Assembly: GCA_963812155.1 (NCBI GenBank)
Contig: CAWETW010000003.1
Coordinates: forward strand, 800,001 to 864,000
Origin: Vulcanimicrobiota bacterium
Lineage (GTDB): Bacteria; Vulcanimicrobiota; Vulcanimicrobiia; Vulcanimicrobiales; Vulcanimicrobiaceae
Direction: 5' to 3'
Length of the DNA: 64,000 bases
Shown: positions 1 to 64,000 of the stretch, in pieces
Position numbering within the stretch: the first letter of the stretch is position 1
How the letters are laid out: the number at the start of each line of letters is the position of its first letter
The notes under the pieces: generated by a model
The model's input: only the letters and a program-made list of their open reading frames with translations
The model's database searches: none
What the model was told of the DNA's origin: nothing
Translations under genes and position numbers: made by a program

Positions 1-540
1 TCCGCAGTCGTCGACGCTCGTCGTGAAGACCTCGCCGCGCTCGTCGACCACTTCGAGGCCGAGAACGTGATTCACCGTCGTGCCGTACGAAAGGCAGTGC
101 GGTCCACCGGCGTTGGTTGCGACGTTGCCGCCGATCGTCGAGATCTTTTGCGATGACGGATCGGGCGCGAAAAAGAGTCCCCCGCTCTGGGCGGCTCGCG
201 ACACGTCGAGATTGATGACGCCGGGCTGGACGCGCGCGCGGCGATTGCGCAGATCGAGTTCGAGAATCCGGTTCATGCGCGCGAACGAGATGACGAGGCC
301 GCCGTCGACCGGCACCGCGCCTCCGCACAGTCCCGTGCCCGCGCCGCGCGGGACGATCGGAATGCCGCAATCCCTCGCGATCTTCACGGCCGCGCTGACC
401 TCGCGTACGTTCGACGGAAGCACCACCGCAGACGGAAGCGCGCCGTCGCTGTATGCGTCGAATGCGTACACGGTCAAGTCTTCGGGCTCGGTCTTCACCG
501 CGTCGCGACCGAGCGCATCGATCAACCGCTCTTGCAGCAC
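1..540 (-). CDS. FAD-linked oxidase, GlcD/D-lactate dehydrogenase family (partial, runs off left edge)
   Basis: Manual translation from GTG 540: VLQERLIDALG...IPIVPRGAGTGLCGGA...APDPSSQKISTIGGNVATNAGGPHCLSYG, the FAD_binding_4 motifs of GlcD-like proteins. Not in the ORF track because the stop lies outside the window. Confidence 0.85.
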   Translation of the reverse strand, partial: MLQERLIDALGRDAVKTEPEDLTVYAFDAYSDGALPSAVVLPSNVREVSAAVKIARDCGIPIVPRGAGTGLCGGAVPVDGGLVISFARMNRILELDLRNRRARVQPGVINLDVSRAAQSGGLFFAPDPSSQKISTIGGNVATNAGGPHCLSYGTTVNHVLGLEVVDERGEVFTTSVDDCG

Positions 541-609
541 CTTCCATGGCTTCGCCGCGCCGCATGCCGCCTTCCCGCGAATGCAACTGCGACGGGCGTT
601 CGAGACGCG

Positions 610-1890
610 CTAGCGATAGAGCAGATACTTCGCGCGAAGGTTGCGGAAATCGGCAACCGCCTTGCTCCAGCCCGAGACGATCGCGCCGGCGGAGGAGCCG
701 TCGAGCAATCCGCGGCGCAGCGAGTCCGTGCCCCAGTCGCGATCGAGCGCTGCGGCTTTGACGTCGATTCGGCGCGGATCCAGCGTGCGGACCGCGACGA
801 GGATTTCGACGGCGGTGCGGACTGGTGCAAAATGCCGCGGTTCGACGTCGAGACGAACGCCGGAGAGTTGCCGGCCTTTCCAAAATCCCGCGCTCGGAAC
901 CCACGTCGCCGGAACGAATTGTACGCCCGGCAATCGTCGCGCGTTCAGCGACGCGGCCAGGCTCTGTCCGTCGATGCCGTAGCCGCCGGCGTAGAAGAAG
1001 GGCGAAGGCGTACCGACGCCGTTGTTGATGCCGGCATTGTCGATCAGCCCCGTGCACAGCAACACGAACGTCGTTTGCCACGTCGGCACGTTCGGAGACG
1101 TGCGGACCCACGTCAAGCCGGTGTCGGGCCAGATCGTCGACCGGCGCCAGCCGTTCATCGGAATCACGCGCAAGTCGGCGCCGATGCCGAAGCGATCGTT
1201 GAAGAGGCGCGCGAGTTCGCCGACCGTCATTCCGTGCCGCATCGCGATCGGATAGAGACCGATGAACGATTCGTAGGCAGGCTCGAGCACCGGTCCCTCG
1301 ACGGCGTCGCCGCCGACGGGATTGGGCCGGTCGAGCACCCAGAATTGCTTGCCGTACGCTTTTGCCGTTTGCATCGCGTACGCCATGGTCGAAATATACG
1401 TGTACGCGCGCGAGCCGACGTCTTGGATATCGAAGAGCAGCACGTCGATGCCGTGCAGCATTGCAGCCGACGGATGGCGCGTCGCGCCGTAGAGACTGTA
1501 AACCGGCAGCCCTGTAGGCGCGTCCACGTACGACGCGACCGAGGCTCCGGCGGGACGGTCTCCGCGCAAGCCGTGCTCGGGCGCGAACAGCGCGCGGACG
1601 CGCACGGTGTCCAGACGGCTCAGCGCATCGGCAAACGGTTCTCCGCTCGACGTCACGCCGCTTTGATTCGTGATCAGGCCGACGCCGCGCGTGCCGAGTT
1701 CGCGCCACGTTTCACGCAAAAACACGTCGTCGCCGAGTTCGAGGCCTCCTTCGCCCTTCGACTCCGCGCCTTGCGACTCGTTACGCTCGTGCTGGGCGCT
1801 GCGCTCAGGGTGACACAGTTGCGGGACTCCGCTTATGATGACACCGGCCGTGGCAGCGCCAGACCTAACGAAAAAGCCGGCGCGGTTCAT
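610..1890 (-). CDS. namZ: DUF1343 exo-beta-N-acetylmuramidase (NamZ family), secreted
   Basis: Motifs GLITNQSG, LFAPEHGLRG, FDIQDVGSRAYTY, LDRPNP, RHGMTVGELA, SPNVP; N-terminal signal-like segment. Confidence 0.85.
   Translation of the reverse strand: MNRAGFFVRSGAATAGVIISGVPQLCHPERSAQHERNESQGAESKGEGGLELGDDVFLRETWRELGTRGVGLITNQSGVTSSGEPFADALSRLDTVRVRALFAPEHGLRGDRPAGASVASYVDAPTGLPVYSLYGATRHPSAAMLHGIDVLLFDIQDVGSRAYTYISTMAYAMQTAKAYGKQFWVLDRPNPVGGDAVEGPVLEPAYESFIGLYPIAMRHGMTVGELARLFNDRFGIGADLRVIPMNGWRRSTIWPDTGLTWVRTSPNVPTWQTTFVLLCTGLIDNAGINNGVGTPSPFFYAGGYGIDGQSLAASLNARRLPGVQFVPATWVPSAGFWKGRQLSGVRLDVEPRHFAPVRTAVEILVAVRTLDPRRIDVKAAALDRDWGTDSLRRGLLDGSSAGAIVSGWSKAVADFRNLRAKYLLYR
1748..1815. repeat. 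Palindromic (REP-like) element copy, in frame inside namZ
   Basis: ccttcgcccttcgactccgcgcc...gcgctcagggtgaca shares both ends with the intergenic copy at 4280-4330. Confidence 0.7.
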
Positions 1891-2723
1891 ACGAAGTGCG
1901 GTTCGATCGCGCGGCCGATGATGCCGGCGTCGCGAGCGCGCACGAAGAGCGCGTGCACGGCGGCGATTCCGGCGTCGCCCACGTCTTCGGTGAACTCGTT
2001 GACGTAGAGCGCGATGTGCCGCCGCATCACCTCGTCGCTCATTTCGAATGCGTGCTCGCGCACGTACGGCATCACCGCGGACTCGTTAGCGCGCGCGAAC
2101 GCAAGGCTTCGGCGAATCGCCTCGTCAACCGTGCGAGCGACGTCGTCCGCGACGTCGTTGCGCACCAGAATCGCGCCCAGCGGAATCGGCAGCTTCGTCA
2201 TATTTTCCCACCATTCGCCTAAATCGGCGATCGAAATGAGCCCCGCTTCGCGGTAGGTGAAGCGCGACTCGTGGATGATGAGGCCGCCGTCGGCGCGTCC
2301 GGCGCACACCGCGGAAACGATTTCGTCGAAACGCACGACCTGCGTTCGCGGACGGCGGCCGAGCGCCAGTTGGAGCAGGAGAAATGCCGTCGTGCGCTCA
2401 CCCGGAATCGCGATCGAGCGCCGTGCGAAATCGGCAAAAAGCGGCGGGGCCGCCTCGGGCCGCGCGACGAGCAGCGGGCCGCACCCGCGTCCGATCGCGC
2501 CGCCCGCGCGCAGGATGCGATAGCGGTCCGCGAGATAGGGAATCGCCCCGTACGACACCTTGATCAGTTCGAAACGGCCGTGCGCGGCGGCTTCGTTGAG
2601 TTCGTCGATGTCGGCAAGGTGTACGTCTACCGGCGGCGCGCCGTCGAGCAGGTTGTTGGTCAGCGCGGCGAAGACGTAGGTGTCGTTCGGACACGGCGAG
2701 TAGGCGAGGGTGAGTGCGCTCAC
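1887..2723 (-). CDS. mqnD: 1,4-dihydroxy-6-naphthoate synthase (futalosine menaquinone pathway)
   Basis: True start is GTG 2723. Motifs LAYSPCPNDTY, GRGCGPLLV, IPGERTTA, GLIIHESRFTY, PIPLG, HIALYVNEF. Confidence 0.92.
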   Translation of the reverse strand: MSALTLAYSPCPNDTYVFAALTNNLLDGAPPVDVHLADIDELNEAAAHGRFELIKVSYGAIPYLADRYRILRAGGAIGRGCGPLLVARPEAAPPLFADFARRSIAIPGERTTAFLLLQLALGRRPRTQVVRFDEIVSAVCAGRADGGLIIHESRFTYREAGLISIADLGEWWENMTKLPIPLGAILVRNDVADDVARTVDEAIRRSLAFARANESAVMPYVREHAFEMSDEVMRRHIALYVNEFTEDVGDAGIAAVHALFVRARDAGIIGRAIEPHFV

Positions 2724-3337
2724 GCGGGTGCCCCGGTCGATGTGTCGACGACGGCGAAGAGCGCCTCGACGACGCGCGTCAATCCTGCGACACCGCTTGC
2801 GAAATCCCAGCCGGAACGTTCTCGCGCGCCGACGCGATTGGAGATGCCGCGCAGTTCGACGGCGGGAACTCCGGCTCGCCGGCAAGCGCGGAGCACCGCG
2901 AATCCTTCCATCGATTCGATCTGCGCGCCACGGGCTGCCAGTCGCCGCGCGGTGTCTTCGCTCGACGTGACGCGTGCGACCGTAATTCCGCGCAGGGCTG
3001 CAAACCCGCGCGCGCTCAGGCCACGGACGATTTCGGGATCGGAGGCGGCGGTGGCGACGACCCGTTCGCCGTCGGGAAGTGCGATGGGCCGTCCGTCTTC
3101 CAGACCCAGCTCGAAATCGTCGTCGGCGACCACGACGCCGTCGCCGATGCGCGCCGCGCCGTCGAAGGCGCCGGCAAGGCCTGCGTTGACGACCAGTGCG
3201 TAGCGCCGGCGCGCGAGCGCGCCCGAGACCGCGGCCGCCGCTTCGACGGGGCCGACGCCCATCACGAGTGTCTCGACGTCCGCGCGCTGCGCCCACGAGC
3301 CGAGTTCGCGCGCGACGGCGCAGGCGAATAGAATCAC
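2720..3337 (-). CDS. mqnB: Futalosine hydrolase (PNP/UDP phosphorylase fold)
   Basis: Motifs GVGPVEAA, VNAGLAG, ESMEGFAV, ELRGISNRVG.R..WD; adjacent to mqnD. Confidence 0.88.
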   Translation of the reverse strand: MILFACAVARELGSWAQRADVETLVMGVGPVEAAAAVSGALARRRYALVVNAGLAGAFDGAARIGDGVVVADDDFELGLEDGRPIALPDGERVVATAASDPEIVRGLSARGFAALRGITVARVTSSEDTARRLAARGAQIESMEGFAVLRACRRAGVPAVELRGISNRVGARERSGWDFASGVAGLTRVVEALFAVVDTSTGAPA

Positions 3338-3909
3338 GGTGCGCCGATGAATTTGTGCGTCTGCAGCGAGAGGCGAAACCGGTGCGGGTGCGCTTTCACG
3401 TAATCGAGCGCCACCTCGACGTTGCGCGGGCGGTTGCCTTCGGGCTGCAGCAGAATCATCGGCTTATCAGCAAACTGCGGCAAGTGTTCTTCGGGAACGC
3501 GGCGGTCGACGATGAGCTTGGCTTCGTCGGCGCGGGCGGCCATGCGCGAATCGACGCGCTCCTTGGGCGAGACGCAGAGCCAGACGTCGTCGGGAAGCGG
3601 CGCGTAAATCGTACCGTTCGACTCGATATGCACGCGGCGCCCGTCGCGGCGCAACGCTTCGATGAGGTCGAGCGCATCGCTCTGCGCGAGCGGTTCGCCG
3701 CCGGTGAGGACGACCGCCGGACAATCGCCGCCTGCGGTGCGTACCATGTGCACGACCTCACCGACCGTCGCGTATGCCTTGGCCGAATAGTCCGTATCGC
3801 AGAAATCGCAGGCGAGATTGCATCCGGCCAGCCGCACGAAGACGGCGGGTATCCCCGTCCACGTTCCCTCGCCTTGAATGCTGTAAAAGACTTCAGCCAG
3901 CGCCAGCAC
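3334..3909 (-). CDS. queE: 7-carboxy-7-deazaguanine synthase (radical SAM)
   Basis: Motifs FYSIQGEG, RLAGCNLACDFCDT, TGGEP, ESNGT, SPK, LSLQTHK. Confidence 0.93.
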   Translation of the reverse strand: MLALAEVFYSIQGEGTWTGIPAVFVRLAGCNLACDFCDTDYSAKAYATVGEVVHMVRTAGGDCPAVVLTGGEPLAQSDALDLIEALRRDGRRVHIESNGTIYAPLPDDVWLCVSPKERVDSRMAARADEAKLIVDRRVPEEHLPQFADKPMILLQPEGNRPRNVEVALDYVKAHPHRFRLSLQTHKFIGAP

Positions 3910-4273
3910 CGTGAAAGTCCGAGGCGCGTAAGAGCGCGCACGACGTCGAGGTTTCCCACAGCACCAGTTCGTCGAGTCCCTCGACGACCGGCGCGAGGCG
4001 CTCCCACAGCCAGATGAGGATGCGTTCGGCCGTGGGATTTTCGATGTAGTCGTTGAGACTGCAATGGTCGAGAAAGTCGATCGCGACGGCGCGCACCGTG
4101 CGCTCGATTTCGTCGAAGTCCACGATCATGCCGCGTGCGGGGCCGTCGGCCTGAAGCGGCCCGCGGACCGCCACTTCCAGCCGGTACGAGTGACCGTGCG
4201 GGCGCGCGCACTTTCCGGAGTGAAACGGCAGCGCGTGCGCCGATTCAAACGTAAAGTGTTTTCGTATTTGCAA
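3893..4273 (-). CDS. queD: 6-carboxy-5,6,7,8-tetrahydropterin synthase
   Basis: Motifs FESAHAL, CARPHGHSY, DF, LDH, NPTAE, WET; TTG start. Confidence 0.93.
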   Translation of the reverse strand: MQIRKHFTFESAHALPFHSGKCARPHGHSYRLEVAVRGPLQADGPARGMIVDFDEIERTVRAVAIDFLDHCSLNDYIENPTAERILIWLWERLAPVVEGLDELVLWETSTSCALLRASDFHGAGAG

Positions 4274-4279
4274 TATGGT

Positions 4280-4330
4280 CCTTCGTCCTTCGACTGCGCA
4301 TCGCTTCGCGATGCTCCGCTCAGGATGACA
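4280..4330. repeat. Palindromic (REP-like) element, intergenic
   Basis: ccttcgtccttcgactgc-gcatcgc-ttc-gcgatgc-tccgctcaggatgaca contains a perfect 7-bp internal stem; same family as 1748-1815 and 19502-19518. Confidence 0.75.
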
Positions 4331-4364
4331 CGCAGAGGATGCTCCGCTATGACACCAAGGAGCC

Positions 4365-5666
4365 TTATATAGAGCCTTCGGGGCCCATAGCTTCGAGGCG
4401 GCGTTTGAGATCGGCCAGGAAGCCGCTGGCGACGTAGCCGTCGACGACGCGGTGATCGAGCGAGAGACAGCAATTCATGATGGAACGGATCGCGATTGCA
4501 TCGTCGTCCCGCACGACCGGCTGCCTGACGACCGCCTCCATCGTAACGATGCCGGCTTGACCGGCATTGATGATCGGAGCCGAAGCCCAGGAACCGTTGG
4601 CCCCGTTGTTGTTCACGGTGAACGTGCCGCCGGCGAGATCGTCGACGCCGAGTTTGTTCCGGCGAGCGCGGTCGATCAGTTCCCCGGCAGCGACCGCCAA
4701 GCCGCGAATCGAAAGCTGATCGGCGTTCTTGATGACGGGAACGACCAGATTTGCCGGCAAGCCGATGGCGACGCCGATGTTGACGTCCTTGTTCACGTGG
4801 ATGCCTTCGGCCGTGAACTTTCCGTTCATTAGCGGGAATGCGCCCAGCGCTTCAACGACCGCGCGAATGAAGAATGGCAGCAGCGTGAGTTTGTAACCGC
4901 TATCGCGTTCGAACCGGTCTTTCTCGCGCGTGCGCCATTTCCACACGTTGGTGACGTCGATCTGCACCATCGACCACGCGTGCGGCGCCGCGTGCTTGCT
5001 TTCAACCATCCGTTCGGCGATGATCCGGCGCGCTTGCGTGAGCGGAATCGTCATCCCGGGGACCGGTTGACCGTAGCTGGGCGCGCGCGTGGCGGTGGGT
5101 GCTGCCGGCGCTGCTGCAGGAGCGGCCGCGGTCGCGGCGGCGGCCGCAGGCACCGATGCGCGGCCGCGTGCGGCAAGCACGTCCTGCGCGGTGACGCGCC
5201 CGTTCGCGCCGGTGCCTTTGAGTGAACCAATGTCGACGGCGTGTTCGCGCGCGAGACGCCGCACCGCGGGGGATGCGCCGCGCAATGCCGCCTCGGCGTC
5301 GGCTGAAGGCGCACCGGCGCTGCTGCCGTTGCTCGAGGCAGACTGCGACGGCGGGGCCGGCGCCGCGACGAGTGGTGCGGCATGCGCCGGTTGCGCCGGC
5401 GGTGAGGGCGATTGGGCGGGTGCGGCGCCGACCTCGTCGATGACGGCAATCGGCGTTCCAGTCGCAACCGTTTCACCTTCCTTGACCAGGACTTCGCGAA
5501 TCGTACCGCTGACGGGCGAGGGCACTTCTGCGTTGACTTTATCGGTCGACACCTCGACGAACGCCTCGTACTTTTCGACGGTGTCCCCAATGTTCTTGAG
5601 CCACGCAGCGACCGTCCCTTCGGTGACGGTTTCGCCCAGCTGCGGCATCGTTATCGTTGTTGCCAT
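4365..5666 (-). CDS. Dihydrolipoamide acyltransferase (E2) of a 2-oxoacid, probably branched-chain, dehydrogenase complex
   Basis: Lipoyl domain (STDKVNAEVPSP), E3-binding domain (ASPAVRRLAREH..GTG.NGRVT..D), catalytic DHRVVDG. Confidence 0.93.
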   Translation of the reverse strand: MATTITMPQLGETVTEGTVAAWLKNIGDTVEKYEAFVEVSTDKVNAEVPSPVSGTIREVLVKEGETVATGTPIAVIDEVGAAPAQSPSPPAQPAHAAPLVAAPAPPSQSASSNGSSAGAPSADAEAALRGASPAVRRLAREHAVDIGSLKGTGANGRVTAQDVLAARGRASVPAAAAATAAAPAAAPAAPTATRAPSYGQPVPGMTIPLTQARRIIAERMVESKHAAPHAWSMVQIDVTNVWKWRTREKDRFERDSGYKLTLLPFFIRAVVEALGAFPLMNGKFTAEGIHVNKDVNIGVAIGLPANLVVPVIKNADQLSIRGLAVAAGELIDRARRNKLGVDDLAGGTFTVNNNGANGSWASAPIINAGQAGIVTMEAVVRQPVVRDDDAIAIRSIMNCCLSLDHRVVDGYVASGFLADLKRRLEAMGPEGSI

Positions 5667-5669
5667 TAC

Positions 5670-6677
5670 TTAAAATCTCACCATTTCGCGCATCGCTTCG
5701 GCCATCTCGGCCGGCGACGACATGTATGCTTCCTCGAGCGGCAGCGCGTAGCCCATCGCGGGAACGTCGGGCGCGCAGTGGCGGCGAATCGGCGCGTCGA
5801 GATGGAAGAGCGCCTCCTCGGCGACCATCGCACTGATTTCCGCGCCGATACCGCCGAACTTATTGTCCTCGTGGATGACGAGCAGTTTGCGCGTTTTTTC
5901 GACGCTGTCGAGAATCGCCGTCTTGTCCATCGGACGAATCGAACGGAGATCGATGACTTCCACCGATAGACCTTCGGATTCGAGCTGACGCGCCGCGTCG
6001 AGAGCCCAATGCACGTACAGGCCGTACGAAACGACCGTCAGCTGCGTGCCCTCTTTGAGCACGTTCGCCTTACCGATCGGAATGACGTAGTGACCGTCGG
6101 GCACTTCGCCTTTGATCAGGCGATAGGTCTTCTTGTGCTCGAGAAAGAGCACCGGATCCGGATCGTCGATCGCGGCGTTGAGCAAGCCCTTTACGTCGGC
6201 CGGAAACGAAGGCGCGACGATCTTCAGCCCCGGCACGTGATAGAAGAGCGCTTCGATGGAAACCGAGTGCGAGAGCGCGCCGCGCACGCCGCCGCCGTAG
6301 GGCGTGCGGATGACGAGCGGACACGTGTACTCGCCGTTGGAGCGGTAGCGCGTCTTGGCGGCCTCGCCGACGATCTGATTGAACGCCGGGTAGATGAAGT
6401 CGGCGAACTGAATCTCCGCGATCGGCCGCAGCCCTTCCATGGCCATGCCGACGGCGATGCCGACGATCGACGCCTCCGCAATCGGCGTATCGATCACGCG
6501 CTCCGGTCCGAACTCGTCGATGAAATCCTTCGTGATGAGGAACACGTTACCGCGCGGTCCGACGTCCTCACCGATGATGACGGTGCGGTCGTCGCTCTTC
6601 ATCGCCTCGTAGAGGGTCGCGCGAACGGCCTCGACGTTGTTCATGACGGTCGAGGTCGCGGTGCCGGTCACTGCCAC
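5670..6677 (-). CDS. 2-oxoacid dehydrogenase E1 beta subunit
   Basis: Motifs GEDVG, DTPIAEASIVG, EIQFADF, PYGGG..G.LSHS, FLEHK. Start is GTG 6677 or ATG 6644. Confidence 0.93.
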   Translation of the reverse strand: MAVTGTATSTVMNNVEAVRATLYEAMKSDDRTVIIGEDVGPRGNVFLITKDFIDEFGPERVIDTPIAEASIVGIAVGMAMEGLRPIAEIQFADFIYPAFNQIVGEAAKTRYRSNGEYTCPLVIRTPYGGGVRGALSHSVSIEALFYHVPGLKIVAPSFPADVKGLLNAAIDDPDPVLFLEHKKTYRLIKGEVPDGHYVIPIGKANVLKEGTQLTVVSYGLYVHWALDAARQLESEGLSVEVIDLRSIRPMDKTAILDSVEKTRKLLVIHEDNKFGGIGAEISAMVAEEALFHLDAPIRRHCAPDVPAMGYALPLEEAYMSSPAEMAEAMREMVRF

Positions 6678-7693
6678 GGTTGCCACGCTCCTTCGTAGAC
6701 GTGCGTGTAAAGTTCGCCTGGTTCCGGATACGGCATGGCCTCGGCCGCGTCGGTGGCTTCGTTCGTCTCGCGCAGCACGTCGGCGCGCAGCGCCGCGACT
6801 TCCGCTTCGGTCATGACGCCGTTTTCGAGCAGCACGCTCTCGAAGCGCGGCACGGGATCGAGCTTGCGGTGCTCGAGCACTTCCTCGCGACTGCGATACG
6901 TCATGTCGTTGTCGTCGGTCGAGTGCGCCAAGTAGCGATAGCAGGTGCCTTCGACGATCGACGGGCCGCCGCCGGAACGCGCGCGATCGAGCGCTTCTTT
7001 CACCGCTGCGTACGTGTCGATCGGATCGAAGCCGTTGAAGCGACGGCCGGGCATGCCGTAACCCTCGGCGCGCTTCCAGATCTCGGGCTGCGCCATCTGC
7101 TTGGAAAGCGGCGTCGAAATTGCCCATTCGTTGTTCTCGACGAGCATCACGAACGGCAGCTTGTGGATCGCGGCGAAGTTCATCGATTCGTGCCACTCGC
7201 CTTCGCTGGTCGTACCGTCGCCGCACGTGGCGAGCACGGCGCGGCCGGTCTCGCCGCGATACTTCAGCGCAAATGCGGCGCCGACCGCATGCGGCATGTG
7301 CGCGGCGAGAATCGATGAGAACGACATCAGGCCGGCGGCTTTGGAAGAATAGTGGTTGGGGAACTGGCGGCCGCCGTTGTGATCGGCCGCGCGCGCGAAA
7401 AGCGAGAGCAAGATTTCGTACGGCGTGAGCCCGATCCCCAAGGCGAGCCCGAGGTCGCGATAATACGGTGCGAGGATGTCGGTGCCGCGCTGGAACGCCA
7501 TCGCCGCGCCGGCCTGCAGCGCTTCGTGCCCCTCGCTCCCAAGCGCGAACGGAACCTTTCCTTGACGGTTGAGCTGGAAGCCGCGGTTGTCGAGCTGTCG
7601 CTGGAGCAACATGTTGCGAAAGATGCCCCGCAACTGTTCGTCGCTCAACCCGTGGCGCTCGAACGTGCTCGACTTCGTATCAGCCTTCGCCAT
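6668..7693 (-). CDS. 2-oxoacid dehydrogenase E1 alpha subunit (copy B)
   Basis: Motifs GHEA.Q, PYYRD, ThDP motif GDG..SEG...ENN, HSTDD. Confidence 0.93.
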   Translation of the reverse strand: MAKADTKSSTFERHGLSDEQLRGIFRNMLLQRQLDNRGFQLNRQGKVPFALGSEGHEALQAGAAMAFQRGTDILAPYYRDLGLALGIGLTPYEILLSLFARAADHNGGRQFPNHYSSKAAGLMSFSSILAAHMPHAVGAAFALKYRGETGRAVLATCGDGTTSEGEWHESMNFAAIHKLPFVMLVENNEWAISTPLSKQMAQPEIWKRAEGYGMPGRRFNGFDPIDTYAAVKEALDRARSGGGPSIVEGTCYRYLAHSTDDNDMTYRSREEVLEHRKLDPVPRFESVLLENGVMTEAEVAALRADVLRETNEATDAAEAMPYPEPGELYTHVYEGAWQPWQ

Positions 7694-7729
7694 TTCAACC
7701 TCTCGTCGTGGCGCTCGAAGTGCAAATCG

Positions 7730-8773
7730 TCATCGCCATGGCTGCCAGCCGTCGGCATAGACGTTTCCGTAGAGATCCTGCGGAGAGGGGTATGCCATCG
7801 CCTCCGCCCGGTCGGTGGCTTCGTTCGCCTCCTCGAGGACGGAACGCTTCAAGGCCTCCGCCGCTTCGCTCGAAAGGACGCCGGCCGCGATCAGCCGAGC
7901 CTCGAAGCACGGCACCGGGTCGTCGAGCCGTCGCCGTGCGACCTCCTCGCGCGAGCGGTAGGTGCGGTCGTCGTCGTCGGTGGTGTGCGAAAGAAAGCGG
8001 TAGCACTTGGCCTCGACGAGCGTTGGTCCGCCGTCCGTACGCGCACGCTCGAGCGCCTCCTTTACCGCGACGTAGCATGCGAGCGGATCCATCCCGTCGA
8101 CCACCACGCCGGGCATGCCGTAGCCGGCGGCGCGTTTGTGGAGATCCGGCTGCGCCGTCTGCTTGGAGAGCGGGGTCGAAATCGCCCACTCGTTGTTCTC
8201 GCAGAGAAAAACGATCGGTAACGCATGCACTGCCGCGAAGTTGAGCGACTCGTGCCACTCGCCCTCGCTGGTTGCACCGTCGCCGAACGTCACCAGCACC
8301 GCGCGCCCGGTTTCCTTGCGGTACTTGAGCGCGTACGCGGCTCCGACCGCGTGCGGCAACTGCGCGGCGATCACCGAACTGATCGTTTGCAGACCCAAGC
8401 GGCGGCTGGCGTAGTGATGCGGAAACTGCCGGCCGGACGAATGGTCGTCGTCGCGCGCAAAAAGCGAAAGCAGCACTTCGTACGGCGTCAGACCGATGCC
8501 GAGGTCGAGGCCGAGATCGCGATAGTACGGTACGAGGATGTCCTTACCGCGCTCGAAGGCCATCGCCGCGCCGGCCTGCACGGCTTCATGGCCTTCGCTT
8601 GCCGAAGCGAACGGAATTTTTCCCTGACGGTTGAGTTGGAAGCCGCGGTTTTCCAGCGTCCGCTGCACGACCATGGTCCGGAACATCGCGACGAGTTGTT
8701 CGCCGGTGAGGCCGTGCCGGTCGAAGGCCGGTGCGGTCCCGTCAGCGGACGGCGCGTCGTTTTGCGTGCTCAC
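7730..8773 (-). CDS. 2-oxoacid dehydrogenase E1 alpha subunit (copy A)
   Basis: Same motifs as copy B (GDGATSEG...ENN, HTTDD); likely start GTG 8773. Confidence 0.92.
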   Translation of the reverse strand: MSTQNDAPSADGTAPAFDRHGLTGEQLVAMFRTMVVQRTLENRGFQLNRQGKIPFASASEGHEAVQAGAAMAFERGKDILVPYYRDLGLDLGIGLTPYEVLLSLFARDDDHSSGRQFPHHYASRRLGLQTISSVIAAQLPHAVGAAYALKYRKETGRAVLVTFGDGATSEGEWHESLNFAAVHALPIVFLCENNEWAISTPLSKQTAQPDLHKRAAGYGMPGVVVDGMDPLACYVAVKEALERARTDGGPTLVEAKCYRFLSHTTDDDDRTYRSREEVARRRLDDPVPCFEARLIAAGVLSSEAAEALKRSVLEEANEATDRAEAMAYPSPQDLYGNVYADGWQPWR

Positions 8774-8873
8774 AGGACTTGCGTACTCGCACCCCCCGAG
8801 GGGCAAATCCTGCGGCACGGCACTCACCCCAAGCGCGGGAACCGCTTGGCGCCGGGTTGTATGAGCCGGACTC

Positions 8874-10040
8874 ATGGGATCCCGGGCCACCCAAGCCATA
8901 CCGGCCGGCGAACTCGTCGCATACCGGCGCCACCTTCACGCGCATCCGGAACTGTCGATGGAAGAGTTCGAAACAGCCGCTTTCGTCGCGCGCGAACTGA
9001 AAGGGTGCGAGTTTGACGAGGTGCGCACCGGTATCGGAAAGACGGGTATACTGGCGACGCTCCGCGGCGGCAAACCGGGGCCGGTGACGCTGCTGCGCGC
9101 CGACATGGACGCGTTACCCGTCCGGGAGGAGAGCGACGAAGCGTATCGCTCGACGCGCGACGGCGTGATGCACGCCTGCGGTCACGACGGGCACGTGGCG
9201 ATTCTGCTGGCGGCGGCTCGGCATTTGAGCCGGCGCCGCGCCGACGTCCCCGGAACGCTCGTCTTCTGCTTCCAACCGGGCGAGGAAGGCGCGGCCGGAA
9301 ACCGGCTCATGATCGAGGACGGCGCATTGGAGAACCCGCACGTGGACCGCACGTTCGCGCTTCATTTGTATAGCGGACTCGAGGTCGGCCGCATCGGCAT
9401 TCGCGACGGTCCGTTCTTTGCGTCCTCGGATCGCTTCACGATCGCGCTCACCGGGCGCGGCGGACACGGCGCGATGCCGCAAACGGCAATCGATCCGATC
9501 GTCGGCGCGGCGCAACTGGTAACCATGCTGCAAACGCTGGCGAGCCGCGAATTCGCGCCGAAGGATCCGGTCGTCGTCACCGTCGGTTCGCTGCACGCCG
9601 GAACGACCTTCAACGTCATTCCGGATCGTGCCGAACTGCACGGCACCGTGCGTACGCTCGACGACGAGGTGCGCCGCTCGATGCCCGAGCGCATCGAACG
9701 CCAGCTACGCGGGCTTTGCGAGGCGATGCGTCTGCAGTACGCGCTGGAGTATGCGTGGGGCTATCCGCCGACCGTGAACGACCCGCGCGCGAACGACGTG
9801 GTCCGCGCCGTCGCGCCGTCGGTCGTGGGCAGCGCCAACGTCGTCGACCCGCACGACATCGCGATGTGGGCGGAAGACATGGCTTACATGCAGGAGGAAC
9901 GGCCGGGAGCGTACTTCGTCGTGGGCGTGCGCGGGCCGCATAAGGGCGTCGAGCCGCAGCATAGCGCGCGCTACGACATCGACGAGCGCGCACTGGAAGT
10001 CGGGTTTTCGATGATGACGGGAATTGCGCTGCATGGGTGA
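8874..10040 (+). CDS. M20D family amidohydrolase
   Basis: Motifs RRHLHAHPELS, LRADMDALP, MHACGHDGH, FQPGEEG, GGHGA.P. Confidence 0.92.
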   Translation: MGSRATQAIPAGELVAYRRHLHAHPELSMEEFETAAFVARELKGCEFDEVRTGIGKTGILATLRGGKPGPVTLLRADMDALPVREESDEAYRSTRDGVMHACGHDGHVAILLAAARHLSRRRADVPGTLVFCFQPGEEGAAGNRLMIEDGALENPHVDRTFALHLYSGLEVGRIGIRDGPFFASSDRFTIALTGRGGHGAMPQTAIDPIVGAAQLVTMLQTLASREFAPKDPVVVTVGSLHAGTTFNVIPDRAELHGTVRTLDDEVRRSMPERIERQLRGLCEAMRLQYALEYAWGYPPTVNDPRANDVVRAVAPSVVGSANVVDPHDIAMWAEDMAYMQEERPGAYFVVGVRGPHKGVEPQHSARYDIDERALEVGFSMMTGIALHG

Positions 10041-11262
10041 GCGCAGGTACGTCATCGTCGGCAATGGGTTTGCCGGCACCACGGCGGCGGAACAGTTGCG
10101 CAAGCACGACCCGGCGTGCGAGATCGTGCTCTTCGGCGACGAGCCGTACACGCTGTACAATCGAATTTCGCTTCCGCCGATGCTGCGCAAGCAAATTCCG
10201 GAAGCCAAGGTGATGATCCGCAACCAGGCATGGCACGACGAACACCGCATCGATCTCCGGTTGCGCACGCGCGTCGAACGAATCGTCCCGCAGGAGCGGA
10301 TCGTCGAGGCCGGCGGCAAAACTGTTCCGTTCGACGCGTTGCTGCTGGCGACGGGCGGCCGCCCGAACCCCACCGGTAAACCGGGATCGGAAGGCGCGCA
10401 CAATCTCTATCCCTTCCAATATCTCGACGACACGCGCGCGATATCCGAGCAGATCGACCGCAGCCGCGCGGCCGTCGCCGTCGGGGGTTCGTTCATTGCC
10501 TACGAACTTGCCGAAGCGTTCTCTTCTCGTGGAATCGAAACGCACTGGCTCGTGCGTGGACCGCGCGCGCTGCATCGCGTGATCGACGAGATCGCCGGCG
10601 AGCTGCTGCACGATGCGGCGACGGCCGACGGAGTGCAAATGCACTACGGCCAGGAAGTCGGCGAGTTCGTCCGTTCCAATGGCGAAATCACGAAAGTCCG
10701 CACGACCGGCGGACTTGAAATCGACGCCCAGTGCTACGCCTACGGTTTCGGGCTCACGATGAACACCGAGCTGTGTGCGGGGTCCGGAATCGAAACGAGC
10801 AGGAACGGCATTCTCTGCGACGACCGCCTCGAAACGAATATCTCCGGCATCTTCGCGGCCGGCGACGTGGCCGATTTCTACGATCCGATCCTCGAAATGC
10901 GCTACCGCATGGGAACCTGGAACAACGCGGGAGCGCACGGTAAGGTTGCGGCCATCAACATGATCGGCGGCAGCGAACGCTATCACGACGTGCCGGAGTA
11001 TTCGTCGCTGTTGTTCAAAGGGCAAACGATCACGCAATTCGGCATGGGTCCGGAACTGCGTTCCGATCTCGAGATGGTGCGTAAGGTCGATCGCGAGAAA
11101 AAGTGGTATCGCGCGCTGTTCTTTTGGGAAGATCGTCTCGTCGGCGGTCTGATGCTCGGAAAAGGCAACCGTGCGGGAAAGCGCAAGTACGTCGAGGCGA
11201 TCAAGAGCAAGCATCGCTTTCCGAAACCCGAGTGGACGCCGATGCTCGACTGGACCGCCTAG
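10033..11262 (+). CDS. NAD(P)/FAD-dependent oxidoreductase (ferredoxin/rubredoxin reductase-like)
   Basis: Motifs VIVGNGFAG, LLATGG, VGGSFI, FAAGDVA; no redox-active CxxxxC. Confidence 0.85.
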   Translation: MGERRYVIVGNGFAGTTAAEQLRKHDPACEIVLFGDEPYTLYNRISLPPMLRKQIPEAKVMIRNQAWHDEHRIDLRLRTRVERIVPQERIVEAGGKTVPFDALLLATGGRPNPTGKPGSEGAHNLYPFQYLDDTRAISEQIDRSRAAVAVGGSFIAYELAEAFSSRGIETHWLVRGPRALHRVIDEIAGELLHDAATADGVQMHYGQEVGEFVRSNGEITKVRTTGGLEIDAQCYAYGFGLTMNTELCAGSGIETSRNGILCDDRLETNISGIFAAGDVADFYDPILEMRYRMGTWNNAGAHGKVAAINMIGGSERYHDVPEYSSLLFKGQTITQFGMGPELRSDLEMVRKVDREKKWYRALFFWEDRLVGGLMLGKGNRAGKRKYVEAIKSKHRFPKPEWTPMLDWTA

Positions 11263-11334
11263 CCGCATGGAGAGGCGCGCGAACGTGCGGTGCTGAAGGG
11301 AAGGCTTCCGAACTCTTCGAGAATGGAGTAATAT

Positions 11335-11850
11335 ATGCGCCTGAAGATTGGGGCGGCGTTCGCTTGCGCGGCAATCGCGGCGACGGGCATCGGCCGGGCG
11401 GCCGACGTCGACGACGCGACGCAGAAGGCACTCAACGCCAATTATGCACTGCGCTGCACCGCGGCGTTCGATCCGAGCGACGCGAACTTGGATGCGGCCT
11501 TTGCGGTTCTGGCTCCCGACTTCGTCGCAATCGACCCTTCGGGCAAGCAAGTCACGCGCGACCAGGTCGTCGGTCAGGGCAAACAGCAGATGAAGATGCT
11601 GCACGCAACGGCGTGCGACGACAAAGTTGAGTCGTACACGCTTTCCGACCCGAACACCATCGTCGCCGTGGCCGATTTCCATCTCGAAGGCGACATTCAG
11701 GCGCCCGACGGAAAGCACGAGCTCGTGGTAACCGAGAAGTCGCAAGACACGTGGAAGAACGTCGGCGGCAAGTGGCTCGCGGCGAACAGCAAAGACCTGC
11801 AAGTGCAGGTGAAGGTCGACGGCAACGTCGTCCAAGACCAGGGAGGATAA
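11335..11850 (+). CDS. Secreted NTF2-like (DUF4440-type) protein
   Basis: Signal peptide; LAPDFV.IDPSG....R and DTW....GKW pattern typical of the NTF2 fold. Confidence 0.6.
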   Translation: MRLKIGAAFACAAIAATGIGRAADVDDATQKALNANYALRCTAAFDPSDANLDAAFAVLAPDFVAIDPSGKQVTRDQVVGQGKQQMKMLHATACDDKVESYTLSDPNTIVAVADFHLEGDIQAPDGKHELVVTEKSQDTWKNVGGKWLAANSKDLQVQVKVDGNVVQDQGG

Positions 11851-11857
11851 CCATCCG

Positions 11858-14800
11858 GTGAGCGGCGGCCGTCGCGTCGCAACGATCTGCGCGGCGCTGG
11901 CGGCCATGCTGGCGCCGCTCGTTTGCGCGGCCGACGAACGGCCGATCGCCCAGATGCGCTGGCGAATTCTGGGACCCGCGCTTCCGGAGGGCCGCGCGAC
12001 GGCCGTAACCGGAAGCAACGCAGACCCGCTGCTGTATTACGCCGGAACCGCGGGCGGCGGCATTTGGAAGACCACCGACGGCGGCGCGTCGTGGCAGAAC
12101 GTCTCCGACGCGATCGGTTTGGCGTCGGTGGGTGCGATTGCAATCGAAACCGGCAACGACCGTTCGGTGTGGGCCGGCGGCGGCGAGACGAATCCGCGCA
12201 ACGACGTCATTCCCGAAGGCGGCCTCTATCATTCGATCGACGGCGGCCGCCGGTGGACGCGCCTCAACTTTTCCGGCAGCGGCGGCATCTCGCGCATTCT
12301 CGTCGATCCGAAAGATCCCAAGCACGTGCTGGTCGGCGTGTTGGGCGATGTTTTCGGCCCGAGTGCAAACCGCGGCGTCTACGTCACCTTCGACGGCGGC
12401 GCGACGTTCGCGAAGACGCTCTACCGTTCGGAGCAGTCGGGTGTGAGCGACATGGCGCTCGATCCGCGCGATCCCAACGTCGTCTTCGCCGGAATGTGGC
12501 ACGTCCTGCGAAGGCCGTGGCAACTTTTGAGCGGCGGCACGGATGACGACGGCCTCTTTCGATCGGCCGACGGCGGAAGAACCTGGCAGCAAGTTACCGG
12601 AAACGGGTTTCCCGCGCCGCCGATCGGACGCATCGGCGTGGCATTTGCACCATCGCTTCCGAGCCGGGTGTACGCGCTCGTTGAATCGCGCGACGGCGTG
12701 CTCTGGCGGTCCGACGACGGCGGCGCGCATTGGGCGCTCGCCAGCAAGGACACGCTGGCGAATCAGCGGCCGTTTTATTTCTCACACGTCGGCGTGTCGC
12801 CGACCGATCCGAACAACGTCTACGGTGTGAGCATGCTCCTGGCGACGTCGTACGACGGCGGTTCGAAATTCAATCTGTCGGCGTTCGGCGTCCACTCCGA
12901 TTTGCACGAACTCTGGATTTCGTCGAACGGCGAGCGGATGGCGCTGGCCGGCGACGGCGGCATCGCCGTCTCGACCAACCGCGGCGCCACCTGGGCCAAC
13001 TCGCGCAACGTCCCGGTCGGGCAAATCTATCGCGTCGGCCTCTCCAACGACATCCCGTATCTCGTCTGCGGAGGCCTGCAGGACAACAACGCGTACTGCG
13101 GCCCCGCCTTTAGCGGAAGCAGTGACGGCATCACCAACCGTGACTGGTTCAAAGTCGTCGAAGGCGACGGCGAGTGGGCCGTGCCCGATCCCACGAACCC
13201 GCGCCTGATTTGGGCGGATTCGGAAAACGGCGAAGTCGTCATCTACGATCGCGTTTCGCACGACACGGTCAACGTTCGCCCGTATCGCGGAACCGCGCGA
13301 GAAGATTTCGTGCTGGCGACGTCGCGTTACCGCTTCAACTGGGAGTCGCCGATCGCTTTTGCCGCCTACGATCCGCACCTCGCCTTCATCGGCGCCAATG
13401 TGGTTTTTGCGACGCGCGACCGCGGCCGGCACTGGACCGCGATCAGTCCCGACCTCACCCGCGACGACAAGACGAAGCAGCAAGTTTCGAAGAATACGGT
13501 GACGCAAGACGAATCGGGCGCAGAGAATTACGCGACGCTGCTCGACATCGCGACGTCGCCCAAGCGCAACGGTGAGATTTGGACGGGCTCCGACGACGGA
13601 CTCGTCTATCTTACGCTCGACGGCGGCAAGCACTGGCGCAACGTCACGCCGGCGGCGCTGCCGCCGGACAGTGCCGTCGAAAGCGTTTCTCCGTCGACGT
13701 TGGTTGACGGTATGGCGTACCTTTCGGCGGACCGGCACGGTGCCGGCGATTCGGCAGCGTACATCTTCCTGACGCGCGATTACGGTGCGCACTGGCAACG
13801 TGTCACCGGCGGCATCCCGGCCGGAGAGTACGCGAGGGCGGTTCGCGCCGACATCCGGAATCCGCGCATGGCCTACGCCGGAACCAATCGCGGTATCTAC
13901 GTGACGTGCGATTCGGGCGCAACGTGGCAATCTTTTTCGAACAACTTGCCTGCCGTCGAAGTGCGCGACATTCGGTTGCAGCCGCACTTCGACGATCTGG
14001 TCATTGCGACGCACGGGCGGTCCATTTGGGTGATGGACGACGTGCGCGTCGCGCAGACGGCAGGCTGCGGCAAGCCGTCGGCCGATCTCGTGATCGGGCC
14101 GCGGCCGGCGATCGCGCTGAACCTGTTTCGCGACGATGAGGGGAACTACACCGATTTCGTTGCGAGCCAGCCGGGCGGCGGACTTCTCAGCGGCGGCGGG
14201 CCGGTTGCAAAGGTGTACTATTGGCTGCCCCAACGCGCGCCGCATCGTCCGTCGATCGACGTCTACGACGCGCGCGGCGATCGCGTCCGCCACATCGAAG
14301 GAGAGCACGACGTCTTTACGGGCAACGAGTCGACGTCGTATTGGCTGAGCAACGCCGAGGGAAAGAACGAGTTCCTCTACGACTTCACGATCGACGGGCC
14401 CGCCCGGTACGAAAGCGCGCCGTTTTTCTTCCGGGGTCCCGATACGGGTCCGCAGCTTCCGCCCGGCCGGTACGCACTGGCGTTCCACCTTGCCGGCAAG
14501 ACGTACCGTTTCCCGATCGACCTCGTTGCCGATCCGGCGTCGTCGACGACGCCAGCGCGAGTACGAGCTGCAGTTCGCTCAGCAAAAGCGCGTCTACGGA
14601 CTGCTGGGGCGCATCGACGTAACGCTGAATGCGCTTGCGACCGCCAAGAAGCAGCTGTCCGACGAGAAAGCGTCGCTCAAGAGCGCCGGCGCGGCGGCCG
14701 GCCCGAAGGTGCAGGCCATGATCGACGACACCGTCGCCCTGATCGACTCGCTCACGTCGTCACCGCAGAACTTCGAAGATTCGATTCAAAAGCAAGGCGA

Positions 14801-14996
14801 GTTGCGTGAAGACGTGATGCAACTGATGGGCTCCGAACCGCTCGCACAAGCCAGCCTGCAACTCTACGGGCGCCTCGAGCGCACCTACGCGCAACGAACG
14901 ATCGCGTACGATGCCTGGCTCGGCAAGCTTCCGGGCTGGAACGCCGACTTGAAAGCCGCGGGCCTCAAGCCGCTTGCCGTTCCGTCCTCTCGCTAG
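11858..14996 (+). CDS. Secreted BNR/Asp-box repeat (VPS10/sortilin-like) beta-propeller protein; one frameshift near 14555
   Basis: Many S.DGG.TW repeats. The C-terminal helical domain (EYELQFAQQKR...LKPLAVPSSR) continues in the 14490..14996 frame. Confidence 0.85.
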
Positions 14997-16024
14997 GCAA
15001 TCGCAATACAGCGTTCGAGGGCATCGGCGAAGCGATCCACGTCGGCGGGCGCGGTCGCCCAGTGCGTCATCCAACGCACCTCGGGCAAACGCGGATCGAA
15101 GACGTAGAAGAAGAACTCACGCTGCAGGCGCTCGATCGCATCTTCCGCCAGCGTTGCAAAGATGGCGTTGCAGCGAACGGGACGTGTAATCCGCACGCCC
15201 TCGATGCGTCGCACCCGATCGGCGAGGCGCGCCGCCATCGCGTTGGCGTGCGATGCGTAACGCAGCCAAAGATCGCCGGTCAATAGCCGTTCGAACTGCG
15301 CGCCGAGATAGCGCACCTTGGACGCGAGCTGCATCGCCTGCTTCACGACGTAGGGTGCGGCGCCGCCGGGCGATTGCGTGAAGAAACAGATGGCCTCTCC
15401 CAGCATCAAGCCGTTCTTCGTGCCGCCGAAACTCAAGACGTCGACGCCGGCGTCGGCCGTCAGCGCGCGCAGCGAGACGCCGAGCGCGGCCGCCGCGTTG
15501 GCGATGCGCGCACCGTCGACGTGGACGATCAGGCCGCGCTCGTGTGCGAAAGCGCAGAGCTCGGCAATTTCGCGCACCTCGTAGAGGTCGCCGTACTCGG
15601 TTGCTTGCGAAATCGAAATGGCTTTGGGCTGCGGGAAGTGCACGCCGTGACCGGCGAGCAAATACGGTTCGACGTCGGCCGGGCGGAGTTTGCCGTCGGG
15701 CGTGGCGATCGGAACCACTTTCGATCCGCTGAAGCGCTCGAGCGCGCCGCATTCGTCGGTCTGCAGATGTGCGGAGGCCGGACAAAGCACCGATTCCCAC
15801 GGACGCAGCAGCGACGAAAGCGCCGCCACGTTGGCGCCGGTGCCGTTGAACGTCACGTGCACGTCCACGCCGTCGCCGAAGATCTCGCGGAAGCGCGCTT
15901 TCGCCCGTTCCGTCCACTCGTCGTCGCCGTAGCCGACCGCGTCGCCTTCGTTCGCCGCAACGATCGCCTGCAGGATCTCCGGCGCGATCGGTGCGTTGTT
16001 GTCGCTGGCGAAGCTGCGCTGCAT
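14993..16024 (-). CDS. ltaE: Low-specificity L-threonine aldolase
   Basis: Motifs FASDN, YGDD, FNGTGAN, ECGA.E, HVDGAR.ANA, SFGGTKNG; ATG 16024. Confidence 0.88.
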   Translation of the reverse strand: MQRSFASDNNAPIAPEILQAIVAANEGDAVGYGDDEWTERAKARFREIFGDGVDVHVTFNGTGANVAALSSLLRPWESVLCPASAHLQTDECGALERFSGSKVVPIATPDGKLRPADVEPYLLAGHGVHFPQPKAISISQATEYGDLYEVREIAELCAFAHERGLIVHVDGARIANAAAALGVSLRALTADAGVDVLSFGGTKNGLMLGEAICFFTQSPGGAAPYVVKQAMQLASKVRYLGAQFERLLTGDLWLRYASHANAMAARLADRVRRIEGVRITRPVRCNAIFATLAEDAIERLQREFFFYVFDPRLPEVRWMTHWATAPADVDRFADALERCIAIA

Positions 16025-16035
16025 TCGGACGCTCC

Positions 16036-17409
16036 CTAAACGTCCACGGTGACGCCGCGACGCGCGACCTGCGCGGGCCATCCGAAGGCCGAAGATGCGA
16101 GCGTCGCAACCGCCGTTGCCGACTCGACTTCACCGTGCACCGCGTAGAGCTGCGGACGCGACGAACACGTGCCGAACCAGCGCTTGAGGTCGTTTTGATC
16201 GGCGTGCGCGGAGAAACCCGAAAGGTGGACGATCTTTGCGCGGACCGGAAGCGTGTCGCCGAAGATGCGCACGCTGTGCGCGTCGTGCGTCAGCAGAAAT
16301 CCGAGCGTTCCGGCACCTTGATATCCGGGGAAGACGATCGTCGCGGACGGATCCGCGAGGTGGTTGTGCAGGTGATGCAGGATGCGTCCGCCCGAGGCCA
16401 TCCCGGAAGCGGAAATGATGACGCCGGGTCCTTCGAGCGCGTTGAGCGCTTTCGATTCTTCGGTCGTTACGTGCACGGTAAAGTTGCGTACGCCGAACGG
16501 CGTGCCCGCGGAGTCGCGCGGGATTGGTTTGTGCGCGCTCGGATATGCTTCGAAGAGTGCGTCGACCTTGGCCGCCATCGGACTGTCGAGATGGACGGGG
16601 AGGGCTGCAATTCGGTCGTCGTCCGCCTGCAGTTGCGCGATCGCGAGCAAAAGATCTTGCGAGCGTTCGACGGCAAAGGCGGGGATGACGATCGGACCTC
16701 CGCGTTCGATTGCGGCCAGCAGCGCGGCATGCAGCGCCTCGAGCGGCTCGGGCGGATGGATGCGGTCGCCGTAGGTCGATTCGCTCACCAAAACGTCGGC
16801 AGCTCCGATCGCTTCGGGATCGTAGAGCATCGGCCGGTCGTACCTCCCGAGATCGCCGGAGAAGACGATGCGCCGTCCGCCGAACTCCAGCGCGACGAAG
16901 GCCGATCCGATGATGTGCCCGGCGTTGTGGTAGGTCGCGCGAGCGACGCCGGCGACATCGAAGGCCGTTCCCAGCGGCACGGCGCGAACGAGACGCATTG
17001 CCGCGGCGACGTCGGATTCGTCGTAGTACGGCGGCGGCGCGTGTGGACGCTCGTGGTGGAAGCCGCGGCGATGGAGCTCGCGCTGCAGGCCGGCCGCGTC
17101 GTCGAGTACGATGCGCATCAAAGCTTTCGTCGGCGGCGTCGAGTACACCGGACCGTTGAAGCCGTCGTGCACGAGCTTGGGGAGGTATCCGACGTGATCG
17201 AGATGTCCGTGGGTGATGACGACCGCATCGATCTCGGCTGCCGGAACCGGCAGCGGCACGTCGTTGAGCGCGCGCACGTCGACGACGCCTTGAAACAGGC
17301 CGCAATCGACGAAGATACGGCGTCCGCCGAGGGTCAAGAGGTGTTTGCTGCCGGTGACCGTGCCGGCGGCGCCGACGAAGGTCAGCTCGGCATTGCGCGA
17401 CGCGATCAC
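16036..17409 (-). CDS. MBL-fold metallo-hydrolase with beta-CASP/RNA-specificity domain
   Basis: Motifs GAAGTVTGSKH, DCGLFQG, THGHLDH, AGHIIGS, ESTYG, FSAHAD, VHGE. Confidence 0.92.
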   Translation of the reverse strand: MIASRNAELTFVGAAGTVTGSKHLLTLGGRRIFVDCGLFQGVVDVRALNDVPLPVPAAEIDAVVITHGHLDHVGYLPKLVHDGFNGPVYSTPPTKALMRIVLDDAAGLQRELHRRGFHHERPHAPPPYYDESDVAAAMRLVRAVPLGTAFDVAGVARATYHNAGHIIGSAFVALEFGGRRIVFSGDLGRYDRPMLYDPEAIGAADVLVSESTYGDRIHPPEPLEALHAALLAAIERGGPIVIPAFAVERSQDLLLAIAQLQADDDRIAALPVHLDSPMAAKVDALFEAYPSAHKPIPRDSAGTPFGVRNFTVHVTTEESKALNALEGPGVIISASGMASGGRILHHLHNHLADPSATIVFPGYQGAGTLGFLLTHDAHSVRIFGDTLPVRAKIVHLSGFSAHADQNDLKRWFGTCSSRPQLYAVHGEVESATAVATLASSAFGWPAQVARRGVTVDV

Positions 17410-18023
17410 GAGCGCGTCTCCTGCGTGACGGCCGGCCGGCGCAACTCGTAGCCGGCGTGGCGATTGAAGGCGATTGCACTGGGTATGGCGCCGTCGACGT
17501 AGACGTCGAAGCAGCGATCGACGAGGTCTTCGGGTCGGTCGCCGGTGATGAGAATCGAGCCGGTGTCTTTCTTGACGAGCTTCGCGATCGGAACGAACTG
17601 ATCGCTAATGCCGCCGGAGTGCGTGAGCACGCCGATCAGTTTCCCTTCATCGTACGCGATGCAGAACTCGCCGAGCGTACCGCTGCGTCCGCCGACGAAA
17701 ACGACGAAATCGGAACTGTGAATGTTGTGCGTTTCGCGACCCATCAAGCCCGATCCGGTGAAGACCATCGTGGTGTAGGGCTGGAGCGGCGACCCGTACA
17801 CGTTGACGTGCTCTTCGCGCGAAAGCGCCGGCGAGATGCCGAGGCTGGGGCCGCCGGCCTCCGTCGCACCGAGAACCGCTGCGTGCGGCAGGCCCGGGCA
17901 CGCGCCCGTGACGATGGTGCAGCCGCGCTCGGCGATCCGCCGGCCGACGCGGCGAGCGAGCGCGAGTTCCGGTTCGGTAATTCTGCCGCCCGCCGAGCCC
18001 ATGACGCCGATTTGGACCTTCAT
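17406..18023 (-). CDS. LOG-family (SLOG Rossmann-fold) nucleotide-binding protein
   Basis: Motifs IGVMGS, VTGAC.G, GGRSGTLGE. Confidence 0.8.
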   Translation of the reverse strand: MKVQIGVMGSAGGRITEPELALARRVGRRIAERGCTIVTGACPGLPHAAVLGATEAGGPSLGISPALSREEHVNVYGSPLQPYTTMVFTGSGLMGRETHNIHSSDFVVFVGGRSGTLGEFCIAYDEGKLIGVLTHSGGISDQFVPIAKLVKKDTGSILITGDRPEDLVDRCFDVYVDGAIPSAIAFNRHAGYELRRPAVTQETRS

Positions 18024-18046
18024 GCGCCGAACGATGCGTTACCACG

Positions 18047-18814
18047 ATGAACGGCACCTACCGCGAACTGGAAGAACGATGGAAGGGTCTACGCGGTCGC
18101 ACGGGAGTGCGCGTGCGCGAAGTTGCCTGCGTCGGTGCGCCGCGTACGCTCCTCTGCGCCGAGCTGGGCGATTACGACAAACACGCGGTCACCATTGCTG
18201 CGGGAGTGCATGGTGACGAACCCGCCGGGCCGTGGGCGCTGCTGGAAATCGTCGAGTCGCAACGTCTGGACCCGGCGTTTGCATACCGGCTGTGGCCGTG
18301 CACGAATCCTACGGGGTTCGATGCCGGGACGCGCGAGAGCGCCGGCGGCGCCGACGTCAACCGTACGTTCGGCCGCGGCGGTCAATCGCCCGAAGCGCGT
18401 GCGATCGTCACCGCGAATCGCGATCGCAAGTTCGTGCTTTCGCTCGATCTGCACGAAGACGAGGATGCCGAGGGATTCTATTGCTACGAGTACGGCGGGG
18501 GCGACGTCGGGCTTGCGGCGATTGCGGCACTCGACGCTGCAGGCCTTCCAGTTGACCCGCTCGAGGCTACGTTCGAAACCGCGGGTCCGCTCGACGATAC
18601 GTATTGCACGCGCGAGCGCGGCCGCATCATCGCCGATCACAGAACCGAAGCCGCCATGCTGGGCGGCCTGTCGTTTTCGCTTGCGATGGTGCGTAACGCC
18701 GCGCGCCACGCGCTCACGTTCGAAACGCCGGCGCGCGCATCGTGGGATACGCGAATCGCGATGCACGCAGTCGCGATCCGGGCAGCCGTTGCGACGTTCC
18801 ACGGCCGCTTGTAG
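18047..18814 (+). CDS. M14-family zinc carboxypeptidase / succinylglutamate desuccinylase-like
   Basis: Motifs AGVHGDEPAG (HxxE), NPTG, DVNR.F, DLHED, TFETP. Confidence 0.82.
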   Translation: MNGTYRELEERWKGLRGRTGVRVREVACVGAPRTLLCAELGDYDKHAVTIAAGVHGDEPAGPWALLEIVESQRLDPAFAYRLWPCTNPTGFDAGTRESAGGADVNRTFGRGGQSPEARAIVTANRDRKFVLSLDLHEDEDAEGFYCYEYGGGDVGLAAIAALDAAGLPVDPLEATFETAGPLDDTYCTRERGRIIADHRTEAAMLGGLSFSLAMVRNAARHALTFETPARASWDTRIAMHAVAIRAAVATFHGRL

Positions 18815-18817
18815 TGG

Positions 18818-19282
18818 CTATGGCCCGCCGTCTTCGAGCAGGGTTTCGATGTCGCGCAAATCGTGAGGCCTACCGCTTGCGGTCTTGTTTGCGACGTAGT
18901 CGTCGCGCGAGATGATGTTCACGGCGACGCCTGCGTATTCGGCGTGTACTCTGCGCGACCAGGCACCGCCGAATGCGACGCCCGATATTCCCGCGAGGAT
19001 GTCGATTCTCAATGGCTCGACGCCGATTTGAAAAACCGTGTCTTCATCGCCGAAGTCTTCGACGCTGACGTTTCCGAGCGGTGCGCCGAACGTCGCTAAA
19101 GCCCGGAAGACGCGCGCCGGATTGTCACCGGCCGGATCCACCCAAATGTCGAGATCCTTCGTGTAGCGTGGCCGGCCGAAATATGCCAATGCGAACGCGC
19201 CGACGATGAGGTATCTAACGCGCTCTTCGTTGAAGAGCGACAACAGTTCTTTGAAGTCGCCGCTGGTCCTCAGGGATTCCAT
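18818..19282 (-). CDS. Nucleotidyltransferase-fold protein (DUF6036-like)
   Basis: DFKELL..F....VRYLIVGAFALA..G.PRYTKDLD and NK.ASGR..DL.D; ATG 19282. Confidence 0.78.
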   Translation of the reverse strand: MESLRTSGDFKELLSLFNEERVRYLIVGAFALAYFGRPRYTKDLDIWVDPAGDNPARVFRALATFGAPLGNVSVEDFGDEDTVFQIGVEPLRIDILAGISGVAFGGAWSRRVHAEYAGVAVNIISRDDYVANKTASGRPHDLRDIETLLEDGGP

Positions 19283-19430
19283 GCGCGTCCATCCAAACGA
19301 GAGTGAGCTCCCACAGCATCGCAAATTTTTGGGCCGACGTCATTTCGCGCCACCCTTCGCGATCGGCTCGATCGGCATCGCCGCGTGATACCTTCCGCAA
19401 CGTTATCTTACGATCCGTATTGCCGCTCAT
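19215..19430 (-). CDS. Small hypothetical protein, putative partner of the downstream nucleotidyltransferase
   Basis: 71 aa, D...W..MT..QKF.....L pattern; overlaps the NTase start by 68 nt. Confidence 0.6.
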   Translation of the reverse strand: MSGNTDRKITLRKVSRGDADRADREGWREMTSAQKFAMLWELTLVWMDAHGIPEDQRRLQRTVVALQRRAR

Positions 19431-19501
19431 TTTCTGCCACGTCGCTCATAAGCGTATTTCAGCGCGTACCGGCATTCTCCGCTATTACAGAAGACACGGC
19501 A

Positions 19502-19518
19502 CTCCGCTCGGGATGACA
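19502..19518. repeat. Partial copy of the palindromic element (one end)
   Basis: ctccgctcgggatgaca vs ctccgctcaggatgaca at 4314-4330 (16/17 identical). Confidence 0.55.
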
Positions 19519-19574
19519 CGAGAGCCGCGCTTGTAGAATGACAGGGATTGCGTCGCGAAGAATGAGGGGCGACG

Positions 19575-21227
19575 ATGGCTGAACGCGATCAACTCGAAGT
19601 CGACGTGCTGTTCGTGGGCGCCGGCCCGGCGAGCCTCGCCGGAGCGTTACGTCTGGGCCAATTGGCGAAGGCAAGCGGTCGTGAGCTCGAAATTCTCGTC
19701 ATCGAAAAGGGTGGCGAAGTAGGCAATCACGGGATCTCGGGCGCCGTGATGGATCCGCGCGCGCTTGACGAGTTGCTGCCGGATTGGCGCGACGGCGCGC
19801 CGGTCGAATCGCCCGTGACGACCGATGAATTATGGTTTCTTACGCGCGGCGGCCGCATCAAGGCGCCGGTCACGCCGCCACCGCTGCGCAACCACGGCAA
19901 ATACGTTGCGTCGTTGCAAAAAATCACGAAGTGGCTCGGTGAGAAGGCCGAAGAATCCGGCGCGCAAGTTTTTCCCGCGTTTCCCGGACAGGAACTCTTG
20001 TGGGACGGCGACCGCGTCGTAGGCGTGCGCACCGGCGACAAGGGACTCGATCACGACGGCAAACCGAAATCGAACTACGAACCGGGTGCGGATATTCTTG
20101 CGAAAGTCGTCGTGCTCGGCGAAGGCCCGCGCGGTACGCTGGCCAAGCAGGCGATCGCGCGACTTCGGCTCGACGAAGGCCGAGAGCCGCAGGTCTACGC
20201 GGCCGGCGTCAAAGAGTTGTGGCAGCTTCCCGACGACCGTTTCAAAGCGGGCGCGGTCGTACACACGCTCGGCTATCCGTTGCCTCCCGAAACGTTCGGC
20301 GGCGGCTTCATCTACGGCATGGCCGGCAACGTCCTCGATATCGGACACGTCACCGGACTCGACTACAAGAATCCGACGACCGATCCGCACAACGAACTGC
20401 AGCGCATGAAGCAGCATCCGGCGATCGCGAAAATGCTCGAGGGCGCTACGCTCGTCCGTTACGGTGCAAAGGCGATTCCCGAAGGCGGATTATTCGCGAT
20501 GCCGCGGCTCTACGCCGACGGATTGTTGCTCGTCGGAGATTCGGGCGGCTTCCTCAACGGCATGCGCCTCAAGGGCATTCACCTCGGAATGAAGTCGGGA
20601 ATGATGGCCGCCGAGACGATTTGGGATGCGCTGCAAGCCGGCGCATTCGACGCGCAGACGCTCTCGGCGTTCGAGCGGCGTTTCAAGGAATCGTGGGCGT
20701 TCGGGGAGATGCGCTCGTCGCGCAACTTCCACCAGGGCTTCAAAAACGGACTATGGCCGGGGATGATCAACGCCGGCCTTGCCACGTTCACGGGCGGCCG
20801 GGGATTCGGCGTTTCGGACAAGCTTCCGGGCGAGCCCGGTTACGAGGTCATGGTCAAGGCGGGCTATCGTCCCAAGGAAACGCCGCGCGCGCAAATCGAC
20901 AACGTGCTCACGTTCGACAAACTGACCGACGTGTACAACAGCGGTACGATGCACGAAGAGAATCAGCCGAGCCATCTCATCGTTTCGGACACGACGATTT
21001 GCCGCGATCGCTGCACCGTCGAATACGGCAACCCGTGCCAATATTTTTGTCCGGCCGCCGTGTACGAGCCGCTGTTCGAAAAGAACGACGGCACGGTCGA
21101 GGGACGTTTGCAGATCAACTTTACGAACTGCGTGCACTGTAAGACCTGCGATATCATCGATCCGTATCAAATCATCACGTGGGTGCCGCCGCAGGGCGGT
21201 GAGGGTCCCGTCTACACCGGAATGTGA
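19575..21227 (+). CDS. Electron-transfer flavoprotein:quinone oxidoreductase (FixC/FixX-like fusion)
   Basis: Motifs VGAGPA, SGA, YGAKAIPEGG, KGIHLGMKSG, C-terminal CPAAVYE...NCVHCKTCDI.DP. Confidence 0.92.
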   Translation: MAERDQLEVDVLFVGAGPASLAGALRLGQLAKASGRELEILVIEKGGEVGNHGISGAVMDPRALDELLPDWRDGAPVESPVTTDELWFLTRGGRIKAPVTPPPLRNHGKYVASLQKITKWLGEKAEESGAQVFPAFPGQELLWDGDRVVGVRTGDKGLDHDGKPKSNYEPGADILAKVVVLGEGPRGTLAKQAIARLRLDEGREPQVYAAGVKELWQLPDDRFKAGAVVHTLGYPLPPETFGGGFIYGMAGNVLDIGHVTGLDYKNPTTDPHNELQRMKQHPAIAKMLEGATLVRYGAKAIPEGGLFAMPRLYADGLLLVGDSGGFLNGMRLKGIHLGMKSGMMAAETIWDALQAGAFDAQTLSAFERRFKESWAFGEMRSSRNFHQGFKNGLWPGMINAGLATFTGGRGFGVSDKLPGEPGYEVMVKAGYRPKETPRAQIDNVLTFDKLTDVYNSGTMHEENQPSHLIVSDTTICRDRCTVEYGNPCQYFCPAAVYEPLFEKNDGTVEGRLQINFTNCVHCKTCDIIDPYQIITWVPPQGGEGPVYTGM

Positions 21228-22384
21228 TTCGTAATTCTTTGCTGCCCGACGTCGCGATTGCCGGCGCCGGCCTCATCGGCCTGTCGATTGCGTTCGAACT
21301 GGCGGAACGCGGCGCGGTCGTGCGCGTCTACGATCGCGCCGCACCGGCCCGCGCCGCATCCTGGGCCGGGGCCGGGATGCTCGCTCCGTACACGGAGAGC
21401 GCCCGCGACGAAACGCTGCTCGGCCTTTGCGCGGCGTCGTTGCGCGAATATCCGTCGTTCGTCGAACGCGTGCGTGCGGCGAGCGGCGTCGACCCGCACC
21501 TGCGCCTCGACGGCATCGTGCACGCCGCGTTCGGCGCCGAACAAGCCGCTGCGTTGGAGCGCCGCGCTGCCGAACTTCGCGCACGGGGCGTCGCGTGCGA
21601 GCGGCTCGACCGAACGCAGACGCTCTCGCGAGAACCGTGGCTCGGCGGGCACGTTTCCGGCGCGTTGCTCGTGAGCGGCGAAGGACACGTCGACAACCGC
21701 CGGCTCGGCCGTGCGCTGATCGCCGCCTGCCGCGAACGCGGAGTGGCCGTCGATACAGTCGGTACGGTCGCAGTCGAGTGCGACGCGCGGCGCGTGCTCG
21801 GCATGCGTACCGACGTCGGCTTCACGCCGGCGGGCGCGGTCGTCAACGCGGCGGGCGCCTGGGCCGGGCAACTGCACGGTCTGCCCGCGGAGGTGTTGCC
21901 GGCCATCGAACCGCGCAAAGGCCAAATGCTCGCGCTGCAGGTGCCGGCGCGCTTCGTGCGGAGCGCAACGTGGCTGCCGGGAGCCTACGTCGTGCCGCGC
22001 GAGGACGGACGCCTGCTCGTGGGTGCCACCGACGAGCGTGCCGGATTCGACGAACGCGTGACCGCGGCGGGAATGCGGACGATCCTCGATGCGGCGTTGA
22101 ATGCCGCACCTGCGCTGGCGGGCTTTAGCATCGTCGAAACGTGGGCGGGATTGCGTCCGGGAACTGCCGACGGACGCCCGTTTATCGGCGCTACGGCGCT
22201 TGCGGGACTCTTCGTTGCGGCCGGCCACTATCGTAACGGGATTTTGCTCGCACCGGCGACCGCCCGTTTGGTGTGCGACGCCGTCGGCGGGCTCGAGGAC
22301 TGCCAACTCGATGCGTTTTCGCTCGGTCGCGGAAAGGGCACGCCGCGCGACGTGGAATCGGCGCTGCCTAGCGCGAAGGCGTAA
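21224..22384 (+). CDS. thiO: Glycine oxidase
   Basis: Motifs GAGLIG, ASWAGAGML.P, P.KGQ, WAGLRP, GHYRNGILLAP; next to thiS/thiG. Confidence 0.9.
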   Translation: MIRNSLLPDVAIAGAGLIGLSIAFELAERGAVVRVYDRAAPARAASWAGAGMLAPYTESARDETLLGLCAASLREYPSFVERVRAASGVDPHLRLDGIVHAAFGAEQAAALERRAAELRARGVACERLDRTQTLSREPWLGGHVSGALLVSGEGHVDNRRLGRALIAACRERGVAVDTVGTVAVECDARRVLGMRTDVGFTPAGAVVNAAGAWAGQLHGLPAEVLPAIEPRKGQMLALQVPARFVRSATWLPGAYVVPREDGRLLVGATDERAGFDERVTAAGMRTILDAALNAAPALAGFSIVETWAGLRPGTADGRPFIGATALAGLFVAAGHYRNGILLAPATARLVCDAVGGLEDCQLDAFSLGRGKGTPRDVESALPSAKA

Positions 22385-22410
22385 CGCACCACGATGAAGG
22401 CATCCATTCG

Positions 22411-22611
22411 ATGAAAGCGACGATCAACGGCGAAGCGCGCGACCTTCCCGACGGACTGACGGTCGCTATGCTGCTCGAGATGTTGGGTACGGCACGCACC
22501 GGCGTTGCGGTCGCGCACAACGATTGCGTCGTCCGGCGCAGCCAGTACGATGCGGTGCGCATCGGCGACGGCGATCGCGTCGAGATCATCAAGGCGGTCG
22601 CGGGTGGTTAA
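22411..22611 (+). CDS. thiS: Sulfur carrier protein
   Basis: 66 aa, INGE...VAVA.N...DRVEII.AVAGG with C-terminal GG. Confidence 0.93.
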
Positions 22612-23389
22612 CGCAGGAGATACGCTTCGCATCGGCCGCTACGAGCTCGCGTCGCGTCTGATCGTGGGAACCGGCAAATACCCGTCCATGGAGATCATGC
22701 GCGCCGCGCACGCCGCGAGCGGGGCGCAGATGGTGACGGTCGCCATCCGCCGCATCAATCTCGACGATCCAACCGGCAAGACGATGCTCGACTACATCGA
22801 TCGAGAGCGCTTCCTCATTCTTCCGAACACCGCCGGCTGCTATACGGCCAAGGATGCCGTGCTTACGGCGCGGCTGGCGCGCGAACTGCTGGAAACCGAC
22901 CTGATAAAACTCGAGGTGATCGGCGACGCACAGACGCTGCATCCGGACGCACGCGAAACCCTGGCTGCTGCGGAAGAGCTGGTAGCCGACGGATTCACCG
23001 TGCTGCCCTACGTCGGCGACGATCCGATTGCGTGCAAGCAGCTCGAAGCGCTGGGTTGCGCGGCGGTGATGCCATTGGCGGCGCCCATTGGCAGCGGTCT
23101 GGGCATTTGCAACCGCTATTCGATCGCTATCATCAAAGAGCGCGCGACCGTCCCGGTGATCGTCGATGCCGGCGTCGGCATCGCATCGGACGCCGCGATT
23201 GCCATGGAGCTCGGCGTGGACGGCCTTTTGATGAATACGGGCATCGCCGCGGCGCGCGATCCGGTGCTGATGGCCGAAGCGATGAAGTTCGCGGTGCTCG
23301 CCGGACGCCGGGCGTATCTGGCGGGACGGATGCAGAAGCGGCTCTATGCGAACGCATCGAGCCCGGTAGAAGATCTGATCGGCTCGTGA
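22604..23389 (+). CDS. thiG: Thiazole synthase
   Basis: Motifs [44 protein letters not shown] 22604. Confidence 0.95.
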
Positions 23390-23712
23390 CCGGCTTTGGC
23401 ACGCTGACGCCGGAGGAGTTGCGCGCGTGGCGTGACGAGGGCCGCGAGTATGCGCTTCTCGACGTGCGAACTCCCGGCGAGTGCGAGCTCGCCGCCCTGC
23501 ATCCATCCATCAGAATTCCGATGAACGAAATTCCGGAGCGCCTTGGCGAGATTCCCGACCAGATGCCGGTCGTCGTGCTCTGCCACTTAGGCGAACGCAG
23601 CGCTCACGTTGCCGCCTTCCTCGCCGCCAATGGTTTTCCGGACGTCTACAATCTTGGTGGCGGGATCGACGCGTACGCGAGCCGCGTCGATCGCAGCATC
23701 GCCCGCTACTAG
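23386..23712 (+). CDS. Rhodanese-like sulfurtransferase
   Basis: Motifs LLDVR.P.E, CHLGERS, NL.GGIDA; GTG overlaps the thiG stop. Confidence 0.88.
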
Positions 23713-23716
23713 CACG

Positions 23717-24313
23717 CTACAGGCGGCGGGCGATGACGAACCAATGCACGGCATCGGCGAGCGCGCGCCGGCGATGGGCCCACGATCCGGCAACCGAGTC
23801 GACGCCGTTTTGATCGAGCGCCTCGACGTCGTAGCGGGGCTGTAGCAGCGACTCGAGTTCGGTCCGCGTGAAGTACGAGTGAGCGACGCCGCGCTCGTCG
23901 CCGTCGAGCGGGGCGAAGGTCGCGGCTGCGATCCGGCGTCCGGTTCCAAAGCGGGCGTCTCGAACCGAACCGAACGTGGCGTGGAGCAGACCATCGGGCG
24001 CCAGCCGGTCGCCGATTCGCGAGATTCGCGCGGTAATCGCCGCGACCGTTCCGTGGAGCAGACCGTGCGTGCTGACGGCTGCCGCGAACGTGCCGATGGC
24101 CGGCGATAACGCTTCGGCGGAATCGGCATCGGCATCGGAAATTTCGACGACGTCGAATCCTGCCGCGCGCAACGCGGCGGCGTTGCGGCCGCTTCCGCTG
24201 CAAAAATCGAGGACGCGCGTAGCGGGGTGCGCGCGCAGCCGTTCGGCGAGCAGCGATGCCAGCGGATGCGGCGGTGCAATGGGGCGAGGGTCGAGCGGCG
24301 AAGAGGGCGTCAT
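23717..24313 (-). CDS. Class I SAM-dependent methyltransferase-like protein
   Basis: VLDFCSGSGRN motif I and LAPDG motif; start uncertain. Confidence 0.65.
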   Translation of the reverse strand: MTPSSPLDPRPIAPPHPLASLLAERLRAHPATRVLDFCSGSGRNAAALRAAGFDVVEISDADADSAEALSPAIGTFAAAVSTHGLLHGTVAAITARISRIGDRLAPDGLLHATFGSVRDARFGTGRRIAAATFAPLDGDERGVAHSYFTRTELESLLQPRYDVEALDQNGVDSVAGSWAHRRRALADAVHWFVIARRL

Positions 24314-26216
24314 GGGGTCCGAGACGCTCATTATCGTCGTCGGTGGCGACTACCTCGCGTACGAAATTTGCAAGGAGATCCTCAAAACGGCGGGTCACGC
24401 CGTCGTGCTCGTTTGGAAGCACGCCGACGAGCGCGCCGCGCGACTCTTGAATCAAGAGGCCGGCGTGCTCGCACAGCAGTTCGGGCCGGCCTTCACGTTC
24501 CTCAACGACGATCCGGTCGATCCGGCGGCGTTGCAGCGGGCCGGGCTCCATCCATCGAGCGAAAGCGGCACGAAAAACTATTGTCTCGTCGCCGTCTCGC
24601 AAGACGACCGGCTCAATCTCCGCGTCGCGTTGCTCGCGCGCGATATCAACGAACACGTCCGGATTACGCTGCGACAGTTCAATCCGGTCCTCGGCCACAA
24701 AATCCAAGAAGGATTGCGCTACAACTGCACCGCGATTTCGCCGGCCGCGCACGCGGCGGCGACGTATGCGGCGTCGGCGGTCGATCCGTCGTGTTTCTAC
24801 GCACTGCGCTTTCCTACGCTCGAAACGGCGGACGAACGCATCGCTCGCCGGCGCTCGTCGTCGGAGTCGGAGACGGGAGAAGATTCTCCGCTCTTCGGAT
24901 TTTCCGAACGCAGCGCGGAATTTTTCGGCATCGCCGGCCTCAGCGTCGAGGAGGCCGAGCGCCGGCGCGGAGTGCGCATCGTTTCGGTCAACGGGCGGCC
25001 GCCGTATCTCTGTACCGGAAGCGAATCGCAATCCGACGGCCCGGCGGCCGGCGACGCGTTGTCGGAGGACGACCGCGTCGTCGCGTTCGGACCGGTCTCT
25101 TCGTTGCGCGATGCCGTTACCGGCGAGCCGGTGTTGCGCGCCAGCCGCTGGGAGGGCGTCAACGCGCAGTGGCGCGACGCCTGGTCGAGCGTTCGCCGAA
25201 CGGAACCGGTTCTTCGCACGGCGGCGCTGATCGGGGCGATCGCCTACGTCCTTTTCGTCGCGTTCTTCGCAACGGTGACGCACTGGAATATCGCCTCGGC
25301 CATGTACTACGTCGTGACGACCATGGAAGGATCGCCCAACACGCTGCTGTGCGCCGACTGCGGGGGCGCGCCGGCGCTGACGCCGTGGCAACTGTGGGAG
25401 ATGATCGGCGAGGTGGTCGCCACGCTGGTCGGAATCGTGCTGGTGGCGATCTTCACGGCGTCGCTGACGTCGGGGTTATACGCGGCGGCGATCCGGCGCA
25501 CGCAAGGACTTCGGCGCATTCATCGCACCGGGCACGTCATCGTCTGCGGGGCGGGAAACGTCGGAAGCCTCGTCATCGATTACCTGCGGCAACTGGGCGA
25601 ACGCGTCGTCGTCGTGGAGAAGGCGCCGGATAGCCTGCTCGTGGAGCTGGCTCGCGATCGGAAGATCGATCTGCTGACCGGCGACGCTACCAACGACGAG
25701 ACGATCGCCTTTTGTTCGCCCGAACGCGCCAAGAGTCTCGTCGGAGTCACCAACAGCGACACGGCAAACCTTGAAACGGCGCTCGGAGCGCGCTCGTACG
25801 CGCGGGCGAACTCGCAGGTGCCGCTGCACGTCGTGCTGCGAATCGACGACTTGCGCTTCGGCCAATCGATCAAACGGCACTTCGGCATCTCGTCGTTTTC
25901 CACGACGGAACTCACCGCCGCGACGATCGCCGGACTGGCGCGCTTCGAGAGCACCCGCGGGCGCTTCGATTTGTACGCCGATACGGGACAATCGCAATCG
26001 TTCCAACTCGCCGAACGCGTGCAGGGTCCCGAGAACGCGCCGCCTCCCGCTCCGCCGGAGCGGCCGGGGTATCGCGTGCGCTGGATCCCGCTGTACGTGT
26101 GGCGCGAGAGCGCGGCCGGCAGGGGAGAAGCAATACCGATACACAACTTCGAGGGCGAGGTCCGCAGCGGCGACCGGCTACTGTTTATGGTGCCGCTGGA
26201 TCAGTTTTCGCACTAA
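24312..26216 (+). CDS. TrkA/RCK NAD-binding-domain protein with a two-TM channel-like segment
   Basis: N-terminal RCK (IVVGG...DDRLNL..AL.AR), TM-pore-TM segment, second RCK (HVIVCGAGNVG..GDAT..NLETAL). Confidence 0.8.
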   Translation: MGSETLIIVVGGDYLAYEICKEILKTAGHAVVLVWKHADERAARLLNQEAGVLAQQFGPAFTFLNDDPVDPAALQRAGLHPSSESGTKNYCLVAVSQDDRLNLRVALLARDINEHVRITLRQFNPVLGHKIQEGLRYNCTAISPAAHAAATYAASAVDPSCFYALRFPTLETADERIARRRSSSESETGEDSPLFGFSERSAEFFGIAGLSVEEAERRRGVRIVSVNGRPPYLCTGSESQSDGPAAGDALSEDDRVVAFGPVSSLRDAVTGEPVLRASRWEGVNAQWRDAWSSVRRTEPVLRTAALIGAIAYVLFVAFFATVTHWNIASAMYYVVTTMEGSPNTLLCADCGGAPALTPWQLWEMIGEVVATLVGIVLVAIFTASLTSGLYAAAIRRTQGLRRIHRTGHVIVCGAGNVGSLVIDYLRQLGERVVVVEKAPDSLLVELARDRKIDLLTGDATNDETIAFCSPERAKSLVGVTNSDTANLETALGARSYARANSQVPLHVVLRIDDLRFGQSIKRHFGISSFSTTELTAATIAGLARFESTRGRFDLYADTGQSQSFQLAERVQGPENAPPPAPPERPGYRVRWIPLYVWRESAAGRGEAIPIHNFEGEVRSGDRLLFMVPLDQFSH

Positions 26217-26238
26217 CAGCAATCGCGGAGGATGTAGA

Positions 26239-26691
26239 GTGCTCGGTGTAGGCGACCGGCTGCCGGAAATCCGGCTGCGCGACGACGTGGGGAACGACGT
26301 TTCGACCAGCGATCTGCTCGGCGGCCCCCTCGTACTGTATTTTTATCCGAAAGACGACACCCCGGGCTGCACCAGCGAAGCATCGCAGTTCCGCGACCTC
26401 TATCCGCAGTTTCAGAAGAAGCAGGCGCGGATCGTCGGCGTCAGCCGGGACAACCCCGAATCGCACCGCAAGTTCAAACAGAAGTATTCGATTCCGTTCA
26501 TGCTGCTGGCCGATACCGATTCGAAACTGTGCGACGCGTTCGGTGTGATCGTCGAAAAGACGATGTACGGGAAGAAGCAGAAGGGGATCGCGCGCTCGAC
26601 GTTCCTGATCGACGACTCGGGCAAGATCGTCAAGGTCTGGCCGAAGGTCAACGTCGACGAACACGCCGACGAGGTGCTTTCATCGCTCTAA
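26239..26691 (+). CDS. bcp: Peroxiredoxin, BCP type
   Basis: Motifs LYFYPKDDTPGCT.EA and RSTFLID; GTG 26239 after GGAGG. Confidence 0.92.
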   Translation: MLGVGDRLPEIRLRDDVGNDVSTSDLLGGPLVLYFYPKDDTPGCTSEASQFRDLYPQFQKKQARIVGVSRDNPESHRKFKQKYSIPFMLLADTDSKLCDAFGVIVEKTMYGKKQKGIARSTFLIDDSGKIVKVWPKVNVDEHADEVLSSL

Positions 26692-26698
26692 CGGCGCA

Positions 26699-27467
26699 AT
26701 CGCGTCTGCGGGTCGTCGCCATCGGGTCGAGCGCGTCGGTGCAGCGCCCGGGCCGTGCCTGCAGCGCCTATCTCGTGCAGACGCCGTCCACATCGGTGCT
26801 GTTCGACGCCGGCAGCGGCGCCATCGGCAACCTTCAGTTGGCGATCGAGTATCACGCCCTCGACGGGCTCGTCGTCTCGCACATGCACGCCGACCATTTC
26901 CTCGACCTCGTACCGCTGCGGTACGGGCTCACGTACGGTCCGCTACGACGCGCAAGCCGGATGCCGGTGTGGCTGCCTCCCGGCGGAATCCGGAAACTGC
27001 AACCGATCGCGGCGGCGTTCGACGGCGAGGGGGTCGAGTTTTTCGAGAGCGTTTTCGACGTCGCCGAATACGAGCCGGATGCACTCCTACGCATCGGCGA
27101 TCTCGCCGTGTCGTTTGCGCCGGCGCTCCATTACGTCGAGGCGTATGCGATTCGTGTCGAAGCCGGCGGTGCGTCGTTCGCATATTCGGGCGACACCGCG
27201 CCGTGCGACGCGGTGGTCGAACACGCGCGCGATGCGTCCTTGTTTCTGTGCGAGGCGACGTTGGCGCTCGGCTCCGAACCCGAACCGCGCGGCCATTGCT
27301 CGGCGCGTGAAGCCGGTGACATGGCGCGACGCGCCAACGCGCGTTCGCTTGCGCTAACGCACTACCACGCGGATGCCGACGCCGCCGCACTCGTCGAAGC
27401 GGCACGCGCCGAGTTTGCCGGCGACGTGGTTGCCGTCGACGACGGTATGGAGTTTATCCTCGCGTAA
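26699..27467 (+). CDS. MBL-fold metallo-hydrolase (RNase Z/YhfI-like)
   Basis: Motifs SHMHADH, YSGDT, CEAT, GH, LTH. The start appears as ATcG at 26699; deleting one C gives MRLRVV. Confidence 0.85.
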
Positions 27468-27512
27468 GGGTTTAATCGCGTAAAGCAACAACGTCGAGTC
27501 GTTGCCAAGAAG

Positions 27513-27541
27513 CGAGCCGCCCGCGGTTTGCGAGCGGCTCG
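27513..27541. terminator. GC-rich hairpin between convergent genes (possible terminator)
   Basis: cgagccgc...gcggctcg 8-bp stem; no clear U-tract. Confidence 0.35.
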
Positions 27542-27645
27542 ACGTAGTGCTATGCGCGGGGCTTATCGCCTTACGAGTGTCTCGAGGGTAGGAGATTCGA
27601 CGTAACAACGTCTTAGTGTTAATCCGCTCCGCCGGAGGAACTGAC

Positions 27646-28564
27646 CTAGAACGATACGTGCGGCGGCTTACATATGCCAGCGCTGACTGGGCATGTCGCC
27701 AGGCTATAGGGGCCACTACCGGTCGCAAACGGCGACCCAGATGTCGGTGTCAGCACGCCGCTGCTTGGGTCGACGCTGTACGCGGAAATATTGTTGGAGC
27801 CTTGGTTGGTTACATAGACGAACTTGCCCCCACGAGTGACTGTCACCCCGACGGGATTGGTGCCCGCAGCAAACGGCGACCCGGATGTCTGCGTCAGCGC
27901 GCCGCTGGTAACATCGATGGTATACGCATACACGCTGCCAGGGCTATTATCGGTCACGTAGAGAAATTTGCCCCCCGGAGCGACTGCCACGTTATCGGGA
28001 TTGCCGCCCGCTGCAAACGGCGATCCAGATATCTCCGTCGGCTTACCGGTGCTTTGATTGATGTGAAAGGCCGACACGGTAGGACCGTTCCAGTCGGTCA
28101 CATAGAGGAACTTACCGTTAGGATCGACTGCCACCCCGGTCGGCCTGTTGCCCGCCGCAAAGGGCGAGCCGGCTATCGGCGTTAGCGCGCCGCTGGACTG
28201 GTTTATTGTGTAGGCGGATAGTCCTTGACCGAAGTTTGCAACGTAAACAAACTTGCCCTTAGGATCGACTGTAACGCTTAAGGGGTGCCGCTACCCGTCG
28301 CAAACGGCGAACCGGATACTTGCGTTAGCCCACGTTGGTCGCATTGATCGCGTATGGCAGAGACGGTGCCGTCACTGGTTGGTCACGGACGCACCTGCCG
28401 GAGGGATTCGATTGGGACGTGCCGGAACAACCGGCGAGAATAACGAGGGTTGAGGCGACAACCGCTGCACCTATTCGAGAGTGCATATTTTTTCCGCTTA
28501 AGCGCAACGACGCCAAGCCACGTACGGGTCCAGTTGGGACCACACGATACGCGAACTGTTTCAT
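27646..28564 (-). pseudogene. Lactonase (6-phosphogluconolactonase-like) beta-propeller lipoprotein, frameshifted (real decay or sequence error)
   Basis: Lipobox LAGC, then about 5 repeats of S.Y.I...SG.LT..SGSPF.AG..P..V.V.P.GKF.YV spread over 3 frames. Start at 28564 or 28486. Confidence 0.7.
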
Positions 28565-28716
28565 GAGAGCTCCCTTCGGGGCGGAAGACCCGAGGCGTAC
28601 ACGGCCCAGTGTCCCCGCTCACGTATCCCATGATGGGCCTAGCGAACAGTATCCGGGACGGACACTTGGACAACTGACTTGGACAAGTCGTGCTCTCACC
28701 GGCGAGGCGACGGAGG
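28391..28716 (-). repeat. Duplicated promoter/leader/signal-peptide cassette, copy 1
   Basis: Aligns with 29773-30098. The core 28498-28716 vs 29881-30098 differs at about 7 of 219 positions (manual count). Confidence 0.95.
28646..28689 (-). promoter_or_regulatory. Putative sigma70 promoter TTGTCC-N16-TACTGT overlapped by a tandem ACTTGGACAA operator-like repeat
   Basis: acttggacaa at 28664-28673 and 28677-28686; palindrome gacttg-ga-caagtc at 28676-28689. Confidence 0.5.
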
Positions 28717-28897
28717 CGGGGACCCCGACTACGCTCACACTCACAACTGCAGGCACTCCTCGAATACGCGTGCTCGGGTCAAGGTGCTCCCTTCTTGAAC
28801 CGCGGCGTGACTGCGGGTTGAGCTGCGATTTCAGCGGCGTTTGCACGTGAGTACTTGCCGCGCAATTTCCGAGCGCTAAAGGGCGACAAGGTAAGAA

Positions 28898-29947
28898 TCA
28901 TGCCGAATTGCGATTCCACCGGGCTGTGAGACCGGTTTTTCGTCCCTTTATCTCGTTGACGGCGTTCCGTTTGCGCCGGCGTCGCGTAAATGTCGCATTG
29001 TCGAGGTTCGAGACGTACAGGTTGTCGCTGCCGTCCAGGGCAACGCCATATGGGTCGAGTTTCGTAGCGCCGCCCTTGATCCTTCGAATCGGCCTGACGT
29101 TCCCCGTCGCCCCGGCAGCATAAACCGTGACACTGTAGGCACTACTGCTGTAGTTGTTCACGTAGATATTGAGGCTGGAGTCTAGGGCGACTTGATAGGG
29201 CTCTCCCAACTGGGTGCGGGTGCCGATGATGGTATGCATGGGTGCGACGTTGCCTACGCTACCCGCGGCGTACACGGTTATCGAGCTGTTGTTGAGGTTT
29301 GGAACATAGATGTTTCCGCTCGTGTCGAAAACCAGTCCGGAAGGAACGTCGAGCCCAGTGTTCGAGCCTGCAATGGTCCCGATCGGCGCGGCATCGCCGT
29401 TCGCTCCCGGGGCGTAGATTGTCACGCTGTTGTCGCCTCTGTTCGTGACGTAAAGGTCCCCATTCAATGGGTCCAGGCGACGCCAGCCGGGATGTTCAAT
29501 CCAGTGTCCGGGCCGGTGATCGTCCGCACCGGTGTGGCGGCACCCGTCGCACCCGCCGCAAAGACCGTCACGCTGTTGCCGTTGTAGTTCGATACGTACA
29601 TGTTACCGCTGGCATCTACCGCAACAGCGTCGGGGCCATTGACTCCTGAGCCGGTGACGTGTTGTACCGGTTTCGCGTTCCCGGTAGCGGCCGCCTCATA
29701 GACGGTTATTCCGTCGTTAAAATTGGCGACGTAGGCACGGGCACACCGGACTGTGCCTGCCACTACTGGCTTGCACCTGCGGAGTGATACTCGATTGCGG
29801 CTGACCGGAACAGCCGGCAAAAATAACGACGGCTAAAGCGACAACCGCTGCGCCTATTCGTGAGTGCATACTTCCTCCGTTTAAGCGCAACGACGCCAAG
29901 CCACGTACGGGTCCAGTTGGGACCACACGATACGCGGACTGTTTCAT
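28898..29947 (-). pseudogene. NHL-type repeat beta-propeller lipoprotein, frameshifted
   Basis: Lipobox FAGC; repeats G..TGL..P.G...D.SGNIYV.N....SVTVYAAGA.GN..P..TI across ORFs 29717-29983, 29464-29820 and 28898-29467. Start at 29947 or 29869. Confidence 0.72.
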
Positions 29948-30098
29948 GAGAGCTCCCTTCGGGGCGGAAGACCCGAGACGCACACGGCCCAGTGTCCCCG
30001 CTCACGTATCGATGATGGGCCTACCGAACAGTATCCGGAACGGACACTTGGACAACTGACTTGGACAAGTCGTGCTCTCACCGGCGAGGCGACGGAGG
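29773..30098 (-). repeat. Duplicated promoter/leader/signal-peptide cassette, copy 2
   Basis: See copy 1; offset 1382-1383 nt. Confidence 0.95.
30028..30071 (-). promoter_or_regulatory. Second copy of the putative promoter and tandem operator
   Basis: acttggacaa at 30046-30055 and 30059-30068; same -35/-10 hexamers and 16-nt spacing as copy 1. Confidence 0.5.
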
Positions 30099-30127
30099 TC
30101 GGGCCCCCCCGCCACCTCAGTAAAACG

Positions 30128-30154
30128 AAAAAAAGAGCCCGCCGTGGCGAGCTC
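30128..30154 (-). terminator. Rho-independent terminator
   Basis: Minus strand reads gagctcgccacggcgggctc followed by T7; lies downstream of the 30261-31212 gene. Confidence 0.8.
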
Positions 30155-30260
30155 GTTGCCCGATTCAGAGCAAATGCGCTTACGGGTTGTAGTTCTTGCT
30201 GTCGAAGCCGGTCGCGATAGAGCGGATTCTGGAGCGAGCGTTGGCCTCGCCGGACCAACG

Positions 30261-31212
30261 CTACTGGCTAATGCCGATGCCTATGAGTTCGTAACCCGAC
30301 GGCAGCGTGACAGAGTTGAGGAGCGCGCCGGTGGAGTAGTTGTAGAGATCGATCGTAGGCAAGTTACGGTTTGTCACCACCACCTTTTGTCCCAACACGT
30401 CGTGGAACGGAACCTCCACTGCTCCGGAAGCGAGCCGTGCCAAGGTGTGACCGTTCGGTTTTACCTGCAAGATTTTGGCGGCGCCAACCCGTCGCCGATG
30501 ATCAGGTTGTTATGCCCGTCCGATGGGCGATGCCGCGGGGACGACAATCGTCGCCTGGAGCGTGACCGGCACCATAGGCCCGAGCGGTTCGTGTGGCTGA
30601 TCTCTGCGTAACCCGAAAAGGAACCATCGAGCCAAAAGTTTCCGCTCGGATCGTAACCGCGACCCACATGTTGTCCGCGCCGATCGAACACGTTCGCGGC
30701 AACGAAATTCGGGCTGCCGGCGGTATCGTTAAGGAAGATCGCGACATTGAGGCCGGTCGTCACCGCGAGATTGCCCGTGGTCGGATCGACCGCGCACGAG
30801 CATCGGAGCCGTTGAGCCGAGGCTCAGCGACGTAAACGGAGTTGTAGCGCCGTGATGATAACCGACGACGCTGTTAAAGCCGTCGGCACGCTCAACGGCG
30901 TAGATGTCGCCATTTGCGCCGTCGACGCACAATCCGTACGGTGCGAGGTCTTCAATCACTCCGGCCGGATTCAGTGACGGATAGTGATAGACGAGGATTA
31001 GACCATTGATGTAGTCGGTTACCGGATCCGAGAGCTGCAGAGTGCTGGGTGGTATCCAGACTTTAGCCGTGACGCGGGCTTGACGATCGCCGATGCCGGC
31101 AATTGTCTGACTGAGGGAGCAAGCGGTGACGAGGTATCGCCGTTACACCCCGCCATCGCCAAAGGCGACGCAAGCGTTGCGCAAACGCGCCACGCAGGCG
31201 AGAGGTTCTCAT
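30261..31212 (-). pseudogene. Secreted lipoprotein with beta-propeller-like repeats, multiply frameshifted
   Basis: RBS ggag with ATG 31212, MAGC lipobox, and fragments PYGLCVDGANGDIY, GYDPSGNFWLDG, LYNYSTG...IGIGISQ in different frames. Confidence 0.55.
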
Positions 31213-31351
31213 GTTCGATTCTCCAATCTCTCACTCGTGATGGGTGCACCCTAGACCAGCGGCGAGATTGTCCGGCGCACTCGTTCATAGACTAGCGGCC
31301 TCGCACTCACGCTTCTGGTCCGTCCGGCGACCCAGCTGCCCGAAAGGGAAA

Positions 31352-31888
31352 TCAGTTTTCCGTTTTGGGGTCGCTGCGGGGAAGCGAGAAGTGCAGCAGC
31401 GACGGAATCGGCGCAAGGCCGCGGCTGATGACGGCAAACGGCGTCGTGCGAAGGCCTAGTTTTTCGAGACGGTCGACGGCCTCGAGCATTTGGCGGCCGT
31501 TGGTGACGACGTCCTCGAGCAAAAGCACGTGCTGTCCGGCGGCGTAGGGTCCCTCGACGTACTCGTTGACGTAGGCGCCGTAGCGTTTGGGCTGCTTGCG
31601 CACGGCAATCATTGGGATGCCGGCGAGTTGCGAGACGGCCGTCGCGATGACGACGCCGCCCAGTTCGGTGCCGCCGATGATGTCGGGATTGAGCTCGGCG
31701 ATGACCGGCGTAAAGAGCCGCGCGATGCGCCGCAGCACGTTCGGATCGGCGAAGAGCGAGAACTTATCGATGTAGTAATCGCTGCGCACCCCGCCCGACA
31801 GTACGTAGTCGCCGCGCATCAACGCGCGTTCGACGATGATCTTCCTGAGCCAAACGAGTTCCGGCAGCGGGCGATCCGGCCTCAACAT
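31352..31888 (-). CDS. pyrE: Orotate phosphoribosyltransferase-like protein
   Basis: Motifs GDYVLSGG.RSDYYID, GTELGG, VRK.PK.YG, LLEDVVTNG; ATG 31888. Confidence 0.75.
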   Translation of the reverse strand: MLRPDRPLPELVWLRKIIVERALMRGDYVLSGGVRSDYYIDKFSLFADPNVLRRIARLFTPVIAELNPDIIGGTELGGVVIATAVSQLAGIPMIAVRKQPKRYGAYVNEYVEGPYAAGQHVLLLEDVVTNGRQMLEAVDRLEKLGLRTTPFAVISRGLAPIPSLLHFSLPRSDPKTEN

Positions 31889-31895
31889 GGATTCC

Positions 31896-33542
31896 TTAGA
31901 TGCTCCACTGCCACGCGTTCCACGATTCGAGCACCGGGTTCGGGTCAAAGCCTTTGAAGTCGACGCTGATGGGCTCCATTTGACGCGTCCACCAGAAGAA
32001 GATCTGCGGGTTGTCGCGCGCCAGCAGCTCCTGAATTTTGAAGTACGCTGCGGTGCGTGCGGGCCGGTCGTACTGCGTCAGTGCCGCGTTTTGCGCCGCC
32101 TGCATGTCGGGATTGCAGTATCGTGAGTAGTTGTATCCTCCCGGCGGGACGTTTTGGCACAGATACTGCGAACTGTTGTCGGGATCGATGCCCGCGTACC
32201 ATCCCGCTAGCGACAAGTCGAACTTCCCGAGTTGCAGGATGCCGCCCATGCCCGCCGGCGCGAACAGTTCGTCGCCCGGAAACGCCTTGATTTCGACGTG
32301 GATGCCGGACTGAGCGAGCATCGCCTGCAGCTGTAGGCTGGCCTCTCGGCGCGTCGCGTTGGTCGTGTTCGTGACTAAGAGCAGGTCGAGCGGCTGACCG
32401 TTCTTTTGCATGACGCCGTCGGAGCCGGGAGCCCAGCCGTCGGCGCGCAGCAGTTCGCGGGCTTTCGTCGGATCGTGCGGATACGAGTGCACCGTAGGGT
32501 TGAACGCCCACATCCAGTCGGGAATGTCTTCCGTCGCCTGTTTCATGATGCCGTGCGTCAACGTCGAGACCAACTGCGGTTTGTCGAGCGAATAGGCGAT
32601 CGCCTCGCGCACCGTGCGGTCGCCGAGGAGGGGGCGCGAAAGGTTGAGCTGCACCGACTCGTAGCCGTTGACGTTCACGTAGACGAGATTGACGTCGGGC
32701 GCACCCACAAGCGCCGGGTACGTATTGGCCGACGCTTGAAAGATGTAATCGATCGCGTGCGTCTTGAGTTGATTCACCGATGTGTTCTCGTCGGGCACGA
32801 TTTTGATGACGACGCGATCGAGCAGAGGTTTGCTCAAGAAGAAGCCGTCGTTGCGAGCGACAGTCACGTGATCGCCGCGCGACCACTGCACGAATTTGAA
32901 GGGCCCGTCACTGACGGTCGGCGCGTTATTGAACGGAATCTGATTGAGGTTCGCGTACTTCGCGAGCACGTGCTCGGGCGCGACCGGAAACGGCTGATCG
33001 CTCATCGCGAAGAACGAGTTCACGAAGGGTGCGAACTTGGTTTTGAGATGGACGATCACCGTCGTGTCGTTGGGCGTATCGATCGACTTGATGTAATCGT
33101 AGCCGTGGCGCGAAACGATGTTGTTGTTGGGATTCATGATCGCTTGCCACGACCATTTGACGTCCTTGGAGGTAACGGGAACGCCGTCGGTCCATTTCGC
33201 GTCTTTGCGAAGGCGATACGTGATCGTCAAGCCGTCGCGGGATATTCCGCCGTTTTCGCGCGCCGGCACTTGGGTGGCCAGAACCGGCACCGGGTTGCCC
33301 TTGTCGTCGGCGGCGAGTAGCGGCTCGAACATCAGATAGTCGATGAACCCGTCGGTCGTGTTCGAGTTCAACAGCGGATTGAGATTCTTGACGTCGTTCT
33401 GAATGGCGACGCGCAGCACGCCGGCCTGGGTCCAGGAATGGCGCCCGCCGGCCGTCCCCGTCGAGACCTTGCTGCAGCCGGCGCCTGCGGCCAGCGCGGC
33501 AATCGCCGTAACGGCGGCGAGGCAGCGTGCGAGCGCGCGCAT
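31896..33542 (-). CDS. Peptide ABC transporter substrate-binding lipoprotein (family 5, OppA/DppA-like)
   Basis: Lipobox-like GAGC; motifs LNP, YRLRKDAKWTDGVPVTSKDV, GPFK, VREAIAY, NYSRYCNP. Confidence 0.92.
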   Translation of the reverse strand: MRALARCLAAVTAIAALAAGAGCSKVSTGTAGGRHSWTQAGVLRVAIQNDVKNLNPLLNSNTTDGFIDYLMFEPLLAADDKGNPVPVLATQVPARENGGISRDGLTITYRLRKDAKWTDGVPVTSKDVKWSWQAIMNPNNNIVSRHGYDYIKSIDTPNDTTVIVHLKTKFAPFVNSFFAMSDQPFPVAPEHVLAKYANLNQIPFNNAPTVSDGPFKFVQWSRGDHVTVARNDGFFLSKPLLDRVVIKIVPDENTSVNQLKTHAIDYIFQASANTYPALVGAPDVNLVYVNVNGYESVQLNLSRPLLGDRTVREAIAYSLDKPQLVSTLTHGIMKQATEDIPDWMWAFNPTVHSYPHDPTKARELLRADGWAPGSDGVMQKNGQPLDLLLVTNTTNATRREASLQLQAMLAQSGIHVEIKAFPGDELFAPAGMGGILQLGKFDLSLAGWYAGIDPDNSSQYLCQNVPPGGYNYSRYCNPDMQAAQNAALTQYDRPARTAAYFKIQELLARDNPQIFFWWTRQMEPISVDFKGFDPNPVLESWNAWQWSI

Positions 33543-33548
33543 GACGCG

Positions 33549-35585
33549 CTATACCGCCGCTTTGGGTGCGACGCGATTACCGGGAACCGGATCGTAACGA
33601 TCGTGGCGCCACGAATAGGTTCCAAGTCCCTGCGTGGCCGTGCGCAGCTCGGTGATGTAGCGCGAGAGTTCGACCTGCGGCACGAAGGCTTCGACGATGT
33701 CGAAGCCCGGTCGATCGGCCGGATTCATGCCGAGAATCTGTCCGCGCTTTCCCGTGAGCTGTGCGATCGCCGTCGACGTGTATGCGGTCGGAACTTCGAC
33801 TCGCACGGCGACGATTGGCTCGAGCACGACCGGTTGGCACTTTGGAAGGGCCTCGCGCACACCCATGCCGGCCGCGGTCTTGAACGATTGTTCGCTCGAG
33901 TCCACATCGTGGTATTGACCGTCGAAGAGCGTCACGTGCAGATCGGTAATGGGGTGGCCGTTTGGCCCGTGGGCGAGCGCTTCGCGCACGCCTTTTTCCA
34001 CCGCCGGAATAAATTGCCGGGGTACGACGCCTCCGACGATCTTGTCTTCGAAGGTCACGCCGGCGCCGCGTTCGCGCGGTTCCAAACGCAGCCACACGTC
34101 GCCGAACTGGCCATGGCCGCCGGTTTGGTGTTTATACCGCGAGTGAATTTCGGTGCTCGCCGTAATCGTCTGCAAGTACGGAATCGTCGGCGGCGCGGTT
34201 TCGACTTCGACTTTGTATTTGCGCGAGAGCCGCTCGACCGCGATCGACACGTGCTGTTCGCCGCTTCCGAGCAACAGCAGTTCGTGCGTAACGTCGGCGC
34301 GCTGCAGGCGCAAGGCAGGGTCTTCGTCGACGATCCGTGCGAGCATCTGCGAAATCTTGGCTTCGTCGATTCGCTCCTTCGGTTTGACGGCAACGGCGAA
34401 GACCGGCTCGTCGACCGGAATGCGCGACAGCAGCACCTTGTGTCCGTTCGACGTCAGCGTATCGCCGGTAGCGACCGATTCCAGGCGCGCGAACGCGACG
34501 AGCGAACCGGGCCCCGCTTCCGCGATGGCTTCCTGTTTCTTGCCTTGCAATCGGTAAAGGCCGCCCAGCCGGACGCGTTCACCTTCGCGCGTAGCGTTGC
34601 CGAGCGTTGCGTCGGATTTGACCGTGCCCGAGAGAATACGCGCGATCGAAAGCTTACCGCTTTGCGGATGGATCGTCGTCTTGACGATCTGCGCGATCGC
34701 GGGACCGTTGGGATCGGGCGCGATTTCGCGCCCTTCGGCATCGGTTTTGGGTGCATCGGCCGGCGACGGGAACCACCTCCGCAACGCGCGCACCAATGCC
34801 GCGACGCCGGCCCCGGAGACGCCCGACGCGACCAGCACCGGCACGATCTGATCGTGCGCGCACTCAGTGCACAAATCTCGCTCGACCTCGTCGAGCGGCG
34901 GCTCGACGCCTTCGAGCAACTCCTCCATGAGGTGGTCGTCGAAGTCGGCCATCGCTTCGAGCAGTTCGCCGCGCGCCGTGCGCGCCGCATCCTCGAGTTC
35001 GGAAGGAATCGCATCGGCCGATTCGCCGTCGCCGTCGAAGCGACGGGCTTGCATTTCGGCCAAATCGACGTAGCCGCGGAACTGTTCGGCACTTCCGATC
35101 GGCAACTGTTCGGCGACGACGTGGCGTCCGTAGGCGCTTTGCAAGGCGGCAAGCGTCCCGGCGAAATCGGCCCCCGGCCGATCCATCTTATTGACGACGA
35201 ACAAGTGCGGCATTCGGCCGGCCTCGAGATAGTCGACGACGGCCTGCGTTTGCACGATCCGCCCGGGATCGGCTTCGACCACGATGACGGCGGCGTCGAC
35301 GCCGCAGAGCGCCGCTTTCGTCTCGCCGAAAAAATCGATGAAACCCGGACAGTCAACGATCGTGAAATCGACATCGTCGGAAGATGCGTGCGCGAAACCC
35401 ACGGTCGTCGATTGCACGTGCGCGACGTCTTCGGGCTCGTGATCGGTCACGGTCGTGCCGTCCGCGACCGAGCCGCGCCGTCCGATCGCGCCCATCTGCG
35501 CGAGCACCGCCTCTACCAGCGTGGTCTTGCCCGCGTGATGGGGACCGACGAAGGCAATATTACGTAAGCGGGCGATATCCGCCAT
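33549..35585 (-). CDS. Elongation factor G-like paralog (EF-G II type)
   Basis: Motifs RNIAFVGPHHAGKTT, DCPG, NKMD, KHQTGGHGQFG, H.VDSSE..F, LEPI. Confidence 0.9.
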   Translation of the reverse strand: MADIARLRNIAFVGPHHAGKTTLVEAVLAQMGAIGRRGSVADGTTVTDHEPEDVAHVQSTTVGFAHASSDDVDFTIVDCPGFIDFFGETKAALCGVDAAVIVVEADPGRIVQTQAVVDYLEAGRMPHLFVVNKMDRPGADFAGTLAALQSAYGRHVVAEQLPIGSAEQFRGYVDLAEMQARRFDGDGESADAIPSELEDAARTARGELLEAMADFDDHLMEELLEGVEPPLDEVERDLCTECAHDQIVPVLVASGVSGAGVAALVRALRRWFPSPADAPKTDAEGREIAPDPNGPAIAQIVKTTIHPQSGKLSIARILSGTVKSDATLGNATREGERVRLGGLYRLQGKKQEAIAEAGPGSLVAFARLESVATGDTLTSNGHKVLLSRIPVDEPVFAVAVKPKERIDEAKISQMLARIVDEDPALRLQRADVTHELLLLGSGEQHVSIAVERLSRKYKVEVETAPPTIPYLQTITASTEIHSRYKHQTGGHGQFGDVWLRLEPRERGAGVTFEDKIVGGVVPRQFIPAVEKGVREALAHGPNGHPITDLHVTLFDGQYHDVDSSEQSFKTAAGMGVREALPKCQPVVLEPIVAVRVEVPTAYTSTAIAQLTGKRGQILGMNPADRPGFDIVEAFVPQVELSRYITELRTATQGLGTYSWRHDRYDPVPGNRVAPKAAV

Positions 35586-35629
35586 CTCGTTCTCCTTTGT
35601 GAAAACGGGCGTCGCCTAGGAGCGAGCTC

Positions 35630-37216
35630 CTATCGGCGCTTCGGGGTAGGTTTCTTTCTCGCCGAAGGCTTGCGTGCGGCCTTCACGATTTTTGCGCTCT
35701 TTTTGGGCGCCGGCTTGGCCGGGCGCTTTTTCGCAGCGGGCTTCGCCGGCGCGCGCTTCGGCGCTGCGACTTTTTTCGCGGCCGGCTTTGCACGCGTCTG
35801 TTTCTTAGGTGCCGGCCGGGCGGGCGTTGCTTTCTTGGCTTTCGCGCGGACCGGCGCGGGCGCGGCTTTGACCGGCCGCCGAGGCTTGGCATCGGCCTTC
35901 GCGCTCTTGGGTGCGGGCTTCGCCGGCTTCGCGGGCGCCTTTGCCGGCTTTTTCTTCGCCTCGGCCGGCGCCGCGGCGCGCGCGGCTTTGGCTTTGCTGG
36001 ATGAGGTGGACGATTCCGTCGAACGCCGCGATCCCGTCTTTGCGGGAGCCGCGTCGGCGCGTTTTCCGGATCGCGCCGGTCCGCCGGTGCGTTTTGCGGC
36101 GGCGGCCTCGCGCGCGGCACGCGCGCTTTCACGGCGGGTCGGCGCGGGCTTGTCCGGCTGCTCGGGAAGCCCGAGTTCGGCGCGGCTCAATCCGGTGATG
36201 CTGCTGCCCGGCACGAACGTCTCGCGCGTGCGTTCCTGCGCTTCCAGATGCTCGCGCGTGGCGCGCAGTGCGACCCGCGCCAACCTCCCGCCGACCGGAA
36301 AGACGATTTCGTTGATCTTCGCGTCGTCGAGGAGCTTCAAGATGAGGTCGAACGCGTTGCCTTGATCCTTCGGACTGTGCGCGTCGGAGCCGACCGCGAT
36401 GCCGACGCCGAGCGCCTTGGCTTTGCGCGCCAGCCGGGCGTTCGCGTCGAGGTACTTCTTTTTCGCTTCGGCCGAGTTTTCGCGATAGAGAAAGCGCGTG
36501 TTGATTTCGACGGCGAGACCGCGCGCGTGACAGAGCGCGAGCAGGCGGTCTTCGTGCTCTTCGAGGCGCTTCTGCCCAGGCCAGCGCCCGAGATGGACCG
36601 GCGCGTAGAAGTGGCCGACGATGTGGGCCGGAAGCTTCTCCAAGTCGTCGAGCAACTTGGCCATGTAGAGTTCCCAGAGTTTGTCGGGCTCGATCGTTTC
36701 GTGAAGATGCGCGAACTCGGCGTTGTCGAACGCCCACGCCCAGTCCGCGCCCTTCTCGGGATGATCGATGGTTACGAAGTTCACCGAGCGGATCAGGCCG
36801 TCGGGCCGCATCGCTTCGACGATGTTTTGGGCGTCGGGACGCGCGCGCGGATCGTTGTCGACCTCGGCTCCTATCGAGAAGCGCATGCCGTGGCGCAATG
36901 CTTCGGAGACGGCCGAGGCGTGTGCGCCGTCGACGCCGGCCGTTTCGGCGGCGCCGAACACGTCGCCCGCGTGAGCGAGTTTGAGCGCCCGCCGCAGGGT
37001 GTTGACGGCGCCCGGATCTTCAAACGTGAGATAGTTGATGTGGTCGGCGACCATCAAAAAGCGTGGCGAGCTGCGCCGGCACGCGTGGTAGAACCATAGA
37101 AAAAGCATCCGCGCAGAATACGCGAGCGGACGTTCCTCGGCAAACGGCCGGTGCTCCCCTTTCGCGTGGCCGTGAACGTCGGGGATGGCCGAAACGCGCG
37201 GGTCGCTCAGGGACAC
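35630..37216 (-). CDS. PHP-domain (histidinol-phosphatase/PolX-PHP-like) protein with a long Lys/Ala/Pro-rich C-terminal tail
   Basis: Motifs DVHGH, ADH, GAEVD, GHF, EIN, GSDAH. The last ~170 aa are low-complexity PAKK/AKPA repeats. Confidence 0.8.
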   Translation of the reverse strand: MSLSDPRVSAIPDVHGHAKGEHRPFAEERPLAYSARMLFLWFYHACRRSSPRFLMVADHINYLTFEDPGAVNTLRRALKLAHAGDVFGAAETAGVDGAHASAVSEALRHGMRFSIGAEVDNDPRARPDAQNIVEAMRPDGLIRSVNFVTIDHPEKGADWAWAFDNAEFAHLHETIEPDKLWELYMAKLLDDLEKLPAHIVGHFYAPVHLGRWPGQKRLEEHEDRLLALCHARGLAVEINTRFLYRENSAEAKKKYLDANARLARKAKALGVGIAVGSDAHSPKDQGNAFDLILKLLDDAKINEIVFPVGGRLARVALRATREHLEAQERTRETFVPGSSITGLSRAELGLPEQPDKPAPTRRESARAAREAAAAKRTGGPARSGKRADAAPAKTGSRRSTESSTSSSKAKAARAAAPAEAKKKPAKAPAKPAKPAPKSAKADAKPRRPVKAAPAPVRAKAKKATPARPAPKKQTRAKPAAKKVAAPKRAPAKPAAKKRPAKPAPKKSAKIVKAARKPSARKKPTPKRR

Positions 37217-37286
37217 CCGCCTTTGTACGTCGCGCAGGAATGCATGAGGATCGCCACGCCGCTAAGGTTGGCGCATCCGGGGGACG

Positions 37287-38019
37287 TTACCCTCTGTAGC
37301 CTTCCATTTTGAGTAAGCGCGCCTTCATGTCGAGACCGTAGAAGTAGTTGTGCAGCGCGCCGCTCGAGTCGACGACGCGATGGCACGGAAAGAGCAGCGG
37401 AAGCGGATTGCGCGCCATGACCCTTCCGACGGCGCGGGCGGCGCGTGGATGCCCGATCTGCGCGGCCACCCAGGCGTAGGAACGCACCTCGCCCGGCGGA
37501 ATCTGCGCGGTCGCGCGCAAGGCGGCTTGCTCGAACGGCGTGAGATCGCTGATGTCGACCATCGCGTCCTCGACGGTCCACGTGCGGAAGAACCGCTCGA
37601 GCGTGTCTCGCAGCCAAGCGGGTGTTTCGCCGCCGGACGACCGGACGCCGCAAGCGCCGCTCGACCCGCTCGCGCACCGTTTCGAGCGACTCGCCCGTAT
37701 CGATGCCGATATATGCGATCCGGTGTTCTTTGAATCCGACGTAGACCCGGCCGATCGGCGTTTCCGCGGCGCATAAGAGGACGGGCGTCCGCTGGCGCAT
37801 GCGCAGGGATGCGAGATGCTCGACGACCTTCTTGGCGAGATCGCACGACGGCTCCGGACGCGGCAACGAGGAGAGGCAGTACGCGACGCCTTCGAACTCG
37901 TGATAGAGTCCTTGACAGGACGGACACGCGCGCAAATGGGTGTGCACGGTTTCTTTGAGCGACGCCGTCGTGGCGTCACGAATTTCGTCCCACATGGCTT
38001 CGACGTCACGACAGCGCAT
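37287..38019 (-). CDS. Zinc-finger anti-sigma (ZAS, zf-HC2-like) domain fused to O6-methylguanine-DNA methyltransferase; one extra base near 37634
   Basis: N-terminal C...HLRACPSC (HxxxCxxC); Ogt N-domain ETPIGRVYVG; C-domain TPFEQ..L..IP.GEV.SY..VA..IG.P.AARAVG..MARNP....PCHRV. Span is 733 nt = 244 codons + 1. Confidence 0.85.
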
Positions 38020-38677
38020 GCACGGGCCCTCCTTCGTTGGTGAATCGTCCGATTTGGGGACCGAGAATGCGCCGAAGAATCCGCACGGCGCGATGCACGT
38101 GAGACTTGACGGTCCCGATCGGCTGATGGAGAATCTCGGCGATCTCCGGGTGGCTTCGCCCTTCGATGAAGCGTAGCGTGGCGGCCGCGCGCAGGTGCAT
38201 GGGCAGCTGCATGAGCGCCTGTTCGACCAGCGCGACCTCGGCGTTGCGTTCCACGATCGCTTCGGGCTGCGGCGGCGCTTCGTTGGATTCGCGCAGCAAC
38301 GCGTCGGGATCGGCCAGCGCGTCGAGCGCGACGCTCGCCGGCCGCTTGCTGCGTAACCGGTTGCGCGTGACGTTCAAGGTGATCGTATAGAGCCACGGCT
38401 GAAGGCGCAGCTCGTCGCGTTGCTCCTGCGACATCTTTCCGAGCGCGCGATACGCGCGCACGAACGCGTCTTGGACGATCTCCTCGGCATCTTCGCGGTT
38501 GCCGGTCATGCGCAGCGCGAAACCGTACAGGCGCCGCTGATAGTCGTCGACGATTCCTTCGAACCCGTCGACGCCCGAAGCGGAGCCCGTCGGCAGCCGG
38601 ACGGTTGCGGCCTTTCCTTTCGGAACCGCTGATGGCACGTGAACTCCCCGTAGCAGCGGTGCCGCAAGTGCACTCAT
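38006..38677 (-). CDS. ECF-type RNA polymerase sigma factor
   Basis: Region 2 (YQRRLYGFALRMTGNREDAEEIVQDAFVRAY..WLYTI..N..RN) and region 4 (LP...RA...LRF.EG.S..EIA.IL..PIGTVKS.VHRA). Confidence 0.93.
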   Translation of the reverse strand: MSALAAPLLRGVHVPSAVPKGKAATVRLPTGSASGVDGFEGIVDDYQRRLYGFALRMTGNREDAEEIVQDAFVRAYRALGKMSQEQRDELRLQPWLYTITLNVTRNRLRSKRPASVALDALADPDALLRESNEAPPQPEAIVERNAEVALVEQALMQLPMHLRAAATLRFIEGRSHPEIAEILHQPIGTVKSHVHRAVRILRRILGPQIGRFTNEGGPVHALS

Positions 38678-38821
38678 ACAGTGACTCGGACCACTGCCGC
38701 CTGCCGCCAGGTTTCACGCGAGGACGGAAAAATCCTGAGCAGCGTAAAACATCGTGCGCGGGGGCGAGGCCGGGGTGGAGGGGCCCGACTCCTGAGGCAG
38801 ACTCCTAGAGGAGGACCGTTC

Positions 38822-39214
38822 ATGGGACTGCCGATCGAACCGACGGAAATCTCGTTCGACGCCTATACGATGTGCAGTTTTCTCCCCAATCTCGACTCCG
38901 CGCGCGCCATACCCCTCGTTCTCATCGGGTACCGTCAGAACGAGGACCCATGGTTCGTGTGGCTGGTGCCTGACGGCGGCGGCTTCAACGATGGGCTAAC
39001 CGACGATCCGTACTATGCGAAAGTGCTGCGCGATCCTCGCGCCTACTTTCGCAAAAAGCTCGCCAAATACGTCGAAGAAACCGGCTGCGTCAAGCGCGGC
39101 ATCGAAATGCTCGTCGACTGCCATCAGAATCACCTCGCGTTTACGCCGCTTACCGAGCTAAGCGAAACGCCGTTCCGCCACCCGCTGCACGTGGAGTTGG
39201 TGGAAGCGTTTTAG
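38822..39214 (+). CDS. Hypothetical protein
   Basis: Strong RBS gaggagga before ATG 38822; protein-like composition. Confidence 0.65.
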   Translation: MGLPIEPTEISFDAYTMCSFLPNLDSARAIPLVLIGYRQNEDPWFVWLVPDGGGFNDGLTDDPYYAKVLRDPRAYFRKKLAKYVEETGCVKRGIEMLVDCHQNHLAFTPLTELSETPFRHPLHVELVEAF

Positions 39215-39992
39215 GCCCTTTCGGGGTCGGCGGGCTCGGTCGCGGCGGCATGGGCGTGCCCGGCCGTCCGGTCGCGCGGATGTAACGGCGATAAACGATG
39301 CGCACGGGGAGGGTTTCTTTTCCGTCGTGGAGCTGCGCGACGATCGTAAGCGTCGCGTCGAGCGCGAGCAGGACGGCGTCGCCCATCGAATAGTAGGCCG
39401 TGCCGTCCATCCGCATGTGTCCGGACATCGTCGCGTCGGCGCGCGCCGGCATCGGCGCCGTCATCGGACCCTCGGCTTCGAAGCGTACGGCCACGGCCGT
39501 GCGGCCGTCGACGGCGCCGCCGGTCGCCGGGCGCAGATATCCGCGCAACACCGATTGGCCTCCCAGGGGCGACGTTGCCGAGAACGGGACCTGGCCGTGC
39601 AGATTCCGCAAATCGCGAATCGTCGCGCCGTCGAGCTGCACCGCGAACGGCTGGTTGAGGATCGTGAGAAAGTCGGGATCGTCGTCGAGATCGTCGACGA
39701 ACGATCCGTCGGACCGCAACTCTTGCACGAAACGTGCGTCGCCGTGCGAGCTGCCGTCTGCATCGCTGCGCGCGTAGTGCGCTTGGGCGTCGTAGCGCAG
39801 GTGGCCGTCGAGCCGGTCGACGGTCAAGCGTTGTGCGCCGACGTACTCGACGCGCGACACGACGCCGGCCGTGCCGACGTGGTACACGTCTTCGCCACGC
39901 ACGTCGTATTGCTGATCGGCGCGCGCGGGCAACGCCGCCGCCGCCAGCGCGGCGGCCAGAAGGCCCGCGATCGCTCTCGAAAACACCCGCAT
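39150..39992 (-). CDS. Secreted hypothetical protein
   Basis: Signal peptide MRVFSRAIAGLLAAALAAAALPARA; beta-rich body and Pro-rich tail. Confidence 0.65.
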   Translation of the reverse strand: MRVFSRAIAGLLAAALAAAALPARADQQYDVRGEDVYHVGTAGVVSRVEYVGAQRLTVDRLDGHLRYDAQAHYARSDADGSSHGDARFVQELRSDGSFVDDLDDDPDFLTILNQPFAVQLDGATIRDLRNLHGQVPFSATSPLGGQSVLRGYLRPATGGAVDGRTAVAVRFEAEGPMTAPMPARADATMSGHMRMDGTAYYSMGDAVLLALDATLTIVAQLHDGKETLPVRIVYRRYIRATGRPGTPMPPRPSPPTPKGPKTLPPTPRAAGGGTAFRLAR

Positions 39993-40003
39993 ACCGCTCC
40001 GGC

Positions 40004-40327
40004 TTAGCGAAGCGTTCCGGCGTGCCGCCGCCGGCCGATGTAGAAACGGACGTTGGCGGTGCCGCCGCATACGACCACCGCATCGGCGTCGGCAAAACGC
40101 CGCCCGTCGATGTCGACGGTGAAATCGCCCGCAGCCAAACCTGCGAGCGTGCGGCGAATGCTGCGTAAACACTTTTCGTGCGGAGCACGCACACCGATAA
40201 CTTCGCGTACCGCCAATGCGATCAGTTCGCGCACGCGCAACGGCGTTGCGAGCGCGAAGGCGCCGCAGGCGTCGGCCGCGACGGCGTGGAGATCGAGCGG
40301 AACCCGAACGCGAATCACGAGGGACAT
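40004..40327 (-). CDS. Small hypothetical protein
   Basis: ATG 40327; co-oriented with the downstream secreted protein. Confidence 0.45.
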   Translation of the reverse strand: MSLVIRVRVPLDLHAVAADACGAFALATPLRVRELIALAVREVIGVRAPHEKCLRSIRRTLAGLAAGDFTVDIDGRRFADADAVVVCGGTANVRFYIGRRRHAGTLR

Positions 40328-40377
40328 TTTCTGCTGCTTCGAGGAGCTGCCTGCCGATTGGGATAACCGTATGCGAC

Positions 40378-40776
40378 GTGTCCCTTTTTGGGAATGTGCC
40401 GGCCGACGTGCTGGTAGGCACGGTCGAGAAGGTCGTCGCCAAGATGGACGAGACCGAGCTCGCCGCCGTGTACTCGCGCGATCTCGGGGCATTGCCGGCC
40501 GATGCCTTCAGCGCCTTCGTCGAAGCGATGTTCGACGCGTTCCGCGAACGGGGCGAATCCTCTGAAGACGCCGTCGAAGGCGCGGGGACGACGCTCGAAA
40601 GCGTTTCGCGCCGTGACGACGGCGCCGTCGGCGCGTTGCTCGAGTACGCTCGCAGCAACCCGGGACTCTTGAAGGAAGCGACCACCCTGTTCGTCGAGCA
40701 GCGGCCGGATCTCGTCGCAACGCTGCCGCAGGTCCTGTACGGAGCGATTGCCGAGCGCTTGTCCGCGGCCACGTGA
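40378..40776 (+). CDS. Hypothetical helical protein
   Basis: GTG 40378; acidic helical sequence; stop overlaps the next start (GTGA). Confidence 0.6.
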   Translation: MSLFGNVPADVLVGTVEKVVAKMDETELAAVYSRDLGALPADAFSAFVEAMFDAFRERGESSEDAVEGAGTTLESVSRRDDGAVGALLEYARSNPGLLKEATTLFVEQRPDLVATLPQVLYGAIAERLSAAT

Positions 40777-41591
40777 GCGATTCGCCGCGGCGCCGCCGCA
40801 GCGACGACGACACCGGCGGCGGGTTGCCGCTCTTCCCCCTCATCGTCATCGTGATCTTCGCCGGATTGCTGCTGGGCGGCGTGCTCGCGCATTTCTTCGG
40901 CGGTTCGGGGGGCACGAACGGCAGCACGGTCGCCATCGCAACCGCGTCGCCGACACCGCTCGCTATGCGGCCGGCGCTTGCCACACCGCGGAAATTAGGC
41001 ATTACGCTGCGCAGCGCGTCGCCGTCACCGACCCCGCCGGCATCCGCGAAAGCATCACCCACGCCGTCCGCATCCGCGAAAGCATCGCCCACGCCGTCGG
41101 CGTCCGCGAAAGCATCGCCCACGCCGTCCCCGTCCCCGAGTCCGTCAGCGTCGCGAAAAGCATCGCCGACTCCGTCGCCGGCTGCGACGCGCGTTGCCGT
41201 TAAGTCGCCGGCGCCAAAAACGCCGGCGCCGGTGAAAACCGCAACGGTCGCAACGCCTGCCTCGGGACGCGCGGCGGCGGTGACGCCCGCACCGAACTAC
41301 GTGGCGCCGGGCACGAACGAAGCGGCCGGCATCGTTCGATCGTATCTAGGCGCGCTCGCGCGCGGCGACCGCGCAACCGCAACGTCGTATCTGGCGAGCG
41401 GCCTCCCCGGTGAAACCTTCATGAGCCCGGAGTCGCGCATCGTGTCGGTCCACTCGGTTCAAACGACGCGTTCGCAATATCGCGTCACGGCCGACGTGCG
41501 GGCATCAACGGGCGAGTATTACGTGACCTTCACGCTCGAGCCCGGAAGCGGCGGCCTGCAGATCGTCGACCACTACTCGATCCGGATGTAA
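40773..41591 (+). CDS. Membrane-anchored protein with Ser/Pro/Thr/Ala linker and small C-terminal domain
   Basis: Single TM (LPLFPLIVIVIFAGLLLGG) and ASPTPSASAK repeats. Confidence 0.7.
   Translation: MSDSPRRRRSDDDTGGGLPLFPLIVIVIFAGLLLGGVLAHFFGGSGGTNGSTVAIATASPTPLAMRPALATPRKLGITLRSASPSPTPPASAKASPTPSASAKASPTPSASAKASPTPSPSPSPSASRKASPTPSPAATRVAVKSPAPKTPAPVKTATVATPASGRAAAVTPAPNYVAPGTNEAAGIVRSYLGALARGDRATATSYLASGLPGETFMSPESRIVSVHSVQTTRSQYRVTADVRASTGEYYVTFTLEPGSGGLQIVDHYSIRM
41040..41129 (+). repeat. 3 x 30-bp coding tandem repeat (ASAKASPTPS)
   Basis: gcatccgcgaaagcatc(a/g)cccacgccgtc(c/g) units. Confidence 0.9.
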
Positions 41592-43220
41592 TCACACTTC
41601 TGCGCCGAGCCCGGTAGTGGCGCGCACTTGGAATTCGTCAAACATCTCTTCCGACGACGAATCGCGCACGAGCAGCGTACCGATAATCGCACCGGCAAAG
41701 CCGATTGGAATCGAGACCAGCCCGGGATTGTCGAGCGGAAAAATCGCGTGCGAACCCAAGGCAATGGGGCTGAGCGCGATGAGTGCGAGCGAGGAGATCA
41801 GCCCGCTGAGCATGCCCACGATTGCGCCGCCGCGCGAAAAGCGCCGCCACGAGAGCGCGAGCAACAGCACCGGCACGTTTGCGCTTGCCGCGACGGCGAA
41901 TGCCAATCCGACCAAGAATGCGACGTTGTAGCCGCGCATCAGGACGGAAAGGACGATCGCGATGGCGCCGACGACGACCGCAGCGGCGCGCGCGACGAAG
42001 AGCTGTTCGCGTTCGTCACCCATGCCGTTGCGCACCAAGCTAAACCAAATGTCGTGTGCGAATGCCGACGAAGCGGTAATGGTGAGACCGGCGACGACCG
42101 CGAGTATGGTTGCAAATGCCACGGCGGCCACGAAAGCCGCCAGCAGCGGCCCTCCGAGATGTCCGGCGAGCAAGGGTGCCGCGAGATTGGTGTTGGGCGA
42201 AGGCACCACGAACCCATTACGCGTGAGTTGAGAATCCAGCGCTTGCTTTCGTTCGGGATGGTGCGCGATGTATGCGATCGCTTCGCCCGCGTACAACCGT
42301 TTGCCGATGTGCTCTTGCCCGACGATCGTCGCCGCACCCAATCCCATGAACGACGTCGTGAGGTAGAAGATTCCGACGAGCACCATCGCCCAGGCCGTGG
42401 AAACGCGTGCCGCGCGCGCCGACGGCACCGTGAAGAAGCGCATGAGAATGTGCGGCAGGCCGGCGGTGCCCAACACGAGCGCGAGCCCGAGCGAAATGAG
42501 GTTCCAGGCACCGAGCGGGCCGTGGTACAGCAGCCCCGGCTGCAGCAGGTTCGTTTCGTTGCCGGAGACGCGCACGGAGGCGGCTGCGTGCAAAAAAGCC
42601 CCGAGCGAAAAATGAAAATAGCCCATCACGAGCAGCGAAAGCGCGACCGCGGTCGCGAGCAAGAGCGATGCTTTGATGATCTGCACCCATGTAGTCGCGA
42701 GCATTCCGCCGAAAAGCACGTAGACGAGCATGAGGACGCCGACGACGGCGATCGCGACGAAATCGGAGAACTGCGGAAGCAGCAAGTTGACGACCAAACC
42801 GCTGCCGACCATCTGCGCGATCATGTAGAAGAGCGTAACGGCCAAGGTCGACAGCGCGGCGATCGCGCGCACGCCGCGTCCGCGCAACCGGAACGATATG
42901 GTGTCGGCCATCGTGTACTTGCCCGTATTGCGCAGCGGCTCGGCGACGAGAAACAGCACCGCGAGGTATGCGACGAGCCATCCGACCGAGTACATGAAAC
43001 CGTCGAAACCGTAGAACGCGACCAGCCCGGTGATGCCCAAGAACGATGCGGCCGAGAGGTAGTCGCCCGCGATCGCCCAGCCGTTTTGGGCGGCGGTGAT
43101 GCGGCGGTCGGCCGTATAAAACCCGCGGCTGGTCGTACTCTGTCCGGCGGCAGCGTAGGTCACGACGAGCGTGATGCCGACGAAAACGGCGAAGATGACC
43201 AGCGACGGCTGCGCGTTCAT
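41592..43220 (-). CDS. actP: Cation/acetate symporter (SSS family)
   Basis: Motifs QNGWAIAGDYLSAASFLG, AEPLRNTGKYT, GTAGLPHILMRF, FATILAVVAGL; ATG 43220. Confidence 0.92.
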   Translation of the reverse strand: MNAQPSLVIFAVFVGITLVVTYAAAGQSTTSRGFYTADRRITAAQNGWAIAGDYLSAASFLGITGLVAFYGFDGFMYSVGWLVAYLAVLFLVAEPLRNTGKYTMADTISFRLRGRGVRAIAALSTLAVTLFYMIAQMVGSGLVVNLLLPQFSDFVAIAVVGVLMLVYVLFGGMLATTWVQIIKASLLLATAVALSLLVMGYFHFSLGAFLHAAASVRVSGNETNLLQPGLLYHGPLGAWNLISLGLALVLGTAGLPHILMRFFTVPSARAARVSTAWAMVLVGIFYLTTSFMGLGAATIVGQEHIGKRLYAGEAIAYIAHHPERKQALDSQLTRNGFVVPSPNTNLAAPLLAGHLGGPLLAAFVAAVAFATILAVVAGLTITASSAFAHDIWFSLVRNGMGDEREQLFVARAAAVVVGAIAIVLSVLMRGYNVAFLVGLAFAVAASANVPVLLLALSWRRFSRGGAIVGMLSGLISSLALIALSPIALGSHAIFPLDNPGLVSIPIGFAGAIIGTLLVRDSSSEEMFDEFQVRATTGLGAEV

Positions 43221-43585
43221 TGTTTGACTTCCCGCATTTCGTGATGGCGGATGCGCGCTGCCGCCAAATCGAAGGCGCGCGCGCGCCGGAGGTAGAGGGC
43301 CAGTAAGGTCCACGCCATGACGAACTGCGCTAGCGCAAAGCAATAGGCGAGCGTCAGCGGGCCGAGGACGGCGCGGCTCATGACGGCCGGCGCGAACCCG
43401 ACGGACAACGGCAACGCCAAGTAAAACGCGATAAAGAATATGGTTGCCGGCGCGACGAACCGCCGGCGCGCCGCGACGAGCGCGCGAAACTCGGGCTCTT
43501 CGGCTAGGGCCTCCCATTGTTGTGGCGTGATCCGGTGATGCTGCACGGGGTCGGGTTTTTCTACCCGGCGAGCCCCCCCTTTCAC
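43217..43585 (-). CDS. DUF485 (YjcH-like) membrane protein
   Basis: F.ALV..RRRF....F...Y pattern, two TMs, Y.RRA..FD; usual partner of actP. Confidence 0.85.
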   Translation of the reverse strand: MKGGARRVEKPDPVQHHRITPQQWEALAEEPEFRALVAARRRFVAPATIFFIAFYLALPLSVGFAPAVMSRAVLGPLTLAYCFALAQFVMAWTLLALYLRRARAFDLAAARIRHHEMREVKQ

Positions 43586-43815
43586 CGGTTACCGAGAAAA
43601 CGGCGAAGGTCGGGGCCGATCAGCTCCTCGATGGCGAGCGCGCTCACCAAAACGGCGCTGGCGACGATCGAAAAGGTCGGCATGCCGGGATCTTTCGGAT
43701 AGGGAATGGAGGTGACGACGATCCAGAGCGAGGCCGCAAAGAACGGCAATGCGATCGCCCCGGCGGCGATCCAACGAAGAAGCCCCGTCGAGAACGGCGC
43801 CTTGACGGCGACCAT
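43582..43815 (-). CDS. Small two-TM hypothetical protein
   Basis: 77 aa with two hydrophobic segments; overlaps the DUF485 start. Confidence 0.5.
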   Translation of the reverse strand: MVAVKAPFSTGLLRWIAAGAIALPFFAASLWIVVTSIPYPKDPGMPTFSIVASAVLVSALAIEELIGPDLRRFLGNR

Positions 43816-43887
43816 GCCGCCGAGTGCGAGCGCTATTGCGCCGGCGAGCCGAGCAGCGGCCTCGAGGACGTCGGCCGGCGCCGTCGT

Positions 43888-44280
43888 CTATTCCTCGTCG
43901 GGCCAGGCGGCGAGCCGCCCGATCGCGGCGCTCTTGAGCACGCGCAGACCGAGCATCGCGCACTTCATTCGCGTCGGGCTGATACCGATACCGACGTTTT
44001 CGAGCACGGTTTCCTTGGAGAGTTTGGCGACGTCTTCCAACGGCATGCCTTTGATCGTCTCGGTCAACATGGACGCCGATGCCTGACTGATCGCGCAGCC
44101 TTTGCCGGAGAAGCGAACGTCTTCCACGCGCCGGTTGCCGTCGAGCTTGAGTTCCATGTGGATCGTATCGCCGCACAACGGATTCAAATCGTCGGCCTCT
44201 ACGTCGGGTTGCTCGAGATGCCCGAAGTTCCGCGGATTGCGATAGTGGTCGAGAATATAATCGCGATAAAAGTCGTCCAT
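43888..44280 (-). CDS. sufU: Fe-S cluster assembly sulfur-transfer/scaffold protein SufU
   Basis: Motifs ILDHYRNPRN.G, NPLCGD, GCAISQAS, R.KCA.L. Confidence 0.92.
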   Translation of the reverse strand: MDDFYRDYILDHYRNPRNFGHLEQPDVEADDLNPLCGDTIHMELKLDGNRRVEDVRFSGKGCAISQASASMLTETIKGMPLEDVAKLSKETVLENVGIGISPTRMKCAMLGLRVLKSAAIGRLAAWPDEE

Positions 44281-44292
44281 GCCCGGCACGCT

Positions 44293-45552
44293 CTATAGCT
44301 TAAAGATCTGCGCGGCCTTTTCGAGCCCGGCTGCGAGAGCATCGACGTCGGCGTACGTGTTGTACAAGTAGAACGACGCGCGCGCGGTGGCCGACCATCC
44401 CATCTTATCCATGAGCGGCATCGTGCAGTGATGGCCGGCGCGGATGCAGATGCCTTCGGTGTCGAGGATCGACGCGAGATCGTGCGCGTGCACGTCGGCG
44501 AAGTTGAACGAAATGACGCCGGAAATGAGATCGGGATCGCGCGGGCCGTAGACGGACAAACCGCGCGGCTCGAACTCCGCCAACCGCTCGAGCGCATAGC
44601 CGGTCAGCGCGCGCTCGTGTTCGCGAATCCAATCCATGCCGGCGCTCTCGAGATACTCCACGGCGACGCCGAACGCGATGGCGTCGGCGATGTTGCCGGT
44701 GCCCGCTTCGAACTTGCGCGGCGCGGGCGCGAACGTGGCCCCGGAGTAGGCGACGCGCGCGATCATATCGCCGCCGTAGTCGAACGGCGGCATCGCCTCT
44801 AAAATGTCGTGCTTGCCGTATAGGGCGCCGATACCGGTCGGGCCGAGCATTTTGTGGCCGCTGAACGCATAGAAGTCGGCGTCGAGCGCCTTCACGTCGA
44901 CGCGGAAATGCGGCGCGGCTTGCGCGCCGTCGACCAGCACCACCGCACCGGCGGCATGTGCCCGCGCGATGACCTCGCGCAGGGGGGCGATCGTGCCGAG
45001 CGTGTTGCTCACGTGACCGATCGCGACGATCTTGCAGCCGTCGAGCAGCGCGTCGAGATCGTCGAGGATCAGCATACCGCGCGAATCGGCCGGAATGAAG
45101 CGCAAGCGCGCTCCCGTGCGCTTCGCCAGAGCCTGCCACGGAACCAGATCGGAATGGTGCTCGAGCTCGGTCGTTAAAATCGCGTCGCCCTCGCGCACGT
45201 GCTCTGACCCCCACGAATACGCGACCAGATTGATCGCTTCGGTCGTGTTGCGCACCCAAACGATCTCGGACGTGCCGGCGTTGACGAAGCGCGCCACCTT
45301 CACGCGAGCGGCTTCGTACTCCGCGGTCGCGCGTTCGGCGATCTCGTAGACGCCGCGATGGATGTTCGCGTTGTAGCGTTCGTAGTAGTCCACCAGCGCA
45401 GCGATCACGGCTCGGGGCTTCTGCGACGTAGCCGCCGAATCGAGATAGACCAGACGTTTGCCGCGCGACGTCGGCCGCGCGAGAATCGGAAAGTCGGCCA
45501 CGATCCCGGCGGCCTTGGCGTCGAATTCGAGGGCGTTGAGGGCCTGCGTCAC
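44293..45552 (-). CDS. sufS: Cysteine desulfurase
   Basis: Motifs YLDSAATSQKP, EHHS, SGHKMLGPTGIG, RAGHHC. Confidence 0.95.
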   Translation of the reverse strand: MTQALNALEFDAKAAGIVADFPILARPTSRGKRLVYLDSAATSQKPRAVIAALVDYYERYNANIHRGVYEIAERATAEYEAARVKVARFVNAGTSEIVWVRNTTEAINLVAYSWGSEHVREGDAILTTELEHHSDLVPWQALAKRTGARLRFIPADSRGMLILDDLDALLDGCKIVAIGHVSNTLGTIAPLREVIARAHAAGAVVLVDGAQAAPHFRVDVKALDADFYAFSGHKMLGPTGIGALYGKHDILEAMPPFDYGGDMIARVAYSGATFAPAPRKFEAGTGNIADAIAFGVAVEYLESAGMDWIREHERALTGYALERLAEFEPRGLSVYGPRDPDLISGVISFNFADVHAHDLASILDTEGICIRAGHHCTMPLMDKMGWSATARASFYLYNTYADVDALAAGLEKAAQIFKL

Positions 45553-46748
45553 GACAGTTTGGCCGCCAGCGCGACGCGGATGCTTTCGCGCAGCGCTTCG
45601 GTCGGAAACCGTGCGATCGCCGGTTCGAAAAAGCCGAGCGCAATCATTCGTTCGGCGGCGGCGCGTTCGATGCCGCGCGTGCCCATGTAAAAGATCTGCT
45701 CGGCGTCGAGCGCACCAACGGTAGCTCCATGAAACGCCTTGACCTCGTTCGCACCGATCTCGAGCGCGGGAACGGAATCGACGTGGGCTTTTTCGGAAAG
45801 CAGAAGCGCGTCGTCGCGCAAGCTGGCGTCGCTCCCTTGCGCGCCGGGAGCGATGCGAATGTTACCGAGATAGCGGGCTTGCCCGGAGTCGACGGCTGCG
45901 GATTTCACGATCGTTTCGGACGTGGAGTCGCCGGCCGCGTGATGGACCGTGCTCACGACGTCGACGTGCTGCGTGTGATTCGGAAAAAACAACGCGGTGA
46001 CTTCCGCCCTCACGCCGGGATTTTCGATTGCGACCGAAAGGTCGGCGACGACAAGGCCGGCCCCCAACTCAGCGCAATGCCACGACACCGCGGCGTCGCG
46101 GCCCGGTTTCGCCGCGCGCGTGAAGACCGCGCGTGTCGACGGTGCGAGCTGCTGGCAGCTCGCGTACACGATCTGGGCGCCGGCTTCGGTGACGATCTCC
46201 GCCGCGCCGCAAACGAAGGCTTCGTCCGAACCGTCGCAACGCTCGACGATCGTGGCACTCGCGCCGCGCTCGGCAAGAACGACGGTGTACGGAAAGATGC
46301 TCGTTCCGGCCTCGGCATCGTACGCGATCTGCACCGGCTCCGCGTTCGCGCAGTCCGCAGGAACGTAAACGAAAACGCCGAGCCGCGCGAAGGCGCTCGC
46401 GAGCGCACCGAACTTGGTCGCGGCTACGCCGGTTACGCCGAGTGCGCGTGCGAGCAGTTCGGGATGCTCGGCGGCTGCTGTGGCGAGATCGCAGACGAGG
46501 ACGCGCGGCGGACGATGCTCGATGCGAACGCTGCCATACTCCGGCGCGATCGTTTCTGCGGCAGGCGCGAGCGACTCGAGGTCGATTCTCCAGTATCGGC
46601 CCGGGCGTTCGCGCCCGCTGCGCGTCGAAATAAACCGTTCGAGCGCGGCCGCGCGCGCGCCGCGAGCGAGAGGAACGTCGCCGAACGCGTCGAGCCGGTC
46701 GCGAAGCGCTCGTTCTTCGGGAGCGACGGCGCGGACGGCGCTAAGCAA
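45549..46748 (-). CDS. sufD: Fe-S cluster assembly protein SufD
   Basis: Beta-helix C-half with G.IRI, LLLS..A.VDS.PALEI.ANEV.A.HGATVG.LD.EQ.FYM..RGI; probable TTG start 46748. Confidence 0.82.
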   Translation of the reverse strand: MLSAVRAVAPEERALRDRLDAFGDVPLARGARAAALERFISTRSGRERPGRYWRIDLESLAPAAETIAPEYGSVRIEHRPPRVLVCDLATAAAEHPELLARALGVTGVAATKFGALASAFARLGVFVYVPADCANAEPVQIAYDAEAGTSIFPYTVVLAERGASATIVERCDGSDEAFVCGAAEIVTEAGAQIVYASCQQLAPSTRAVFTRAAKPGRDAAVSWHCAELGAGLVVADLSVAIENPGVRAEVTALFFPNHTQHVDVVSTVHHAAGDSTSETIVKSAAVDSGQARYLGNIRIAPGAQGSDASLRDDALLLSEKAHVDSVPALEIGANEVKAFHGATVGALDAEQIFYMGTRGIERAAAERMIALGFFEPAIARFPTEALRESIRVALAAKLS

Positions 46749-47511
46749 TGGCCGCAATCTCCTCGCGAATCGTATCGTAGCCTTCACGTTCGATGCGATC
46801 GGCAAGATCGTGACCGCCGGTCTTTACGATGCGTCCGTCGATCATGACGTGCACGACGTCGGGCGTGACGTACTGGAGGATGCGGGGGTAGTGGGTGATG
46901 ATCAGCAATCCGATCGATTTGCCGTCTTCGCTCGCGCGCAGCCCGTTGAGCGAGTCGCAAACGTCCTGCAGCGCGTCGACGTCGAGTCCGGAGTCGGTTT
47001 CGTCGAGGATGGCATACTTCGGCGAGAGCATGGCCAGCTGAAGCATCTCGAGCCGTTTCTTTTCGCCACCGGAGAAGCCGTCGTTGAGATAGCGGCCCAT
47101 GAACGACGGGTCGATGCCGAGCGCGTCCATCTTTTCCAATAACAGTGCGCGAAACTTGGCAGGCGCGAGATCGCCGGGCCGAACCGCTTGCCGCGCCGCG
47201 TGAAGAAAGTTCGCCACCTTGATCCCCGGGATCGCGGCCGGATATTGAAACGAAAGAAAGAGACCGGCCCGCGCGCGCTTGTCGGGCGCCAGCGCGAGCA
47301 GATCCGCGCCGTCGAGTTTGACGGCGCCCTTCGTCACGTCGTACTGCGGGTGTCCGGTGAGGGCAAACGCGAGCGTCGATTTGCCGCTGCCGTTGGGTCC
47401 CATCAAAGCGTGCACGCGACCGGGCTCGACCGTGAGGTCGATGCCTTTGAGAATTTCGTTCCCGGCGACGCTGCAGTGCAGGTCGACGATACGCAAGCCC
47501 GGCTCGGTCAC
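46741..47511 (-). CDS. sufC: Fe-S cluster assembly ATPase SufC
   Basis: Motifs MGPNGSGKST, FQYP, GFSGGEKKR.E, LDETDSGLDVD, ITHY; GTG 47511. Confidence 0.95.
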   Translation of the reverse strand: MTEPGLRIVDLHCSVAGNEILKGIDLTVEPGRVHALMGPNGSGKSTLAFALTGHPQYDVTKGAVKLDGADLLALAPDKRARAGLFLSFQYPAAIPGIKVANFLHAARQAVRPGDLAPAKFRALLLEKMDALGIDPSFMGRYLNDGFSGGEKKRLEMLQLAMLSPKYAILDETDSGLDVDALQDVCDSLNGLRASEDGKSIGLLIITHYPRILQYVTPDVVHVMIDGRIVKTGGHDLADRIEREGYDTIREEIAAIA

Positions 47512-47570
47512 GCGAATGTTTCTCCCGTCAATGGTGGTCGGTCTCCGCAGACGCTGAAGACTCGCATGTA

Positions 47571-47638
47571 ATCGTAGCCGAGGCTCTCCCAGAAAGTCAA
47601 GGAGAAACTTTACTATCTGGCAGCGACCGTGGTAGGAT
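47571..47638. promoter_or_regulatory. Divergent sigma70 promoters sharing a 13-bp inverted repeat (putative SufR operator)
   Basis: ccagaaagtcaag-N6-ctttactatctgg (47589-47620, 11/13 matched); minus strand TTGACT-N18-TACGAT; plus strand TTTACT-N18-TAGGAT with extended TG. Confidence 0.7.
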
Positions 47639-47652
47639 ATCGGAAGCCAGTG

Positions 47653-48303
47653 ATGCACGCCGACCGCTTCTTTGCCTCGACCCGAGGAAAAATCGTGACC
47701 GAACTGCGCCGCCGGGGCTCGGCCTCGGCAGCCGACTTGGCACGCCTTTTCGGGCTCTCTCCCAACGCCGTCCGGCAGCAGTTGGTCGTGCTCGAGCGCG
47801 ATGGACTGGTGGCCGAAAATTCGGTGCGCCGGGGCCCGACCAAACCAACGCTCGAGTTCTCGTTGACCGGAGAAGCCGACAAGCTCTTTCCGCAAGCGCA
47901 CGACAAGATGTTGTCGGCCGTCCTGCGCGAGGTGCGCGAGCAGTTCGGCACGCCGGGGGTCAATCAAATCTTCGACGGTTTGTCGAAACGGGCCGTCGAC
48001 CGGGCGCGGCGGCGCGTCACCGCCGAGACGCCCGAAAAAAGGGTCGAGCAGCTTACCGAGATCCTGCGCGAGAGCGGCGTCGTTGCCGACTATAGTTTGA
48101 TCGACGGCGGTTTCGCCTTGCACGAGCACAACTGTCCGTACACCAGCGTCGCCAAGGAACATCCCGAAATGTGTCACGTGATCCATCACGTGATCGAAGA
48201 AACGATCGGCGGGGAACACACGCAGACGGAGTCGCTCGCGGAGGGCGGCAAGGAGTGCCGTTTCGAAATCAAGTCCAAGCCGGCCGCAACGACCGTGCCG
48301 TAA
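47653..48303 (+). CDS. sufR: SufR-like HTH transcriptional regulator
   Basis: N-terminal wHTH (TR..I...L.......A.DLA...GLS.NAVRQQL..LE.DGLV); C-terminal HNCPY, C and C ligands; divergent from sufC. Confidence 0.82.
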   Translation: MHADRFFASTRGKIVTELRRRGSASAADLARLFGLSPNAVRQQLVVLERDGLVAENSVRRGPTKPTLEFSLTGEADKLFPQAHDKMLSAVLREVREQFGTPGVNQIFDGLSKRAVDRARRRVTAETPEKRVEQLTEILRESGVVADYSLIDGGFALHEHNCPYTSVAKEHPEMCHVIHHVIEETIGGEHTQTESLAEGGKECRFEIKSKPAATTVP

Positions 48304-48325
48304 CACTACGTTAGAGAAAGCAGCG

Positions 48326-48811
48326 ATGGATTTTCCGAAGTTTCAACGTCTCGTCGAAGAACGCACCGGTTTTCGCACGATGGAGAACCCGACCGCAAGC
48401 GGCGAGTACTTCAGCGACTCGTGCGGCGACATGTATAACTTCTTCCTAAGGGTCGGCCCGGGTGCGGTGATCGAGGATATTTCGTACTTCACGACCGGAT
48501 GCGGCTTCGGCACGGCGACGTGCAGTCTGGTCGTCGACCTTGCAAAGGGAAAGACGGTCGATGCCGCCGCGGCCATCGCGCCGGCCGACGTCGAAGCCCA
48601 ACTCGGCGGCTATCCCGAGAAGAAAAAAGATTACCCCGAGCGCGCGCTCGAGGCGTTGCGCGTGGCGATCGACGATTATCGCGGGCGCGTTGAGAAGGGA
48701 ACCATCCCGGATTTCGGCGCGATGCCCGCGCTGCCGTCCAAGCCCGTTGCGGCCGAGCCGGCGCCGGCTGCTGCCAACGGCGACGGAAAACTACTCATCA
48801 AGCTGCACTAG
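48326..48811 (+). CDS. IscU/NifU N-terminal-like scaffold protein
   Basis: Motifs SCGD, TGCG...A..S, GKTVD.A. Confidence 0.78.
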   Translation: MDFPKFQRLVEERTGFRTMENPTASGEYFSDSCGDMYNFFLRVGPGAVIEDISYFTTGCGFGTATCSLVVDLAKGKTVDAAAAIAPADVEAQLGGYPEKKKDYPERALEALRVAIDDYRGRVEKGTIPDFGAMPALPSKPVAAEPAPAAANGDGKLLIKLH

Positions 48812-49354
48812 CCGCGCGGTCGACAGCGTTTCGTAGCGCGACGTGTTGGCCGCTTTGTCGAAGAGCGATTCGAAGAGCCGCACGCCGTCCACGCGAATCG
48901 GTATCGGCGCGAACTCGAGCATCGGCAGCGGGCGGTTCGGATTCTTGAGGCGCGCAAGCGTGACGTGTGCCAGCGGGTCCGCGTCGAAGACGAAGCCGCG
49001 ATCCGTATAGGCAGCGCGAACGGCGCGCGCCAGCGATCGAAACGCCGCGCCTTGATCGCGCGCGCCGGCGTAAACGACGCGGGGCTTGCGTTCGTGCGGA
49101 AACGCGCCGGTTTTATCGAGGACGATCTCGAACGGCGCTAGTCCGGCGACGGCGTTGCCCAGGGCTTCGACCATCTGCGCGCAGTGCGCTTCCGGTACGT
49201 TTCCCAAAAATGCGAGCGTGAGATGGAACTTACGCTCGTCCTCGTAGTTCGCCGCGAATCCGCAACGCTGAAGTTCGGCGGCGACCGCGGCGCAGGCGCG
49301 CCGCTCGGGCTCGCGCAACGCGATTCCGGCGAACAGCCGCCGGGTGGCGCTCAT
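48791..49354 (-). CDS. thpR: RNA 2',3'-cyclic phosphodiesterase (2H family)
   Basis: Motifs RLFAGI, HLTLAFLG, HVTLAR; ATG 49354. Confidence 0.88.
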   Translation of the reverse strand: MSATRRLFAGIALREPERRACAAVAAELQRCGFAANYEDERKFHLTLAFLGNVPEAHCAQMVEALGNAVAGLAPFEIVLDKTGAFPHERKPRVVYAGARDQGAAFRSLARAVRAAYTDRGFVFDADPLAHVTLARLKNPNRPLPMLEFAPIPIRVDGVRLFESLFDKAANTSRYETLSTARLVQLDE

Positions 49355-49992
49355 CGCAAATAGGGATTCGAGCGGCGTTCGAGTCCGACGGTCGTGAACG
49401 GTCCGTGCCCCGGAATCACCGGCGTCACGTCGGCGTACGGCATCAGCTTGGCGGCAATGGAGGCGACGATATCCTCCATTGACGTGCCGCCTAAGTCCCA
49501 ACGGCCGATGGACCCTGCAAAGAGCGTGTCGCCGGTCAGCAGCGTTGCATCGCTTCCGGGTTCGCCGGATACTTCGAAACAGACGCTGCCCGGCGTGTGT
49601 CCCGGCGTGTGCAGCACCCGTAGACGCGCGTTTCCGGCAGCGAAGATTTCGCCGTCGCGCAGTTCGCCGTCGAGCGCCACGACCGGCGGAGCGTGCGGGA
49701 GCCCGAGCCAACCCGCCTGCACCGGCAACGACTGGTAGAGCGGAAGGTCGGCGGCGTGCAGGAAGCCTTTGGCGCCGGTGACCTCGCGCAAGCGGCCGAG
49801 ATCGGCGATGTGATCGATGTGCGCGTGCGTGTGAACGAGATGCGTGGCGCGCAGTTCCAGGCGCGCAAGACGCGCGACGACCTCGTCGACGCCGTCACCG
49901 CCGTCGACGACGATCGCCTCTCCGCTGCGTTCATCCCCGACGATCGTGCAGTTGCACGCCAGCGGACCGACGGCAAACGTTTCGAGAATCAC
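49351..49992 (-). CDS. MBL-fold hydrolase (glyoxalase II-like)
   Basis: Motifs VGPL.CNC, THAHIDH, HTPGHTPGS, GDTLF..SIGR.DL, PGHG; GTG 49992. Confidence 0.9.
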   Translation of the reverse strand: MILETFAVGPLACNCTIVGDERSGEAIVVDGGDGVDEVVARLARLELRATHLVHTHAHIDHIADLGRLREVTGAKGFLHAADLPLYQSLPVQAGWLGLPHAPPVVALDGELRDGEIFAAGNARLRVLHTPGHTPGSVCFEVSGEPGSDATLLTGDTLFAGSIGRWDLGGTSMEDIVASIAAKLMPYADVTPVIPGHGPFTTVGLERRSNPYLR

Positions 49993-50000
49993 GTCGCCGT

Positions 50001-50483
50001 TTAGTCCACGCGAATGCCGAAGTCGTGGTATCCGCCGTTGAAGTATCCCAACGGAGATCCGGTACGAGCCTCGCACGACACGACGTTCCCAACGAAGATC
50101 GAGTGCGACCCGACGTGGTGTTCGCCGGCTACCTCGCAATCGAAGTGCGCGATCGCACCGGCGAGGACCGGGGCTCCGGTTACGTCGGTGCCGTATTCGA
50201 TCTCGTCGAATTGCCGCTCGCGCACTTTGCCGGCGAAGCGCTCGGCAAGGTGACGTTGCTCCCCCGCCAAGACGTTCACGCAAAAGATGCGCGAGCTGGA
50301 AATGTAAAGATAACTGCGCGCGTCGCGATTCACACAGACGAGCAATGCGGGCGGGTCGAGCGAGACGCTTGCGAACGAACTCAGCGTCAAGCCGCGCGGT
50401 TCGCCGTCTTTGAGGCTCGTGACGATCGTGACGCCGGTGGGGAGGTGGCGCATCGCGTGCTTGAACTCGTTTGGCGAGGTCAT
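50001..50483 (-). CDS. Flavin reductase-like protein
   Basis: Motifs F..AM..LPTGVTIVT, SF.SVSLDPP, G.H.IFVG.V, PL.YF.G.Y. Confidence 0.9.
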   Translation of the reverse strand: MTSPNEFKHAMRHLPTGVTIVTSLKDGEPRGLTLSSFASVSLDPPALLVCVNRDARSYLYISSSRIFCVNVLAGEQRHLAERFAGKVRERQFDEIEYGTDVTGAPVLAGAIAHFDCEVAGEHHVGSHSIFVGNVVSCEARTGSPLGYFNGGYHDFGIRVD

Positions 50484-51082
50484 TGCCGGCGCGCCCCAAT
50501 GCCCGTTCCGCCCCCGAGCGGCAAAATCGTCGCATCGAGTTGCGGATGGCCGAGAAAGCAGCGATTGAAATCGTCCATGCCATCGGCGAGGCAACCGTCG
50601 ACGATGACGAGCCCGGAAAGTTTCAACATCGGAACGACGCAGTCGAGGTAAGCGCGGTAATCGAAGGAGCCGGCGCGGATGAAAACGATGTCGAGATTGC
50701 GGTGCGGAAAGTTTTCGAGCAGCTCCAAGGGCGGCGTATTACAGATTTCGATGTAATCGTCTTCGCCGGCTGCTTTGAAGTAGGAAAGTGCGACGGCGGT
50801 CTGCGCGGCATCGGCCTCGATCGTCCAAATTCGGCCGAGCCGCGGCTGCGCGAGCGCCATCCAGAGCGTTGCATATCCGTATGCCGTGCCGATCTCGAGG
50901 ATCCGGCTCGCCTGCATCGCGTGGACCACCGTCGAAAGCAGCCGGCCGGTTTCGCGCGCGGGGATGGGCACGCCGTCGTTAAGGGCCTGCCGTTCCAACT
51001 CGAGCAGCAACGGATTGGGCTGAGGATGCACCGCCTCTAGGTAGGCCGCGATCGCTTCGCTTGCCGGCGTCATCGTTCGCAT
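50480..51082 (-). CDS. O-methyltransferase family protein
   Basis: Motifs ILEIGTAYGY..LWMA and LK..GL.IVD. Confidence 0.85.
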   Translation of the reverse strand: MRTMTPASEAIAAYLEAVHPQPNPLLLELERQALNDGVPIPARETGRLLSTVVHAMQASRILEIGTAYGYATLWMALAQPRLGRIWTIEADAAQTAVALSYFKAAGEDDYIEICNTPPLELLENFPHRNLDIVFIRAGSFDYRAYLDCVVPMLKLSGLVIVDGCLADGMDDFNRCFLGHPQLDATILPLGGGTGIGARRQ

Positions 51083-51088
51083 TATTCC

Positions 51089-51952
51089 TTAGATATCGAG
51101 GCCGTTCATGCGTTCGGCGCTTTTAACGACGTTGCGGAGCAACGCGATGTTCGTCACGGGACCGACCCCGCCGGGCACCGGCGTGATTGCTCCCGCAACC
51201 GCCGACGCGCTCTCGAAATCCACGTCGCCGCGCAGTTTCCCGTCGACGATCGTCGTGCCGACGTCGACGACCGTCGCGCCGGGTTTGAGATGCTCGCCGC
51301 GAACCAGACCCGGCACGCCGGTCGCAACGACGACGACGTCGGCGTCCTGTAGGAACGGTCGCAACGCTCCCGATTCTTTGTGCAAAACCGTGACGGTGGC
51401 GTCCTGCGCGAGCATCAGCAACGCAACCGGGGCGCCGACGACGATCGACCGTCCGACCACGATCGCACGCTTTCCGCGCAGCGGCCAATGCGGGCTGCGT
51501 TCGAGCAAAAGCATCACCGCCGCGGGCGTTGCCGGAACGAAGTCCGTGCCGCTGCCGAAGGCGAGGTGGCCTTGATTCATCGGATGCGATCCGTCGACGT
51601 CTTTATTTGCCGGAATCGCATCGGCAATGCGCCGGATGGGTAAGTGCGCCGGCAGCGGCTGCTGAAGGAGCACGCCGTGGACCGCCGGATCGTGCGCGAG
51701 ACGTTCGAGCGCGCTTCGAACGTCGCCGGGCGAGGCGTCTTCGGGAAGGCGTTCGACCGAAACCTCGACGCCGCATCGCTCGCCCGTTTTCGCCAGATTG
51801 CGCACGTACGCGAGACTCGATTCGTTTTCGCCGACGAAAACGATTGCCAGTTTAGGATGAATCCCGGCCTCGCGCAGCGCAAACGTACGCGCGAGAAGTT
51901 CGGTGCGAAGGTCGGCGGCGAGCGCTTTCCCATCGAGTATCCGGGCCGGCAC
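51089..51952 (-). CDS. folD: Methylenetetrahydrofolate dehydrogenase/cyclohydrolase
   Basis: Motifs ILDGK, GVLLQ.PLP, KDVDG.HP.N, P.TP, VGRS.VVG.P, DVG, TPVPGGVGP; GTG 51952. Confidence 0.93.
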   Translation of the reverse strand: MPARILDGKALAADLRTELLARTFALREAGIHPKLAIVFVGENESSLAYVRNLAKTGERCGVEVSVERLPEDASPGDVRSALERLAHDPAVHGVLLQQPLPAHLPIRRIADAIPANKDVDGSHPMNQGHLAFGSGTDFVPATPAAVMLLLERSPHWPLRGKRAIVVGRSIVVGAPVALLMLAQDATVTVLHKESGALRPFLQDADVVVVATGVPGLVRGEHLKPGATVVDVGTTIVDGKLRGDVDFESASAVAGAITPVPGGVGPVTNIALLRNVVKSAERMNGLDI

Positions 51953-51988
51953 GCCCTCGCCGTTCGTCCGCCGGAGGAGGCATACCCC

Positions 51989-52273
51989 CTGGAACGCGTG
52001 CGGCGCGAAGTTCGACTCGACACACGTTTTGCGGCCGACGAGTTCGAGCGCGCATTCGACCGATTCGTGCAGACGTACAACGTCGCGCCGAGCGTTGCGC
52101 GCTGCAGTCCGCAAGTGCTCGACCGATACTGCGCGTTGTTCGAACGCTTCGACGACGCCGCGCGCCGCGGGGAAGTGCGGTTTCGCGGAACTCCGATCTA
52201 CGCCGCGGTGGTGCCGAACGGAACGATTGTCTTGGAGGGAGAGGTTGACGAGACCCGCATGGGCGATTGGTAA
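51989..52273 (+). CDS. Small hypothetical protein
   Basis: Strong RBS ggaggagg at about 51973-51980, start CTG 51989 or GTG 51998; ends 4 nt before the next gene. Confidence 0.5.
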   Translation: MERVRREVRLDTRFAADEFERAFDRFVQTYNVAPSVARCSPQVLDRYCALFERFDDAARRGEVRFRGTPIYAAVVPNGTIVLEGEVDETRMGDW

Positions 52274-52277
52274 CGCG

Positions 52278-52814
52278 ATGAACCGGCGCGTTCTCTGGAT
52301 CGCGGCATCGCTGGCCGGCGCAATTGCGGCCGTCGCAATCGTCGCGCCGTTCTTTCTTTCGCCGTCAAGCCACGCAGCCGGGCCGGCCGGATTCGCCGGG
52401 GAGCCGGCACCGGTTTTTCAACTGCAATCCGATTCAGGCGCAACGGTATCGCTCGCGCGTTATCGCGGCCGCGTGGTCGTATTGAATCTGTGGGCGACGT
52501 GGTGCCCGCCCTGTCGCGCCGAAATGCCGGAACTGCAGCGGCTTGCCGGAGAAGAAGCGGGGCGCGGCCTGGTCGTAGTCGGCGTCAATCAAGGCGAATC
52601 GGCGGAGACTGCGCGCGAGTTTGCGCGATCGCTGCAGATTCGGTATCCGATTTGGATGGACGACCGGCAGCAATACGGACGGGCCTTTACGGCGCTGGGG
52701 TTGCCGACGACGGTCGTCGTGGGACGTGACGGGATCGTCGTACGCGGTTACGACGGAGCGCTCACCTACGAGCAGTTGCGCGCCGCGGTTGCCGGTTCGA
52801 CGGCGCCGCATTGA
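52278..52814 (+). CDS. TlpA/ResA-like thiol:disulfide oxidoreductase
   Basis: N-terminal TM; motifs LNLWATWCPPCRAEMP and GLPTT. Confidence 0.9.
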   Translation: MNRRVLWIAASLAGAIAAVAIVAPFFLSPSSHAAGPAGFAGEPAPVFQLQSDSGATVSLARYRGRVVVLNLWATWCPPCRAEMPELQRLAGEEAGRGLVVVGVNQGESAETAREFARSLQIRYPIWMDDRQQYGRAFTALGLPTTVVVGRDGIVVRGYDGALTYEQLRAAVAGSTAPH

Positions 52815-53782
52815 GCGCGTTCGCCGCCGTCGCAATCGCACTCGTAGCCGTGGCGATCGTCGAAATTGCCGCGCCCGGATACGGCGTCTATCACCGCGGA
52901 TGGTTCAACGTCGCGCTCGTCGCGCTGGGCGCGATCGCGATAGCGCTCGCGCGCTCGGCCCTGGCCGGCGCACGCGGCTACGTTGCGAGCGGCGCGATCC
53001 TTGCCGTCGCGCTAGGCGCGCTCGTCGCGGCCCTCGCTACGGCCGCAAGCGGTTTGCTCGCGCCCGATAACCGGACGATCGTCGGCGCGCCCGGCCAACG
53101 CGTTCGCGTGGACGATCTCGAAGCGTCGCTCGTTTTTCCGCCGGCCGATGCGACGTCGCAGTTATCCGCCACCGCCGTCGTGCTGCTCGATCGCAAGGGA
53201 CGAGCGCCGCTGGCAATCGGCGGATCGGGGCGCTTTGCGGGGGCGTTCGCGCTGCGTCCACGCCCTCGCACGGTCGTTTTCGTCGACGCGCGCGACTTGC
53301 GTGGCGCACGTTTGACCGTAACGCAACCCTCGGGCGCGGCCTTTCTTTCTCCGGTACTTCTGATGCAGCAGCACCAGACGATCGCCGGTTTCGACGTGCC
53401 GTTCGATTCGTTCGCCGTGCCGGCAGCGCACCGGCTCGTGCGCGCGGTGCTTTTTACACCGCAACAAGCCGCGCTGATGCGCGGTCTCGAAGGCGGCGCG
53501 GGCGCGGCGGTGCTCTTCGCGGTCGACGACGAAAGCGATCGCCCGCTGCCGCACGGCGTCGACGCGGTGCGCAGCGGCGCGACGATCGCCATCGACGGCC
53601 TGCTCTTACGAGCCTTCGTGTTCGACTATCCGGCAATCGACATCGTCCCGATTCCGCCGCTTCCGGCAGCGATCGCGAGCGTCGCGCTCGTGGTCGGAGG
53701 CTTGCTGCTGGCCGCGCGCCGGAGAGGGTCCCCGGTTCACGACGGCGGCGCACCGAACATCAGAAGTCGGTCGTCGATGTGA
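52811..53782 (+). CDS. Membrane protein, possibly ResB/Ccs1-like
   Basis: Three N-terminal TMs including VYHRGWF, a beta-rich periplasmic domain and a C-terminal TM; coupled to the TlpA gene. Confidence 0.5.
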   Translation: MSAFAAVAIALVAVAIVEIAAPGYGVYHRGWFNVALVALGAIAIALARSALAGARGYVASGAILAVALGALVAALATAASGLLAPDNRTIVGAPGQRVRVDDLEASLVFPPADATSQLSATAVVLLDRKGRAPLAIGGSGRFAGAFALRPRPRTVVFVDARDLRGARLTVTQPSGAAFLSPVLLMQQHQTIAGFDVPFDSFAVPAAHRLVRAVLFTPQQAALMRGLEGGAGAAVLFAVDDESDRPLPHGVDAVRSGATIAIDGLLLRAFVFDYPAIDIVPIPPLPAAIASVALVVGGLLLAARRRGSPVHDGGAPNIRSRSSM

Positions 53783-55116
53783 AGCAGAAGCCGGCAACCT
53801 TCGCGGCCGGCGCGACCAACGAATAGTGGTAGCTTCCGGTGCGTTGCTGTTCGCGTGAGAATTCGCACGCGCGCAGCGCGTCGAGGATACTCGTATTGAA
53901 GCGCAGGTTGCGCACGCCGTCCGTGATGCGTCCGTTTTCGACCAGGAACGTGCCGTCACGCGTCATTCCGGTCACGATCGCGCGCTTGCGATCGACGGGC
54001 CGCACGTACCACAGCCGGGTGACGAGCAGCCCGCGCGTCGTTTCGGCGATGAGTTGCTCGAGCGGCTTTGAACCACCGGCGACGGCGAGGTTGCGGGGCT
54101 GGCGGACCGTACGAGTTGGGCGCCGGAAGCGCGTGGCCGGTGTTCGGACGGTCGAGTTTTCGCGCGTAGTAACTGTCGGTGACGATCGTAGCGCACGACG
54201 CCGTTTTCGACGAGCGTCAGACGCTGCGTCGGGCAGCCTTCGAAGTCGAACGGCATTCCGGGCGCAAGCGGATGCGCGTAGTCGTCGTGAGACGGTAACG
54301 TTCTCCGAAAAGTATGGACGATCGAGTCCGTCGCTGCAGAACGACGATCCGTCGTCGTACGACTGCGCCGAAAAGTGGTCGGACAGGTAGACGAGCATTT
54401 CGCCGAAGGCGGCCGGCTCGAGGATCACGGTCCATTCGCCCGGATCGACCGCGATCGGTCGCGGCGCTCGCGCGCGCCTTGTCCGCCGCAACGCGGGCGA
54501 CGCCGGATGCGTCGATACTTCGCCGCCGACGGCGTCGCGTAGGCTTCTCCGAATCCGGTCGAGTCGGCGCGCGCTCATCTTCACGTTCACCGATGCGTCG
54601 GTTCCGTCGAACGAGGCGAGTGCGCCCGACGTATTGGCGACGGTAATGCCGACGACGACGTCGCCGCGAACCCGGCCGACCAATACCCCGTACGTTCGGC
54701 TTCGCGAAAGATCGCTTCGCACATCGTCGCGCGCAAGCCGGCTCCGGCACGCGCGGTGGCTTCGTCGAAGGCTGCGTCGGGCGCCGGCGCAGGCACGCCT
54801 GAAGGAAGCGTTCCGCTGCAGCGGATCTCGCGGCGCGAAGCCGGCGAGCGCAGCGGCACGCGTGACGACGCCGAGCGAGCGCGTCGTCCTCGAGCGGTTG
54901 GTTTGTGCGACGCCCGTTCGACCGTCGACGATCGCGCGCACGGAGATTCCCGCGTCGGAAGATGCGACGTTTTGATTCGAGGTTTCGTGCGTGAAACGCG
55001 TCAGCGCGTTGTCGACCGTCGAGACGAGGACTTCGGTTTGATCCGCACTGCGACAACTCGAGCGCACGCCGCGCGACGCGTTCGCGATCGGCGGCCGTAA
55101 GAACGGCGTTATCCAT
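53760..55116 (-). CDS. PmbA/TldE-family protein, multiply frameshifted
   Basis: Motifs ALTRF...S.QN, PG.WTVILEP.A, PFDFEG.P, GLLVTRLWY, TGMTRDGTFLVENG spread over several frames. Confidence 0.8.
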
Positions 55117-56581
55117 CGTAGCCGACTCCGACGCTGACGTTGCGAAAGCGCGCCGGCGCCGACGCTTGCGTCGTTCGTCCGGTTTGCATCGGCTCGCCCT
55201 TCCCGCAGTTCGGCGTTCCCCATGCAAACCACGAGGCTTCGTCGGCAACCGCATCGCACGAGTTCCAAAACGCGGCGTCATGCCGGCGTAGGTCGGGTTC
55301 TTGAGCATGCGTCCGCGCTTGCCGTTCTTCACTTCCCACGCGATTTCGCAGCCGAACTGAAAGTTCAGCCGCCGGTCGTCGATCGACCACGAACGGTTGC
55401 TCTCCATGTAGATGCCGTCGCGGACGTCGTCGAAGAGATCTTCGAACGGAACGTTGCCCGGCAAGCAGACTCAGGTTGCACATTCGGATCATCGGCACGA
55501 ACTCCCAGCTCTGCGCGCGCACGCAGGCGTTGCTCTCGCGTCCGATCGCGCGGGCGGTGTCGTTGCTCATTTCGTATCCGGCGAGCACGCCGTCGCGCAC
55601 GATGTCGGAACGGCCGCAGCTGCGTGCCTTCGTCGTCGTAGCCGCAGGTCGCCATGCCGCCGGCGAGCGTGTTGTCGATGACGATCGTGACGGCGCCGGA
55701 TCCGTATTGCAGCTTGTTCGAGCTGCTCGATTTCGAGAAACGATCGTCCCGGAGAAGTTGGCTTCCCAGCCCATCACGCGATCGAGTTCGGCCGGATGAC
55801 CGCACGATTCGTGGATCTGCAGCGACATCTGCGAGCCGCCGAGGATGACGTCGAAGGTGCCGCTCGGGCACTGCGGCGCGCGCAGCAGCTGCGAGCGCCT
55901 CTTCGCCGATACGCGGCGCGCCGTCGAGCAGCGCCGCCGCTTCGACGATCTCCCAGCCGCCGCGATTGGTAGAGGCCGACGTCGCCCGGATACGAACGCG
56001 TCTGCACGTCGCCGTTCGCCGACGGCCATCGCTTCGAGGCCCGCGCCGGTTTGCAGAATCCGTTGCACGATGCGCGACCCGATCGTGCTGTAGAAATACT
56101 TATCGGTGCGCCACAGAGTCGATCCACGCGCGTCCGACGGCGATGTCGGGGGAGGCGTGCAGCCTGCGTTCGGCCTCGAGCAGCAGCGCGACGCGGTCGC
56201 CGAGCGGCACGTCTGCGGGATCGCGCTGCACCGGCGTGACGAAGCGGTCGACGTAGGCGTGCTGCGGTGCGCCTTCCGATACGCCGGCGCCCGACGGCAG
56301 CGCCCGCCCGCGCGAGCGATACGGCACGAGCGGCGGTGGCATCGAGACTCGTCGTCGCCGGCTTCCCGGCACGCGGCGAATCCCCAGGCACCGTCGACGA
56401 GCGCGCGAATGCCGAATCCGTCGCTCGTGGAGTCGGCGAGCGCGGCGACGACGCCGTTGCGCACTTCGATGCGTTCGGCGCGCGCGACCTCGAAACGAAC
56501 GTCGGCATACTGCGCGCCCTGCGCGACCGCGGTGTCGAGTGCGCGTGCCGCCGCGTGGTCGAAAGGTCCGTTCGATTCCAT
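55109..56581 (-). CDS. tldD: TldD-family metalloprotease, multiply frameshifted
   Basis: Motifs YADVR, GFGIRALVDGAWGFA, IHES.GH..ELDR, YDDEG, WSIDD.RLNFQF, NCGKGEP.Q in shifting frames. Confidence 0.82.
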   Translation of the reverse strand: MESNGPFDHAAARALDTAVAQGAQYADVRFEVARAERIEVRNGVVAALADSTSDGFGIRALVDGAWGFAACREAGDDESRCHRRSCRIARAGGRCRRAPAYRKAHRSTPTSTASSRRCSAIPQTCRSATASRCCSRPNAGCTPPPTSPSDARGSTLWRTDKYFYSTIGSRIVQRILQTGAGLEAMAVGERRRADAFVSGRRRPLPIAAAGRSSKRRRCSTARRVSAKRRSQLLRAPQCPSGTFDVILGGSQMSLQIHESCGHPAELDRVMGWEANFSGTIVSRNRAARTSCNTDPAPSRSSSTTRSPAAWRPAATTTKARSCGRSDIVRDGVLAGYEMSNDTARAIGRESNACVRAQSWEFVPMIRMCNLSLLAGQRSVRRSLRRRPRRHLHGEQPFVVDRRPAAELSVRLRNRVGSEERQARTHAQEPDLRRHDAAFWNSCDAVADEASWFAWGTPNCGKGEPMQTGRTTQASAPARFRNVSVGVGYDG

Positions 56582-56588
56582 TGTGCTC

Positions 56589-58694
56589 TCAATTCCCCGC
56601 GACGACGGCGCGGACGTTTCGAAGTTGAATTTGTCCGTTCGACACCTGCATTCCGCGCGGAGGGAGCACGTATAGCGCGCGCAGACGCGCGGCTTGCGTG
56701 CCGGGCGGAAAGCGCACGGTGACGTGACGCCAGCCGGGCGCATCCAGAACGGCCGCCGTCAGCAGCGTATCTTCGTTGATGGCATTGCGCACCGCGGCGC
56801 GCAATCGCGACGCGCTGCCGTCGTCGAGCACGTCGAACGAAATGCCGATCGTTCCCGGCGGAAGCGCCAGATCCGATACCGCATATGCGGCGCGTTCGTT
56901 GCCGGCGAAGGCGTATGCCAGCGTGACGCACGAGCCGCATTGCGAATCGCGCGCAACGTGTCCCCCGCCGCCGTGCGGGATCGACGTAAAACGCGCGCGC
57001 TCGGCAAAAGGCAGCGCCACTTCGTGCGATCCGACCGTCACGAGCGATTGCACTGCGGCGTTCGCGACGCGTACGGTAATGCGTGCGTTACGCGTCGCGG
57101 CGTGGAAGAGGCCGTCGCGTGCAATCGAACCGCTCGAGGTGCTCCACCGCAGCGTCTTCGGCAATGCCACCGGGTAGCCGCGCGCGTCGGCGGCGTGCGC
57201 GAAGAGCTGCAGCGTTCCGCGGTTGTCGACGTTGGCGCCCGGTGGTTCGATGGAGAGGCGGGCCGGAGCGGCGAGCACGTTGAGTTCGATGGCACCTTTG
57301 AGCGGGCCGCCATGCAGCGCGATGCGTCCCGATCCGGCTTGCCGCGCGTAGAAGATACCGTTGCGGACTTGGCCGAGCGAGGGCGGCTCGACATTCTCAG
57401 AAACCGCACCGGTCGCCGCCACGTGATTGGCGGCGTCGACGGCCGCGATGCGTAGTGGAACCGCGGCGCCGGTCACGGCGCGCACGATGCCCGGCTGCGC
57501 GACGAGACGCACCGCCGGTCCGACCGGCGCCGTGCTGTAAACGAAGAGACCGTTGCCGACCGGGCGTTCGATGCGGTCGGACGGGCTGTTGACGATCTCC
57601 GAAACGGCATCGCCGAGACGGCGAACCGACATCGTGGAAGAGCCGCCGCCGTCGAATGCAAGCCCTTCGCTCGCACCGAGCGCGCGCATGAGCGACGCGA
57701 ACTCGCGTCGCGTCAAACCGACGCTCACCGAAGGTTGGCGGCCGTCGACCTCGATGAGGAAGAGACGCCCGTCGGTTGCAATTGCGGCGCCGGTGCATGG
57801 AATGCGCTTGTCGTACTCACCGCCGTTGGGTCCGTCGGGATCGTCGATCCAGGAGCCGCCGTGGAGTATCAGCGGTCCGCCGCCGATTGCCGTGGCGATC
57901 GTATCGAGTCCGAGCGGCGACAGATCTCCGCCTGCCGACACCACGTCGCCCGGATTAGGCACGCCGGCCGTCGAGAGCGCACCGGGACCGATGGCGAGAT
58001 AGTATCCCGGCGGTTGAGCCGAAAGGTTGTCGGCAATTCCGGTAACACGGTAGCGGGCTAGCGGCGGCGTGCCGCCGAGCAGCTGCAGCGATGCCAGCGT
58101 CACGTTGTCGAGTGGCGGAACGCCGCCGTATTCCGGCGTCAGCAGCGTCGTACCGGCGTCGGCCGGCCGGCGGTCGATCGCATCGAGCGACACGGTGCGA
58201 TCGCCGACCTGCACTTGTCCCATGAACGAGAATTCGGCGACGTGGGCGGCGCCGTCGCGCGTCAGCGCGAGAGCGTAGCGGTTGCGGGGCATCTGGAGCA
58301 GCGTGCCGTTGCGAATCACGATGTTGGTGGGCCGATTGGTCGCGCCGATGTCGTAATAGTCGCCGTTGATTCCGGCAACCGCGCCGGTGCGCTTCGCCAT
58401 CGAGCCGACCGTTTCGCCGTGCGACTCGAGCGTATCGTGCGCGAGGACTTCGCCGACCTTCACGTCGCTGCGGTGCGTGTCGACCGCGACGATCCGCACG
58501 ACCACCGGGCCGGCCGTCGTCGTCATCGGGTACTCGCCAAACGTGACTCCCGGCGCGATCTCTTCGATCGTGGGCGCCTGCTGAAGAATTTGCGGAAAGG
58601 GCGGAGCGGGCGCGAGCGTTGCCGGCAGGACGGCGGCTCGGGCCGCCGCGCCGCAACATACCAGCGCCGCGACGGCGATCGAAACGATTTTCAT
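56589..58694 (-). CDS. Secreted phosphodiester glycosidase (NAGPA) family protein
   Basis: Signal peptide; motifs GAVAGINGDYY, GGGP.I, VDGRQ..SVG.T, DGGGSSTM, N.PSD..ER.V.N; ATG 58694. Confidence 0.88.
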   Translation of the reverse strand: MKIVSIAVAALVCCGAAARAAVLPATLAPAPPFPQILQQAPTIEEIAPGVTFGEYPMTTTAGPVVVRIVAVDTHRSDVKVGEVLAHDTLESHGETVGSMAKRTGAVAGINGDYYDIGATNRPTNIVIRNGTLLQMPRNRYALALTRDGAAHVAEFSFMGQVQVGDRTVSLDAIDRRPADAGTTLLTPEYGGVPPLDNVTLASLQLLGGTPPLARYRVTGIADNLSAQPPGYYLAIGPGALSTAGVPNPGDVVSAGGDLSPLGLDTIATAIGGGPLILHGGSWIDDPDGPNGGEYDKRIPCTGAAIATDGRLFLIEVDGRQPSVSVGLTRREFASLMRALGASEGLAFDGGGSSTMSVRRLGDAVSEIVNSPSDRIERPVGNGLFVYSTAPVGPAVRLVAQPGIVRAVTGAAVPLRIAAVDAANHVAATGAVSENVEPPSLGQVRNGIFYARQAGSGRIALHGGPLKGAIELNVLAAPARLSIEPPGANVDNRGTLQLFAHAADARGYPVALPKTLRWSTSSGSIARDGLFHAATRNARITVRVANAAVQSLVTVGSHEVALPFAERARFTSIPHGGGGHVARDSQCGSCVTLAYAFAGNERAAYAVSDLALPPGTIGISFDVLDDGSASRLRAAVRNAINEDTLLTAAVLDAPGWRHVTVRFPPGTQAARLRALYVLPPRGMQVSNGQIQLRNVRAVVAGN

Positions 58695-59989
58695 GGGCGA
58701 TGCGGTGCGTTCGACGCGCGCCTCCCCGGCCATACCGCAACGGCAAGCGGATAACTGCCCGTTGCAAACGGTGCGTGCGGCAAGCGACGCAAAGTCCGCG
58801 AATCGAAGGCATCGATCCGGTCGGCGCGCGCGCACGGCACGAACAACCGTCCGGCCGAATCGAGGGTCGGCTTCCACGGCGTGCGGCACGTCGCCAGCGG
58901 CGGACGTTTGGGCAGCAGCGTTCGCGCGTCGAGAACGTCGACGGCGTCCAACTCCTCGTCGGTGACGAACAGCGTGTTATCGCGCGCGTCGAGCGCTTCG
59001 CCGATCGGGAACGTCAGGTCGCGGCTGCGCGCGACGACGCGCGGCGGCGAACGGCGAAGATCGAAGGCCACGGCCGCTCCGGGCTGCGCGAACGGCGAGG
59101 CGGCGCTTTGATTGGAAATCGCGTACAGGCGCCGCCCGTCTGCAGAAAGCGCGAGCGAGAAAACGCGCGGCACGGCGGCAAAGCGGCGCAGAACGCGCAT
59201 CGAACGCGCGTCGACAACGGCCACCGTCCCGTCGTTGACGTTGGCGACGTAGACGAGCTGCCGGCGTACGTCGACGGCCAATCCTTCGGCCGTGCGTCCG
59301 GTGACGACGGTCACGATGCTGCCGTCGCTCGCGACGCGGGTCAGCGCGCCGTCGCCTTTGACGTCGCGATTGGTGATGAAAATAGCGCGAGCCGGGTCGT
59401 CGACCGCGATTTCATCGCCGAACGGCACGCTGCCGAAGCGCGAAACGCGCCACGGCGCAAGCGCCGCAAACGTCACGGCGTTGCCCTGCGTGTCGGTCGC
59501 CGCAAGGCGTCCGGTCGCGTCGAAGGCGTCGTCGCTGGCAGCGCCGCCGGTTGCCAGAATGCCGAGAACCGAAAAGGTGCGAGCGTCGTGAAAGACGATG
59601 CCGTCGTCGTAACTCGCGACGGCGAGCAACGCCTGACGAGGCGACGGCGGCGCGGTGATGCGAAGGGCGCGCGCGGCGAGCCCGCTCCGATTGCCGGCGA
59701 CGAGAAGCGTGTCGGCGGGCGATGCATCGGCCGCGATTTCGTAGGTTCCGTCGTGGCGAAAAGTGCCTTCGCCGAGCAGCGCGACGTGGTACGGCGCCGA
59801 AAAACCGTCGACACGCACGGCGAAGGTGCTGCCGGGAAAGTACGGCCAGCGCGAGATCGCAATCGTACCCGTCGCGCGGTAACCGCTGGGCGCGCGCGCA
59901 ACGCTCGCGCACAACATCGGCGCGACGGCGAGCGTGAGCGCGCAGGCGAGTGCGCGCCGGATGCGTTCCGGCTGCCGGCTGCGATACAC
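58691..59989 (-). CDS. YncE/YVTN-like beta-propeller secreted protein
   Basis: Signal peptide; repeats with LAVD...VYVAN..DGTVAVVD; C-terminal TGSYP..VAV. Confidence 0.75.
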   Translation of the reverse strand: MYRSRQPERIRRALACALTLAVAPMLCASVARAPSGYRATGTIAISRWPYFPGSTFAVRVDGFSAPYHVALLGEGTFRHDGTYEIAADASPADTLLVAGNRSGLAARALRITAPPSPRQALLAVASYDDGIVFHDARTFSVLGILATGGAASDDAFDATGRLAATDTQGNAVTFAALAPWRVSRFGSVPFGDEIAVDDPARAIFITNRDVKGDGALTRVASDGSIVTVVTGRTAEGLAVDVRRQLVYVANVNDGTVAVVDARSMRVLRRFAAVPRVFSLALSADGRRLYAISNQSAASPFAQPGAAVAFDLRRSPPRVVARSRDLTFPIGEALDARDNTLFVTDEELDAVDVLDARTLLPKRPPLATCRTPWKPTLDSAGRLFVPCARADRIDAFDSRTLRRLPHAPFATGSYPLAVAVWPGRRASNAPHRP

Positions 59990-59996
59990 GACGCTC

Positions 59997-60560
59997 TTAC
60001 GCGCGAAAGTATCCGACCAACAGCAGGACGAGGCCGACGATGCTCAACGCGCTGCCGATGCCAAGGAGTGCGCGCGTGCGCACGAGCGTCGAGATCGACA
60101 CGAGTACGACCGAGATATCGAAGAAGGTCGTTCCGAGCTGCAGCACTTCGTACGACTTCAGAACCTCGTCGGAGTGAAGATCGTCCCGTTCGGAGTCGGC
60201 TTCGAGCCATTGCGCCCGCACGAGTAACGACTGCGACGCTCCGTTTTCGCGATCGGCGAGGTCTTGCACGGCCTTACGCCCTTTGGCGGTCTTCAAAATT
60301 CCGGAATCGATGAGCGTCTGGGCGATTTGATACCGGACTTGCTTGGCTTCGTATTTTCCGTACGCGTCGGAGGCTTTTGTCTGAGCGAGGATCGCCTGAT
60401 TCTTCGTGGTGAGTGCCGAAATCGACCGATGGTGCGCGAGCAGCGTCCCGAGCGCAGCGAGAACGGCGGCGACGGCGATGACCACGGAGGTCAGGCGGTC
60501 GCGCCTGCCTCGGCGTATCTCGCCCGCTTCGCTCAAGGTTTTGTGGACGTTCTCGCTCAC
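59997..60560 (-). CDS. DUF4337-family membrane protein
   Basis: A..AVLAALG, Q..ASD.Y..Y.AK, TM pair at the C-terminus (ISVVLVSIS). Confidence 0.72.
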   Translation of the reverse strand: MSENVHKTLSEAGEIRRGRRDRLTSVVIAVAAVLAALGTLLAHHRSISALTTKNQAILAQTKASDAYGKYEAKQVRYQIAQTLIDSGILKTAKGRKAVQDLADRENGASQSLLVRAQWLEADSERDDLHSDEVLKSYEVLQLGTTFFDISVVLVSISTLVRTRALLGIGSALSIVGLVLLLVGYFRA

Positions 60561-61867
60561 GGTTCGGCGCGACCCTTTCTAGAGGCGGTTCGTTGCACGA
60601 TGGCAGCGACGCGTTCGAGCGCGTCGGCGACGTCAGTTCCGGGTGCGACGGTCGTTTCCGCCGTCCTGCGCGGATCGAGCGCAAAACTCGCGAGCCGGTA
60701 GTCGCCGAACGTGCCGGCAATCACGGCACCGTCGGGGTCGACGGCGTACGCGCGCCGGGCTGCTGCGTCGAAAACGACGACGTACATTCGCAGTTCCAGC
60801 GCACGCGCGCGCGCCAGCGGTTCGATCCATTCGGGCGGTCCGTGCGCCGTCCACGCCGCCCACACGTATCCTGCCCGACGGTATGCGACGAGTGCGCCCG
60901 GATCGAGCATGACGCCGTCGTCGACCCGCGCGCACGGGAGCTCGCCGTCGAGTGACGCACCGGCGGCACCCTCGGGTGCGAGGGCGCAGTCTCCCCCGAG
61001 CAGTTCGAGCCTTCGCTCGATGTCGGAGGGAAGCGCACCGCCGCCGATGACGACGCGCATCGGCCGGGTGCGCGAAGAGGAAACGTTCGGCACCGGGCGT
61101 GCGTCATCCCGAGCCCCGCTATGCGGTTCGATCGCTACGGTCGCCGTGACGATGGCGGGCGTTCCTTGCGACGCAATCGCCAGCACGTTGCCGGCGGCAT
61201 CGACGATCTGGCTCTTGCCGCAATACGCCACCATGCCGCGTTCGACGCCGCATTTGTTGGCGGCGACGAATGGAACGGCGTTCTCGCGCGCGCGAACGCG
61301 TGCCAGCAGATCGGCTTGTACGTTTTCGAGCGATTGCGGATTGCGGCCGCTCGTGACCCATGCGGTCGGCATCACGAGCAATTCAGCCCCGCCGTCGACC
61401 AACTCGCGCGCGATCGTCGGGATGCGGCCGTCGGCGCACACGAGGACTCCCAGCGAACCGATCGAGGTCGCCACCGGCGCAATGCGCTCGCCCGGGGCGA
61501 ACCAGAGCCGGTCGAAATGCCACAGGAAAATCTTGTCTGCGCTGCCGGCGATCGAGCCGTCGCCGTCGATGACCACCGCGGCGTTGCGCAAACCGCGCGC
61601 GTCGCGTAAGGCGGCGCCTGCAACGACGACGGCACGCGTGTCGCGCGCAACGTCGCGGAGTAAGTCGAGCGCGCCCCCGATTGCTGCGTGGTCGACGCGA
61701 GCGTCGCCCAGTACGTAACCGGGAAAGGTCGCTTCGGGAAGAACGACGAGGTCGGCGTCGCTTGCCGCCGAGCGTGCAGTCGCCGCAATCTCGCCCACCG
61801 CGTGCGCGAAATCGTCGGCATCGTGCGCTTGGAGCTGCACCGCCGCGACGCGGATCGTCCGGCTCAT
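60557..61867 (-). CDS. Carbon-nitrogen hydrolase (nitrilase superfamily) with C-terminal extension
   Basis: Catalytic E (LPEA), K (DKIFLW) and C (VCADG); ATG 61867. Confidence 0.85.
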   Translation of the reverse strand: MSRTIRVAAVQLQAHDADDFAHAVGEIAATARSAASDADLVVLPEATFPGYVLGDARVDHAAIGGALDLLRDVARDTRAVVVAGAALRDARGLRNAAVVIDGDGSIAGSADKIFLWHFDRLWFAPGERIAPVATSIGSLGVLVCADGRIPTIARELVDGGAELLVMPTAWVTSGRNPQSLENVQADLLARVRARENAVPFVAANKCGVERGMVAYCGKSQIVDAAGNVLAIASQGTPAIVTATVAIEPHSGARDDARPVPNVSSSRTRPMRVVIGGGALPSDIERRLELLGGDCALAPEGAAGASLDGELPCARVDDGVMLDPGALVAYRRAGYVWAAWTAHGPPEWIEPLARARALELRMYVVVFDAAARRAYAVDPDGAVIAGTFGDYRLASFALDPRRTAETTVAPGTDVADALERVAAIVQRTASRKGRAEP

Positions 61868-61955
61868 TCCGCCGCAGTTTCGCGCCGTCGCCTCGCGCGA
61901 CCCTGTGCGCAGCCCGGGAGGCCGACGTGCCGACGGCGGGAAACGTTTATCGCCC

Positions 61956-62873
61956 ATGAGACGCATGCTACTCGCGTCGCTGACCGCAATGACGATCGCG
62001 ATTGGAATCGTCGTGTGCGATACGGCGCCGAACCCCGCGGAGGCGTCGTCCGCCGCAACCGCATCGCCGAAAGCCTCGCCCTCCGCTTCGCCGTCCAAGA
62101 ACGATCCGTGCGGAGCGACCAAGAGTAAATGGGCCCACGTGCAATGCCAGGAGTTCAATGCTTCGGCGCCCGGCGACGAATATTTCGGACGTTTGAAAAT
62201 CAGTTATCTCGGGATCGACAACACGTTCAAGGACGGCGCGATCAGCGCCGGCGCATATACGGTCGATCCGAACCTTATCAAGAAGCTGATGTTCGCCGAC
62301 GAAGCGCTGCAGCGCTGGGCCGCGAAATATCCGAACGATCCGCAATTGCCGCGCTCGTACTTCTTGGGCATTCAGGTTTTCCGCAAGGTGTACACGCAGC
62401 CGGGTCAAGATCTTGCATGGCACTACATGCAGATTCTCATCACGAAATACCCGAGTACGTACTTCGGCAAGAACACCAAGGCGTCGATCGCAAACGGGTA
62501 CACCGAGCACTGGTTCGCGCTGGCGCAACTCTGCCCGACGCCGCTGCCGAAAGGCGTCAAGCCGGAGAAGACGCCGAGTGCCACGCCGTCGCCCTCGCCG
62601 TCACCGGGACAACCGGCGATCGACCTCATCACGCCGCCGTGCGTGCAGCCCTCACCGGTCGCTTCTCCGGAACCGAGCGCATCGCCGAGTTATCAGCCTT
62701 CGTCGCGCGCATCGCCGAGTTACCAGCCTTCCCCGCCCGCATCGCCGAGCGCTCAGCCTTCGTCGCGCCCATCGCCGAGCGCGTCCCCACAAAGTACAAG
62801 GCTTCCAATGAGAAAGGCTCCGGGAATATCCCGGAGCCTTTTCCTTTGGTTGGACGCGATGCCTAGAACTTAA
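61956..62873 (+). CDS. Secreted hypothetical protein with Pro/Ser-rich tail
   Basis: Signal peptide, helical domain (APGDEYFGRLK.S.LGI.N) and SP repeats. The 3' end is uncertain because the ORF reads through a hairpin. Confidence 0.7.
   Translation: MRRMLLASLTAMTIAIGIVVCDTAPNPAEASSAATASPKASPSASPSKNDPCGATKSKWAHVQCQEFNASAPGDEYFGRLKISYLGIDNTFKDGAISAGAYTVDPNLIKKLMFADEALQRWAAKYPNDPQLPRSYFLGIQVFRKVYTQPGQDLAWHYMQILITKYPSTYFGKNTKASIANGYTEHWFALAQLCPTPLPKGVKPEKTPSATPSPSPSPGQPAIDLITPPCVQPSPVASPEPSASPSYQPSSRASPSYQPSPPASPSAQPSSRPSPSASPQSTRLPMRKAPGISRSLFLWLDAMPRT
62678..62780 (+). repeat. About 3.4 x 30-bp coding tandem repeat (ASPSYQPSSR)
   Basis: cgcatcgccgagtta(t/c)cagccttc... units at 62678, 62708, 62738 and 62768. 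Confidence 0.88.
62813..62842. terminator. Bidirectional Rho-independent terminator
   Basis: aaaggctccggga-ata-tcccggagccttt perfect 13-bp stem between convergent genes. Confidence 0.8.
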
Positions 62874-64000
62874 TACCGAGACCGATGTACGGTCCGCTTT
62901 CGGCGAAGTTCGAGGGTGCGTTCATTTGACCCCAGCCGTAGTCTCCGAGGAAGCCGCCTTCGATGAAGAGCGGGATCCCTTGGAACGAGTAGTTCACGCC
63001 GATGTCATACTTCAGAACGTCGTACGACAACGTGAACGGACCACTGGGGCAGTTGTTCGTGCCGCAGTCGCCCTTCACGTTCCAATAGTAGTATGCGCTC
63101 CCGTAGAACGAGAACGGGTGGTTGAGGTCGGGCAGCTTTTCGATACCCGCGCCGACGTTGTTCAGCGAAGGATAGCCGGCGTTGTTCGAGCGCCACAAGT
63201 AGCCGACGCCGATGTAGATGCGCGGTTGCAGGACGCGGAATCCTACGCGTGCATCGAGATCGTAATCGCGCATGTTGAACGCGGGAACGAACGTCTGGAA
63301 CTGTCCGCCGATCGCGGTGACGAGACCACTAGGATGCGAGTAGTTGTACTGCCGGTAGTCGCCTTCGACCATCCACGGGAAGTTGAACAGATCGAACTCG
63401 CCCGCACCGTGTAGACGGTACGAGAAGCCGTTGCACGTGTTGCACGCAGATGTGCCGGGGCTGAACTCGTTGTAGACCTTTGGCGAAATGATGTAGTCAC
63501 CCGCGATATAAAGGTCGTGATACGGAGTCGCCATCGGCGTTGGAGTCGGAGTCGGCGGCGGCGGCGGCGGCGGCGCAGCCGAAGGCGGCGGCGTCGGCGG
63601 AATGTACCGCACGACGACGAGATGCCGGTCGGCGACCCACAGCACGTACGCGCCCATACCTTCCGAAATGACGCGGACCGGTACGAGCACGTTGCCCTGA
63701 TACATGATCGGCGGCACGTCCAGCGGACGTGATTCGCCGTTGATGACCACCTCGGGTTTGCCGACGGTCACCTTGACCTCGGCCCCGGGTTTACTGACCG
63801 TCACTGTCTTGCTTCCCGCGTCGTAAGACACGGTAGCGCCCATTTGCTCGAACATCGAGCGGAGTGGAATCAGGAGCGTGCCGCCGCGTACGAGCGCGGC
63901 GAGAACGCGAGCCTGCTTCAGGACGTCGGGCTTGGTGTAGACGTGGTGGTCATTGTAGAGAATCGGGATCTGACCCGACGGCGGCGAACCGAAGTTCGCC
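62863..64000 (-). CDS. Copper-amine-oxidase N-terminal (stalk) domain protein with C-terminal beta-barrel-like domain (5' end outside window)
   Basis: LIPLRSMFEQMGATVSYD...INGE.RPLDVPP....G.VLVPVRVISEGMGA.V.W; Pro linker; aromatic beta-strands ending YIGLGIKF. Confidence 0.8.
   Translation of the reverse strand, partial: ANFGSPPSGQIPILYNDHHVYTKPDVLKQARVLAALVRGGTLLIPLRSMFEQMGATVSYDAGSKTVTVSKPGAEVKVTVGKPEVVINGESRPLDVPPIMYQGNVLVPVRVISEGMGAYVLWVADRHLVVVRYIPPTPPPSAAPPPPPPPTPTPTPMATPYHDLYIAGDYIISPKVYNEFSPGTSACNTCNGFSYRLHGAGEFDLFNFPWMVEGDYRQYNYSHPSGLVTAIGGQFQTFVPAFNMRDYDLDARVGFRVLQPRIYIGVGYLWRSNNAGYPSLNNVGAGIEKLPDLNHPFSFYGSAYYYWNVKGDCGTNNCPSGPFTLSYDVLKYDIGVNYSFQGIPLFIEGGFLGDYGWGQMNAPSNFAESGPYIGLGIKF

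Follow-up and report, generated by a model that had tools for sequence, protein, structure and literature searches.

An ECF sigma factor followed by a zinc anti-sigma domain fused to Ogt: a possible alkylation-released switch in Vulcanimicrobiota

The window considered here, a stretch of 64,000 nucleotides from a Vulcanimicrobiota bacterium, carries on its minus strand the gene of an ECF sigma factor and, directly after it, a gene for a soluble protein of 243 amino acids in which a zinc anti-sigma (ZAS) domain (residues 1-75) is joined to an Ogt alkyltransferase (residues 78-243). It is suggested here that the two genes constitute a switch in which the sigma factor is released when the Ogt part becomes alkylated, a reading to which we give about an even chance. 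A repair enzyme that consumes itself probably restrains the sigma factor for as long as the enzyme lasts. Alkylation as the trigger of release is our inference, and so is whatever the regulon contains outside the operon. The features of the pair are as follows.

38006..38677, minus strand: ECF sigma factor gene, 223 amino acids (Pfam Sigma70_r2, E 6e-16; Sigma70_r4_2, E 5e-13)
38028..38035, minus strand: Shine-Dalgarno sequence GAAGGAGG of the ZAS-Ogt gene, 8 nt ahead of its ATG and within the end of the sigma gene
37795..38019, minus strand: ZAS domain, fusion residues 1-75, with the ligands C3, H28, C32 and C35
37638..37788, minus strand: Ogt N-terminal (ribonuclease-like) domain as far as the assembly error, placed by AlphaFold2 and profile alignment
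37637, no strand: a single superfluous base of the assembly as deposited, missing from public contigs and from relatives
37287..37636, minus strand: Ogt C-terminal domain with helix-turn-helix, arginine finger and PCHR, ending with the stop codon at 37289-37287

The sigma factor scores 97 bits with the NCBIfam model sigma70-ECF, for which the cut-off is 42.9, and has an N-terminal extension of about 35 amino acids ahead of region 2; no NCBIfam equivalog reaches its own cut-off against it. Its orthologs show 69-97% identity. On the minus strand the sigma stop codon occupies 38008-38006 and the ATG of the ZAS-Ogt gene lies at 38019, so that the two genes overlap by 14 nt. An overlap of this length and a ribosome-binding site had been pointed out in the first-pass annotation, and both are present in the sequence, the latter as GAAGGAGG at 38035-38028. 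The same 14 nt are found in 19 of 20 relatives' loci, these being the ones with a settable sigma start among 21 distinct relatives' loci, and the remaining one overlaps by 11 nt; among the named loci the overlap is 8-14 nt in 76 out of 80. The ZAS-Ogt gene is translationally coupled to the sigma gene, and the two are likely to be transcribed together.

After the ZAS domain the reading frame continues into ETPIGRVYVG. It had been noted at the outset that an Ogt N-terminal domain follows in the same frame and that a complete Ogt catalytic domain with ARAVG and PCHR lies in another, and this description agrees with the match of the C-terminal domain to PF01035 (102.2 bits against a cut-off of 27); TIGR00589 also recognises that domain (90.9, cut-off 46.4). 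In the AlphaFold2 model the N-terminal domain consists of strands 80-87, 90-97 and 100-106 and helix 112-123, with pLDDT values of 84-92 that hold for residues 80-210 of the fusion as a whole. From position 80 the family profile aligns to E. coli Ada-C (1sfe; E 5e-22) and human AGT, and one homolog, P0138, matches PF02870 with an E of 2e-5. Foldseek returned M. tuberculosis OGT and E. coli Ada-C as top matches, with target TM-scores of 0.73-0.78 (0.78 for Ada-C, 1sfe), and aligned about 168 columns to these two proteins and to human AGT (E 5e-11 to 1e-10). The acceptor cysteine of PCHR is Cys212 (codon 37385-37383). Residues Y181, R195, N204, P211-C212-H213-R214 and E239 are unchanged in all 22 aligned sequences; mapped by motif, Y181, R195, N204, H213 and E239 are what we take to be the counterparts of human Y114, R128, N137, H146 and E172. 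As modelled, the Ogt part of the fusion is a complete two-domain AGT fold with all catalytic residues present. Since these residues are invariant, alkyl-transfer chemistry is under selection, unlike in the alkyltransferase-like proteins.

The N-terminus of the fusion reads MRCRDVE and is followed by H28-L-R-A-C32-P-S-C35. That the protein begins with a ZAS motif and has no membrane helix, as first proposed, is borne out by the ligands in the translation and by a highest Kyte-Doolittle mean over 19 residues of 0.99. C3, H28, C32 and C35 are unchanged in 22 of 22 aligned sequences, the zinc-ligand motif was found in all 80 named loci, and two extra cysteines, C48 and C51, are common in the ZAS-Ogt alignment. 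The Cys-first ligand pattern, C-x24-H-x3-C-x2-C, is shared with thiol-sensing ZAS proteins such as RsrA. The match to Pfam zf-HC2 (PF13490) amounts to 19.4-20.2 bits, under the curated cut-off of 22.2 (E 0.0007-0.001), and PF13490 is precomputed in 2 of the 120 homologs listed. Weak matches to solved anti-sigma domains were obtained with the family profile (RsiW, 5wuq_C, E 0.0018 over positions 8-75) and with the single sequence (3hug_B, E 5e-4). When the N-terminal 125 amino acids were searched in 1.84 billion representatives, 60 matches were returned, many of them frameshifted fragments of the same family; the weaker matches of this part of the protein are bona fide zf-HC2 proteins. In the AlphaFold2 monomer the anti-sigma domain is poorly ordered (pLDDT 42-67). 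As the zf-HC2 score is below the cut-off, the assignment rests on the invariant ligands, the weak matches to solved domains and the gene context.

A model of the sigma factor in complex with the fusion scored 0.79, a mark that 116 of 157 solved complexes attain and 2 of 215 mismatched pairs; the best control, in which the partner was kept and the sigma factor replaced, scored 0.43. The high value could owe something to resemblance to known structures of sigma factors with their anti-sigma factors. Three runs share at least 78% of the contacts, and the pLDDT of the partner is at least 86. The modelled interface lies between residues 36-76 and 148-213 of the sigma factor and residues 8-72 only of the fusion, with the region of the zinc site packed against the sigma factor. 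The prediction is in favour of a ZAS domain that grips the sigma factor in the manner of a classical anti-sigma factor, inserted between its regions 2 and 4.

In the first-pass annotation, orthologs with ZAS and Ogt in different genes, or distant from the sigma gene, would have counted against the proposal. None was seen: in 101 of 101 relatives examined the two domains are fused and sigma-linked, and the sigma factor and the intact fusion occur as a unit. A single intact ORF of 242-256 amino acids directly follows the sigma gene in 14/14, 8/8 and 80/80 loci of three sets. Mean column identity is 78% for the sigma factor and 70% for its fusion partner. By source name, the close homologs and the 80 loci belong for the most part to Eremiobacterota/Vulcanimicrobiota, a small number of records having other phylum labels, and the scan of genome contigs gave relatives from the same phylum only. 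One further gene, downstream, shows conserved synteny.

35630..37216, minus strand: PHP/HisJ-like phosphoesterase gene, its product having a long Lys/Ala/Pro-rich C-terminal tail

Its product matches PHP (E 8e-4) and the HisJ family (E 8e-12), both under the cut-off. A homolog lies beside the pair in 14/14 of the first loci, 7/8 of the further ones and 73/80 of those named. The gene may be co-transcribed with the pair and is a tentative member of the system. Besides it, the only conserved neighbour of the pair is a small divergent gene that belongs to no known family; in the loci examined no anti-anti-sigma or protease gene is kept there.

The region ahead of the sigma gene contains a possible point of control.

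38689..38716, minus strand: candidate autoregulatory ECF-type promoter, with -35 element TGAAACC at 38716-38710 and -10 element GGTC at 38692-38689

This candidate has the form TGAAACC-N18-GGTC. From the sigma start codon it is 11 nt back to the end of the -10 element, a spacing suggestive of a leaderless or near-leaderless mRNA. Of 78 species loci, 52 have the strict pattern GAAAC-N17/18-GGTY; in a control stretch within the sigma gene the count is 0/78. The relaxed pattern TGAAAC[CT]-N15-18-[GT]GT[CT], at most 60 nt from the start codon, occurs in 74/78, against 0/78 in each of two controls. In the upstream alignment both boxes are kept and the sequence of the spacer is variable.

Genome-wide, GAAAC-N17/18-GGTY has 87 matches (28 of them ahead of a plausible ORF) against about 70 expected from a rough composition-based estimate, which is no enrichment, and neither alkA, alkB nor ogt came up as a target in this promoter scan. 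For six candidate target sites, conservation was checked across five relatives. Just one of them, that upstream of an Lhr-type helicase, is deeply conserved (kept in four of the five), and it has a differing -10 element, GGGTTA. The sites upstream of a cysteine synthase gene and of a ferritin/Dps-like gene, both with the -10 element GGTTA, were each kept in two of five relatives and not beyond the genus; for the MATE transporter the figure was 2 of 4 relatives with a match, and the sites upstream of a 235-amino acid and a 463-amino acid gene were conserved in none of the five. The genome has about 16 ECF-type region-4 matches, and with so many ECF-type sigma factors the candidate sites, that of the Lhr-type helicase included, are not assignable to this one. 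Further candidates from the scan were an AnmK-like gene, a 381-amino acid gene and a site upstream of SecA. No useful information came from a scan for sigma-70 promoters and terminators (6 terminator-like sites, where 5.2 are expected).

The position of an MGMT gene at +1 of an ECF sigma gene is shared with the groups ECF122 and ECF203, the first of which was reportedly defined by Huang et al. 2015. In the passages that deal with these groups, an ECF sigma factor with MGMT at +1 is described and a role in DNA-damage repair is proposed (PMC7826278, Casas-Pastor et al. 2021; PMC8999054). The same passages give both groups as 100% actinobacterial and without an anti-sigma factor (PMC7826278), and the review's account of ECF122 calls its mechanism unknown (PMC8999054). 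The promoter given for ECF122 s1-s3, with CTCAC at -35 and CGTCTAC at -10 (PMC7826278), does not fit TGAAACC-N18-GGTC. The system described here also differs in its host, which belongs to Eremiobacterota/Vulcanimicrobiota, and in an MGMT that has a ZAS domain at its N-terminus. The novelty implied in the first-pass annotation is therefore narrowed: the pairing of sigma factor and MGMT is already catalogued, whereas the ZAS-Ogt form was not found in print. Searches of the literature for a link between an anti-sigma factor and an alkyltransferase gave nothing besides the mentions of ECF122, and the word 'sigma' is absent from the AGT family review PMC10779285.

Two actinobacterial sigma/MGMT pairs were compared with this one, the first on a chromosome-size record of Nonomuraea and the second on a Rubrobacter plasmid. 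Their genes overlap by 4 and 11 nt, respectively, and both the sigma factors and the MGMTs are reciprocal best matches, within the genome, of those studied here; the Nonomuraea sigma factor finds this one with 87.8 bits (next best in the genome, 72.4) and is found by it with 87.4, against 73.9 for the best paralog. The two actinobacterial MGMTs are without a ZAS domain: they begin with a short helical stretch, and an Ada_Zn_binding domain (PF02805, E 3e-10 and 4e-10) forms their C-terminal part. Near the start codons of their sigma genes are the promoters TGCAACC-N17-GTTGT and TGAAACT-N16-TGTT. Counterparts with an Ada zinc domain and a similar promoter argue that the module is tied to alkylation.

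Among better-known regulators, RsrA-SigR, RsiW, RslA and ChrR resemble the present pair in several respects: a soluble anti-sigma domain whose zinc site follows the pattern C/H-x(n)-H-x3-C-x2-C (metal binding being predicted here), a gene directly after that of the ECF sigma factor, an operon that is seemingly autoregulated, and a predicted grip between regions 2 and 4. The inputs of these proteins are thiol oxidation, singlet oxygen or proteolysis. None of them contains a DNA-repair enzyme, whereas in the fusion a suicide alkyltransferase would serve as the C-terminal sensor. E. coli Ada offers a different parallel, that of a self-methylating repair protein acting as a sensor that activates its own gene, and the MGMT part is homologous to Ada-C. 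In Ada the activating methylation is on an N-terminal zinc cysteine and not on the MGMT cysteine. Unlike Ada, the fusion has neither the N-Ada zinc domain nor the AraC helix-turn-helix (no match to PF02805, PF12833 or PF00165), and its output would be the release of a sigma factor instead of direct binding to a promoter.

A working scheme can be drawn up from these elements. In the resting state the ZAS domain would lie between regions 2 and 4 of the sigma factor and block its access to RNA polymerase, while the Ogt part would be free to scan DNA. Each repair event would alkylate Cys212 irreversibly, as expected of a suicide enzyme, and this could loosen the fold and break the contact between the N- and C-terminal domains, as in solved alkyltransferases. 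Alkylation of AGT is described as destabilising the protein and disrupting contacts between its N- and C-terminal domains, with degradation to follow, in the part of the family review concerned with it (PMC10779285). According to the same part, alkylation opens the fold of human AGT and S. solfataricus OGT and marks them for degradation (PMC10779285), although these are stand-alone enzymes of other organisms. In the fusion, about six residues join the last anti-sigma helix to the Ogt N-terminal domain; with so short a linker and a fold loosened by alkylation, the alkylated protein would be expected to lose its grip or to be degraded. One sigma factor would be freed for each enzyme consumed, and the freed sigma factor would transcribe its own operon from the TGAAACC-N18-GGTC promoter. 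Newly made fusion would then replace the spent Ogt, and repression would return once unalkylated fusion exceeds the sigma factor. The whole would amount to a replenishment loop, an Ada-like adaptive response made from sigma/anti-sigma parts.

Other explanations of the same pair have to be weighed against release by Ogt alkylation. The one that survives best, which we nevertheless consider unlikely, is that Ogt is mere cargo on a thiol switch of the RsrA kind. Oxidants or soft electrophiles would attack the zinc thiolates of the ZAS domain, which would be the only sensor, so that the zinc is lost and the sigma factor freed; Ogt would be fused for co-expression or to be kept close to the sigma factor, and whether it is itself alkylated would be irrelevant. 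Such a switch would suit the invariant cysteine (C3) that serves as first ligand, 24 residues before H28-x3-C-x2-C, and the common occurrence of C48 and C51. It could also draw on the similar candidate promoters ahead of the cysteine synthase and ferritin/Dps-like genes (2/5 relatives each), as cysteine synthase and Dps-like genes are typical members of thiol-stress regulons, but these sites are limited to the genus and have the other -10 element, GGTTA. Moreover, it leaves unexplained why all 101 loci keep the fusion to a catalytically intact Ogt, joined through about six residues, and why the actinobacterial counterparts keep the MGMT and have the ZAS domain exchanged for the methyl-acceptor zinc domain of Ada.

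That same exchange can be read in another way. The Ada_Zn_binding domain stands where the second zinc module would be in the two actinobacterial MGMTs, which suggests an ancestral zinc-thiolate methyl acceptor, and the ligands of the ZAS domain are invariant. It might be supposed, then, that the zinc thiolates of the ZAS domain are methylated directly, as in N-Ada, either by methylphosphotriesters of DNA to which Ogt tethers the protein or by SN2 agents, and that this frees the sigma factor. We regard such a mechanism as improbable. The fusion has no match to PF02805, the region of the zinc site packs against the sigma factor in the complex model, and the ZAS fold is unrelated to that of N-Ada. 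We know of no ZAS domain that accepts methyl groups from DNA.

More improbable still, in our judgement, is an ordinary anti-sigma factor with no alkylation input, from which the sigma factor is released by proteolysis, by a partner-switching protein or through the level of transcription, with Ogt as a product of the operon. It would be in keeping with the promoter scan, from which no repair-gene regulon emerged, and with a sigma factor that is far more conserved than its partner (78% vs 70%). Against this, the fusion is strictly conserved with every alkyl-transfer residue kept, the module is seen again in Actinomycetota, there with Ada zinc domains, and the loci examined have no anti-anti-sigma or protease gene beside the pair.

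As deposited, the gene does not encode the full fusion but a 270-amino acid ORF without the catalytic domain, with a tail of 145 amino acids out of frame. The first-pass annotation attributed this to one extra base near 37634; a single base it is, although its place is 37637, and it is not biological. A check against reads had been proposed to confirm one ORF of about 243 amino acids, and the Logan contigs of runs X1, X2 and X5, all three of the runs that cover the site, are without the letter (X6, the fourth run compared, has no coverage at 37637). The contig of X1, which may be the source sample, shows 0 other differences across 37200-38100 (901 bases). The base is also absent from the nearest genome, G001, by alignment, and 101 of 101 orthologous loci have a single ORF with no shift at this position. 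Frameshifted database entries of the ZAS-Ogt family are broken at differing positions, and the window as a whole differs from G001 by 86 indels of a length not a multiple of three. The apparent frameshift is an assembly error, and the true product is one protein of 243 amino acids. A real pseudogene or a programmed frameshift, yielding ZAS, the Ogt N-terminal domain and a 145-amino acid out-of-frame tail as the deposited 270-amino acid ORF would have it, is contradicted by the public contigs and the 101 intact ortholog loci, and we leave it almost no probability.

If release by Ogt alkylation is right, it has consequences for the wider group of sigma-coupled MGMTs. We put at somewhat below an even chance the proposal that these make up a single module found in two or more phyla, fronted by a ZAS domain in Vulcanimicrobiota and tailed by an Ada zinc domain in Actinomycetota, in which the suicide enzyme itself is the anti-sigma factor and gives a stoichiometric readout. 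The apparent absence of an anti-sigma factor in ECF122 and ECF203 would then be explained, and these groups, whose regulation is listed as unknown, would gain a testable mechanism. The adaptive response to alkylation would also have a second solution, one based on a sigma factor. For anti-sigma factors the usual means of sensing are redox-active zinc sites, proteolysis and partner switching; a suicide enzyme of DNA repair would add an input of a new type, with a counting property built in, since each lesion repaired would free one sigma factor. A widespread and hard-to-culture soil phylum may in this way answer environmental methylating agents without classical Ada. Many database entries of the family are similarly frameshifted, and this keeps the architecture out of sight of domain-based surveys.

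Two clusters in a protein atlas may be mentioned as leads, one from Methylomirabilota that pairs zf-HC2 with Methyltransf_1N and one from Chloroflexota, of 252 amino acids. The genome studied here also has a separate, stand-alone Ogt, so that the fused copy is not its sole repair enzyme, and elsewhere an AraC-HTH/MGMT fusion, which could provide a conventional response of the Ada type.

The ECF sigma gene and its partner are read from the minus strand, and the features to which the following argument refers are these.

38819-39214, plus strand: small gene of about 131 aa, divergent from the sigma promoter region, its position kept in the relatives examined
38716-38710, minus strand: candidate -35 element TGAAACC, conserved upstream of the sigma gene
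38692-38689, minus strand: candidate -10 element GGTC, likewise conserved
38677-38006, minus strand: ECF sigma factor ORF, 223 aa (Sigma70_r2, E 6e-16; Sigma70_r4_2, E 5e-13)
38035-38028, minus strand: GAAGGAGG box, 5' of the fusion ATG
38019, minus strand: ATG start of the fusion ORF
38008-38006, minus strand: sigma stop codon, 14 nt inside the fusion ORF
37289-37287, minus strand: end of another frame, which holds the whole alkyltransferase C-domain, ARAVG and PCHR included (PF01035, 102 bits against a cut-off of 27)
35630-37216, minus strand: gene whose product has a PHP/HisJ-like phosphoesterase domain (scores under the family cut-offs) and a Lys/Ala/Pro-rich tail of about 180 aa

The sigma protein lies above the NCBIfam cut-off for the sigma70-ECF superfamily, and no NCBIfam equivalog reached its own cut-off against it. 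The fusion begins MRCRDVE, continues into the zinc anti-sigma (ZAS) motif H28-L-R-A-C32-P-S-C35 and, in the same frame, into ETPIGRVYVG of the alkyltransferase (Ogt) N-domain. As the highest 19-residue hydropathy mean of an intact ortholog is only 0.99, the protein has no membrane helix. The layout described in the first-pass annotation, from the 14-nt overlap to the PCHR motif, was thus found in full in the sequence.

That annotation had also proposed a single extra base near 37634. Alignment to the nearest genome, G001, which is about 93% identical across the window, puts a single surplus base at about 37637-37639, and comparison over 37200-38100 with Logan contigs from four public soil runs locates it at 37637, where the letter is absent from all three runs covering the site (X1, X2 and X5; X6 has no coverage). 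Over all 901 bases X1 shows no other difference; the genome may have been assembled from this sample, which is the relevant witness, though not an independent one. The window differs from G001 by 86 indels that are not multiples of three, including a dense run at 54100-56350, and database entries of the ZAS-Ogt family are frameshifted at many differing places; indel errors are therefore frequent in assemblies of GC-rich genomes such as these. The apparent frameshift was introduced in assembly, and the real gene product is one protein of 243 aa. The 2.2 kb of 54100-56350 contain about 24 single-base insertions when set against the syntenic G001 sequence, a density well above that elsewhere in the window; this is probably low-quality assembly, and broken genes there should not be read as pseudogenes. 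In the protein library, too, many of this family's 50%-identity cluster representatives are frameshifted or merged gene calls (P0124, P0126, P0134, P0135, P0145, P0149, P0152, P0153 and P0159), one of which reads through sigma, ZAS and Ogt in 425 aa. Surveys of domain architecture consequently under-count the fusion.

Conservation of the pair is extensive. The N-terminal 125 aa were matched in 28 of 41 related genomes (27 of 40 when G022 is left out) and, without the source genome, in 22/24 genomes of family f1 (21/23 without G022), 5/5 of f2 and 0/11 of f3. G022 carries an 'unpublished' flag, and no other result depends on it. The fusion is one intact ORF in all 14 loci from this search (243-250 aa) and in all eight further loci (243-256 aa). 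The 101 loci hold 100 distinct sequences, L023, one of the eight, being a duplicate of L011. A scan with one genome per species gave 80 loci, mostly named as Eremiobacterota, Vulcanimicrobiota or Baltobacteraceae genera with a few under other phylum labels; in each of these an uninterrupted ORF of 242-255 aa encodes the fusion, zinc motif and PCHR included, and a homolog of the window's sigma factor directly precedes it. The two genes overlap by 8-14 nt in 76 of the 80, and for the other four the overlap was not computable because the protein alignment ended before the sigma end. Orthologs with ZAS and Ogt apart, or far from the sigma gene, which had been named beforehand as evidence against the proposal, were seen in none of the 14, 8 and 80 loci. 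In an alignment of 22 sequences C3, H28, C32 and C35 are invariant, as are Y181, R195, N204, P211-C212-H213-R214 and E239; the sigma factor is more conserved than the fusion, with a mean column identity of 78%.

Assignment of the N-terminus to the anti-sigma class draws on several comparisons. Pfam zf-HC2 scores 19.4-20.2 bits on the fusion, just below its cut-off of 22.2, and weaker matches of this part among 1.84 billion representatives are proteins with strong zf-HC2 scores. The family profile matches RsiW, the solved anti-sigma-W factor, over positions 8-75 (E 0.0018), and the single fusion sequence matches chain 3hug_B (E 5e-4), an entry titled 'probable conserved membrane protein' which we take to be the RslA anti-sigma domain of M. 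tuberculosis. When the sigma/fusion complex was predicted with alignments of both chains it scored 0.79 against 0.43 for the best control, a margin of 0.36, although, since solved complexes of the same kind exist, the score shows likeness and is not proof of binding by this copy. Among solved complexes 116 of 157 attained that mark, as did 2 of 215 mismatched pairs, and the control that retained the fusion partner still scored 0.43. Prediction runs share at least 78% of contacts, with a partner pLDDT of at least 86, and all confident contacts join fusion residues 8-72 to sigma region 2 (residues 36-76) or region 4 (148-213). In the model this interface is the classical class I arrangement, with the Ogt domains free. 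The anti-sigma part is poor in the monomer model (pLDDT 42-67), as would be expected if this domain acquires its fold on binding the partner.

Residues 80-210 are modelled confidently in the monomer (pLDDT 84-92), and Foldseek aligned about 168 columns with M. tuberculosis OGT, E. coli Ada-C and human AGT (E about 1e-10; target TM-scores 0.69-0.78), in agreement with a sequence profile search. Every residue with a known part in base flipping or alkyl transfer is invariant in the alignment, given what we presume to be the correct mapping of the fusion's catalytic residues onto human numbering. Whereas alkyltransferase-like sensors have lost the cysteine, the fusion retains both the acceptor cysteine and the catalytic residues.

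Upstream of the sigma gene both candidate promoter boxes are retained in alignment, whereas the 18 nt between them vary. Of 78 species loci, 52 carry the strict motif and 74 the relaxed one, against 0 of 78 in control stretches. The -10 box ends about 11 nt from the sigma start codon with no Shine-Dalgarno sequence between them, so the sigma transcript is probably leaderless. The promoter fits an autoregulated ECF operon.

Pairing of a sigma gene with an alkyltransferase (MGMT) gene is already known. The supplement to the ECF re-classification has two relevant groups, ECF122 and ECF203, the latter with MGMT at +1 plus an Ada metal-binding domain (PMC7826278); a 2022 review places ECF122 under unknown mechanism (PMC8999054). 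A translated search of a plasmid collection turned up the pair in two actinobacterial sequences, a Nonomuraea record of chromosome size and a plasmid of Rubrobacter, in which the sigma gene overlaps the MGMT gene by 4 and 11 nt. Each partner protein, of about 250-260 aa, starts with a short helical segment, followed by a full MGMT and, at the C-terminus, an Ada_Zn_binding domain; the ZAS motif is absent from both. In the MGMT part they resemble the fusion far more than this genome's own Ogt does (113 against 73 bits). Within this genome the Nonomuraea sigma and the window's sigma are each other's best match. The signature GEVR-x-Y-x-W-[IV]-A is common to the fusion and the actinobacterial MGMTs and missing from the genome's three other MGMT copies, and TGCAACC-N17-GTTGT and TGAAACT-N16-TGTT precede the actinobacterial sigma genes, near the start codons. 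On these grounds we regard the Eremiobacterota pair as a variant of the module seen in the actinobacterial pairs. It differs in its second zinc domain, which in Eremiobacterota is a true anti-sigma domain in front and in the actinobacterial proteins an Ada methyl-acceptor at the back, and the published ECF122 s1-s3 promoter does not fit the promoter here. Just upstream of the Nonomuraea sigma gene (L134, 2215-2290) a unit of about 19 nt (gggcctttcgcgtgagggc) is present four times in tandem.

Alkyltransferases, according to a family review, are irreversibly alkylated, lose stability, have their N/C-domain contact opened and are degraded (PMC10779285). In the monomer model a short link joins the last anti-sigma helix (61-73) to the Ogt N-domain, whose first strand begins at 80. 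This known behaviour, together with so short a link, suggests that alkylation of the Ogt part would release the sigma factor. Two main alternatives are that the zinc thiolates are methylated directly, and that the protein is a pure thiol switch carrying Ogt as cargo. Because the actinobacterial forms keep the MGMT and add an Ada methyl-acceptor domain, we argue that alkylation would be the signal, whichever cysteine is read. The word 'sigma' does not occur in that review (PMC10779285), and the literature searched, to which the original ECF122 paper did not belong, held nothing tying an anti-sigma domain to an alkyltransferase. What appears to be new is the ZAS-Ogt fusion, and the reading of the repair enzyme itself as the putative anti-sigma factor.

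Three further MGMT-domain genes are present in the genome, namely a stand-alone Ogt, an AraC-HTH/MGMT fusion and a copy with a PAHR acceptor motif. In the last (L031, G000:C4:25491-26033) Ala replaces the acceptor Cys, so that it looks like an alkyltransferase-like protein, though with Ala and not the usual Trp. The second (L029, G000:C2, ORF 1450-2340 of the locus, minus strand) joins an AraC-type helix-turn-helix to a full MGMT; no Ada zinc domain was detected in it, and it may serve this genome as an Ada-like regulator of the conventional sort.

The genome has about 16 ECF-type sigma genes. No regulon beyond the operon was definable, and the genome-wide motif count was without enrichment. 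The best extra candidate site, GAAAC-N17-GGGTTA, precedes an Lhr-type DNA helicase gene in four of five relatives, its -10 flavour differing from GGTC; it lies 13 nt upstream of the gene (G000:C3:1166480-1166519 and loci L040-L043), with a diverged spacer sequence. The small divergent gene has no Pfam or NCBIfam match. The PHP/HisJ-like gene stands directly 3' of the fusion in nearly all loci and may be part of the operon; the tail of its product recalls histone-H1-like DNA-binding tails.
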